NCBI GenBank assembly: GCA_035719245.1
Contig: DASTGJ010000665.1
Location: 1-52,040, forward strand
Length of the DNA stretch: 52,040 nucleotides
Direction of reading: 5' to 3'
From: Kofleriaceae bacterium
GTDB lineage: Bacteria > Myxococcota_A > Polyangia > Haliangiales > Haliangiaceae
This document shows, one piece after another, positions 1-52,040 of this stretch. How positions within the stretch are numbered: position 1 is the first letter of the stretch; each line of letters opens with the position of its first letter. Under the pieces are notes generated by a model, which saw only the letters and a program-made list of their open reading frames with translations, was not told where the DNA came from and ran no database searches. A program made the position numbers and the translations under genes.

Positions 1-48
1 CACGAAACCTTGCACCGTACGATTCATCTCATTTTGGAAGTCGCTCAT
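1..48 (-). CDS. 5' end of an unidentified CDS running off the left edge (MSDFQNEMNRTVQGFV...)
   Basis: Reverse-strand ATG at 46-48 with GAGGA 6 nt upstream. The frame stays open to position 1. Only 16 codons are visible, and they are AT-richer than the rest of the window. Confidence 0.25.
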   Translation of the reverse strand, partial: MSDFQNEMNRTVQGFV

Positions 49-675
49 ATCGGATCCTCGTTCAAATTACAAAATCGATCTCTTTGATGATCTTATTTCA
101 GCATAGAAGCGATCGCCATACAAGCGTGGATATGGCGACAACGAGTGTTTTCGAAACTCTGTCTCCGGCTGACCGCTGTTCGCGAGCGCAGCATTGCATT
201 GTGAGACATCTTCCGAGCACTGCTCGTCGGCGTTGCCGAATGCGACGGCTTGTCGCGAAACACGCTCGATGCTGCACTGCTTCGCTGTGTGTGCCCGATC
301 TGAAGCACTCTGGAAAGTGACGCAGATCGATGCGGTGGCGTTCGCCGTCGAGGACGTGTGCGAGTCGTACCTTGCCGGATAGCGTAGAGGCTGTAAATCT
401 AGGGAGATAACGTACAGCCACGCTCGTGGTTCCCCACGCAAAGCATGCGCAGGTGCGATCACCAGTTGCACTGGTGCCGGTACTGCTGGTTCATCGCACG
501 ACGCTGGCTACCACAGACTGAGATCCGTTTGACCACTGCACGGGATATTTCTTCGTTTCCGCGGTCGGGTGGTCCGCGGCAGGTCCACGCCGTGCGCGCG
601 GCCGACGCGCAGCGCGAGACGAGCGTCTCCGTCGACGCTTCGCCGGCGACCGCGGCCGCGAGCGCGACCTCACGG

Positions 676-695
676 CTAACCAATCGCTAACCAAT
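676..695. repeat. Tandem direct repeat CTAACCAAT-cg-CTAACCAAT (11-bp period)
   Basis: Read directly at 676-684 and 687-695, in a stretch without a convincing CDS. Confidence 0.8.
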
Positions 696-1388
696 AAGTA
701 ATCCAGCGCGCCGGCCGAGCCGGTGTATACGCTCCTGACCACCGCTCGTCACGTGCGCCAGGCGGTTGTCACATGTGTTCTGCACACGCGTATCGGAACG
801 CCGACACGCGTGTGTGATCTGGACTGCAGCTGAATCGTCTCACCCTGCGCGACGACGCTCGCGGAGCTCGTCGAGAGTTCGTACCGGGACTCGGCACCGC
901 GAAAGCGGGCCGCGCATTGCGGCGAGGAATGCGGGCGGCAATCGCGCGGTGTGACTGCGCGGTTTTGCCGCGTCAGCTGCGCTGTGAAGCGCGCGCCGGA
1001 CTGAGACGCTCGCGGCGTCGCAGGGGCTGTGTGGGACGGACGGGTGGGCGATACTGGCGACGCTGGCGCCGGAAAAGCGACAGTCCCGGCGCACGCTGGC
1101 CGTACAGCGACTCTGCACGGCGGGCGAACCTGCGCCAGGGCACGGTGAGGAATCCGCCACGCGGCGCGAGGTGCGCAGTCATGACGCCTGGATGACAGCC
1201 AGTTTGTGTCCCGGACCCCAGGGCAATCCCGATCATAGCCTGCCGCAGAATGCCGGGACTGATCTGGTGATCAGTAGTGCGCGTACGCCGCGGTCACCGT
1301 GATGGGATGAGCGGCGTTCTCGACACGCGTTGCGCACCTCTTACACGCCGCGTACGGCGACGTGCTGCCGTGTGCGGGACGCGCGGCC

Positions 1389-4300
1389 TCAGGCGGCGCG
1401 GGCGCCGAACAGGCGGCGGCGCAGCGCCTCGCGCGCGGCGCCGGCCCAGTAATAGGTGACGGGGAGGACGATCAAGGTGAGGAGGGCGGACGAGATCGTG
1501 CCACCCACGACGACCACGGCGATCGGCCGCTGGGTCTCGCTGCCGATCGCGTGCGACATCGCGGCGGGGAGCAGGCCGAGCGAGGCGAGCAGGGCGGTCA
1601 CGAGCACCGCGCGCAGGCGCTCCTTGGCGCCGTCCAGCGTGGCGCTCCACGCCGGCTCGCCGCGATCGAGCCGGGCCCGGATCGCGCTCACCACGAGCAC
1701 GCCATTGAGCACGGCCTGGCCGAGCAGGGCGATGAAGCCGACCGCGGCCGAGACCGAGAGCGTCATGCCGACCGCGGACAGGCCGAGCAGGCCGCCGACG
1801 AGCGCGACCGGCATGTTGAGGAGGATGATCGTGGCGTCCCACACCGAGCCGAACGCGGAGAACAGGAGCAAGAAGGTGAGGAGGATCGAGAGCGGGAGCA
1901 CGAGGGTGAGCCGCTTCATCGCGCGCTGCTGGTTCTCGAACTCGCCGCCCCACTGCAGATCGTAGCCGGTGGGCAGCTTGACCCCGGCGGCGACCCGGCT
2001 TTGCGCCTCGGCGATGAACGAGCCGAGATCGCGATTGCGCACGTTCATGCGAATGCCGACGTAGCGCTTGCCGCTCTCGCGCGTGATCGCGGCGCGGCTG
2101 GTATCGAGCGTGACGTCGGCGAGCGCCTTGAGCGGCACGAGCCCGCCGTCCTTGAGCGGCACGCGGAGGTTGGCGATCGTCTCGACGTTCTGGCGCGCGG
2201 CGACCGGCAGGCGCACCGTGACGTCGAACCGCTTCTCGGCGTCCCACAGCTCGGAGGCGTTGTGGCCGGACAGCGCGATCTCGAGGAACGACTGCAGGCT
2301 GCCGAGGTCGAGGTTCCAGCGCGTGAGCGCCTCGCGGTGCGGCTTGATCGAGATCGCGGGCTGGAGCGACGCCTTGACGATGCCGAGGTCGGCGACGCCC
2401 GGCACCTTGCCGATCTCGGCTTCGATCTTCTCGGCGAGCTGCTGCAGCTGATCGAGATCGTCGCCGTAGAGCTTGACCGCGACCTGGCCGAACTGACCAC
2501 TGATGTTCTCGGCGACGTTGTCTCGAATGGGCTGGCTGAAATTGTATTCCAGGCCGGGAATCGCCTTGAGGTTGCGATTCATGATCTCGACGATGTCGTC
2601 GATCGAGTGGATCTCGGGCCGCCACTGGGCCATCGGCTTGAGCTTGACGAACACCTCGAGGTTGTTGAGCAGGGTCGGGTCGGTGCCGTCCTCGGGGCGG
2701 CCGAGCTGGCTGAGCAGCTCGGTGACCTCGGGGACGCCCTCGCGCATGACCGCGATGATCCGGGGCGTGAGCTTTCGGCCCTCGGTGAGCGAGCTCGTCG
2801 CCGGCAAGGTGAAGGTGACGTAGAGCGAGCCCTCGTTGAGCTCGGGGAGGAACTCGGTGCCGAGCCGCGGCGCGAGCGTGACGCCGGCGACGACGAGCGA
2901 GCCGGCGAGCACGAGCACGGCGATCGGGTTGCGCATCGCGGTGGTGATCGAGGGCAGGTAGGCGCGGCGCGCCAGCTTGAGCAGCGGCGACTCGCGGAGC
3001 TTCTTGTGGCGGCGCAGCGCGAAGAAGCACAGCACCGGCACGAGCGTGAAGCTCACGATCATCGCGCCGACCAGCGCGCTGACCACGGTGTGCGCCATCG
3101 GCGCGAAGATCCGGCCCTCGACGCGCTGGAGCGCGAAGATCGGGAGATACGCCGCTACAATAATGAGGAGCGAGAACAGGGTCGGCCGCGCGACCTCGCG
3201 CGCCGCCTCGAAGATCGTCGACACGCGCTGGGTCGTCGACTGGGTGCCGTACGCCTCGCCGGCGGCGTGCTCGAACACGTGCTCGACGAGGATCACCGCG
3301 CCGTCGACGATGATGCCGAAGTCGACCGCGCCCATCGACAGCAAGTTGGCCGACATGCCGCGCATGTGGAGGTAGATGAACGACGCGGCGAGCGAGAGCG
3401 GGATGACGAGGGTGACGACGAGCGACGCGCGCACCGAGAGCAGGAACGCGAACAGCACCACGGTGACCAGGATCGCGCCCTCGGCGAGGTTGTGGAACAC
3501 GGTCTCGAGCGTGGTGTCGACGAGCTCGGTGCGGTCGTAGAACGGCTTGATCCGGATGTTGGGCGGCAGGGAGTGCGCGTGGATGTCGGCGAGCTTGGCG
3601 CGCAAGGCCTCGAGCACGACCGACGGGTTCTCGCCGCGCCGCATGAGCACGATGCCCTCGACCGCGTCGCCGTTGCCGGCGCGCGTGACCACGCCCTGGC
3701 GCGGCGCGTAGCCGATCGACACGGTGGCGACATCGGATAGCTTGACCGGCACGTTGGCGTGGAAGCCGACCCGGACCTTGCCGATATCGTCGACCGTCTT
3801 GAAGGTGCCGATCGAGCGGATCACGAACACCTGCTCGCCGCGCTCGATCGTGCCGCCCGACGCGTTGGCCGACGCGTTGGACAGCGCCTGGAACAGGTCG
3901 TCGAGCACGACGCCGAGCGAGGCCATCTTGGTCGGGTTGGGCTCGACGTGGACCTCCTGGATCAGGCCGCCGTACGACACCACGTCGGCGACGCCGGGCA
4001 CGCGCATGAGCGCGGGCCGCACCGTCCAGTCCTGGAGCGTGCGCAGCGTCATCGGATCGGCGTTGGGGCCGTCGAGCGTGTAGCGGTAGACCTCGCCGAT
4101 CGGCGTCGCGAGCGGGCCGAGGTCGGGCGAGATGCCGGGCGGCAGATTGGCGTCCGGGATGCGCTCCACGATCTGCTGGCGGGCGACGAGCGGCTCGACG
4201 CCGTCGGCGAACGTGAGCGTGACCGCGGACAGGCCGAACAGCGAGACCGAGCGCAGGCGGTACAGGCCGGGCACGCCGTTGAGCGCGCGCTCGAGCGGGA

Positions 4301-4499
4301 TCGAGACCCGGCGCTCGACCTCTTCGGAAGGTTGCCCCGGGTACAGGGTGATGACCTGAACCTGGGTATCGGTGGGATCGGGGAACGCTTCGATCGTGAG
4401 GTGCTGGTACGCGTACCAGCCGCCCGCGAGCACCGCGATCGCCATGATGAACGTGAACAGGCGCGCCGTGAGCGCGCCACCGAGCAGCCGATCGATCAT
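1389..4499 (-). CDS. czcA: RND inner-membrane efflux pump, heavy-metal (CzcA/CusA) family
   Basis: 1036-aa ORF. N-terminus MIDRLL...IEAFPDPTDTQVQVITLYPG and a multi-TM layout with two large loops are typical of HME-RND pumps. Adaptor and outer-membrane factor genes lie directly upstream on the same strand. The symbol is meant at family level only. Confidence 0.9.
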   Translation of the reverse strand: MIDRLLGGALTARLFTFIMAIAVLAGGWYAYQHLTIEAFPDPTDTQVQVITLYPGQPSEEVERRVSIPLERALNGVPGLYRLRSVSLFGLSAVTLTFADGVEPLVARQQIVERIPDANLPPGISPDLGPLATPIGEVYRYTLDGPNADPMTLRTLQDWTVRPALMRVPGVADVVSYGGLIQEVHVEPNPTKMASLGVVLDDLFQALSNASANASGGTIERGEQVFVIRSIGTFKTVDDIGKVRVGFHANVPVKLSDVATVSIGYAPRQGVVTRAGNGDAVEGIVLMRRGENPSVVLEALRAKLADIHAHSLPPNIRIKPFYDRTELVDTTLETVFHNLAEGAILVTVVLFAFLLSVRASLVVTLVIPLSLAASFIYLHMRGMSANLLSMGAVDFGIIVDGAVILVEHVFEHAAGEAYGTQSTTQRVSTIFEAAREVARPTLFSLLIIVAAYLPIFALQRVEGRIFAPMAHTVVSALVGAMIVSFTLVPVLCFFALRRHKKLRESPLLKLARRAYLPSITTAMRNPIAVLVLAGSLVVAGVTLAPRLGTEFLPELNEGSLYVTFTLPATSSLTEGRKLTPRIIAVMREGVPEVTELLSQLGRPEDGTDPTLLNNLEVFVKLKPMAQWRPEIHSIDDIVEIMNRNLKAIPGLEYNFSQPIRDNVAENISGQFGQVAVKLYGDDLDQLQQLAEKIEAEIGKVPGVADLGIVKASLQPAISIKPHREALTRWNLDLGSLQSFLEIALSGHNASELWDAEKRFDVTVRLPVAARQNVETIANLRVPLKDGGLVPLKALADVTLDTSRAAITRESGKRYVGIRMNVRNRDLGSFIAEAQSRVAAGVKLPTGYDLQWGGEFENQQRAMKRLTLVLPLSILLTFLLLFSAFGSVWDATIILLNMPVALVGGLLGLSAVGMTLSVSAAVGFIALLGQAVLNGVLVVSAIRARLDRGEPAWSATLDGAKERLRAVLVTALLASLGLLPAAMSHAIGSETQRPIAVVVVGGTISSALLTLIVLPVTYYWAGAAREALRRRLFGARAA

Positions 4500-4516
4500 G
4501 TGCCCTCGCGGGTTCG

Positions 4517-5707
4517 CTAGTTGTCGAGCTGGATCTGGTTATCGAGCAGGATCGCGCCCTGGACCACGACGGGCTCCTTGGGCTCGAGGCCGGCGAGCAC
4601 CGGCACCTTGCCGTTGCTCGGCGAGCCGACGGTGACGTCGCGGTGGACGAACGCGCCCTTGCCGTCCTGGATGTAGACGTAGCTCTTGGCGCCGTCGGTC
4701 ATCACCGCCTCCATCGGCAGGGCGACCGCGGCCTTGGTCGGATCGAAGAACTGGACCTGGGCGTACGCGTTGGGGCGTAGGGCGCCCTCGGGGTTGGCGA
4801 GCTTGACCCGGACCGGCACGGTGTGGCGCTCGGGGTCGACGACGGCCGACACCTGATCGATCGTGCCCTCGAGCTGGTTGCCGCCGACGAGCACCCGGGC
4901 CTTGGCGCCGGCGGCGAGCCCGCCGACGTCGCTCTCGAACAGGTCGGCGACCACCCACACGTACGTGAGATCGGCGATCGCCATCACGGTGCCGCTCGAC
5001 GTATCGACCTCCTGGCCGACCGAGAGGTTCTTCTCGACGACCACGCCGTCGCGCGGCGCGGTCACGGTGAACGCGGCGTCGCCGGCGCCGGCGACGCGCA
5101 GCGAGGCGATCTTCTGCTCGGAGAGCTGGACCGCGAGCTCGGCCTCGGCGAGCGCCTGCTTGGCGGCGATCAGCTCCTTGCCGGGCAGCGACTGCGCGTC
5201 GACGAGCGCCTGGGTGCGCTCGAGGTTGATCTTCGCGGTCGAGCGCTCGACGAGCGCCTTCTCGTGGTCGGCGCGCATGTCGGCGAGGTTGGGGCTGGCC
5301 ACGGTGTACAGGGCCTGGCCCGCCTTGACGTGCTGACCGCGCTCGACCGCGACGTTGGTGACGCGGCCGGCGAGCGGCGAGCCGAGGCGCGACGCGCGCG
5401 CCTCGTCGAACACGATGCGGCCGGGCACCGCGTCGGTCCAGTGCGGCTCGGCGGCGTCGGCGGGCGCGACCTTGATCATCGCCCACTGGGGCGCGTTCTG
5501 CGCGAGCTTGACGTTATCGGACCCGACGGTCATGCCGGGCGCCGGCGCCTCGACCGGCGGGTCGGGCCGGTGGTAGCGGCACGCCAGGCCGATCGTGCCG
5601 CCGCCGACGAGGATCGCGGCGATGAAGATCGGGATGCGCATCGGGTGCTTGCCGCCGGGCCTGGCGGTGGTGGGGTCGGTGTCGGGGGCGGGTGCGTGAT
5701 CGGTCAT
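4517..5707 (-). CDS. czcB: RND periplasmic adaptor (membrane fusion) protein, CzcB-like
   Basis: Start taken at MTDHAPAP (ATG 5707) inside the 624-aa ORF. It has a single N-terminal TM (IPIFIAAILVGGGTIGLA) and coiled-coil plus beta-barrel segments. ATGA start/stop overlap with the upstream gene. Confidence 0.85.
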   Translation of the reverse strand: MTDHAPAPDTDPTTARPGGKHPMRIPIFIAAILVGGGTIGLACRYHRPDPPVEAPAPGMTVGSDNVKLAQNAPQWAMIKVAPADAAEPHWTDAVPGRIVFDEARASRLGSPLAGRVTNVAVERGQHVKAGQALYTVASPNLADMRADHEKALVERSTAKINLERTQALVDAQSLPGKELIAAKQALAEAELAVQLSEQKIASLRVAGAGDAAFTVTAPRDGVVVEKNLSVGQEVDTSSGTVMAIADLTYVWVVADLFESDVGGLAAGAKARVLVGGNQLEGTIDQVSAVVDPERHTVPVRVKLANPEGALRPNAYAQVQFFDPTKAAVALPMEAVMTDGAKSYVYIQDGKGAFVHRDVTVGSPSNGKVPVLAGLEPKEPVVVQGAILLDNQIQLDN

Positions 5708-7083
5708 TGCGGTCTCCGGACGGCGCGCGCGATCTGATCGTCGAGACCGAGGTCCTGACGGAGCTGCGCGCGGACATTGAACAGGTCGAAACGGGTGTCG
5801 AGTACCTCGAGGAGGAGCTCGCGGTGCTGGCGCTCGGCGAGCAGGAGCTCGGCGAGGCCGGCCTGGCCGAGGTCGAACGCGCGCCGGGTCTGCTCGACGA
5901 TCTGCGCCGACTTGGGCACCGCCTCGGCCTCGAGCGTGTGCAAGGTGGCCTCGAGCGTGGCGCGCTGGGCGCGCAGGGCCTCGACCTCGCCGTGCGCGGT
6001 GAGGGCCTGCGCGAGCTCGTCGGCGGTGGCGGCGCGGGCGTTGGCGCGCGCGGCGGCCGCGTCGTGCGTGCCGCGGTCGAAGATCGTGAGCGGGAAGCTG
6101 AGCGAGACCAGCGCGGTCTGCGCCTGGTTGCCGGCGACGGTGAGGTTGTCGTACGTGTAGCCGACGCCGAGCGTGAGATCGGGGATGGCGCGGCGCTCGG
6201 CGAGCGTGGCGTCCGAGCCGAGCGCGCTGACCTCGAGCCGCGACGCCTGGCGCGCGGCGCGGTGGTCGATCGCGTCGTCGATCGCGGGCGCGGTGGTCGG
6301 CAGCGCGGCGGGCAGCGGCGCGCCGGCGTCGAGCGCGGTCGGCTCGCCCAGGCCGTCGAGCGCGCACGGCGCGTGGAGCAGGGCGGTGCACACCGCGGCG
6401 GCGGTCGCGACGTCGGCCTCGGCGCGCCGGAGCTGGAGCTCGAGCTGCTGGGTATCGAGCTCGATGCGCGCGAACTCCGCGCCCGACAGATCCTGGTGAT
6501 CGCGCCGCACCTGCTCGAGCGCCTGTTGCTTGCGCGCCGACTCGAGGTTGACCGCCATCGCCGCGCGCTTGGAGCTGACGTACGCGAGCTTGCCGAGCAC
6601 GGTCATCGCCTCGCCGAGCCGGGCGCCGAGCGCGGCGGTCGCCATCTCGCCCGCTTCCTCGGCGCGCAGGCTCGCGGCGCGCTCGCGCGGGCCGCGCTTG
6701 CCGAGCTCGATCAGCTCGCTCACGCTCACGTTGACGTTCGTCGTCTCGTTGAGCCCGAGGCGCGGGACATCGGGATTGGTCCTGCCGAGCACAAAACCAC
6801 CGACCGAAACCTGCAGTTGCGGATTGGGTAAGACGCCGGCCTGCTCACTCGCGGCGATCGCGGCCTCGCGCTTGGCGCGTGCGGAATCCACCGTCGGGTC
6901 GCGGCCGGACAGCCACGCCGCGAGCAGCGACGGATCGGAGAACAACGGACGGATCGCCACCGCGGCCTCCCCCTCATCAGCGCGCGCGAGCACGGGCGCG
7001 AGGAGTATGGCAGCGAGCGGCACACAGAACCACGGACGGCGCACGGCGACGGTCACGTGCACGCACGAGGCCATCGCGGTCAT
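5704..7083 (-). CDS. czcC: Outer-membrane efflux factor, TolC/CzcC family
   Basis: Start at MTAMASC (7083; 7074 is also possible). Signal peptide ends ...LLAPVLARA. Two internally similar coiled-coil halves are typical of OEP proteins. Confidence 0.8.
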   Translation of the reverse strand: MTAMASCVHVTVAVRRPWFCVPLAAILLAPVLARADEGEAAVAIRPLFSDPSLLAAWLSGRDPTVDSARAKREAAIAASEQAGVLPNPQLQVSVGGFVLGRTNPDVPRLGLNETTNVNVSVSELIELGKRGPRERAASLRAEEAGEMATAALGARLGEAMTVLGKLAYVSSKRAAMAVNLESARKQQALEQVRRDHQDLSGAEFARIELDTQQLELQLRRAEADVATAAAVCTALLHAPCALDGLGEPTALDAGAPLPAALPTTAPAIDDAIDHRAARQASRLEVSALGSDATLAERRAIPDLTLGVGYTYDNLTVAGNQAQTALVSLSFPLTIFDRGTHDAAAARANARAATADELAQALTAHGEVEALRAQRATLEATLHTLEAEAVPKSAQIVEQTRRAFDLGQAGLAELLLAERQHRELLLEVLDTRFDLFNVRAQLRQDLGLDDQIARAVRRPQ

Positions 7084-7306
7084 GCGAAGTCGTGCGTTGA
7101 TCTGAGTCAATACGACACGATTACGAGTCCCAAGCTGCCCCACTGGCCAAGTCCTCGACGTCAGCGCCGGCGAGCGTGTCGATTCGACCCACTGGCGATC
7201 CGCCGTCGACCGCGCCGCGCGTACGAATTGCACTCGAGAATCTGCGCGCTTGCCGACGCGGCGTGGCCACCGCCTGAACACGACCGGGTCCAGGCCGAAA
7301 ACGCCC

Positions 7307-7321
7307 CGGTGCGATCGTTGC
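7307..7321 (+). promoter_or_regulatory. Candidate sigma-54 (-24/-12) promoter CGGTGC-N5-TTGC
   Basis: GG at 7308-7309 and GC at 7320-7321 are exactly 12 nt apart, 38 nt upstream of ATG 7359 of the kinase/sigma-54-activator operon. The -24 half matches the TGGCAC consensus only partly. Confidence 0.3.
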
Positions 7322-7358
7322 TATGGTCGGGGGTCGCACTCGCCCGCCTGAAATTCTC

Positions 7359-8761
7359 ATGAAGCTCGTCGCCAAGTACACGCTGGTCCTGGTCGCCGCG
7401 ATCGCGCTCGCGCTGTCGATGCTGACCGTCTACCGGATGGACAGCGACCGCTCGAACTTCGAGAACGACATGGGGATCGATCACCGCGTGGTCGGCCGCG
7501 TGCTGGTCGCGATCGCGGCCGATCAGTGGCGCGATCAGGGCACGCTCGGCGGCGAGCGCGGCCCGCACCTGATCCAGCACCTGATCGATCGCGCGAACGA
7601 CGCCGGCGGCCCGACGCGCTTCGCGTGGCAGGTCGGGCCGAGCGCCGGGGGCGAGGTGCGCGGCGAGGAGGGCGACGAGTACGTCTCGCACTTCCCGGTG
7701 CGGGTCGACGGCCATGTGGTCGGCACGATCACGGTGCGCGAATCGCTGACCGACACCGAGCGCCTCGTCCACCACGGCATCGTGATCAGCGTGCTGAGCG
7801 TGGGCGTGATCGTGGGGCTGTCGCTCGTGGCGTCGCTCGTGCTCGGCCGCTGGCTGGTCGGCAAGCCGATCAGCCAGCTCGTCGACAAGGCGCGCCGGGT
7901 CGGCCGCCGCGAGTTCGCCGGCGCGGTCGAGCTGCGGCGCGCCGACGAGCTGGGCGAGCTGGCGTCGGCGATGAACGCGATGAGCGGCGAGCTCGCGCAG
8001 GCGCTCCACCAGATCACGGTCGAGACCGACGCCCGGGTGCGCGCGGTCGAGCAGATGCGGCACGCCGACCGGCTGTCGACGGTGGGCAAGCTCGCGGCCG
8101 GCGTGGCGCACGAGCTGGGCACGCCGCTCTCGATCGTGGCGGGCTACGCGCAGATGATCGCGAGCCGCGAGGTGAGCGACGAGGCGGCGCTCGACAGCGC
8201 GCGCGCGATCGACCGCGAGGCGACCCGGATGAGCCGGATCGTGCGCCAGCTGCTCGACTTCGCGCGCCGGCGCGGCCCCGAGGGCACGACGAGCGACGTC
8301 AAGATGATCGCCGAGCGCTGCCTGCACCTGCTCGCGCCGATGGCGGTCAAGGCCGGGGTGGAGATCGAGCTCGGCGTGCCGGCCGGCCTTCACGTGCTGA
8401 TCGACGAGAACAACTTTCAGCAGGTGCTCACCAACCTGCTCGTCAACGCCTTGCAAGCGATGCCGAGCGGCGGCGCGTTGCGCGTGACCGCCGCGCACGA
8501 CACGAGCGCGCCGCCCGACGAGCCGGCGCGCGCGCCGGCGCCGTGCGTGCGGGTCAGCGTGGCCGACACCGGCACCGGCATCGCGCCCGACGTGCTCGCC
8601 CACATCTTCGAGCCGTTCTTCACCACCAAGCAGCCCGGCGATGGCACGGGCCTGGGGCTCGCCGTGATCTACGGTATCGTCGTCGACCACCAGGGCTGGA
8701 TCACGGTGGACACCAGCGAGCGCGGCACGACGTTCTCGATCTTCTTGCAGGAGGCTGCCGC

Positions 8762-8765
<4 letters not shown>
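7359..8765 (+). CDS. Membrane sensor histidine kinase (HisKA-HATPase)
   Basis: Start at MKLVAKY (ATG 7359). Two TM segments. H-box [10 protein letters not shown] box [10 protein letters not shown] boxes DTGTGI and GTGLGL. GTGA overlap with the downstream regulator. Confidence 0.9.
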
Positions 8766-10132
<1,367 letters not shown>

Positions 10133-10148
10133 CCCGCGGCGGCGCGGG
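10133..10148. terminator. GC hairpin CCCGCG-GCGG-CGCGGG between convergent genes
   Basis: Perfect 6-bp stem directly after the regulator stop codon. There is no U-tract, so terminator function is uncertain. Confidence 0.3.
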
Positions 10149-10162
10149 CGTGGCGGCGAACG

Positions 10163-11038
10163 CTAGTTGTCGCTCGCGACCTGGCGGTGCGACATCGCGT
10201 GCGCCGACGCGCGCGCGGCGAGCTTGCTGCCCGGCGCGCCGCGATCGAGCCAGGCCGCGACCCGGTTGAAGTCGTCGAACCGGGTGAGCTTGCCGTCGGC
10301 GCCGAGGAACGCCATCACCACCGCGCGCTTCTCGATCCGCGCCCCGGCCACGAAGCAGTAGCCGGCCGGCTTGGTGTACCCGGTCTTGCCCCCGGTCACG
10401 TCCCACTTGCCGATCACGAGCGGCTGGTTGGTCGAGATGTAGTGAATTCGGGAGTAGTGATCCTTCGAGACGACCTCGGCCGAGTCCTGCTTCATGATCT
10501 CGGCGATCACGTCGTCGGTGAGTGCCGCGCGAAGCGCCATCGCCATCTCGCGCGCGGTCGACACGTTGCCGCGCAGGCCGGTCGGGTCGGTGAACTTGGT
10601 CCGCTTGAGGTGAAGATCTTTGGCGACCTGGGTCATCGCGGCGACCAGCTCGTCGGGGTCCATGCCGGCGGCGCGGGCGAGCGCGGTCGGCGCCCGGTTG
10701 TCGCTGGAGATCAGCATGGCGCGTAACAGGTCTTTATTGCGGAATTTTTGCCCGATGTCGAGCCGGGTTCGCGCGCCGCCCGCCGCGAACTTGGCGTCGA
10801 CCTTCGTGATCTGGGTCCAGCCGTCGAGGTCGAGCTTCTTTCGCACCGCCATCGCGACGAAGATCTTAGTGGTCGACGCGATCGGCCGGATGTCGTCGGC
10901 ATCCTTGCTGAAGATCTCGTCGCCCGAATCCGCGTCGAGCACCACCGCGGTCTTGGAATGAACCTCGGGCAGGCTCTCTGCGTGGGCGGGGAGGCTTGCC
11001 ATCACGGCGAACGCAGCGCACAACACCTGGATCCGCAT
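10163..11038 (-). CDS. D-alanyl-D-alanine carboxypeptidase (peptidase S11, low-molecular-weight PBP)
   Basis: Signal peptide [20 protein letters not shown]. SxxK (STTK), SxN (SDN) and KTG (KTGYT) motifs occur in the correct order. Confidence 0.9.
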
Positions 11039-11102
11039 GGGGGTGGGGCCATGGTGACACGAGGACCGTCATGCCGCGACTTTCGCGTCCTGGAAGGATA
11101 AG

Positions 11103-12977
<1,875 letters not shown>

Positions 12978-12988
12978 CGCGGTACACG

Positions 12989-13006
12989 AAAGATTAGAAA
13001 GATTAG
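12989..13006 (+). repeat. AT-rich tandem repeat AAAGATTAG x2 abutting the next start codon
   Basis: Read at 12989-12997 and 12998-13006, ending 4 nt before ATG 13011. Confidence 0.8.
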
Positions 13007-13010
13007 ATCG

Positions 13011-14078
13011 ATGAGGAAGATGTGGATTGCCGCCGTTCTGTTGCTGCCCACGCTCGCGTGGGCCGAGCCGAAGTCGGCGGCCGACTGGTACAGCGAGGGT
13101 GAGAACCAGTACAACCTGGGCAACTTCGACAAGGCGGTCGAGGCGTTCAAGAAGGGCTTCGAGCTCGAGACCGTCGAGGGCAAGAAGGCGGTCTACCTGT
13201 TCAACATCGCGCAGTCGTACCGCCAGGCCAACGACTGCAAGAACGCGCACTTCTTCTACAAGCGCTTCCTCGCGGTCGCCGATAACGACTCGACGCGGCC
13301 GGTGTCGGCCAAGACGCGCAAGCAGGTGCAGGACCGGATCGCCGAGCTCGAGCAGTGCGCGAACCAGGCGGCGTCGATCAGCAAGAAGCCGCCGGTGAGC
13401 ATCGACGCCGACAAGTCGGCCGACGACGGCGCGCCGCACGGCGAGGCCAAGCCGGTCACGGCGGCGGTCGAGCCCGCCACCGGCGGCGACGTGGCGGAGC
13501 ACGCCGAGGCCGAGAAGCCGGCGAGCGATGGCCGGCCGCACACGATCGTGCTCCGGCTGACCGGCGGCGGCACCAAGGTGAGCACGCCGGGCGTCGAGGT
13601 GCCGGTGCAGGCCACGTTCGCGCTCACCGCGGGCTATCCGATCGCGATCAACAACAAGCTCACGATCGAGGCCGGCGCGGCGGCGACCCTGAGCGCGGTG
13701 CCGTTCTCGTACGGGCCGCAGAACGCGCAGAAAGACGCGACCGGCTACCTCACCGCGGTGATGGCCAATGGCGCGGCGACCTACGAATTGATCCCCAAGC
13801 TGTCGGCGCGGCTCGACGTCGGCGTGGGCGCGCTGCTGTTCAGCGGCATCGACGTGCTCGACGGGCCGTTCACGCCGCCGGGCACCCAGGCCGACGGCAC
13901 GCTCACGATGTTCCACGTGCGCGGCGCGCTGTCCGGCGAGTACGCGGTGACGCCGAACTTCGTGGTCATCCTGCCGTCGCTCGCGTACTCGTACAGCCCG
14001 CCGAAGGACGGCCTCATCAAGTCGATCACGCGGATCACGGCGTTCGACTTCATGGCCGGCATCAGCTACCGGATGTAG
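13011..14078 (+). CDS. Secreted TPR-containing protein of unknown function
   Basis: Signal peptide MRKMWIAAVLLLPTLAWA. TPR-like helices (YNLGNFDKAVEAFKKGFEL, FNIAQSYRQANDCKNAHFFYKRFL). The C-terminal half has alternating hydrophobic strands suggestive of a beta-barrel. Confidence 0.6.
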   Translation: MRKMWIAAVLLLPTLAWAEPKSAADWYSEGENQYNLGNFDKAVEAFKKGFELETVEGKKAVYLFNIAQSYRQANDCKNAHFFYKRFLAVADNDSTRPVSAKTRKQVQDRIAELEQCANQAASISKKPPVSIDADKSADDGAPHGEAKPVTAAVEPATGGDVAEHAEAEKPASDGRPHTIVLRLTGGGTKVSTPGVEVPVQATFALTAGYPIAINNKLTIEAGAAATLSAVPFSYGPQNAQKDATGYLTAVMANGAATYELIPKLSARLDVGVGALLFSGIDVLDGPFTPPGTQADGTLTMFHVRGALSGEYAVTPNFVVILPSLAYSYSPPKDGLIKSITRITAFDFMAGISYRM

Positions 14079-14087
14079 CCTGCGGGT

Positions 14088-14765
14088 ATGAAGAAATGTC
14101 CGTTCTGCGCCGAGGAGATCCAGGACGAGGCGATCAAATGCCGGTTCTGCGGTGAGTTCCTGAACGGCCAGAACCCGGCGCCGCCCGCCGGTGAGGCAAG
14201 GCCGCCGGCGCCGTTCGTGCGCGAAGCCGGCCACTCGCCCGCGCCGCACGCGCCCGCGCCCGACGTGCCGCGCAAGACGCTCTACGAAGGCTCGCCGTCG
14301 TGGAAGGGCTACCTCGGCTACTACCTCGCGGCGCTGATCGCCGGCGGCGGGGTGATCGCCGTGCTGCGCGCGGTCGCGGTCGATCCCAAGCTCACGCCGA
14401 TGACGACCCAGGTGCTCGAGGTCGCGATCCCGATCGCCGCGATCGCGATCTTGTTCGTCGCGATCAACCTGAAGCGCAAGTCGACCAAGTTCCGGGTCAC
14501 GACCACGGTGATCGAGATCGAGCGGGGCTTGATCGGAAAGCGGATCGATCCGGTGCAGCTCTGGCGCTGCCGCGACGTGCGTTACCGCCAGAACATCATG
14601 GACCGCATCATGGGCATCGCCCACATCGAGGTGTTCGCGCAGGATCAGACCACGCCGCACCTCGAGATCACCGGCCTGCCGGCGTCGCGCCAGCTGTTCG
14701 AGCAGCTCCGCGACGCGATCGAGATCCAGCGCCAGGCCAAGAACGTGTACGGCGTGGTGAGCTGA
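14088..14765 (+). CDS. Membrane protein with N-terminal zinc ribbon and C-terminal bacterial PH (YdbS/DUF304-like) domain
   Basis: Zinc ribbon [19 protein letters not shown]. Two TM helices. [48 protein letters not shown] fits the bPH2 pattern. Confidence 0.7.
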
Positions 14766-14775
14766 CGCGCGGCCG

Positions 14776-14946
14776 TCAGATGACGGACGTGCCGCAGGCG
14801 TGGGTCGGGAACGGCGTGGTGCCGTCGTTGATGGTGCAGGTCGGGCCCGCGGTGAGGCCGCCGGCGACCGCCGACAGCTTGTCCTGGGTGATCAGGCGGA
14901 GGGTCTCGCGCGACATCTGGAGCTTGCGAACGGATTTCTTGATCAT
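14776..14946 (-). CDS. 56-aa precursor-like peptide with a double-glycine leader (candidate bacteriocin/pheromone/RiPP precursor)
   Basis: Hand-translated as MIKKSVRKLQMSRETLRLITQDKLSAVAGG LTAGPTCTINDGTTPFPTHACGTSVI. 54 of 56 codons end in G/C. AGGA lies 7 nt upstream of the ATG, and an in-frame TGA lies 14 codons upstream. Hydrophobic residues sit at -4, -7, -12 and -15 from the GG pair. The ORF is absent from the track because it is under 60 aa. Confidence 0.65.
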   Translation of the reverse strand: MIKKSVRKLQMSRETLRLITQDKLSAVAGGLTAGPTCTINDGTTPFPTHACGTSVI

Positions 14947-14963
14947 GGTGGTGTCCTGGTTGA

Positions 14964-15012
14964 GGTGAAGAGCGTGCGCGACACGCGATCATGTCCTGCG
15001 CACTCCTTCACC
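14964..15012 (-). promoter_or_regulatory. Interrupted 13-bp stem-loop in the leader region of the peptide gene
   Basis: On the reverse strand, GGTGAAG-GA-GTGCGC pairs with GCGCAC-GCT-CTTCACC across a 17-nt loop. The structure ends 17 nt before the peptide ATG. Confidence 0.4.
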
Positions 15013-15053
15013 CTACGAGGCCGTCGGCCGGCGCGCGATGACCGTGCAGTCGC

Positions 15054-15100
15054 CCGGCTCGCGGCTGCCGTGAGCCGGTACGTGGCTGCAGCGAGCCGGT
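15054..15100 (-). promoter_or_regulatory. Three copies of CCGGCTC/GAGCCGG: two direct copies 21 bp apart plus one inverted
   Basis: GAGCCGGT occurs at 15072-15079 and 15093-15100 (plus-strand reading). The inverted copy CCGGCTC is at 15054-15060. The repeats start immediately after the LytTR regulator stop codon, about 110-155 nt upstream of the peptide ATG. Confidence 0.4.
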
Positions 15101-15862
15101 TCACGGCAAGCCGAGCAGGCGGCCGAGGTGGCTCTTGAACGTGCGGCTGAGCTTGAGCCGCGTGCCGTCGTGGAGGAACACGAGGTACTCGCCGTGGCAC
15201 ACCGGCTCGAGCTCCTTGACGCGCTGGATGTTGACGATGGTCTTGCGGTGGATGCGCACGAAGCGATCGGGATCGAGCGCGGCGGCGAGGTCGTGCAGCG
15301 AGCGGCGCACGAGATAGGTGCGGCCGCCGGCGTGGACCTCGGCGTAGTAATCCTGGGCCTCGATCCAGTCGACGTCGGCGAGCGCGAGGGTGGCGATGCG
15401 CGCGCCGTTGCGGATCACGAGGCGTTCGAGCGTGGCGCCGGGGTGCGCGGGGCGGGGCGCGGCGTCGCGCGGGCGCGGGCCGGGCGGCGGGGCGAGCCGG
15501 GCGCGGGCGTGGCGCTTGGCGCGCTCGACGGCGCGCAGGAAGCGGTGATCGTCGAACGGCTTGAGCACGTAGTCGACGACGTCGAGGTCGAACGCGGTGA
15601 GCGCGTGGTCGGCGAACGCCGACACCAGCACGGTGGCGGGCGGCGCGGTGAGCCGGCCGAGCGCCTCGAGGCCGTCGAGGCCGGGCATGCGGACGTCGAG
15701 GAACAAGAGCGCGATCGGCTCGCGCGCGAGGACCTCGAGCGCCTCGTTGCCGTTCGCGCACTCGGCGACGACGTGGACCTCGCGGTCGCGCGACAGGGCG
15801 AGCCGGATCGCGGCGCGCGCGAGCGGCTCGTCGTCGACGATGAGGGCGGCGAGCGCGGTCAC
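15101..15862 (-). CDS. LytTR-family response regulator
   Basis: GTG start at 15862, in a GTGA overlap with the kinase stop. Receiver domain (LIVDDEPLAR, FLDVRMPGLDG, YVLKP). C-terminal LytTR domain (RFVRIHRKTIVNIQRVKELE). Confidence 0.9.
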   Translation of the reverse strand: MTALAALIVDDEPLARAAIRLALSRDREVHVVAECANGNEALEVLAREPIALLFLDVRMPGLDGLEALGRLTAPPATVLVSAFADHALTAFDLDVVDYVLKPFDDHRFLRAVERAKRHARARLAPPPGPRPRDAAPRPAHPGATLERLVIRNGARIATLALADVDWIEAQDYYAEVHAGGRTYLVRRSLHDLAAALDPDRFVRIHRKTIVNIQRVKELEPVCHGEYLVFLHDGTRLKLSRTFKSHLGRLLGLP

Positions 15863-17055
15863 GCGGGCACCGCCAGGTCCTCGCGCAGCTCGCCGTCGAG
15901 CTCGAGCTCGCGGTGGTGCGCCGCGGCGGGCGGCGCGACGAGCAGCGGGCTCTCGAGCCGGAGCGCGAGCCCGCCGCCGTCGGTGGGCGACAGCTCGAGC
16001 GTGTGCGCGGCGCCGTACAGCGCGGCGAGCCGGGCCCGGGTGTTGGCCAGGCCGATGCCGAGGCCGCCCGGCGCGGCGTCGCGCACGCCGCCGTGATCGC
16101 GCACGACGAGCTCGAGGCGGGCGCCGCGCGCGCGGGCGCGGATCTCGACGAACACCGCGGTGCGGCTGCGCTCCACGCCGTGCCGGATCGCGTTCTCGAG
16201 CAGCGGCTGCAAGATCAGGCGCGGCACGCGGGCGCGCTCGACCTCGGGCGCGATGTCGACGTGGACGCGCAGGCGATCGGCGAACCGGATCTTCTGCAGC
16301 GCGAGGTAGCGGTGGGCGAGCGCGATCTCGTCGCCGAGCGCGATCTCGTGCCCGCCGTCGGCGAGCGTGGCGCGGAGCAGGCCGCTCAGCGCGGCGAGGC
16401 TGCGCACCGCGTCGTCGGGCCGCGCCTCGCGGACGAGCGCGCCGACCGCGTGCAGGGCGTTGAACCGGAAGTGGGGCTGGAGCTGCATCTCGAGGGCGCG
16501 CAGGCGCGCGGTGGTCAGCGCCTGATCGAGCGCGGCCTGCGCGCGCACGCGGTCGCGGTAGCGCTGGTTGGCGCGCTGGACGTGGCTGATCGCGATCACG
16601 GTGGCGTACGAGAAGCCATCGAGCATGGTGAGCGCGAAGCACATCGACGTGAAGGTCCAGCTCGCGCGCGCCGGCCACAGCGCGAGCTGGAGCGCGGCGT
16701 CGGCCATGATCAAGCCGACGAGGCCGGCGGCGTGGAGCGCGGCGTTGCGCACGCGGTGGGCGCGGTCGAGCGGCGCGCGTGCGCCGAGCCACAGCATGAA
16801 CGGCGTGCTCACCGCCCACAGCGCGAGGCTGGCGAACGACACGAGCAGCCACGCCGGCGCGGGCGTGCGGCCGTCGCGGTAGGCATCGATGGTGCGCCGC
16901 GCGACGTCGAAGCCGAAGATCGCGAGCCACGCGCCCGCGATCCATCGCCACTTCGCCCGCCGATACGCCTGTCCGAGCCCCACACGCGCCGGAGTCTCCA
17001 TTCCACCAGGATATCGAGATCGCGTGATCGCCCCGCGGCGTGGTTCTGTCCTCAC
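15859..17055 (-). CDS. LytS/YehU-type sensor histidine kinase
   Basis: Four N-terminal TM helices. His_kinase motif LQPHFRFNALH. N box LLENAIRHG. G box GLGIGLANTRARL. The start may instead be METPARV at 17001. Confidence 0.85.
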   Translation of the reverse strand: MRTEPRRGAITRSRYPGGMETPARVGLGQAYRRAKWRWIAGAWLAIFGFDVARRTIDAYRDGRTPAPAWLLVSFASLALWAVSTPFMLWLGARAPLDRAHRVRNAALHAAGLVGLIMADAALQLALWPARASWTFTSMCFALTMLDGFSYATVIAISHVQRANQRYRDRVRAQAALDQALTTARLRALEMQLQPHFRFNALHAVGALVREARPDDAVRSLAALSGLLRATLADGGHEIALGDEIALAHRYLALQKIRFADRLRVHVDIAPEVERARVPRLILQPLLENAIRHGVERSRTAVFVEIRARARGARLELVVRDHGGVRDAAPGGLGIGLANTRARLAALYGAAHTLELSPTDGGGLALRLESPLLVAPPAAAHHRELELDGELREDLAVPA

Positions 17056-17153
17056 ACTCGCGATCGCGGCGCGCGCTTCGCGTGACGCCGTGGGGCACGC
17101 GCGCGACAGCGGGTGCGGCGCGCGCGCGTCGATCGCTGGTGACGTGATCCAGA

Positions 17154-17270
17154 GGGGGACGTTCCCATTGCCCCCTTTGGGGATACCGCGGCGGAGCCGC
17201 GGTATTCACCCCACCGCGCGTCGCGTCGCGCGGCGTCCACGACCGAAATCACCATCGGTTGGTCGCGGCA
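17154..17270 (-). repeat. GC-rich multi-hairpin intergenic repeat, copy A
   Basis: The 50-bp core at 17185-17234 recurs at 33951-34000 and 42366-42414. The element abuts the stop codon of the radical-SAM gene. Confidence 0.85.
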
Positions 17271-17855
17271 CTACCGGAGCAGCTGCTTGGCCTTGATCGG
17301 GTCGACGCCGGTGAGCACGAGCTCGCCGTCCTTGCCGATCCGGACCTCGGCGACCGGGGTGGCCTCGACGTCGGCGCGCGTGAAGCGATCGGTGAGCAGG
17401 TGGATGCGCTGGTTGGCCGAGCCGCGCAGGCCGCTCGCGAGCCGGTCGGCGGCGACGTAGCGGCCGTCGATCAGGACGTCGAGCCGGGCGAGCACGTCGG
17501 GGCCGCCGGGCAGGGCGCGGATCTCGTCGATCCGGTAGCCAGAGAACGCGAGCGTGGACAGGCCGAGCGCGCGCGCGGCGTCGAGCAGATCCCGCGCGAG
17601 CTCGGGCTGCTGGAGCGGCTCGCCGCCGGACAGCGACAGGCCGGTGGTGCCGGTCGCCGCGGCGGCGGTCATCGCCGCGACGAGCGCGTCGCGCGTGCTC
17701 GGCGTGCCGGGCACTGGCTCGCGCGCGTGGGTCGCCGGGTTGAAGCAGCCCGGGCAGCCGAGCGTGCAGCCCTGGAACCACACCACGAACCGCACGCCCG
17801 GCCCGTTGGCCCGGCTGCGCGACTCGACGGCGTGGATCCGCGGCGGCTCGCTCAC
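17271..17855 (-). CDS. Radical-SAM activase, NrdG / glycyl-radical-enzyme-activase-like
   Basis: GTG start. GPGVRFVVWFQGCTLGCPGCFNP carries the CxxxCxxC cluster in the NrdG-type context. 194 aa with no SPASM extension. No glycyl-radical enzyme is present in the window. Confidence 0.75.
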   Translation of the reverse strand: MSEPPRIHAVESRSRANGPGVRFVVWFQGCTLGCPGCFNPATHAREPVPGTPSTRDALVAAMTAAAATGTTGLSLSGGEPLQQPELARDLLDAARALGLSTLAFSGYRIDEIRALPGGPDVLARLDVLIDGRYVAADRLASGLRGSANQRIHLLTDRFTRADVEATPVAEVRIGKDGELVLTGVDPIKAKQLLR

Positions 17856-17878
17856 AGCTGGCTCACCGGGTCACCGGC

Positions 17879-19792
17879 TCACTTGCTCGCGCCCGGCTTG
17901 GCGAGGATCGGCAGCGGCCGCTCGCCCGCCGACGAGCCGCTCAGGTCGATCTCCTTGAGCAACAGGTCGGGCGTGATCACCGCGCTCTCGATGCCGCTCG
18001 ACGGCACGTAGCCGTCCTCGGTGCCGCCGGACAGCCGGAGCTGGAGCGCGGTCTCGGGCGACGCGAGGAAGTTGTACACCGTGACCTCCTTCGACGTGCC
18101 GATCACGTCTTTCCACGCCCGGATCGGCACCTCGGCGAGCTGCACGCCGCGCACGAGCTCCTCCTTGCCGTTGGGGTACACCTTGTACGCGAGCAGGGTC
18201 GGCGGCGGCAGCTGCTGATCCGTGCTCTTGATCATCGCGATCAGCTCGCGGCGCGTGAACTCCGGCGCCGACGTGATCGCCGCGTCGTCGAACCGGCGCA
18301 CGACCACGCCGTACTTGAGGCCCTCCTGCGCCGCCGCTGCGACCAGGCGCTGCTCGAGCGCCTTGCGCGGCTGGCCGCCCTTGCTCGACACGAACAGGTT
18401 GGTCGCGCTGCCGTGGAACGCGCCGCCATCGGCCTGGCGCCGCGCGTGGCCGTTCGAGGTCTGGCCCTTGGCCGACGGCGTGCGCGAGGTGAGCAAGGTC
18501 TTGAGCGTGCCGTCCTTGATCACCTCGACCTTCTGGCTCGCCACGCCTTCGTCGTCGATCTTGTAGCCGCCGATCAGCGCCTTGCCCGCGCCGTCGCGCA
18601 CCGTGGGATCGTCGACGATCGAGATCGTCGGCGACATCACGCGCAGGCCGACCTTGTCGGTGAGCGCGCCGCCGAACGTCTTGGCCTCCTGCGGGTTCAG
18701 GCCCTCGGGCACCGGCGTGCCGCCGAGGTGCGGCGCGAGCGCCGAGCGCAGGAGGCCCACCGCGCCCTCGCCTTCGAACAGCACGGGGCCGGAGTAGTGA
18801 TCCATGACCGGCGCCTTCTCGAGCGCGATCACGTTGTCGACGAGCTTCTTGGTCTCGGCCTTGAGCTCGTCGTCGCCGGGCAGGTCCTTCTGGGTGTGGC
18901 CGTAGCGCAGGAAGTACTGCTTGAGCAGCTGGCCGTCGTCGGCCTGGCCGCCGGCGACGATCAAGACGCCGCTCGCGCGCCGGGTATCGGTGACGCTCGT
19001 GCCCTCGGTGGTGAGGTACCACCGGCGCTCGAGGTAGCTCGTGACCGCGACCCGCGACTCGCGGAGCTCGGGGTGATCGCGGAACAGCGCCGACAGCGTC
19101 TTGGCGCGGGTCTCGAGCTCGTCGACCGGCTCGAGCGGCGCGACGAGCACCGGCTCCTCGCTCACCACCGGCTTCTCGCTCGTCCAGCTCGGCACGTCGG
19201 TCCGGCCGCCGCCGGCCTTGCGCGCCTCGATCTTGGCGCGGAGCTGGATCAGGCCTTCCTTGTACGCCGCGTCGGTGACCAGCCACGCCGCGCGCCGCGC
19301 GAGCCGCGGCGTCGCCTCGAGCGGCAAGGTGAACGCGCCGACCGCGTCGAGCTCGTCGGCGCCCGGCACCACGAAGTTGCCGTTGTCGAACTGCGGCGTG
19401 CCCACGCGGACCCGGGCCTCGAGGTTGACGAAGTGCCGGTTGCGCTTGCTCGTGGTGAAGCCCAGGCTCGCGGCGCAGTCGTTGACCTCGACCTCGGTGA
19501 TCTTGTAGGCGATGTGGTACGGCTTGGGCGCGCCCGGGATCTCGAGCTGCGCCATCGCGCGGTTCATCTCCTCGGCGATCGCGTCGAGGATCTCGGGCGT
19601 GACCGCCTTGGACGGCGGGCCGACCGGGGCCTTGGTGTCCTTGGCGTCCTTGCCGGTGGTCTTGACGTCCTTGCCGTCGGGCTTCTTGTCGGCCGCCGGG
19701 TCGGGCTTCTTGGGCGGCGCGGCCAGGCCGGGCGACAGCAGGGCGCCGCACAGGACGAGGCCGAGGGTGGTGCGAATCGCGGTGAGCTTCAT
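17879..19792 (-). CDS. Secreted TldE/PmbA-family protein (non-catalytic partner type)
   Basis: Start at MKLTAIRTTLGLVLCGALLSPGLAA (signal peptide) inside a 1572-aa composite ORF. TldD/PmbA-like C-terminal region without an HExxxH motif. ATGA overlap with the upstream TldD-like gene. Confidence 0.75.
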   Translation of the reverse strand: MKLTAIRTTLGLVLCGALLSPGLAAPPKKPDPAADKKPDGKDVKTTGKDAKDTKAPVGPPSKAVTPEILDAIAEEMNRAMAQLEIPGAPKPYHIAYKITEVEVNDCAASLGFTTSKRNRHFVNLEARVRVGTPQFDNGNFVVPGADELDAVGAFTLPLEATPRLARRAAWLVTDAAYKEGLIQLRAKIEARKAGGGRTDVPSWTSEKPVVSEEPVLVAPLEPVDELETRAKTLSALFRDHPELRESRVAVTSYLERRWYLTTEGTSVTDTRRASGVLIVAGGQADDGQLLKQYFLRYGHTQKDLPGDDELKAETKKLVDNVIALEKAPVMDHYSGPVLFEGEGAVGLLRSALAPHLGGTPVPEGLNPQEAKTFGGALTDKVGLRVMSPTISIVDDPTVRDGAGKALIGGYKIDDEGVASQKVEVIKDGTLKTLLTSRTPSAKGQTSNGHARRQADGGAFHGSATNLFVSSKGGQPRKALEQRLVAAAAQEGLKYGVVVRRFDDAAITSAPEFTRRELIAMIKSTDQQLPPPTLLAYKVYPNGKEELVRGVQLAEVPIRAWKDVIGTSKEVTVYNFLASPETALQLRLSGGTEDGYVPSSGIESAVITPDLLLKEIDLSGSSAGERPLPILAKPGASK

Positions 19793-21618
19793 GGCCGCTC
19801 CGAGTGACGCGGCTCCGAGGTGCGGAGCGCCGGCGGTTGCAACAGAGGAGGACGATCGGGTGGCACGAAGCCCTTCTCGACTTCGAGCCGCTCGATGAGG
19901 AGCGAGGGCGCCGACGCCGAGACCGGGACCCAGCCGCTCTCCGCGCCGCACACGCCGTTGAAGGTCTCGATCTCGCGGCTCGCGGCCCGGATCGACTGCA
20001 GGGCGACGAGCGGCGTGCCGCTGATGTCGATGCCGCGCACGAGCTCGCGGTGACCGTCGGGGTAGAGCCGGTACGCCATCACCGGGTTGACCTTGAACGC
20101 CTGGGGCTGGAACGCCGAGGTGTTGGTCACGCCGCCCGAGATGTCGGTGAAGATCATGCCGTACGGCCGGTGCTGCTTCTTGATCTCCTCGATGAGGAGC
20201 TTCTCGAGGTCGGCCTTCTCCACGCTCTTGGACACCTCGACCACGAGGTTGCCCTGGCGCGACACCGGCGGCAGGCCGGGCGAGTGCCGGCCGTGGCCGT
20301 TGGAGTGCGCGAAGCCCTGGATCGGGTTTCGCCCCATGAGGAAGCCGACGAGCTTGCCGTGGTCGATCAGGCTCACGCGTTGCGCGCGCACGGCCTCGTC
20401 GTCGTAGCGGTAGAAGCCGTTGAGCTGCATCCCGTTGAGCGTGAGGATCTCCGGGTCGTCGTAGACCGACAGCCAGTCGGGCGCGATGTCCTTGCCGACG
20501 TACGAGGCGAAGGTCTGGCCCGACGTGAAGTCTTTCTGGCGGTGGCCCTCGATGCGGTGGCCGAACACCTCGTGGAAGAACACGCCGGCGGCGCGGCCCT
20601 CGAGGATCGCCGGGCCGACGTACGGATCGGCGAGCGGCGCCTCGTGGAGCGCGTCGAGGTCGCCGGTGACCGTGGCGATCATCTTGTCGACCTCGGCGTC
20701 GCCGGGCAGGTCGGCCGGCGTGCGGCCGAACCGCTGCTCGAGCCGCGACAGGTTCATGCCGTCGTCGGCCTTGACGCCGACCGAGACCGAGAGCTGCGCG
20801 TTGGTCCACGAGGTCTGGATCGTCGAGCCCTCGCTGTTGACGAGGTACGCGGTGTTCTGCTGGAACACCACGTTGCACGAGCCGCGCGTGGCCTGGCCGC
20901 GCAGCGCCTTGGCCGAGCAGCGCTTGAGGCGCTCGATCCACGCCGCCTTGTCGAACGTGAGCTTGGTCGGCGCCTCGACGTGGACCTCGGGCGGCTCCTG
21001 CGAGAAGTCGGGCGCGTTGGTGGTGTGCGACTTGAGGGTCGACTGATCCTGGCGCACGTAGCCGAGCGCGCTCACCGCCTCGCGGTAGCGGCGGTCGGTC
21101 TCGACCCACAGCGCGTTCGACAGCGCCTGCTTGTCGTCGCCGAACGGCACGATGCCGCGCCGGGTGAGCGGCGCGTTGAGCCCGTTGGAGTCGTCGGCGA
21201 TCGCGCGCGTGTTGTCGAGCGCGGGCGTGCCGACCCGGACCTCGACGTCGAGGTTGCGCACGGTATCGTCGCTGTCGGTGACGAGCGCGCCACCGTCGGC
21301 GTCGAGGTTGACGATGCGCTGCTCGACGAGCTGGTACGCGAGGTAGTGCGCCGGGTCCTTCTGCTGGCGCAGCGCGGCCATCTCGCGGTCGTTCTCGGCC
21401 TTGAGGATATCGAGGATCGGCGAGCGCTGATCGGGCGCGTTGCTGTCGCTCGGCTTGCTGGTCGTGACGGCGATCTTGGCCGGAATGTTCGGCAGGTCGA
21501 CGTGGATCTCGGCAGGGGCGCTGGGGGTGCTCGACCCCTTGCCGCCGGCACCCGACGAGCAGGCCGCCAGCTCGGCCACGAGCCCGGCGGCGACGCCGAG
21601 CGGAAGCATCCATCGCAT
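19789..21618 (-). CDS. TldD-family metallopeptidase lipoprotein
   Basis: Start at MRWMLPLGVAAGLVAELAAC (lipobox LAAC). Contains the HEVFGH (HExxxH) motif and GFAHSNGHGR, both typical of TldD. Confidence 0.8.
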   Translation of the reverse strand: MRWMLPLGVAAGLVAELAACSSGAGGKGSSTPSAPAEIHVDLPNIPAKIAVTTSKPSDSNAPDQRSPILDILKAENDREMAALRQQKDPAHYLAYQLVEQRIVNLDADGGALVTDSDDTVRNLDVEVRVGTPALDNTRAIADDSNGLNAPLTRRGIVPFGDDKQALSNALWVETDRRYREAVSALGYVRQDQSTLKSHTTNAPDFSQEPPEVHVEAPTKLTFDKAAWIERLKRCSAKALRGQATRGSCNVVFQQNTAYLVNSEGSTIQTSWTNAQLSVSVGVKADDGMNLSRLEQRFGRTPADLPGDAEVDKMIATVTGDLDALHEAPLADPYVGPAILEGRAAGVFFHEVFGHRIEGHRQKDFTSGQTFASYVGKDIAPDWLSVYDDPEILTLNGMQLNGFYRYDDEAVRAQRVSLIDHGKLVGFLMGRNPIQGFAHSNGHGRHSPGLPPVSRQGNLVVEVSKSVEKADLEKLLIEEIKKQHRPYGMIFTDISGGVTNTSAFQPQAFKVNPVMAYRLYPDGHRELVRGIDISGTPLVALQSIRAASREIETFNGVCGAESGWVPVSASAPSLLIERLEVEKGFVPPDRPPLLQPPALRTSEPRHSERP

Positions 21619-21643
21619 ATGCCGAAACACTAGCACGGCTATA

Positions 21644-22438
21644 ATGCGCGCCACCTTGTCGTTGGCCCGTCCTACCGCGCTGGTCATCCACGATGATGGC
21701 GACGTGCTCGACGTGCTCACCCGGCTGTTCGAGGCCGCCGGGTTCGAGGTCGTCACCGCGATCACCGGGTTTCGGGCCCAGGCCGTGCTCGAGGGCGACC
21801 GGCCGACCGACCTCGTCGTCGTGCCGTGGGACGCCCAGCACCCCGTCGGCGGCGAGGTGTACCGCTGGGCGCTCCACCAGCGCTACGACCTGCGCGACGG
21901 CTTCGTGTTCCTCGGCCTCGAGCCGCCGCCCGACGGCAGCCAGCTGGTCGCCGGGCGCTGCCTGTGGGCCTCGATGGCCCGGCCGGCCGAGGTGGTGCGG
22001 ATCGCGATCGCCACGGTGGCGCGCCGGCGCCGGCTCGAGGCGGCGCGCGATGCGGTGGAGGTCACGGACGCCGGCCAGCCGACCCTGCTGCTCGCCGACG
22101 ACGAGCCGGCCCTGCTCATGGCGATGGCCGACCTGTTCTCCGACGACGGCTTCGCGGTGGCGCGGGTCGAGAGCGGGCACGGCGCGATCGAGCTGCTCGG
22201 CAACCTCGACGTCGACGCGATCGTGATCGACTGGAACATGGACGACGGCACCGGCGCCGACGTGTACCGCTGGATCGTGCTTCACAAGCCGTGGCTCGCC
22301 GAGCGCGTGGTGTTCCTGTCCGACGGCGAGTCCGACGACGCGGCGGTGGTGGCGCCCGGCCGGCCGATGTTCCGCAAGGGCCAGGACGCGGGCGCGCTGT
22401 CGAGCGCGATCCGGGAGATTCTCGGAAGCGCGCGCTAG
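21644..22438 (+). CDS. Tandem-receiver (REC-REC) protein without an output domain
   Basis: Two receiver-like halves (LVIHDDGD...DLVVVPWD and LLLADDEPAL...DAIVIDWNM...FRKGQD). The start is uncertain: ATG 21644 or TTG 21656. Confidence 0.7.
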   Translation: MRATLSLARPTALVIHDDGDVLDVLTRLFEAAGFEVVTAITGFRAQAVLEGDRPTDLVVVPWDAQHPVGGEVYRWALHQRYDLRDGFVFLGLEPPPDGSQLVAGRCLWASMARPAEVVRIAIATVARRRRLEAARDAVEVTDAGQPTLLLADDEPALLMAMADLFSDDGFAVARVESGHGAIELLGNLDVDAIVIDWNMDDGTGADVYRWIVLHKPWLAERVVFLSDGESDDAAVVAPGRPMFRKGQDAGALSSAIREILGSAR

Positions 22439-22496
22439 GCGGCCAACAAAGTGTTCCAGCCCGCCGGCTTGCCGACGACGGCCGAGCTGCCAAACC

Positions 22497-23360
22497 ATGG
22501 TCTCGATGGAGCCGACGCGACGCGACGTGCTCGGGGCGCTCGCGGCCATGGGGGCCGGCGCCGCGCTTGCCGGCTGCAAGGAGAGCCCGATGTCCACGCC
22601 CAGTTTGCCGGTGCTGTTTCAGGCCCACGGCGCGCCGCCCTTGCTCGACGACGCGGGGTGGATCGCCGAGCTCGCCGCGTGGGCCAAGGCCCTGCCGCGG
22701 CCGCAGGCGATCGTGGTGATCTCGGCCCACTGGGAGGCGCGGCCGGTGTCGATCGGCGCGGTCGAGCCGCGGCCCCTGATCTACGACTTCTACGGCTTCC
22801 CCGAGCGGTTCTACCGCCTGCAGTACCCGTCGCCCGGCGCGCCCGCGGTCGCGCAGCGCATCCGCGGCCTGCTCGCCGGCGCGAAGATCCCGTTTGTCGA
22901 CGAGCCCGGCCGCGGCCTCGACCACGGCGCGTACATTCCGCTCATGTGCATGTACCCCGAGGCGAACATCCCGGTGCTCCAGATCTCGCTGCCGAGCGAG
23001 GCGCCGGCCGAGCTGTTCGCGATGGGCCAGGCGCTCGCGCCGCTGCGCAAGGAGGGCGTGCTCATCGTCGGCAGCGGCTTTTTGACCCACAACCTGCGCG
23101 CGCTGTCCCTGCGCACCACGCCGGGCTGGGCGAGCGACTTCGATGCGTGGTCGGCCGACGTGCTCGGCCGCCGCGACGTCGACGCCCTGCTCGACTACCG
23201 TGCGCGGGCGCCCGGGGTTCGCGAGTCGCTGCCCACGCACGAGCACTTCGTGCCGGTGATCGTCGCCGCCGGCGCGGCCGGCGACGACGCGGTCACGTTC
23301 CCGATCACCGGCTTCTGGTGGAACGGGCCGATGACCCGGCGCTCGGTGCAGTTCGGCTGA
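22497..23360 (+). CDS. Extradiol ring-cleavage dioxygenase, class III (DODA/YgiD-like), Tat-lipoprotein signal
   Basis: TRRDVLGALAAMGAGAALAGC is a twin-arginine signal plus lipobox. VISAHWE, DHGAYIPL and GSGFLTHNL motifs of the LigB/DODA family. Confidence 0.8.
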   Translation: MVSMEPTRRDVLGALAAMGAGAALAGCKESPMSTPSLPVLFQAHGAPPLLDDAGWIAELAAWAKALPRPQAIVVISAHWEARPVSIGAVEPRPLIYDFYGFPERFYRLQYPSPGAPAVAQRIRGLLAGAKIPFVDEPGRGLDHGAYIPLMCMYPEANIPVLQISLPSEAPAELFAMGQALAPLRKEGVLIVGSGFLTHNLRALSLRTTPGWASDFDAWSADVLGRRDVDALLDYRARAPGVRESLPTHEHFVPVIVAAGAAGDDAVTFPITGFWWNGPMTRRSVQFG

Positions 23361-23385
23361 TCGCGCTGCTACAGTCGGGGCGCCC

Positions 23386-24435
23386 ATGCAGGCGCGCATC
23401 CTCGACGGCGACCAGCTCGTGACCACCACGGACCCGGCCCGGATCCGCGCCGCGCTCGCCAGCGGCCAGCGGATCTGGATCGACCTCGAGCGCCAGACGC
23501 CCGAGGCCGAGTCTCTGCTCGCGGACGTGCTGCATCTCCACCCGCTCACGATCGAGGACATCTGGGCCGAGCGCTCGCGGCCCAAGATCGACGACTTCGA
23601 TGCGTACCTGTACGTGATCGTCCACGCGATCGGCGCCACGCAGCAAGACCGGCTCAAGTCGGTCGAGATCGACGTGGTGATCGGCCCCAACTGGCTCGTC
23701 ACCCACGACCCGGCCGGCATGGTGAGCGACGACGTCGGCACCGAGCTCGATCACTCCACGCGCGTGATGGCCAAGGGCATCGCGTGGCTCGCCCACGCCT
23801 TGCTCGATCGCGCGGTCGATCAATACATGCCGGTGATCGACGACCTCGACGCCGAGATCGAGCAGCTCGAGACCGACGTGCTCGACAAGGCCGGCACGCC
23901 GCGCGGCCGCGCGGTGCTGCAGCGGATCCTGGAGTTCAAGCGCCGGCTCCAGGAGCTGCGCCGCATGAGCATCCACCAGCGCGAGATCCTGCTCCGCCTG
24001 TCGCGCGGCGAGCTCGACGAGATCCCGCCCGAGGCCCTGCCGTTCTTCCGCGACGTCTACGATCACTTCCTGCGCATCAACGACATCGCTGAGGGCTACC
24101 GCGACCTCGTCACGTCCGCGCTCGACGCGTACCTCTCGGTGCAGTCGAACCGGATGAACGAGATCATGAAGACCTTGACCCTCATGTCGACCGTCATGCT
24201 CCCGTTGACCTTCATCGTCGGCCTGTACGGCATGAACTTCAAGCACATGCCCGAGCTCGACTGGGCCTGGGGTTACCCCGGCGCGCTCGGCCTCATGGTC
24301 GTCGTCGCCGGCAGCATCCTGCTCTGGTTCCGCCACCGCGGCTGGATCGGCAACGGCGACCCCGTCGAGAGCGACCGCCGGTCGGCGAAGGCGCGGCTCC
24401 AGCGCCGCGCCGACGACGAGCCGGACGCGGCGTGA
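23386..24435 (+). CDS. corA: CorA-family magnesium/cobalt transporter
   Basis: GLYGMNFKHMPE (GMN signature) between two C-terminal TM helices. Length is typical at 349 aa. Confidence 0.9.
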   Translation: MQARILDGDQLVTTTDPARIRAALASGQRIWIDLERQTPEAESLLADVLHLHPLTIEDIWAERSRPKIDDFDAYLYVIVHAIGATQQDRLKSVEIDVVIGPNWLVTHDPAGMVSDDVGTELDHSTRVMAKGIAWLAHALLDRAVDQYMPVIDDLDAEIEQLETDVLDKAGTPRGRAVLQRILEFKRRLQELRRMSIHQREILLRLSRGELDEIPPEALPFFRDVYDHFLRINDIAEGYRDLVTSALDAYLSVQSNRMNEIMKTLTLMSTVMLPLTFIVGLYGMNFKHMPELDWAWGYPGALGLMVVVAGSILLWFRHRGWIGNGDPVESDRRSAKARLQRRADDEPDAA

Positions 24436-25978
24436 CGTCGCATGGCGCCGGCGTGGACGCGGCCCTCAGAAGATCGATGGCCGCCGCATCGCGCGATCTC
24501 ACGAAGGCTTGATGGTCGCGCCGCCAGGTCGATTCACCTGCGGTGAACCCAGACACCCAGCGCACGCTGACGCATCTCATTCGTGCGTGCGACCTGGTGT
24601 TCGGCTCCACGAGCATCTTGCTCGCCGTGCTGGCGACGTGGCGTTGGTGCATGGGGGCCACCGCGTCCGGCCTCGTGCTCGCCCTGTGGGCGGTGCCCGC
24701 GACGAACCTCGCCTGGAGCGTGGTGACCAAGCACCGCGACCGCGTCCGGGCCGACTTCGCGCGTGGCATGACGTGCGTTCCGCTCGCGACCTACATCTAC
24801 GCCGCGGACGCCGAGGGCGTGCTGAGCCACATGTGGCTGCCCGCGCTGATGGTCTCGCTCGGGGTCTGCCTGTCGGTCGGCATCGGCACGCGCAAGCTGA
24901 CCGGCGGCGTCGCGATCGCGCTCGCGTATGCGCTCGGGGTGTTCGCGGTCGGCCGCCTCGAAGCGGACGCGACCTGCGACGCGATCGCGCTCCTGCTGGC
25001 CGATGTGATCGTCTCGATCGTCGCCGTGCACCTCGGGCGATCATTCGTCGAGACGGCGCGACGGCGTGACGAAGCCACCGAGCAGCGCCGGCGCGCGGAG
25101 GTCACGCTCGCGCAGCTCGCCGAGCGGACCAACGCGCTGAGCGCCGCGCTCACCGAGCGCCACCGCGAGATCGAGCTCCGCAAGCAGATCGAGGCCGACC
25201 TCGTTCAGGCGCAGAAGCTCGAGTCGGTCGGGCGCCTCGCCGCCGGCATCGCGCACGAGATCAACACGCCGGTCCAGTTCGTCGGCGATAGCCTGCAGTT
25301 CGTGCGCTACGCGGTCGATGACCTGCTCGCGCTCGTGCGCGGCGCGATCGCCAGCGACGACGTCGACCTCGAGTACCTGAGCGACGAGGTGCCCAAGGCG
25401 CTCGGCCGCGCCGACGACGGCCTCCGGCGGGTGACGCGGATCGTGCGCTCGATGAAGGTGTTCGCCCATCCCGCCGTCGAGATGGCGCACGCCGACCTCA
25501 ACGGCGCGATCGAGGCGACGCTCACGATCGCCCACAACGAGTACAAGTACGTGGCGGATCTGATCACGGACCTCGGCCCCGACCTCCCGCCGGTGTCATG
25601 CTTCATGAGCGAGCTCAACCAGGCGCTGCTCAACATCGTGGTCAACGCCGCGCACGCGATCGGCGACGTGGTCGGCGGCACCGGCGCGCGCGGCACGATC
25701 GAGGTGCGGACGCGGCGCGACGGCGACGACGTGGTCATCTCGATCCGCGACACCGGATCGGGCATCCCCGAGGCCATCCGGCCTCACATCTTCGACCCGT
25801 TCTTCACGACCAAGGAGGTCGGCAAGGGCACGGGGCAGGGGCTGGCGATCGCGCACGCGGTGGTGGTGGACAAGCACCGCGGGAAGCTGTGGTTCGAGAC
25901 CCAGCTGGGGAGCGGCACCACCTTCTTCATCCGGATCCCGATCGCGGGCGCGCCGGTCACGCCGACCGAGCCGCTGCC

Positions 25979-27976
<1,998 letters not shown>

Positions 27977-28064
27977 CGCGGCGACCCTACCATGTGCCTG
28001 CTGTCCCGCCGCGCGCTGGGCGCTGTCCCTTCGCGACGCGGCGTGGCGAGGGTATGAAGCGGGG

Positions 28065-29492
28065 ATGTCTCGACCACCGTACGTGGCGCTCCGCGTGGAG
28101 CCCGGCGCGCGCCGCGCGACCGCCGCCGACATCGTCGCCAGCGTGCAGCGCGAGATCGCGAGCGGCGGCCTGCCGGCCGGTAGCCGGTTGCCGCCGGTGC
28201 GCGCGCTCGAGCGCCAGCTCGGCTTATCGAAGAACACGGCGCAGGCGGCGTACGACGAGCTGGTCGCGCGCGGCGTGGTCGAGGCGCGCGAGCGCGAGGG
28301 CGTGTTCGTGCTCGCGGCGCAGCGCGTCGAAGCCGCGGCGCCGATCGCCGCGCCGCCGTTGCCCGCCTTCGTGCCGCCGCCGCTCGGCCGCCCCGATTTT
28401 CCGCGCCCCGGCGTGATCCCGCTGTCGACGGTGTTCATCGATCCGGATCTCCTGCCCACCGAGCGGCTCGCCGAGTGCGTGCGCTCGGTGGCGCGCGATC
28501 GGATGCCGGCGCAGTACGAGGCCCAGGGCTACCGGCCGCTGCGCGAGGCGATCGCGCGCCGCCTGGTCGGCCGCGGGCTCGACGTCACCGCCGACGAGAT
28601 CGTGATCACGACCGGCTCGCAGCAGTCGCTCGACATCGTGGCGCGCGCGCTCGCGCACAAGCAGATCGCCGTCGAGTCGCCGGTGTACGCCTACGCCAAG
28701 CTCCTGTTCGAGAACCTCGGCCACCCGCTGCTCGGCCTCCCCCTCGACCCGTTCCGCGGCATCGACCTCGACGCGTGGGACCGGGTGTTCGCGAAGAAGC
28801 CCGCGCTCGCGTACCTGATCTCGAGCTTCCAGAACCCGACCGGCTACTCGTACACCAGCGCCGAGCTGCGCGGCGTGCTCGCGATCGCCGAGCGCCACGG
28901 CGTGGCGATCCTCGAGGACGACTGGGGCAGCGACATGCTGTCCGACGGCGAGTACCGGCCGATGTTGCGCATGCTCGGCGGCAAGCGCGTGCTGTACGTC
29001 AACTCGTTCACCAAGAAGCTCTTGCCGTCGCTGCGCATCGGCTTCGTGGCCGCCGCGCCCGAGCTCGTGCCGTCGCTGGTCGCGATGAAGCGGCTATCCA
29101 CGCTGGGCAACGCGTGGCTCACCGAGGCGGTGGTGGCCGAGTTCCTCGACCGCGGCTACTACGACTCTCACCTTCAGGCGTTACAGCGCGCGCTCGATAC
29201 CCGGTACGCCGCGTGCCTCGCCGCGCTCGACGAGCTGATGCCCGACGGCGTGAAGTGGACGCGTCCGGGCGGCGGACCGACCCTGTGGCTCGAGCTGCCG
29301 CGCACGATCGACTACCCGGCGATCGAGGACCAGCTGGCGCGCCGCGGCGTGCAGGTCTCCAACGCGTCGGCGGCGTTCGTCGGCCCGCCGCACCTGCACG
29401 GCTTCCGGATCAGCTACGCGTTTCTGCCCGAGGAGAAGCTGCGCACCGCGCTCACCATCCTCGGCGACACGATTCGCGATCTCGCGAGGTGA
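28065..29492 (+). CDS. MocR-type regulator (GntR HTH fused to an aminotransferase-fold domain)
   Basis: Start at MSRPPYV (ATG 28065). wHTH LPPVRALERQLGLSKNTAQAAYDELVARG. The C-terminal fold-type I domain carries NSFTKKLLPSLRIGF (PLP-lysine context). Confidence 0.85.
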   Translation: MSRPPYVALRVEPGARRATAADIVASVQREIASGGLPAGSRLPPVRALERQLGLSKNTAQAAYDELVARGVVEAREREGVFVLAAQRVEAAAPIAAPPLPAFVPPPLGRPDFPRPGVIPLSTVFIDPDLLPTERLAECVRSVARDRMPAQYEAQGYRPLREAIARRLVGRGLDVTADEIVITTGSQQSLDIVARALAHKQIAVESPVYAYAKLLFENLGHPLLGLPLDPFRGIDLDAWDRVFAKKPALAYLISSFQNPTGYSYTSAELRGVLAIAERHGVAILEDDWGSDMLSDGEYRPMLRMLGGKRVLYVNSFTKKLLPSLRIGFVAAAPELVPSLVAMKRLSTLGNAWLTEAVVAEFLDRGYYDSHLQALQRALDTRYAACLAALDELMPDGVKWTRPGGGPTLWLELPRTIDYPAIEDQLARRGVQVSNASAAFVGPPHLHGFRISYAFLPEEKLRTALTILGDTIRDLAR

Positions 29493-29582
29493 ACCCGCTG
29501 TGGGCCCAGGCGCCCGGTCGCGCGGCGCGACGAGCGGGCGCCGTGACTTGTGTGTTGCGCCGGAGCACGGCAAAAAGGAAGG

Positions 29583-30818
29583 GTGAGAGTCGTGCTCGCC
29601 CTGTCTGCCGCGCTGGCGGCTGCATGCGGTGGCGCGCGTCCGCTCAACCCGGAGTTCTTCGGGCCGATGATCGAGCCGCCGTGTGGCCTCGCCCGGATCC
29701 AGCCCGGGATCAGCGTGGCCGAGGCCAAGCGCCGGCTGCCCGGGCTCAAGGAAGATCGGCGCGGCATCCGCGAGCAGCTCACGCTCGACTCCGGCGTGTC
29801 CGACGTGCAGCTCGAGGTCCGCGTCGATTCGGGCAGCGTGGCGAGCATCTTCGCGATCATCCAGGGCCACGGCGTGCGCGACCTGCTCACCCAGACCTGG
29901 GGGCAGCCGCAGATCACCCGGGACTCGCTCGGCCAGCCCGAGACCACGTGGGCGAGCGAGAGCACGGGCTGGAAGGCCAAGCTCGATTGCCTCGAGCGCA
30001 ACTGCTCGCTCGAGTTCGTGCCGTTCCACGCGCTCACGCCCGAGTTCTTCGGCGCCCACGTCGTGCCGCCGGGCGACCTCGCCAACCTGCGGATCGGCAT
30101 GAAGGCGGCCGACGCACGCAAGATCGCGCCCGGCCCGATCGACGTGCGGTCGGGGATCGCGACCGGCGTCGACGGCGTGCGCGCGTTCGTCGCGATCGAC
30201 GACAAGACCGCGACCGTGCGCTCGATCTACTTGAACCTGCCGCAGCACGCCGAGGACCTGATCGCCGAGGCGTGGAGCGAGGGCTGGCGCGCGACCGAGC
30301 CGGTCGGCAAGACCGTGCTCGTGTGGCCCGATCCGACCACCGGCTGGCGCGCGACCCTGCGCGACGCGCTCGGCTTCTCGCACGATCTCGCGTTCGACAA
30401 CTTCTTGCCCGCGGCGCAGCTGTTCGGCGATCAGCCCGATCAGCTCGACGGCCTGCCCGAGCCGGTGCTCGGCAAGACCGTCGACGAGGTCAAGAAGGCG
30501 TACAAGGACGCGGTGGCGCAGCAGGGGCGAGAGTGGGTGTTGACGTTGTTGCCGACCGAGTGGGAGCGCACCGCGACCCGGATCGCGCTCGCCGCGCCGG
30601 GCGGCACGGTGCGCAAGATGACGTTCTCGCTGCCGTACCGCCCGCACCCCGAGGCGCGCGAGGTGCTGTTCGACCTGTTCAAGCGCAAGTGGGGCGAGCC
30701 CAAGACCCACGAGGCCGAGGACGGCAAGACCTCGATCCTCGTGTTCCGCGACGAGGACCCGCGGGTCGAGATCGTCGACGACACCGAGCACGGCGCGTGG
30801 AAGGTCGAGATCCGGTGA
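29583..30818 (+). CDS. Lipoprotein of unknown function built from three ~130-aa repeats
   Basis: GTG 29583 is preceded by AAGGAAGG. Lipobox LAAAC. Three modules each start (E/Q)(F/L)FG... and carry a W(G/S)(Q/E)(P/G) motif (TWGQPQ, AWSEGW, KWGEPK). Confidence 0.6.
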   Translation: MRVVLALSAALAAACGGARPLNPEFFGPMIEPPCGLARIQPGISVAEAKRRLPGLKEDRRGIREQLTLDSGVSDVQLEVRVDSGSVASIFAIIQGHGVRDLLTQTWGQPQITRDSLGQPETTWASESTGWKAKLDCLERNCSLEFVPFHALTPEFFGAHVVPPGDLANLRIGMKAADARKIAPGPIDVRSGIATGVDGVRAFVAIDDKTATVRSIYLNLPQHAEDLIAEAWSEGWRATEPVGKTVLVWPDPTTGWRATLRDALGFSHDLAFDNFLPAAQLFGDQPDQLDGLPEPVLGKTVDEVKKAYKDAVAQQGREWVLTLLPTEWERTATRIALAAPGGTVRKMTFSLPYRPHPEAREVLFDLFKRKWGEPKTHEAEDGKTSILVFRDEDPRVEIVDDTEHGAWKVEIR

Positions 30819-30863
30819 TCGCCCGCGCGCCGCTCAGGTAGTTGCTCGGTCTCGCTGCCGAGC

Positions 30864-31940
30864 TCAGATCGATCCGCGGTGGATCGCGGTGCGCGCCTGC
30901 TCGGACAGGATGCGCACGCCGAAGATCAGGTGGCCGAAGCGGGCGTCTTGCGTGATGCCCTGCTTCCAGCGGAAGTAGATCTGCTGGAGCACGACCGCGG
31001 TCTTGATCAGGCCGAACGCGTAATAGAACACGAGGTTCCTGGCCGCGTCGGGGACGTGGCGGCCGGAGCGCTCGAGGTAGCGATCGGCGAACTCCTGGCG
31101 CGTCATCATGCCGGGCTTCATCGTGGGGCCGAACGGCAGCTGGTAGAACGCCTGCGGATCGGCGGCCTCGGCCCAGTACGAAAGCGACGTGCCGAGGTCC
31201 ATGAGCGGGTCGCCGATCGTGGCCATCTCCCAGTCGAGCACGCCGGTGATGTGCTCGAGGCCGGCGTCGAAGATCACGTTGTCGAACTTGAAGTCGTTGT
31301 GGATAAGCGCGGGCGCGACCTCGGGCGGCATGTGGCCGGCGAGCCAGGAGGCGGCCTCGGTGAGCGCGGGGATGTCGTCGGTCTTCGAATCGGTGTAGCG
31401 CTTGGTCCAGCCGGTGACCTGGCGCTCGATGTAGCCGGCGGGCTTGCCGAGATCGCCGAGGCCGGCGGCGGCGTAGTCCACGGCGTGGAGCTCGACGAGC
31501 GCATCGACGAGCGACTCGCACACGCGGCGCACGCGCGGCAGGTCGCCGGCGATCGCGGCCGGCACCTCCTTGCGCAGGATCACGCCGCGCCGGCGCTCCA
31601 TGAGGTAGAACGGCGCGCCGAGCACGTCGCCGGTGGCCTCGTACGCGTACGGCCGGGGTGCGCGGGGGTACACCGCGGCGAGCTTGCTGAGCACGTTGTA
31701 CTCGCGGCCCATGTCGTGCGCCGACTTGACCTTGCTGCCGAACGGCGGCCGGCGCAGGACGTACTCCCGATCACCGTGATGGACGAGATACGTGAGATTG
31801 GAGTGGCCGCCGGGGAACTGCTCGACCGTGACCTCGCCGGGGCCGAATTGAGCCTGGAGGTACGCGGCGAGCGCGGCGACATCGAGCTCCTCGCCGTGCC
31901 GGATCTGCTTGGGAGAATCTTCCACCGGGGTCTGGCTCAC
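30864..31940 (-). CDS. Aminoglycoside-phosphotransferase-fold kinase, ACAD10/11 N-terminal-like
   Basis: GTG start in a GTGA overlap with the ACAD stop. Catalytic loop IHNDFKFDN and metal-binding [12 protein letters not shown]. Confidence 0.8.
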
Positions 31941-33127
31941 GAGTACCTCGCAAGGATGCGCTTGGACACGGACATCTTATGTACCTCGTCGGGGCCGTCG
32001 TAGATCCGCGCGCCGCGCTCGTGGACGTAGTAGTGCGCGAGCACGGTGTCGCTCGTGATGCCGAGCGCGCCGTGGAGCTGGATCGCGCGGTCGACGACGC
32101 GCAGCATGATATCGGCGACGAAGAACTTGATGAGCGAGACGTTGTCGCGCGCGACCTGGAAGCCCTTCTTCTCGATCGTCCACGCGGTGTGGAGCACCAT
32201 GAGCCGCGCGGCCTCGATCTCGGCGCGCGCCTCGGCGACCCACGCCTGCGCGATCTGGCGGGTCGCGAGGGTCTTGTCGTCGGCGATCTTGCGCCGCGTG
32301 ATGTGGCGGCACATGGTTTCGAACGTGCGCTCGCAGATGCCGATCCACCGCATGCAGTGGTGGATGCGGCCGGGGCCGAGCCGCTCCTGCGCGATCATGA
32401 AGCCCGCGCCCTCGGGGCCGAGGCGGTTGGTGACCGGCACGCGGACGTCGCGGTAGTAGATCTCGGCGTGCGACGCGTAGCCCGAGCCGGCGTCGCCCAT
32501 GATCTTGATGTTGCGCTTGAGCTCGAAGCCGGGCGCGCCGGTCGGCACGATGATCATCGACGCCCGGCTGTGCGGCGACGCGTCGGGGTCGGTCACCGCC
32601 ATCACGATCGCGAACGCCGCGCCGTCGGCCGACGACGTGAACCACTTGTGGCCGTTGATCACGTAGTGATCGCCGGACTTGGTGGCGCTGCACGACAGCA
32701 TGGTGGGATTGGAGCCCGGGTTCTCCGGCTCGGTCATCGAGAAGCACGACCGGATCTCGCCGTGCGCGAGCGGCTCGAGCCACGCCGCCTTTTGCTCGGC
32801 CGAGCCGTACTTGTGGAGGATCTCGATGTTGCCGGCGTCGGGCGCCTGGCAGCCGAACACGAAGTGGCCGAGCGGCGAGCGGCCGAGCCGCTCGGAGACC
32901 AGGCCGTGCTCGACGAGGCCGAGGCCCAGGCCGCCGAGCTCGTGCGGCAATTGCGGGCCCCACATCTTGGCCGCCTTGCACTGCTTGCGCAGGTCGGCGA
33001 GCAGGGCGTCGCTCTCGGCGAAGCCGCGCTCGAGCACCTCGGCCTCGGCCGGGATCACGACGTCGGCGAGGAACTTGTCGATGCGGTCGAGGAGCGGCCG
33101 TACTGCTTCGGGAGGATCGAAGTCCAT
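31937..33127 (-). CDS. Acyl-CoA dehydrogenase, ACAD10/11 (FadE2)-like
   Basis: Start at MDFDPPEA (ATG 33127) inside a 606-aa ORF. ACAD three-domain layout, with the C-terminal [17 protein letters not shown]. Confidence 0.85.
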
Positions 33128-33162
33128 GGCGTACCTGGCTTTCGGCGGGGTCGGAGACGGGC

Positions 33163-33861
33163 TCAGCGCTCGGTGTGCAGGGCCTCGGGGAGGTGCGCGG
33201 TGACGTTGAACGTGACGAGCGAGAGCTGATCGGGCTGCCAGTCGAAGTTGTGGCTGCGGAAGCGCAGCTCGGTGACCGACGCGTTGCGGATCACGATGCT
33301 CGACCGCACCATGCGCTCGGGCGGGGTGGCGAACACCAGGCCGACCGCGACGCCGATCGGGCCGGCGCTGGTCACGCACGCGAGCTTGGCGCCGGGGCCG
33401 GCCGCGCGCAGCACGCGATCGACGCCGGTGCGGATCCGGGTGACGAACGCGGTGACCCGCTCCACGCCATCGTCTTCCCACTCGTCGCGCGACCACTTGC
33501 CGAGGATGGCGTGGAACGCCTCGTCGAGCAGACGCGGCGTGGGCGCGTTCGTGAGCTGCGCGAACTTGGGATCCTCGGCGATCAAGCGCGGCGTGAGGTG
33601 ACGCAGCATCTCGAACGCCGGGTACTCGGCGAGCTCGTCGAGGGTCTGGATCGCGGGCAGGGTGCCGCCGGCGCCCTCGCTGGCGAACTGCGCGGTCTGC
33701 TGCTGGCGGCGCAGCGGGCCGGCGTACAGGCCATCGAGGCCGAGCGAGGCGGCCCACGCGCCGACGGCCCTCGCCTGCTCGATGCCGCGCGGCGACAGCC
33801 GATCGTAGTCGGCCTCGCCGTACGACGCTTGCCCGTGGCGGATCAAGTACAGCGTGCCCAC
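33163..33861 (-). CDS. Histidine phosphatase (phosphoglycerate-mutase-like) family protein
   Basis: N-terminal LYLIRHGQASYGE (RHG catalytic motif). 232 aa. Confidence 0.8.
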   Translation of the reverse strand: MGTLYLIRHGQASYGEADYDRLSPRGIEQARAVGAWAASLGLDGLYAGPLRRQQQTAQFASEGAGGTLPAIQTLDELAEYPAFEMLRHLTPRLIAEDPKFAQLTNAPTPRLLDEAFHAILGKWSRDEWEDDGVERVTAFVTRIRTGVDRVLRAAGPGAKLACVTSAGPIGVAVGLVFATPPERMVRSSIVIRNASVTELRFRSHNFDWQPDQLSLVTFNVTAHLPEALHTER

Positions 33862-33930
33862 GCCGCGGATGCTACCGCGGTCGGTCGGGCCTGTCGCTCG
33901 CCGCGGCCGTGGATGAGCGAATCATAGAAT

Positions 33931-34033
33931 GGGACGTTCCCGTCCCCTCTACCGCGGCGGAGCCGCGGTATTCACCCCACCGCGCCTCGCGTCGCGCGGC
34001 CTTCCACCCAATCACTATCGGTTGGTCGTAGCA
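33931..34033 (-). repeat. GC-rich multi-hairpin intergenic repeat, copy B
   Basis: Core at 33951-34000 differs from copy A at one position. It shares the GGGACGTTCCC and ATCGGTTGGTCG flanks and abuts the stop codon at 34034. Confidence 0.85.
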
Positions 34034-36013
34034 TTAGAAGTACATCCGGCAGCTCTTACAATAGAAGCGCAGGTGCTCCTCGACCCACGCCATCGGTGAC
34101 TCGCACTGCGGGCACGCCGGCGACGGCCCCGACTGCTGCTTGGTGTCCTTGGGCGGCGGCAGCGAATCGGGCGCGGTGGAGATCGGCAGCTTGGGCGCCG
34201 GCCGCACGACCGGCGTGGGGCCGGGGATCGCGATCGGCACCGGGAACGCGGTCGACGTGGCCGGCGGCGCGGCGGGCGCGGGCGGCGGCAGCGGCGCGGC
34301 GGGCGGGATCACGAACGGGCGCAGGGCGCTCGCCGGGATCAGCGGCTGCGTGGTGAGGGTCGGCCCGCCGCCGAGCGCGACCGGCTCGCCGCTGGGCGAG
34401 GTGTCCGAGATCCGGACACTCGCGTCGGTCGCGTCGCCGACCGCGTGCTCGTTCGCCGATAGGTCGGCCACGCTCGACACGTTGGTCTGCGAGCCGTGAT
34501 CGGTGACCTCGACCGGCACGCGCGGCGCCGGCGGTGCGACCGGCGGAATGACCGGGATCGCGGGGATCGCGGGGATCGCCGGCGGCGGCACGACCGGCGC
34601 GGCGATCGTCGCCTTGCCCTGGACGGGCCGCATCGCGAACGGCGGCGGCCGGGTCGGCATGGTCGGCCGGTTCGGCCGCACCGGCATCGGCACCGCGGCG
34701 CGCAGGCCCGGCTTGGGCGGCGGCAGCGCGGTCTCGCGCTTGGCGCGCGCCGCGGGCGCGATCATCGCCGGCGGCGCCGGCGGCGCCGCGGCCTGCGCGG
34801 TCGGCGGCGGGATCGGCTCGCTCGGCTCGGCCTCGATCAGCTCCGGCGCCTCGCGCGCGCTCGCGCCCGGCGCGCCCGGCGCCTCGATCAGCGCGACCTG
34901 GTCGGTGTGCGACGCGGCGTCGTCGATCGGCGTCGGCGGCGCGAACGGCGTCTCGATCGTGCGCGCCGGCTCGGGCGCGAGCATCGGCGGCGCGGCGATC
35001 ACGACCTCGTCGCGCACCGGCAGCGGCGGCGGCACGCTCGCGGGCTTGCTCCGCGCGGGCAGCGGTGGCGGCACGCTCGCGGGCTTGCTCCGCGCCTGCC
35101 CGATCGGCGGCGGCGGCACCGGCACGCTCGGCGGCAGGATCGGCGCCGGCGGCGGCGCCATCGGCAGCGGCGCCACCATCGACGGCTCGACATCGATGTC
35201 GACCTCGAACAGCGCGCGCGCGCCCGGCATCATCGCCGGCGCCGGCTGCGCCATCATCTGGGCCAGCGCGCTCGGCGCCGGCGCGGGCGGCGGCGTCGGC
35301 ATCAGCGGGCCGGTGTTCTGCATCGGCATCGCCTCGTACAGCGGCCGCAGCTGCTGCGACGTCGAGAACGCCGGGTGCTCGGTCTCGTAGCCCATCGCCT
35401 GCGGCGGCGGCGAGTAGCGCGCCGGCGGCTGCGCCGGCATCGGCTGCGGCGTCGGCGCCATCGGCTTGGACGCCGACGTGCGCAGCACGAGCGGCGGCGG
35501 CGGCAGCACCGCGAGGCCGCTCGCGACCAGGCCGCCGATCAGGCCGAGCGCGTGCAGGATCAGGCCGAGGCCGATCGGCACGTGCGCCTTGTCGCCGAAC
35601 GGGCTGAGCACGATCAGTCCCACCATGCCTGCGACGCCGATCACGCTGGCGATCCGGACCAGGCGCGCCGCGCCCTTGCGCGCCTCGCTGCGCTGGATCG
35701 TCATCACGCCGAGCATGACGAGCGCGAACGCGCCGAGCGCGGTCACGGCGAGCTCGCCGAAGCCCACGATCCGGAACCCGAGCTGGGTCTGATCCGCGCC
35801 CGACTTGCACGTGCCGTCGCCGCCGCTGTTGCACAGCCGCGCGTCGTACAGGCCCACGTACACGTCCTGCGCCTCGCGCGTGTGGCCGGTCACCGTCGGG
35901 TGGCCGGCGTACATCGAGAGCGCCGCCGGCAGCGCCACCGGGGTCGCGATCGACACCACGAGCAAAGCCGCCGCGATCAGCGCGAGGCCCGCGCCGGCGA
36001 CGCGAGAGGACAT
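34034..36013 (-). CDS. Multi-TM protein with a ~430-aa Pro/Ala-rich region and a C-terminal zinc ribbon
   Basis: Start at MSSRVAGAG (36013; 36052 is also possible). Four or five TM helices are followed by a PPxP-rich region. The protein ends CPQCESPMAWVEEHLRFYCKSCRMYF. GC3 is high throughout. Confidence 0.65.
   Translation of the reverse strand: MSSRVAGAGLALIAAALLVVSIATPVALPAALSMYAGHPTVTGHTREAQDVYVGLYDARLCNSGGDGTCKSGADQTQLGFRIVGFGELAVTALGAFALVMLGVMTIQRSEARKGAARLVRIASVIGVAGMVGLIVLSPFGDKAHVPIGLGLILHALGLIGGLVASGLAVLPPPPLVLRTSASKPMAPTPQPMPAQPPARYSPPPQAMGYETEHPAFSTSQQLRPLYEAMPMQNTGPLMPTPPPAPAPSALAQMMAQPAPAMMPGARALFEVDIDVEPSMVAPLPMAPPPAPILPPSVPVPPPPIGQARSKPASVPPPLPARSKPASVPPPLPVRDEVVIAAPPMLAPEPARTIETPFAPPTPIDDAASHTDQVALIEAPGAPGASAREAPELIEAEPSEPIPPPTAQAAAPPAPPAMIAPAARAKRETALPPPKPGLRAAVPMPVRPNRPTMPTRPPPFAMRPVQGKATIAAPVVPPPAIPAIPAIPVIPPVAPPAPRVPVEVTDHGSQTNVSSVADLSANEHAVGDATDASVRISDTSPSGEPVALGGGPTLTTQPLIPASALRPFVIPPAAPLPPPAPAAPPATSTAFPVPIAIPGPTPVVRPAPKLPISTAPDSLPPPKDTKQQSGPSPACPQCESPMAWVEEHLRFYCKSCRMYF
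35019..35096 (-). repeat. 39-bp tandem duplication inside the Pro-rich gene (ARSKPASVPPPLP x2)
   Basis: Two adjacent 39-bp units with one mismatch in the aligned 38-nt part, read directly. The duplication is in frame (13 aa). Confidence 0.85.
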
Positions 36014-36023
36014 GGACCGAAAA

Positions 36024-36560
36024 CTACCACACGGCGAGCGCGTCCAGGGCATCGGTCGCCGACGATGCGATCCGAAACAGCGCCCGCACCTCGGGCTTCA
36101 TCACCCCCGCGGCGACCGCGTGATCGAGAAACCCGGCCAGCGGTGGCCAGAAGCCGTCAACATCGAGAAACACGATCGGCTTGCGGTGGTAGCCGAGGTA
36201 GAGCCCGGTGAGCTGCTCGAACGCCTCTTCGAGCGTGCCCATGCCGCCCGGCGCGACGACGAACGCGTCGGCGCGCTCGAACATCAGCGCCTTGCGCTCG
36301 TGCATGGTCTCCACGACGTGGAGCTCGGTGAGCCCGGTGTGCGCGATCTCGCGATCGACGAGCGCGCGCGGGATCACGCCGACCACCGCGCCGCCCGCTT
36401 CGAGCATGGCGTCGGCGATCGTGCCCATCAGGCCGCGGTGGGCGCCGCCGTAGACCAGGGTGAGGCCGCGCGCCGCCATCGCCTGGGCGAGCGCGGTGAC
36501 CGCCGCGACATCCGCGGGGCGGCCGGGCGAGGACGACAGAAAGACGCAGACCGACTGCAC
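36024..36560 (-). CDS. LOG-family nucleotide 5'-monophosphate nucleosidase (TIGR00730-type, formerly called lysine decarboxylase-like)
   Basis: YGGAHRGLMG and APGGMGTLEEAFE (PGGxGTxxE) motifs. The GTG start at 36560 is provisional. Confidence 0.8.
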   Translation of the reverse strand: MQSVCVFLSSSPGRPADVAAVTALAQAMAARGLTLVYGGAHRGLMGTIADAMLEAGGAVVGVIPRALVDREIAHTGLTELHVVETMHERKALMFERADAFVVAPGGMGTLEEAFEQLTGLYLGYHRKPIVFLDVDGFWPPLAGFLDHAVAAGVMKPEVRALFRIASSATDALDALAVW

Positions 36561-36614
36561 GACGCGGACCGTACCCCATTTCGCCGCGCGCCCGCGCACG
36601 CTAGTTTCGGCCGC

Positions 36615-37055
36615 GTGACGCTGACCTGGCACGATCGCGCGTTCCTCGCGCTCACGGTGAGCGAGCTCTACGCGATCCTCGCGCTGCGCGATCAGGTGTT
36701 CGTGGTCGAGCAGAAGTGCATCTACCTCGAGGCCGACGGCTACGATCCGCCGTCGCGCCACCTGTGGGCGACCGGCGCGGACGGCGCGATCCACGCGTAC
36801 TTACGGATCTTGCCGCCGGGCGCGAAGTTCGCCGAGGCGTCGCTCGGCCGCGTGCTGGTCGCGCCGGTCGCGCGCGGCACCGGCCTGGGCAAGGAGCTCA
36901 TGCGACGCGGCCTCGCCGCGGTCGGGCCGGTCGCGGTGCGCATCGCCGCACAGGCGTACCTCGAGCGGTTCTACAACGAGCTCGGCTTTCACCGCGTGGC
37001 CGATCCCTACGACGAGGACGGCATCGCGCATGTCGACATGATCCGCCCGGCGTGA
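36615..37055 (+). CDS. GNAT acetyltransferase, ElaA-like
   Basis: GTG start at 36615. LYAILALRDQVFVVEQKCIYLEADGYD and RGTGLGKELM (acetyl-CoA loop) are typical of the ElaA subfamily. Confidence 0.75.
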   Translation: MTLTWHDRAFLALTVSELYAILALRDQVFVVEQKCIYLEADGYDPPSRHLWATGADGAIHAYLRILPPGAKFAEASLGRVLVAPVARGTGLGKELMRRGLAAVGPVAVRIAAQAYLERFYNELGFHRVADPYDEDGIAHVDMIRPA

Positions 37056-37092
37056 TTGCGTGGGGTCGGCCCGCATGCTTGGATGCCGATCT

Positions 37093-37722
37093 ATGCGCAT
37101 GATCCTCGTCGGACCTCCGGGAGCTGGCAAAGGCACCCAGGCCGCCAGATTGATCGACTCGTTCCGCATCCCTCACATCTCGAGCGGCGACATGCTGCGC
37201 GCCGCGGTCAAGGAGGGCACGGCGCTCGGCCAGGAGGCCGATCGGTTCATGAAGGCGGGCAAGCTGGTGCCCGACGAGGTCGTGATCGGCATGATCCTCG
37301 AGCGGATCGCCAAGCCCGACTGCGCCGGTGGGTTCATGCTCGACGGCTTCCCGCGCACCCGGCCGCAGGCCGAGGCGCTCGACGAGGCGATGCGCAAGGC
37401 CGGCGTCGAGCTCGACGCCGTGGTGCTCATCGAGGTGCCGGACTCGCTGCTCGAGGAGCGCGCGTGTGGCCGGCGCACCGATCCGGACACCGGCACGATC
37501 TACCACCTCAAGTACAACCCGCCGCCGGCCGAGGTCGCCGGCCGGCTCGTCCACCGCAAGGACGATACCGTCGAGGCGGTGACGATGCGGATCCAGAAGT
37601 ACCACTCCGAGACCGCGCCGATCATCCCGTTCTACATCGAGAAGAACATCCTGCGCCGGGTCGACGGCGTGGGCAATCCCGACGACATCACGCAGCGGAT
37701 CACCGCGGCGCTCAACGCGTAG
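37093..37722 (+). CDS. adk: Adenylate kinase
   Basis: MRMILVGPPGAGKGTQ P-loop, ISSGDMLR and GFMLDGFPRT motifs. 209 aa. Confidence 0.95.
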   Translation: MRMILVGPPGAGKGTQAARLIDSFRIPHISSGDMLRAAVKEGTALGQEADRFMKAGKLVPDEVVIGMILERIAKPDCAGGFMLDGFPRTRPQAEALDEAMRKAGVELDAVVLIEVPDSLLEERACGRRTDPDTGTIYHLKYNPPPAEVAGRLVHRKDDTVEAVTMRIQKYHSETAPIIPFYIEKNILRRVDGVGNPDDITQRITAALNA

Positions 37723-37731
37723 GGCCTCGCC

Positions 37732-40329
<2,598 letters not shown>

Positions 40330-40338
40330 GCCTACGCT

Positions 40339-40887
40339 GTGGGGATGGAGCCCGCCGCCTTCATCCCGGTCAACGTCGCCGTCCTCACCGTCTCGGATAC
40401 CCGCACGCTCGAGACCGACGGCTCGGGCAAGTACATCGCCGACCGGCTCACCGAGGTCGGCCACCACATCGTCGCGCGCACGATCGTCAAGGACGGCGAG
40501 CTCGCGATCCGGGCCCAGCTCGCGGCGTGGATCGCCGACCCCGGCGTCGACGTCGTGATCGCCACCGGCGGCACCGGCGTCACGCCGCGCGACGTCACGC
40601 CCGAGGCGCTCGCGCCGCTCGTCTCCAAGCACATCCCCGGCTTCGGCGAGCTGTTCCGCTACCTGTCGTACGCCGACATCGGCTCGTCGACGATCCAGAG
40701 CCGCGCCGACGCCGCGCTGTGCGGCCAGACCTACGTGTTCCTGCTCCCGGGCTCGACCGGCGGGGTCAAGCTCGGCGTCGAGAAGATCTTGATTCCGCAG
40801 CTCGATCACCGCCAGCGGCCGTGCAACTTCGTGATGCTGCTGCCGCGGATCAAGAACGAGCCGACCGGGCTCGGCAAGATCTCGTGA
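40339..40887 (+). CDS. moaB: Molybdenum cofactor biosynthesis protein B (MoaB/MogA fold)
   Basis: [10 protein letters not shown] ... [16 protein letters not shown] ... [10 protein letters not shown] motifs. The start is GTG 40339 or ATG 40345. Confidence 0.85.
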
Positions 40888-40900
40888 TACCGTTTTGGCA

Positions 40901-41830
40901 ATGAGCTCGCTCGACCTCGTGCTGCAGCGTGCGCTCTCGGTGCGGCTGAACCTCCAGATCACGCTGTCGCAGCTGCCGATCGTCGAGGAGTGGATGGACA
41001 TCCACCTCGATCGCTGGCTCGAGCACCTGCCGCTGCCGACCGACATGAGCCACGGCGAGGCGGTGAGCTACCTCGCGATGCTCGGCAGCGACCTGCGCCG
41101 CATGTGGTGGGGCGCGTGGGGCGCGCCGTCGGGCTTCGTGCCCAAGATGGCCGACTACTTCAAGCTGTGCAACATCGCCAAGAGCGACGCCGCGCTGCTC
41201 GATCAGATCGGCGAGCACCTCGAGCCCAAGCTCGTCGGCTCGTGGATCGGCGTGTGGGGCGGCAAGGTCACCACCGGCTGGCACTTCTGGGATCCGCAGC
41301 CGTGGGGCAAGGTCGAGGCGATGTTCGGCACCCACGAGGCCAAGTACCAGCTCAAGAAGTTCGTCGAGGACTTCAAGATCGAGCGCATCGAGCGCTTCAC
41401 GCAATCGATCGGCGACGCGCCGTTCTCCGAGGTCGAGCTCGCGATGCCGGGCGCCACGGTCGACGAGCAGGTCGGCGCGCTCGACGCCGCGTTCCTCGGC
41501 TTCACCAGCCAGCCGCTCGAGCCCGCGTTCGTCGCCGGCCTGCGCTCGATCGGCGTGCCGCAGTTCGCGGTCTCGCTCCGCATCCGCGGCGGCAAGGTCG
41601 CGCGCATCGGCGCCCTGCTCCCCGGCGTGGCGATCGACGACGTGCAGCACATGTGCGCCGACGCCAAGGTGCCGGTCGAGGCCCGCCTGCCCAAGCTGGT
41701 GGGCGCGCTCGGCGAGGCGATCTCGCGCGTCGAGTACGTGCGCGCCGGCGACCGCGCCGGCATGGACGTCTACGTCGAGCCGACCGATACCAAGACGCCC
41801 GCGCCGGCGCCGGCGAGCAGCGCCAACTAG
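40901..41830 (+). CDS. Hypothetical protein (about 309 aa), no recognised domain
   Basis: High-GC3 ORF. ATG 40901 is preferred over TTG 40895. Its stop overlaps the start of the next gene (TAGTG). Confidence 0.6.
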   Translation: MSSLDLVLQRALSVRLNLQITLSQLPIVEEWMDIHLDRWLEHLPLPTDMSHGEAVSYLAMLGSDLRRMWWGAWGAPSGFVPKMADYFKLCNIAKSDAALLDQIGEHLEPKLVGSWIGVWGGKVTTGWHFWDPQPWGKVEAMFGTHEAKYQLKKFVEDFKIERIERFTQSIGDAPFSEVELAMPGATVDEQVGALDAAFLGFTSQPLEPAFVAGLRSIGVPQFAVSLRIRGGKVARIGALLPGVAIDDVQHMCADAKVPVEARLPKLVGALGEAISRVEYVRAGDRAGMDVYVEPTDTKTPAPAPASSAN

Positions 41831-42351
41831 TGGCGCGCGCCGACTTCCTGCTCGCCAGCGACGACGCGCTCGTCGCGCAGTGCGAGGTCGATCGCTACCG
41901 CGCGTCGGGGCCGGGCGGTCAGCACCGCAACAAGACCGAGAGCGCGGTCCGCTTGCGCCACAAGCTCTCGGGCGTGACCGCGATCGGCGAGGACAGCCGG
42001 TCGCAGGCCGAGAACAAGCTGCACGCCGTGCGCCGCCTGCGCGCCGCGATCGCGCTCGAGGTCCGCGAGCCGGTCGCGCTCGACGGCTTCACGCCGTCGC
42101 CCCGGCTCGCCGCGCTCGTCGCCGGCGGCACCGCGCCGCTCGGCGCCAAGACCCGGCTCACCGGCGAGTTCTGGGCCGCGATCGCCGAGCTGCTCGACCT
42201 CCTCGTCGCCGGCGAGCTCGAGATCGCCGCCACCGCGCAGCGGCTCGGCATGACGACCGGCGCGCTGTCCAAGCTCTTGCTCCACGACGAGCACGTCGGC
42301 CGCGCCGTCAACGATCTGCGCCGCGCGCGCCAGCTCCGCCCGCTGCGCTGA
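41830..42351 (+). CDS. GGQ-domain (class I release factor / ArfB-like peptidyl-tRNA hydrolase) protein with an atypical C-terminal extension
   Basis: GTG start at 41830. YRASGPGGQHRNKTESAVRLRH places the GGQ at residues 29-31. The ~100-aa Ala/Leu-rich C-terminus ends RRARQLRPLR. Confidence 0.7.
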   Translation: MARADFLLASDDALVAQCEVDRYRASGPGGQHRNKTESAVRLRHKLSGVTAIGEDSRSQAENKLHAVRRLRAAIALEVREPVALDGFTPSPRLAALVAGGTAPLGAKTRLTGEFWAAIAELLDLLVAGELEIAATAQRLGMTTGALSKLLLHDEHVGRAVNDLRRARQLRPLR

Positions 42352-42428
42352 GGTCGGTCCCCTCTGCCGCGGCGGAGCCGGGCATGCACCCCACCGCGCG
42401 TCGCGTCGCGCGGCTTCCGCCGAGATCC
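42352..42428 (-). repeat. GC-rich multi-hairpin intergenic repeat, copy C (diverged, truncated)
   Basis: The core at 42366-42414 aligns to copies A and B with a 1-nt deletion and a few substitutions. It fills the gap between convergent stop codons 42351 and 42429. Confidence 0.75.
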
Positions 42429-42767
42429 CTACAGCTCGATCGGCTGGCCGTGCGGCGTGGCGCGCGCCGCCTCGGCCCACGCGTCCTTGCGCGCCGCGAG
42501 CTCGTCGCGGCTGACGAGGCCCTTGGCGGCGACCAGGTGCTCGAGCGCCGCCAGCCAGTGCTCGTAGTAGGTGTCGCCGAGGTCCGGATCGCCGGCGGCC
42601 TGCGCCGCCTGGATCTGCGCCGCGAGCGCCGCGGCCCACTCCGGCCACGTGAAGTGCCCGGCCTCGTGCAGGCGCACCGCCATCGCGAACGCCTGCGCCT
42701 GCCACGGCGCGCGGAACACCGGCTCGCCGCGCGCGTCGCGCGGCAGGCCCTCGATCTCGGTGGTCAT
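42429..42767 (-). CDS. Nitrile hydratase accessory (activator) protein
   Basis: 112 aa starting [38 protein letters not shown] resembles the beta-subunit N-terminal region, as in Co-type NHase activators. ATGA-type overlap with the beta gene. Confidence 0.8.
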   Translation of the reverse strand: MTTEIEGLPRDARGEPVFRAPWQAQAFAMAVRLHEAGHFTWPEWAAALAAQIQAAQAAGDPDLGDTYYEHWLAALEHLVAAKGLVSRDELAARKDAWAEAARATPHGQPIEL

Positions 42768-43441
42768 GGCGCGGCCTCCAGGTAATCGTCCCACAGATCG
42801 ACGCACACCGTGTCGCGCGGCGACGCGTCCGGCCCCCACAGCTCGCGCGCGGTGAACCGCACCGTGTACACGTGCTGCGGCTGCTTGCCCGCGCCGGCGG
42901 CGTGGCTGTCGGGGAAGATGAACACGCCGTGATCGATCGCGACCACGCCGCGCCGGCCGCGCACGTAGCGCGGGATCCGGGTGTGGCCGGTCGGGTGGAC
43001 GTTGCGCGCGATCACCGGCTGATCGACGGCGAACTTCGCCGCCACCGCATCGTCGAGCCGCGCGGCGCGCCGGTTCTGCAACAGGCGGGGCACGCCGTCG
43101 GCGCGCAGCGCGCCGTCCTGCACCGGGGCGCCGATCGCGGGCGGCGGCTCGCCGCGCTGCACGCGCGCGATCTCGTCGGCCGAGGTGAAGCCGTGCTCGA
43201 CGAGCAGGCGCTCGAGGCCGAACAGCCAGTGCTCGTAGTACGTGGTCGCGAGGTAGGCGGCGGGCGGCATCTGCTCGCGCGCCGAGCGGCTCATGTCGAG
43301 GTTCCAGCGCCGCCACGCGCCCATCGCGAGCGTGAGGGCGAACGCGCGGCGTTCCCACGCGGCGTGGAACGCCGGCTCGTCGGGCTCGGGCTCGACCCTG
43401 CCGAAGCCGTGCATGCCGCCGAGGTCGTGCGCGCCGTTCAT
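42764..43441 (-). CDS. nthB: Nitrile hydratase beta subunit
   Basis: Classic N-terminus [14 protein letters not shown]. 225 aa. Overlaps the alpha gene stop by 4 nt. Confidence 0.9.
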
Positions 43442-44136
43442 CGTGCCGCCTCCGCCGCCTCGGGCGCGCGCACCACGCCGGTGCCGATCATCGAGTCGCG
43501 GGTGACGATCGCCGCGAGCTCGTCCTCGGTCATGCCCTCGGTGCCGGCGGGCCGGCGCGGCAGCACGAGGTAGCGCAGCTCGGCCGTCGAGTCCCACACC
43601 CGGACCTCGATGTCGTCGGGGAGCTCGACCCCGAAGTCGCGCAGCACGCCGCGCGGATCGATCACCGCGCGCGAGCGGTACGGCGCCGACTTGTACCAGA
43701 CCGGCGGCAGGCCGAGCACCGGCCACGGGTAGCACGAGCACAGCGTGCACACCACCATGTGGTGCACCGCCTCGGTGTTCTCGACCACGACCATGTCCTC
43801 GCCCTGACGGCCGATGAACCCGAGGTCGGCGAGCGTGGCGGTCGCGTCGGCGAGCAGGCGCTGCTTGAACGCCGGATCGGTCCACGCCTTGGCGACCACC
43901 TGCGCGCCGTTGCGCGGGCCGACCTGGGTCTCGTAGGTCTCGACGAGCGCGTCGAGCGCGGCCGGATCGACCAGGCCCTTCTCGGTGAGCAGCGACTCGA
44001 GCGCGCGCACCCGGAGCTGCACGTCGCTCAGCGGCGCGTTGTGCGGGTGCGCCGGATCGTCGGTCCCGTGGTGGTGATCGTGATCGCCGTGATCGTGATC
44101 GTGATGGTGATCGTGATCGTGATCGTGGCCGCTCAT
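43438..44136 (-). CDS. nthA: Nitrile hydratase alpha subunit, cobalt type, with a His/Asp-rich N-terminal extension
   Basis: [14 protein letters not shown] metal-binding motif (Thr indicates the Co type). N-terminus [24 protein letters not shown]. Confidence 0.9.
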
Positions 44137-44155
44137 CGCGACCGCATCTTAGCCG

Positions 44156-44401
44156 CTACTGGCACGCGAGCGCGAGCGTGGACGCCGGCGCGTCGGGGTC
44201 GGCCTCGAGCGGCGCGCACTCGGGGCAGCGGATCGCGCAGAACGGCGTGCCGTCGTTGCACCGGAAGCACGTGCGCTGCCCCACGGGGCAGGTCAGGGCG
44301 GGCGCCGGGCTCTTGGTCGCCACCGCGCTCGGCTCGGCGACGCCGGCCTGACACGCCGTGAGCGCCAGCAACACACTCGAGAGGAAGGTGCGAATCATCA
44401 T
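44156..44401 (-). CDS. 81-aa Cys-rich lipoprotein of unknown function
   Basis: MMIRTFLSSVLLALTAC carries the lipobox LTAC. The mature part has 8 further Cys (CPVGQRTCFRCNDGTPFCAIRCPECAP...LAC). The gene ends 19 nt upstream of the NHase alpha gene on the same strand. Confidence 0.55.
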   Translation of the reverse strand: MMIRTFLSSVLLALTACQAGVAEPSAVATKSPAPALTCPVGQRTCFRCNDGTPFCAIRCPECAPLEADPDAPASTLALACQ

Positions 44402-44484
44402 GTCTCGATGATCCGCAATGTGGGCGGCATTCTCTAGTACAATGCAGTGAACCGGCGACGAAGCGCACAGATCGGCGGCACAGC

Positions 44485-45351
44485 TCAGCGCTCGGGGAGC
44501 GGCACGAACTCGATCTCGTCGTCGATCACCTTGGCGAACTTGCCGGCCTTCCAGTCGGCCTTGGCTTGCTCGATCCGCGCCTGATCGGTCGCCACGAAGT
44601 TCCACCACATGTGACGCAGCCCGTCGAGCGGCGCGCCGCCGAGCAGCATCACGTTGGCCGCGGTGGTGGCGCAGATCGCCGCGTCGGCCCCGGCCTGGAG
44701 CACGACCATCGTCGCGGGCCCGAACGCGCGGCCGTCGCACTCGATCGCGCCGTCGATCACGTACACCGCGCGCTCGGCGTGCGTGTCGTCGATCGCGAGC
44801 GTCGCGCCGGGGTCCATCGCGGCGTGCACGTACAGGGTCGGCGTGAGCACGCTCGTCGGCGCGACCGCGCCGTACGCCGCGCCGGCGACCACGCGCAGGG
44901 TCACGCCCGGGCGCTCGATCGTGGGCAGCGTGTGCTGCGGGTGGTGCTCGAACCTCGGCGCCATCGCCTCGTGATCGCGCGGCAACGCGATCCAGGTCTG
45001 CAGGCCGAGCATGCGGCTGCCGCGCGCGCGGACCTCGGGCGCGGTGCGCTCGGAGTGGGCGACGCCGGCGCCGGCGATCATCCAGTTGACGTCGCCGGGC
45101 CGGATCGCCTGCACGCTGCCCAGGCTGTCGCGGTGCACGATCTCGCCGTCGATCAGGTACGTGAGCGTGGCGAGCCCGATGTGCGGGTGCGGCCGGACGT
45201 CCATGCCGTGGCCGGGCGCGAGCTGCGCCGGCCCCATGTGGTCGACGAAGATGAACGGGCCGACCGAGCGCCGCACGCCCGACGGCAAGCTGCGCTGCAC
45301 CGGGAAGCCGCCGATGTCGCGCGGCCGGCCTTCGATCACGACGTCGATCAT
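44485..45351 (-). CDS. Pirin-family bicupin protein
   Basis: MDVRPHPHIGLATLTYLIDGEIVHRDSLG is the N-terminal cupin metal site. 288 aa. ATGA overlap with the MFS gene stop. Confidence 0.85.
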   Translation of the reverse strand: MIDVVIEGRPRDIGGFPVQRSLPSGVRRSVGPFIFVDHMGPAQLAPGHGMDVRPHPHIGLATLTYLIDGEIVHRDSLGSVQAIRPGDVNWMIAGAGVAHSERTAPEVRARGSRMLGLQTWIALPRDHEAMAPRFEHHPQHTLPTIERPGVTLRVVAGAAYGAVAPTSVLTPTLYVHAAMDPGATLAIDDTHAERAVYVIDGAIECDGRAFGPATMVVLQAGADAAICATTAANVMLLGGAPLDGLRHMWWNFVATDQARIEQAKADWKAGKFAKVIDDEIEFVPLPER

Positions 45352-46592
45352 CGCTTACGTGTAGCACCGATGCGGAGCACGATGACCGCGGCGACCAGGC
45401 AGATCAGGCCGGCGCCGAGCCAGGCCGGGGTGTACGCGCCGGTCTGCGTCCGGATCACGCCGGCGGCGAGCGCGCCCGCGCCGGCGCCGAGCTGGTGCGC
45501 GGTGAACAGCCAGCCGAACACGATCGGGCCATCGACCGGGCCGACCGCGTCGACCGTGAGCCGCAGGGTCGGCGGCACGGTGGCGATCCAGTCCAGGCCG
45601 TAGAACACCGCGAACGCGGGCAGGCCGAGCACCTCCACGCCGAACGCGATCGGCAGGTAGATGAGCGCCAGGCCGCGCAGGCCGTAGTACACGAACAGCA
45701 GCCGCCGCGCGTCGTGGCGATCGGTGAGCCAGCCGCTCGCCGTGGTGCCGAACAGATCGAAGATGCCCATGGTCGCGATCAGCTTGGCGGCGCGCACCTC
45801 GGGGATGCCGTGGTCCATGCACGCCGGCACGAGGTGGGTGCCGATCAGGCCGTTGGTCGTCGCGCCGCACACGAAGAAGCTCACCGCGAGCAGCCAGAAG
45901 TCGCGGTGCTTGGTCGCGCGGCCGAGCGCGCCGAGCGCGAGCGCGAGCGGGTTGCCCGCCGGCCGGGGCGGGACCGGCGCGTCGGGATCGGCGCCGTACG
46001 GCCTCAGGCCCACGTCGTCGGGGTGATCGCGCAAGATGAACATCACGATCGGCACCAGGGCGAGCACCGCGATCGCGATCGCGCGCGTGAGCGGCCGCCA
46101 GCCATCGCTCTCGACGAACGTCGCCATCACGGGCAGGAACACGAGCTGACCGGTCGCCGAGCTCGCGGTCAAGAGGCCCATGACCAGGCCGCGGCGCGCC
46201 ACGAACCAGCGCTGCGCGATCGTCGCGCCGAGCACGCTCGCGGTCACGCCGGTCGCCAGGCCCACGATCGCGCCCCAGCTCGCGTAGAGCTGCCACGGCG
46301 CTCGCACGAAGCTCGCCGACTCCACGCCGGCCGCGATCACGACGAGCGCGGCGAGCACGGTGCGCCGGATGCCGAACCGCTGCATCACCGCGGCGGCGAA
46401 CGGCCCGATCAGGCCGAACAGCACGAGGTTGAGCGACACCGCGCCCGAGATGATCTGCGTCGACCAGCCGAGCTCGTCGTGGAGCGGCACGATGAGCAGG
46501 CTCGGCGTCGCGCGCACCGCGGCGGCGCCGAGCAGGATCACGAACGTCACCCCGGCGACGAACCACGCGTAGTGGATGCGGCGGCGGCTCAC
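45348..46592 (-). CDS. MFS transporter (12 TM)
   Basis: GTG start at 46592, in a GTGA overlap with the MarR stop. Hydrophobic 414-aa protein with two six-helix halves. Confidence 0.8.
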
Positions 46593-47008
46593 GGCGCGGC
46601 GCTCGCGGTCACGGCCTCGAGCGAGGTCAGGAGGACCTGCCAGTCGGCGCCGAGCTCGGCCGCCATCCGGCGCTGCACCGCGTGCCAGCGCGGCTCGGCC
46701 TCGGCGAGCAGGGCGCGGCCGGCCGCGGTGATCGCGAGCACGCGCGCGCGGCGATCCTCGCCGGTGCGGATCGCGATCCAGCCCCGGCTCTCGAGCCCGC
46801 GCGCCGCGCGGTTGAGCGCGGTCTCCTCGATCACGACGAGCGCGGCGAGCTCGCGCATCGTGCGCTCGCCGTGGCGCACGAGCTGCCGCAGGAGCGAGAA
46901 CTGCGTGATCCGGAGGTCGAGCGGGCGAAGCGCGTCGTCGTACACGCGGGTCACCGAGCGCGTCGCGCGGCGCAGCGCGGCGCACAGGCAAGGGGTCGGG
47001 GCCGGCAT
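46589..47008 (-). CDS. MarR-family transcriptional regulator
   Basis: The last 139 codons of a 1121-aa artefactual [39 protein letters not shown] ... wHTH ... [13 protein letters not shown]. Confidence 0.85.
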
Positions 47009-47011
47009 TTG

Positions 47012-47025
47012 TATGCATATGCATA
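47012..47025. promoter_or_regulatory. Perfect 14-bp palindrome TATGCATATGCATA (candidate MarR operator) overlapping a TATAAT box
   Basis: AT-rich island in the divergent marR/toxin intergenic region, 4 nt from the marR ATG. TATAAT at 47024-47029 faces the plus-strand gene. Confidence 0.5.
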
Positions 47026-47161
47026 TAATCGTCGGCCGCCGAACGCAAGCACGGTGCGATTCCCGGCGCCTGCGCGGCGCCAACGTCGCGCCGATCACAC
47101 GGCGTAATCGGCTGTCATGGATCGTCGGAGCCGCGGTTCGTAGGGTGGTCGGCCAAGGAGG

Positions 47162-50056
47162 ATGGCGTTGCAGCATGACCACCGGACGGGATCGGCCGCA
47201 TCGGCGCACGCGGGGAGCGCGACGAGCACGGCGGTGCCGGGCAAGCGCACGTTGACCGGCGGCCTCGCGGTGCAGCGCCGCGCCGACGGCGCGGAGGCGA
47301 GCGGCCCCGACGTCCACGCGATCGCGGCGCAGGGCACGGCCGGCGCCGGGAGCGCGCTGCCGTACGCCGACGTCATCCAGCGCGCGTTCGGGCGCCACGA
47401 CATCTCGGGCATCCAGGCCCACACCGGCGGCACCGCCGCGGCGAGCGCGCGCGCGATCGGCGCCGAGGCCTACGCGACCGGCAACCACGTCGTGCTCGGC
47501 GGCAAGCGCGACCTCCACACCGTGGCGCACGAGGCCGCGCACGTCGTGCAGCAGCGCGGCGGCGTGCAGCTCAAGGGCGGCGTGGGCGAGGCCGGCGATC
47601 CGTACGAGCAGCACGCCGATCAGGTCGCCGACGCGGTGGTGCAGGGCCACAGCGCCGAGGCCCTGCTCGATCGCTACGCCGGCGCCGGGAACGCCGGCGC
47701 GCCGGCCACGCAGCGGATCGTGCAGCGCGTGCAGGTCACGTGGGCCGGCGACATCCAGCCCGTGGTCGGCTCGTCGGTGTCGGGCGCGCGACCGTCGGCG
47801 CCCAACGATCCGTTCGCGTTCCTGAACGCCGCGATCGCCGACGAGCTCGGCCTGGGCGCCAAGAAGAACGCGCTGATGGTGAAGATCCAGGCCCAGAGCG
47901 AGGCCGAGACCGACGCCATGGTCAACGAGCTGCGCCGGCTCAACAAGCTCCAGGAGACCAGGAACGCGCTCGGCGCGCCGTTCGAGGCCGTGCTCGCGCT
48001 CCACGCGCAGGGTTTCGGCGCGCGCGACTACCACGCGATCCTCAAGCCGTACGAGACCGTGGATCCGCCGAGCGCCGGCGCCCGCGACCTCGCCGTGCAG
48101 CAGGTCGATCAGCTCGCCGCCGGCCCCAAGGGCCACGTGGTGACGCAGCTGCTCGCCCGGCGAACCTGGTCCGTGCTGTCGCCGCGGCTCGGCGCGCAGT
48201 TCGACACCGTGATCGCCACCGTGCTCTACGAGCGCTACCTGCAGGGCTACGAGCGCGCGACCCAGGCCGCGCCCCTCGGCTGGCAACAGGGCGCGTTGAT
48301 CGCGCTCCAGGGCCTCGACGACTTCGCGCTCCACAAGCTGCTCGCGCTGCTCAGCACGACCAAGGCCGCGTACGTGCCCGCGATCTCGCTCGCGCTCGGC
48401 GGCGGCTTCGAGCAGCTCGTGAGTGGTCGCGTCATGCAGCGGGTGGACGCCGCCGGCCCGCCCGGCCCCGCCGCGGTCATCAACGGCCTGAGCGACCTCG
48501 AGCTGCGCATGCTCGCGCGCTACCTGCTCGCCAACGGCAGGACCCAGAGCGTGCACACCACGGTCGGCCCGGCCGCGCACGACGCCGCGGTCGGCAAGGA
48601 GCTCAGCGCGCGCGTCCAGCAGGCCATCGCGTGGGAGTTCGGCGACCGCAGCAACAAGATCCTGCCCGTGATCGCGACGCTGTCGAGCTACGAGCTGACC
48701 CACATGCTCGCCGAGATGCGCACGGTCGCCGCGCACGAGCCGCACGCGCTCGACACGCGCGGCGCCCAGGCCGCCGCGATCAACAACAAGGTCGCCGGCC
48801 ATCACTACGACAGCCTGCTCAAGCGGTTCGCCGACGGCGCCACGCCGAGCGGCGGCGAGGCCGGCCAGGTCAACGCCGAGCTCGGTCGGCTCCACCCGTT
48901 CGAGCTCACGATGGTGACCGCGAAGGTCTACCAGGAGGGCAAGCAGGCCACCCTGATCGGCAAGCTCGGCGATCCGTTCAAGGCCCTGTACCACGAGGGC
49001 CTGCGCCTGGTGTTCGACCGCTACACCGACATCGGCGTCCGGTCGGCCTTGCTCAAGGAGCGGTTCGGCATCGAGTTCGGCAAGGACGCCGGCATGTCGG
49101 GCACCGGCGTCGACTGGGACGTGCGCGGCCAGGCGCAGGCGTGGGACGTGCTCGAGCGCCTGCCGCCGACGCACGTGATCGGCAACGACAAGCTCGCCCG
49201 GATGCTGCGCTACCAGATCGGCGACCCGGGCGACCTGCTCAGGATCACCGAGCTCGGCGCGAGCGGCGCGCACGGCGGCAGCACGCTCACCGTCGGCTAC
49301 GACGAGGCGATCATCGACCGCACCAAGAACAACTCGGCCACCGGCGCCGAGCCGCTCGCCAACGTCAACCGGTTCGACACCACCGTGCGCCACGAGGTCG
49401 GCCACGCGGTCGACGCCAAGCACAACCTGTCGGCCGGGTACTGCGCCACCCCGGCGGGCGGCGACTGGAAGAAGCACGACGACAAGACCGCGCTCGCCAA
49501 CCTGTTCGTGGCGCAGGCGCCGAGCAGCGCGGTGATCCGGACCTGGGCCAACCCGCTGCAGAAGACCAAGATCCTCGGCAAGCTCGCTCAGATCCTCGGT
49601 GACGAGAGCACGTCCGCGGCGGTCGATACCCGGCTCGCCGAGCTCAAGTCGGGTGGCAACGCGCTGTCCGAGCACGAGCTCACCACGGTCAAGACCGACG
49701 GCGGCGTGGCGGCGATCCGGACCGCGATGGCCAAGGGCTCGCCGTGGTACGCGCACCCCACCGGCGGCATCCCGCTCGCCGACGGCCGGATCTATGTCCA
49801 GTCGTACGGCGACAAGCGCGCCGGCGACTGGGCGAGCTACGCCCAGGCCGCGCGCACGCGCAGCGTGTCGATGTACCAGTTCCGCGCCGCCGCCGAGTGG
49901 TTCGCCGAGGCGTACGCCACGTACTACGAGCCGGGCGACGGCTCCGGCGCCCACCTCGGCCGCAAGGAAGCCGTCAAGCAGGCCAACGGCGCCTTACTCG
50001 CGGCGCGCGATCCGGCGACCAAGACGTGGTTCGATCTCAACGTCGCGACCAAGTGA
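47162..50056 (+). CDS. 964-aa protein with an N-terminal DUF4157 zincin-like domain and a C-terminal lethal-factor/MtfA-like HExxH...EWFAEA domain (toxin-like)
   Basis: AAGGAGG RBS. PGKRTLT near the N-terminus. [24 protein letters not shown]...[16 protein letters not shown] matches the DUF4157 pattern. Second site [10 protein letters not shown] (residues 743-751) and [13 protein letters not shown] (910-922). Confidence 0.8.
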
Positions 50057-50064
50057 GACCCCCC

Positions 50065-50616
50065 ATGTCCGGACCCAACACACCCGCCGCGCGGCGCGCG
50101 GTGGCCGAGGCGCGCGGGCTCGCCGAGGCCGAGCTCGAGGTCGAGTGGCTCGTCGGGGCGCGCGTGCCCGGGCTCGCCGTGTTCCGCTGCGAGCGGCGGC
50201 CGCGCCCCGGTCAGCGCGGCGCGTACAACGCCGGCGTGATCGCCGGTGAGACCGTCGAGCTCGATCCGCGGCGCGCGATCGAGCGCGTGGTGCGCGCCTG
50301 GCAGTACGACGAGCGCCGGCCGGTCGCGGCGGCGCAGGTCGCCGAGGTGATCGGCTTCCTCGTCGGCGGCTCGACCGCCGCCACCACGGCGCTCGTCGAT
50401 CCGGCGCGGCTCGCCGAGCTGCCCGCCGCCTGGCACGCCCACGTCGCCGCGCCGCGCGAGGTGGTCGTCGACGGCGCGCCCGCGGTCGTGTTCTGGGTCG
50501 CCGGCGCGTTCGTCGAGGACAGCGCGCCGCCGTTCTGGCGCGTCGAGCTCGCGGTGCCGGCCGACGGCGCGCCCGTGCTCCGCATCGAGAGCCTCACCGC
50601 GGTGCTCGCCCGTTAA
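50065..50616 (+). CDS. 183-aa hypothetical protein, putative cognate partner (immunity/inhibitor) of the upstream protein
   Basis: ATG lies 8 nt after the upstream stop, on the same strand. High GC3, no signal peptide, no recognisable motif. Confidence 0.55.
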   Translation: MSGPNTPAARRAVAEARGLAEAELEVEWLVGARVPGLAVFRCERRPRPGQRGAYNAGVIAGETVELDPRRAIERVVRAWQYDERRPVAAAQVAEVIGFLVGGSTAATTALVDPARLAELPAAWHAHVAAPREVVVDGAPAVVFWVAGAFVEDSAPPFWRVELAVPADGAPVLRIESLTAVLAR

Positions 50617-51098
50617 TCGGCATCGAACGAGCGCAACAGCTTGGGCGGCAGCACGGCGCGGATCTGCATGCCGCCCGGCGTCGCCGTGCCCTCGAGCCAC
50701 ACCACGCCGCACTTCTTGATCGCGATCGCGTCGCCGAGCCGCGCGTCGCCGAACGCGAGCAGGCCGACCAGCTCGCCGAGCCACGGCTCGTGGCCGATCA
50801 CCGCCGTGGTCTCGCCGTGCTCGGCGATCTGCGCGAGCAGCTCGGGCCTGGGCGCCTGGGCGAGCCACGGCGTGGTCTCGATCGCGGCGCGCGCGAGCGC
50901 GCTCATCGCGCGGGCGGTGTGCAGCGCGCGCTTCCACGGGCTGGTCAGCACGCGGTCGAACCGGACGTCGATCGCCTTGAGCCCGGCCACCACGCGGTAC
51001 AGCTTGGCCCGGCCCTCCGGCGTGAGCTCGCGTTCGCGATCGTCGAGGCCGGCCACGGGGTCCTCCGCGATCGCGTGCCGGATCACCATCAGCTGCAT
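50613..51098 (-). CDS. sixA: SixA-type phosphohistidine phosphatase (histidine phosphatase superfamily, short form)
   Basis: 161 aa starting MQLMVIRHAIAE (RHA/RHG motif). TSPWKRALHTA and IGHEPWLGEL motifs. Confidence 0.7.
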   Translation of the reverse strand: MQLMVIRHAIAEDPVAGLDDRERELTPEGRAKLYRVVAGLKAIDVRFDRVLTSPWKRALHTARAMSALARAAIETTPWLAQAPRPELLAQIAEHGETTAVIGHEPWLGELVGLLAFGDARLGDAIAIKKCGVVWLEGTATPGGMQIRAVLPPKLLRSFDAD

Positions 51099-51141
51099 GT
51101 CGGCATTTGACACCCGGCGTGGCCCGTGCGAAAGCGCGAGG

Positions 51142-51666
51142 ATGAACAGCGTGCTGATCCGAGCTGTCGCGGCGGTCGCCCTGGCGTCGAACGCGTGCGG
51201 TGGCTCGCCGCCGCCGGGCTCGACCACCGAAACGCTCGAGTCGTCGCGCGTGGCCCAGCCGCACGCCGAGGGCCGCCACGCCGCGGCCGAGCCGATGGCG
51301 GGCGGCGACGAGCCGGCGATGGCGCCCGAGATCAAGCGCTTCCACGACACGCTCGCGCCGCGCTGGCACGCCGAGCACGGCACCAAGCGGATGACCGAGA
51401 CGTGCAACGCGATCGGTGAATTCCATACCCGCGCCACCGAGATCGAGGACGCGGCGCCGCCCGCCGCCGCCGATCCGCGCGCGTGGGCCAAGTCCGGCAA
51501 GGCGCTGTCGCAAGCGGTCGTCGAGCTCGCCGCCGCGTGCAAGGCCAACGACGCCACCGCGTTCGAGCCCGCGTTCGACAAGGTGCACGACAGCTTCCAC
51601 CGCGTGATGGAGGCCGGCGGCGCCGGCGAGCACCACGAGCCGATGGCCGAGCCCGACGGCAAGTGA
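51142..51666 (+). CDS. Secreted or lipoprotein helical protein of unknown function
   Basis: [21 protein letters not shown] is a signal peptide with a possible lipobox. The rest is predicted helical and His-containing. Confidence 0.5.
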
Positions 51667-51675
51667 CCCCGCGCC

Positions 51676-51697
51676 CGACCGGCGCCTGTACCGGTCG
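51676..51697. terminator. Hairpin CGACCGG-N8-CCGGTCG after the stop codon
   Basis: 7-bp perfect stem 10 nt downstream of TGA 51664-51666. No clear U-tract. Confidence 0.3.
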
Positions 51698-51727
51698 CGC
51701 GCGCGCCCGGCGTGCTACCTCTGGGGC

Positions 51728-52040
51728 ATGAGCAAAGAGCTGTGGAAGCTCGGTGAGCAGTACGCGAGCGCGCCGCTCGATCCCGAGGCGTGCGATGCCG
51801 ATCCGATCGTCGAGTTCCGGCGCTGGTTCCAGGTCGCGGTCGACGCCGAGCTGCCGACGGTGAACGCGATGACGCTCGCCACCATCGACGAGCGCGGTCG
51901 GCCGGCGGCGCGCGTCGTCCTGCTCAAGGAGGTCGACGCGCGCGGCTTCGTGTTCTACACCAACTACGAGAGCCGCAAGGGCAAGGACCTCGCGGCCCAC
52001 CCGTTCGCCGCGCTCGTCCTGTACTGGGAGCCGCTCCACC
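51728..52040 (+). CDS. pdxH: Pyridoxamine 5'-phosphate oxidase (5' part, runs off the window)
   Basis: [17 protein letters not shown]...FRRWF...[40 protein letters not shown] matches the PdxH N-terminal half. Confidence 0.85.

Follow-up and report, generated by a model that had tools for sequence, protein, structure and literature searches.

The window analysed here is one whole contig of 52 kb (52,040 nucleotides). On its forward strand lies a large open reading frame, encoding a predicted toxin, with a smaller conserved gene directly behind. The two genes, and the features within them, are as follows.

47155 to 47161, forward strand: Shine-Dalgarno element AAGGAGG, read directly from the sequence
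47162 to 50056, forward strand: predicted toxin ORF, 964 aa from ATG, GC3 0.97, ortholog P0002
47162 to 47350, forward strand: low-complexity leader (residues 1-63), 67% G/A/S/T/P/Q, no hydrophobic stretch
47240 to 47257, forward strand: PGKRTLT motif (G27-T32), within the leader
47351 to 47686, forward strand: DUF4157/eCIS_core/PVC-metallopeptidase module (residues 64-175), Pfam PF13699
47528 to 47551, forward strand: HEAAHVVQ (residues 123-130), the HExxHxxQ part of the signature
47717 to 48964, forward strand: orphan, predicted all-alpha middle region (residues 186-601, 416 residues), defined by AF2 and by searches
48965 to 50053, forward strand: C-terminal lethal-factor-like zincin domain (residues 602-964), defined by family alignment and AF2
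49391 to 49405, forward strand: HEVGH (residues 744-748), invariant in 95 sequences
49874 to 49915, forward strand: Y905-x6-E912-W-F-A-E916-A-Y918, invariant, with the putative catalytic tyrosine and third-ligand helix
50065 to 50616, forward strand: conserved downstream partner, 183 aa, candidate immunity or cognate binding protein

An earlier note on this DNA, made from the letters of the sequence, had described the ORF at 47162-50056 (+) as a gene for a 964-residue protein. This is borne out. Codon bias is of the type found in real genes (GC3 is 0.97, and the window has 71% GC), and P0002, the ortholog, shares 55% identity with the protein along its full length. On these grounds, codon bias and an existing ortholog, we rejected a spurious high-GC ORF. 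The start codon is a separate matter. The AAGGAGG element, previously taken as a strong ribosome binding site for this start, is present but touches the ATG at 47162; the spacer is 0 and the pairing of the two needs correction. The same element is 6 nt from a TTG at 47168. At the ortholog locus (L001), GAGGAGG is separated by 6 nt from a GTG start, and the product, MEFDHRT at its N-terminus, aligns with the query from L3. Because of the 6-nt spacing, and the matching arrangement at the ortholog locus, TTG 47168 is probably the true start, giving 962 aa. Scanning of positions 46800-51200 for promoters and terminators found none. As stated in the earlier note, the protein has no signal peptide. 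A transmembrane segment is also absent; over 19 residues, the Kyte-Doolittle mean peaks at 0.8 within the first 70 residues and at 1.4 in the whole protein.

A constant head and an orphan middle region

The leader contains PGKRTLT, followed by AVQR at residue 37. That GKRTLT (at 27) commonly occurs ahead of DUF4157 had been pointed out before and agrees with our counts; GK.TLT is present in 70 of 120 homologs, at a median position of 27. The motif also heads 10 members of the C-terminal domain family, described below, that have no DUF4157. In AlgoCIS cargo, the loading signal is a disordered N-terminal region. Judged by composition alone, the leader of our protein, with its bias to six residues and low hydropathy, fits such a disordered loading sequence. 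With PGKRTLT at a fixed N-terminal distance, the leader would be an export or loading signal.

The next module is recognised by Pfam PF13699 (eCIS_core, formerly DUF4157) at residues 72-134, scoring 50.6 bits (cut-off 22; E 2e-13). Hence, the DUF4157 domain of the earlier note, with HExxH at 123, stands above Pfam's own threshold. The HExxHxxQ ... E signature of Zhang et al. 2012 (PMC3482391) is complete, consisting of HEAAHVVQ at 123-130 and YEQHAD at 148. All 120 homologs keep HExxHxxQ. Compared with P0002, the module is 88% identical, and it is the best-conserved part of the protein. At least 1,577 proteins, mostly from Kofleriaceae, share this module and have unrelated C-termini. The homologs match the first 12-20% of the protein only, N-terminal of variable C-terminal domains. 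Domains behind the head include lipase, ATLF, colicin, M23, VanY, actin-cross-linking, endonuclease and calpain. Together, these sequence comparisons support the proposal that this N-terminal module plays the part of the constant head in a family of polymorphic toxins. DUF4157 has been described as a marker of eCIS toxins (Geller 2021, Danov 2024). The earlier note read the domain in this way, and both the literature and the joining of the head to varied toxin tails agree. Note that Zhang 2012 (PMC3482391) proposed toxin release by the PVC-metallopeptidase. In our protein, the DUF4157 zincin may process or chaperone the cargo, rather than act as the poison.

The middle region was without any recognised motif in the earlier note. 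Our searches concur. When 1.84 billion representatives were searched exhaustively, the region's own cluster was the single result, and P0002 is the sole local match. The AF2 model, based on a two-sequence alignment, has 25 helices (pLDDT 75, pTM 0.54) and, in Foldseek, yielded only generic alpha-solenoid matches, none of them significant. An LxxhEL motif occurs at positions 385, 443, 507 and 577. Internal repeats are unsupported; the best off-diagonal score is 33 compared to a shuffled maximum of 39, which is not significant. We suggest that these approximately 415 residues form an all-alpha, fast-evolving and lineage-specific spacer. Long spacers ahead of the effector have been reported for eCIS cargo proteins.

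The C-terminal zincin and its family

The C-terminal 363 residues are a separate family, of about 95 proteins at 345 genomic loci, for which Pfam and NCBIfam have no model. In our protein, HEVGH (744) is followed by AVD, and EWFAEAY lies at 912-918. Nine residues are invariant in the 95 homologs of the domain: H744, E745, H748, V750, Y905, E912, A915, E916 and Y918. HEVGH, which is predicted to supply two zinc-binding histidines and the catalytic glutamate, falls on a predicted helix (136-153) in the AF2 model of the domain (pLDDT 90.6, pTM 0.91). In anthrax lethal factor, the catalytic residues are H686, E687, H690, Y728 and E735. The spacing of Y905 and E912 (Y-x6-E) is that of Y728 and E735 and, also by spacing, Y905 corresponds to the oxyanion-hole Tyr178 of PPEP-1. 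The earlier note had placed RHEVGHAVD (744-748) and AAEWFAEAY correctly, and had seen the signature that they form, but its choice of E916 does not fit. In the lethal-factor pattern, the ligand is the first E of EWFAE, with the tyrosine seven residues before; because E912 and Y905 follow this pattern, the third zinc ligand is probably E912 and not E916. The spacing of the two motifs is, as noted before, longer than in M34, but is 164 residues (H748 to E912) rather than about 170. In lethal factor the equivalent distance is 45 residues (H690 to E735). Approximately 120 extra residues, modelled as helices and a beta-hairpin, lie between HExxH and the Tyr/Glu helix.

We compared the domain with known peptidases at the level of profiles, sequences and folds. 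Besides PF13699, the whole protein gave only sub-threshold Reprolysin matches, around the HExxH, in Pfam and NCBIfam; no ATLF, M90 or Tox-MPTase was found. For Pfam ATLF (PF07737) the query had no match even at E up to 10. Sub-threshold ATLF matches were seen in 8 of 32 relatives, with 15-21 bits against a cut-off of 27.4, at profile positions 144-193. A profile search of the PDB, with the C-terminal domain, gave 17 weak matches (E 0.04 to 5.7), and all were M34 enzymes. The single sequence, used in the same way, found nothing. Alignment with a Pfam-annotated ATLF domain by hhalign had a probability of 95%, over only 44 columns. In BLASTP of the C-terminal domain against the ATLF domain of the protein P0017, the two motif segments align and nothing else. 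The Y905-Y918 segment aligns to PPEP-1 and ATLF. Hence, profiles speak for the C-terminal zincin proposed in the earlier note in that every weak match is to M34, with all matches below thresholds.

Structure searches, done with models of this domain and of the middle region, gave no significant neighbour. For the C-terminal domain, Foldseek against the PDB returned nothing at E <=0.001, and no M34 enzyme was among the 50 matches listed. The best match was a putative zinc peptidase (E 0.04, TM 0.2). Since Foldseek gave no significant solved neighbour, structural membership of M34 is not demonstrated. A match of the core to the M34 fold may be hidden by the 120-residue insertion. A likeness to MtfA-type enzymes, also raised in the earlier note, is not supported; MtfA/peptidase M90 had no match in Pfam, PDB-sequence or fold searches at the thresholds used. 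The sequence supports a zincin for the C-terminal region, its catalytic residues arranged as in lethal factor; the region has the catalytic constellation of M34 and falls outside the formal Pfam ATLF family.

The distribution of the family is patchy. Its 345 loci, among 185,579 species genomes, are in Myxococcota, Actinomycetota, Bacteroidota, Proteobacteria and Chloroflexota. A single MAG carries at least five copies, and three are in tandem in Ideonella alba. At least four kinds of head precede the domain: DUF4157, the PGKxTLT leader alone, LQRxxGNxA leaders and T6SS_Tse3_N. The last is upstream of the zincin in four family members. DUF4157 is in the same ORF for 21 of 84 non-redundant genomic copies. 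Further heads, of up to 2,000 aa, are of unrecognised type; in six family members scanned with Pfam (four of 1,500-2,000 aa and two of about 1,000 aa), no trafficking domain was recognised. Hence, the same zincin has been recombined with different N-terminal heads, as is characteristic of polymorphic toxins.

Among 5.8 billion clusters, there is one full-length relative of our protein. This ortholog, P0002, keeps the same four-module architecture, with identity graded by module (88%, 46%, 70%). The ortholog gene pair is in a genomic neighbourhood unrelated to that of the window and, because the pair adjoins unrelated genes, we conclude that the toxin and partner genes move as a cassette. A conserved housekeeping gene, which the earlier note had named as grounds to abandon a toxin, is not what we found. 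There is one ortholog, in a different context, and the family is patchy and multi-copy; we rejected a housekeeping gene on the basis of patchy distribution.

The partner gene, delivery and the preferred reading

The partner gene starts 8 nt past the toxin stop codon. Its product is 66-68% identical to that of the gene behind the ortholog, and 28-31% identical to those behind three distant family members. Note that a word-indexed homolog search gave the ortholog's partner alone; the distant partners were found by synteny and with a locally built HMM. Overall, a partner is present at 32 of 74 evaluable loci, and is syntenic in the ortholog and distant relatives. There is no Pfam or PDB match for the partner, profile searches included, and no SuFu-type immunity domain was found. 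Median identity is 32% for partners versus 44% for the zincin, and the two correlate (r = 0.84). Hence, the partner diverges faster than the zincin yet in step with it, as would be expected if it were an immunity protein. A hydrophobic segment and lipobox cysteine are found in 28 of 34 non-redundant partners, actinobacterial ones included. The partner in the window, and those at three further loci (L004, L037 and L052), have no signal peptide.

In relatives, the partner gene is usually followed by a gene for a CpXC protein; this gene is nearly universal in the family, but absent at the window locus. CpXC proteins have no signal peptide and no transmembrane segment. Their conservation exceeds that of the partner, and their divergence tracks that of the zincin (r = 0.90). 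Literature searches found nothing relevant on a link between CpXC and toxins. The function of PF14353 (CpXC) is not assigned at present.

Genes for delivery were sought at several scales. Consistent with the earlier note, Pfam scanning of about 40 ORFs found no contractile-injection, T6SS or other secretion genes in the 52-kb window. No injection or secretion genes were within 10 kb of six relatives. Around 15 DUF4157-fused loci (105 neighbours), no such gene recurs either. In the training set of Danov 2024, 88% of known eCIS toxins are within ten genes of the operon. A criterion for an eCIS-associated toxin (EAT; Geller 2021, Danov 2024) is a place in such an operon (sheath, tube, baseplate, Cdc48-like AAA+) or no more than about ten genes away. 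On the 52-kb contig, the gene has no eCIS operon within that distance. Literature searches on Haliangium with contractile injection found nothing relevant.

In the reading that we favour, the gene encodes a polymorphic toxin, an orphan of the PVC/eCIS cargo type, with four modules, a zincin warhead and a downstream partner; we put the probability of this reading at about 0.62. The C-terminal 363 residues would be the toxic part, a zinc endopeptidase with the catalytic constellation of lethal factor and PPEP-1. H744 and H748 would bind zinc, with E912 as the third ligand; E745 would be the general base and Y905 would stabilise the transition state. The warhead would cleave one or more proteins in the target cell. 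Delivery would depend on a contractile injection system whose genes lie in another part of the genome. The downstream gene would encode a cognate binding or immunity protein, whose lipoprotein signal has been lost in this lineage.

Several results count against this reading: the lack of injection or secretion genes on the contig and around relatives, the lack of an ATLF match for the query, the lack of a significant solved neighbour in Foldseek, and the missing CpXC gene. The nature of the partners in relatives also counts against one aspect of it. Since most (28 of 34) are lipoproteins, an envelope target is suggested rather than a cytosolic one, and the copy in the window has no such signal. 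The same warhead could thus act on neighbouring bacteria, in their envelope or periplasm, where its substrate would be periplasmic, a lipoprotein or a cell-wall peptide; it would arrive by a T6SS-like or unrecognised route. Immunity would then be provided in the periplasm by the lipoprotein partner, CpXC would serve as chaperone or adaptor in the cytoplasm, and the window copy would be a derived form that has a cytoplasmic immunity protein. The T6SS_Tse3_N heads of four family members fit this alternative, as do the properties of CpXC (no signal peptide or transmembrane segment, better conservation than the partner, r = 0.90 with the zincin) and a Parabacteroides DUF4157 cargo that is active only if sent to the periplasm. 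However, four partners including that in the window have no signal peptide, T6SS genes were not seen near any locus examined, and DUF4157 is tied statistically to eCIS, but to T6SS only sometimes. We consider an envelope target unlikely.

The partner and CpXC genes also permit a wider, tentative proposal, which we think could be right but would not bet on. At the 345 loci, in six or more phyla, there would be a three-gene system. The products, in the order of the genes, would be a lethal-factor-like zincin, a fast-evolving lipoprotein giving envelope immunity, and a cytoplasmic CpXC zinc-ribbon protein (PF14353) that acts as a chaperone, adaptor or intracellular inhibitor. The window would have a derived two-gene version, captured by DUF4157, in which CpXC is dispensable with a cytoplasmic immunity protein. 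If true, the three-gene system would be the first functional context for CpXC and a new protease toxin family.

Strong conservation of CpXC across phyla could instead indicate no weapon at all. The zincin, with the partner or CpXC, would be an endogenous processing or regulatory protease module and DUF4157 one of several regulatory heads. The position of the loci among housekeeping genes, with secretion systems absent from their surroundings, is compatible with this, and Zhang 2012 (PMC3482391) notes many PVC-type toxins that have no adjacent immunity gene. Conversely, a patchy family, found at 345 loci in 185,579 species genomes and in some cases in multiple or tandem copies, is not expected of such a module. 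Nor is a domain placed behind several heads otherwise joined to lipases, nucleases and actin cross-linking domains. The two orthologs are in different contexts and, as described above, one full-length relative alone exists among 5.8 billion clusters. Hence, an endogenous role is quite improbable.

Equally, what sets the window apart from most relatives, the missing CpXC gene and partner signal peptide, on a contig with no injection genes, could mark a decaying, non-functional remnant, an orphan cassette stranded from its delivery system. This is very hard to credit. Both ORFs are intact with native codon bias (GC3 0.97), the catalytic residues of both zincins are all kept, and the ortholog has the same four modules. 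Moreover, identity graded by module (88%, 46%, 70%) is the pattern of purifying selection on domains.

Our preferred reading, of an orphan toxin with a zincin warhead, would have several consequences if the C-terminal domain is an active endopeptidase. An unmodelled protease family (about 95 clusters, 345 loci) would be added to the injected or exchanged toxins of bacteria, and the large insertion in the domain may give it a new specificity for substrates. The two companions may reveal how a producer is kept safe from a protease made in its own cytoplasm. In addition, Kofleriaceae DUF4157 cargo genes would be scattered far from injection operons, which matters for proximity-based prediction of eCIS toxins. 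In practical terms, two hypothetical genes of the window are now annotated confidently; no new principle emerges.

Comparison with known systems

The protein resembles AlgoCIS Cgo1 and Cgo2, and EAT14, in having a seemingly disordered N-terminus, DUF4157 and a variable C-terminal effector. While the genes for those proteins are in or beside eCIS operons, the gene in the window is an orphan among housekeeping genes. The C-terminal domain is like domain IV of lethal factor, and like the Pro-Pro endopeptidases PPEP-1/Zmp1 (M34, PF07737), in three respects: AVD follows the HExxH, the essential tyrosine is seven residues before the zinc-binding glutamate of the E-(F/W)-F-A-E helix, and a segment after the helix (...L...P.T..F) also aligns. 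Delivery would be different. Lethal factor depends on protective antigen and PPEP on Sec secretion, whereas here the protease would be carried by a modular toxin. With MtfA/M90, the general gluzincin pattern alone is in common, namely HExxH and a downstream glutamate helix.

The closest likeness is to proteins of the Hoch_1736 type. Zhang et al. 2012 (PMC3482391) described the combination of PVC-metallopeptidase and ALF-metallopeptidase in Haliangium, for example Hoch_1736 of Haliangium ochraceum. Shared features are a constant N-terminal HExxHxxQ-E peptidase, with a C-terminal lethal-factor-like HExxH peptidase as the (here putative) toxin, the same lineage (Haliangiales/Kofleriaceae), and many paralogous heads with varied tails. 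Note that Hoch_1736 is likened by its published description, and that the tail in the window is not recognised by Pfam ATLF and has about 120 residues inserted. Furthermore, Imm-SuFu is listed for the class of Zhang 2012, whereas the associated genes here are a lipoprotein-type partner and, in the family, CpXC. The architecture class was already published in 2012 and hence is not new. Our toxin is best viewed, from these comparisons, as a probable variant within that class, the C-terminal family of which has neither name nor model.

The putative toxin gene and its start codon

The gene proposed in the earlier note to encode a toxin-like effector is real. It spans 964 open codons, with GC contents of 0.71, 0.50 and 0.97 at the three codon positions, a real-gene pattern in a window of 71% GC. 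Numbering residues from ATG 47162, we found every motif quoted in that note: GKRTLT at 27, HEAAH at 123, HEVGH-AVD at 744 and EWFAEAY at 912. A signal peptide is absent, as stated there; neither a hydrophobic N-terminus nor a transmembrane segment was detected. The relevant features are as follows.

47155-47161, forward strand: Shine-Dalgarno AAGGAGG, abutting ATG 47162 and 6 nt 5' of TTG 47168
47162-50056, forward strand: toxin open reading frame (ORF)
50065-50616, forward strand: partner ORF, 183 aa, starting 8 nt after the toxin stop

While AAGGAGG is present, its pairing with ATG 47162 does not hold, the spacing being too short for a functional Shine-Dalgarno. In the only ortholog found, GAGGAGG is followed after 6 nt by a GTG start, giving MEFDHRT, which aligns to the query from L3, (M)QHDHRT. 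Hence, because AAGGAGG touches the ATG and the ortholog has the same 6-nt spacing before its aligned start, TTG 47168-47170 is the likelier true start. The public gene call for the contig begins the toxin at V25. This is unlikely, since PGKRTLT would then fall at residue 2, compared with a median position of 27 in homologs.

A perfect 12-nt AT-rich palindrome, ATGCATATGCAT (47013-47029), runs into TATAAT in the divergent intergenic region between an MFS gene (reverse strand) and the toxin gene (forward strand), and stands out at a GC content of 71%. It may serve as an operator or as part of a promoter. A sigma-70 consensus scan called no promoter at this position.

N-terminal module and delivery

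The DUF4157 domain reported previously was borne out by a Pfam scan (PF13699, now named eCIS_core; residues 72-134; 50.6 bits, cut-off 22). Among 5.8 billion protein clusters there were at least 1,577 matches to the query, nearly all restricted to its first 12-20%. Where a source was named, matches to this module came from Kofleriaceae or Myxococcales. Their C-terminal parts are unrelated (lipase, ATLF, colicin, OmpA, M23, VanY and LysM, and also actin cross-linking, annexin, endonuclease and calpain). Such sharing of an N-terminus among proteins with unrelated C-termini marks a polymorphic toxin family.

HExxHxxQ is present in all 120 listed homologs (P0001-P0120); Zhang et al. 2012 (PMC3482391) gave this signature for the PVC-metallopeptidase and proposed that the peptidase frees the toxin by autoproteolysis. 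In the same 120 DUF4157 proteins, [VIL]-Q-R (phi-QR) is 6.7-fold enriched (359 observed, 54 expected), with three fixed offsets from HExxH of about -90, -50 and +65. The query has the motif at residues 37, 72 and 187 (within 47162-47730). The outer two sites, AVQR at 37 and IVQR at 187, bracket the shared module and may mark its boundaries or serve as processing sites.

As the earlier note held, no secretion or injection genes are present; a Pfam scan found none among the approximately 40 ORFs across the whole window. Genes scanned include efflux, two-component, kinase, aconitase, LeuRS, adenylate kinase, nitrile hydratase, pirin and MFS genes. Contractile-injection core families were found neither in the window nor within 10 kb of six relatives, and were not among the 25 commonest Pfam families for 105 neighbours of 15 DUF4157-fused loci. 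The toxin and its DUF4157-fused relatives are orphan cargo genes. Later work made DUF4157 a statistical marker of eCIS toxins; for AlgoCIS (2026 preprint), loading needs a disordered N-terminal region, not DUF4157. In the query, G, A, S, T, P and Q make up 67% of the leader. We infer delivery by a contractile injection system encoded elsewhere from this leader together with the DUF4157 head.

Elsewhere in the window, a nitrile hydratase operon (42429-44148, reverse strand) lies alongside a pirin gene (44485-45354). Its alpha subunit (43438-44148) was confirmed by Pfam; the beta subunit and accessory protein were read from translations of overlapping ORFs 42764-43885 and 42429-43358. By eye, the C-terminal part of ORF 40990-42351 (approximately 41830-42351, forward strand) resembles an ArfB-type peptidyl-tRNA hydrolase, with GGQ in SGPGGQHRNKTESAV.

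C-terminal zincin domain and middle region

Residues 602-964 retrieve approximately 95 proteins, 25-44% identical across all 363 residues, and over this region no precomputed Pfam domain is assigned to any of them. Residues P668, H744, E745, H748, V750, Y905, E912, A915, E916 and Y918 are invariant in 95 sequences. The lethal factor catalytic set comprises H686, E687 and H690 together with E735, which coordinates zinc, and Y728, which is essential; in PPEP-1, Tyr178 is the oxyanion-hole residue. The second HExxH and Glu motif claimed earlier are real, but E916 had been taken as the key Glu. The Y-x6-E spacing is the same in this domain as in lethal factor and, hence, E912 should be the third zinc ligand.

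The proposed likeness to lethal factor (M34) stands in its catalytic arrangement and in weak profile matches. All 17 PDB profile matches were M34 enzymes (PPEP-1/Zmp1, E 0.04-0.12; lethal factor; an ATLF-like protein). Eight of 32 relatives match Pfam ATLF below its cut-off of 27.4 bits, scoring 15-21 and aligning at profile positions 144-193 only. For the Pfam-annotated ATLF domain of homolog P0017, hhalign gave 95% probability over just 44 columns. All of these matches point to M34 homology, though weakly. An AF2 model from the 95-sequence alignment is confident (pLDDT 90.6, pTM 0.91). It places HEVGH on one long helix and E912/E916 on another, separated by an insertion of approximately 120 residues, comprising five helices and a beta-hairpin. 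Foldseek against solved structures returned nothing significant (best, a putative zinc peptidase; E 0.04, TM 0.2). By score and by fold search the domain falls outside Pfam ATLF, and nothing supported the suggested MtfA/M90 resemblance. Our reading is that the domain is predicted to work like an M34 gluzincin.

The middle region (residues 186-601) matched locally to the ortholog alone, with no other relative among 1.84 billion representatives. Identity to the ortholog is graded by module: 88% for DUF4157, 70% for the C-terminal domain, 52% for the leader and 46% for the middle region. AF2, from a two-sequence alignment, gave 25 helices (pLDDT 75), for which Foldseek matches to alpha-solenoid proteins were non-significant. 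An LxxhEL motif occurs at 385, 443, 507 and 577; pairwise self-alignment was not above a shuffled control. Long linkers were previously noted in DUF4157 toxins.

Neighbouring genes and known toxins

The partner is 66-68% identical to the gene directly after the ortholog, and 28-31% identical to genes behind three distant zincin-family members. The ortholog pair adjoins a site-specific recombinase and a CBM gene, a neighbourhood different from that in the window. Hence, toxin and partner travel together. We examined partners from the window, the ortholog locus (L001:11199-11885) and loci L002 and L006-L042; 28 of 34 non-redundant proteins have a lipoprotein signal (hydrophobic stretch and lipobox cysteine). 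The window partner starts approximately 45 residues later and has no signal peptide; the ortholog's partner keeps its lipoprotein signal. In view of such lipoprotein partners, the zincin may instead act in the envelope.

With one genome scanned per species, the zincin family is encoded at 345 loci, in Kofleriaceae/Haliangiales, Kibdelosporangium, Rhodococcus, Fluviicola, Ideonella, Pelomonas, Rhodobacterales, Chloroflexota and Acidimicrobiales. Neighbours were counted at 80 of these, using locally built HMMs; they hold 84 non-redundant zincin-family ORFs, 21 with DUF4157. Downstream sequence was long enough for this count at 74 loci; at 62 of them, from six or more phyla, a CpXC gene (PF14353, a family of unknown function) follows closely on the same strand. 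The partner occurs at 32 of the 74 and both genes at 29, in the order zincin, partner, CpXC. Pfam confirmed CpXC identity in 8/8 diverse loci; examples are listed below.

L007:11770-12477, CpXC gene
L009:11631-12320, CpXC gene
L034:11028-11738, CpXC gene
L081:10838-11590, CpXC gene

CpXC proteins are cytoplasmic, of approximately 230 aa, with two CxxC motifs and neither signal peptide nor transmembrane segment. The three proteins co-diverge (r = 0.84 and 0.90; CpXC with zincin, 0.90). Median identities are 44% (zincin), 40% (CpXC) and 32% (partner, the fastest evolving). CpXC is absent from the window locus and from the ortholog locus.

Ideonella alba has three zincin-CpXC pairs in tandem (L080:4953-10822), an array typical of toxin/immunity cassettes. 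The delta-proteobacterial MAG MFD01275.bin.1.74 (CAVYWJ01; L007, L031, L060, L061 and L063) has at least five zincin copies, some with DUF4157 heads and some without. In Pseudorhodobacter, Rhodobacterales (including Cribrihabitans and Phaeobacter) and a Chloroflexota MAG, the zincin ends proteins of 1,500-2,000 aa (L072, L076, L081 and L082) or lies within one (L075). The long N-terminal parts at L072, L075, L076 and L082 gave no credible Pfam match; such parts may be unknown trafficking regions.

In the literature searched we found no account of this zincin family, with its large insertion, of the partner gene or of the near-universal zincin-CpXC linkage; Pfam and NCBIfam hold no model of this zincin family and no account of the partner. 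Zhang et al. 2012 (PMC3482391) described "Tox-ALFMetallopeptidase (Anthrax lethal factor)" toxins of the PVC secretory system, with PVC-metallopeptidase, in Actinobacteria, Bacteroidetes and delta-proteobacteria. Hence, the double-zincin architecture was already known. Their example from Haliangium is Hoch_1736, whose tail may belong to the present zincin family. We conclude that the earlier note rightly singled out a credible toxin-type gene of a known kind, whose warhead is an unnamed variant.
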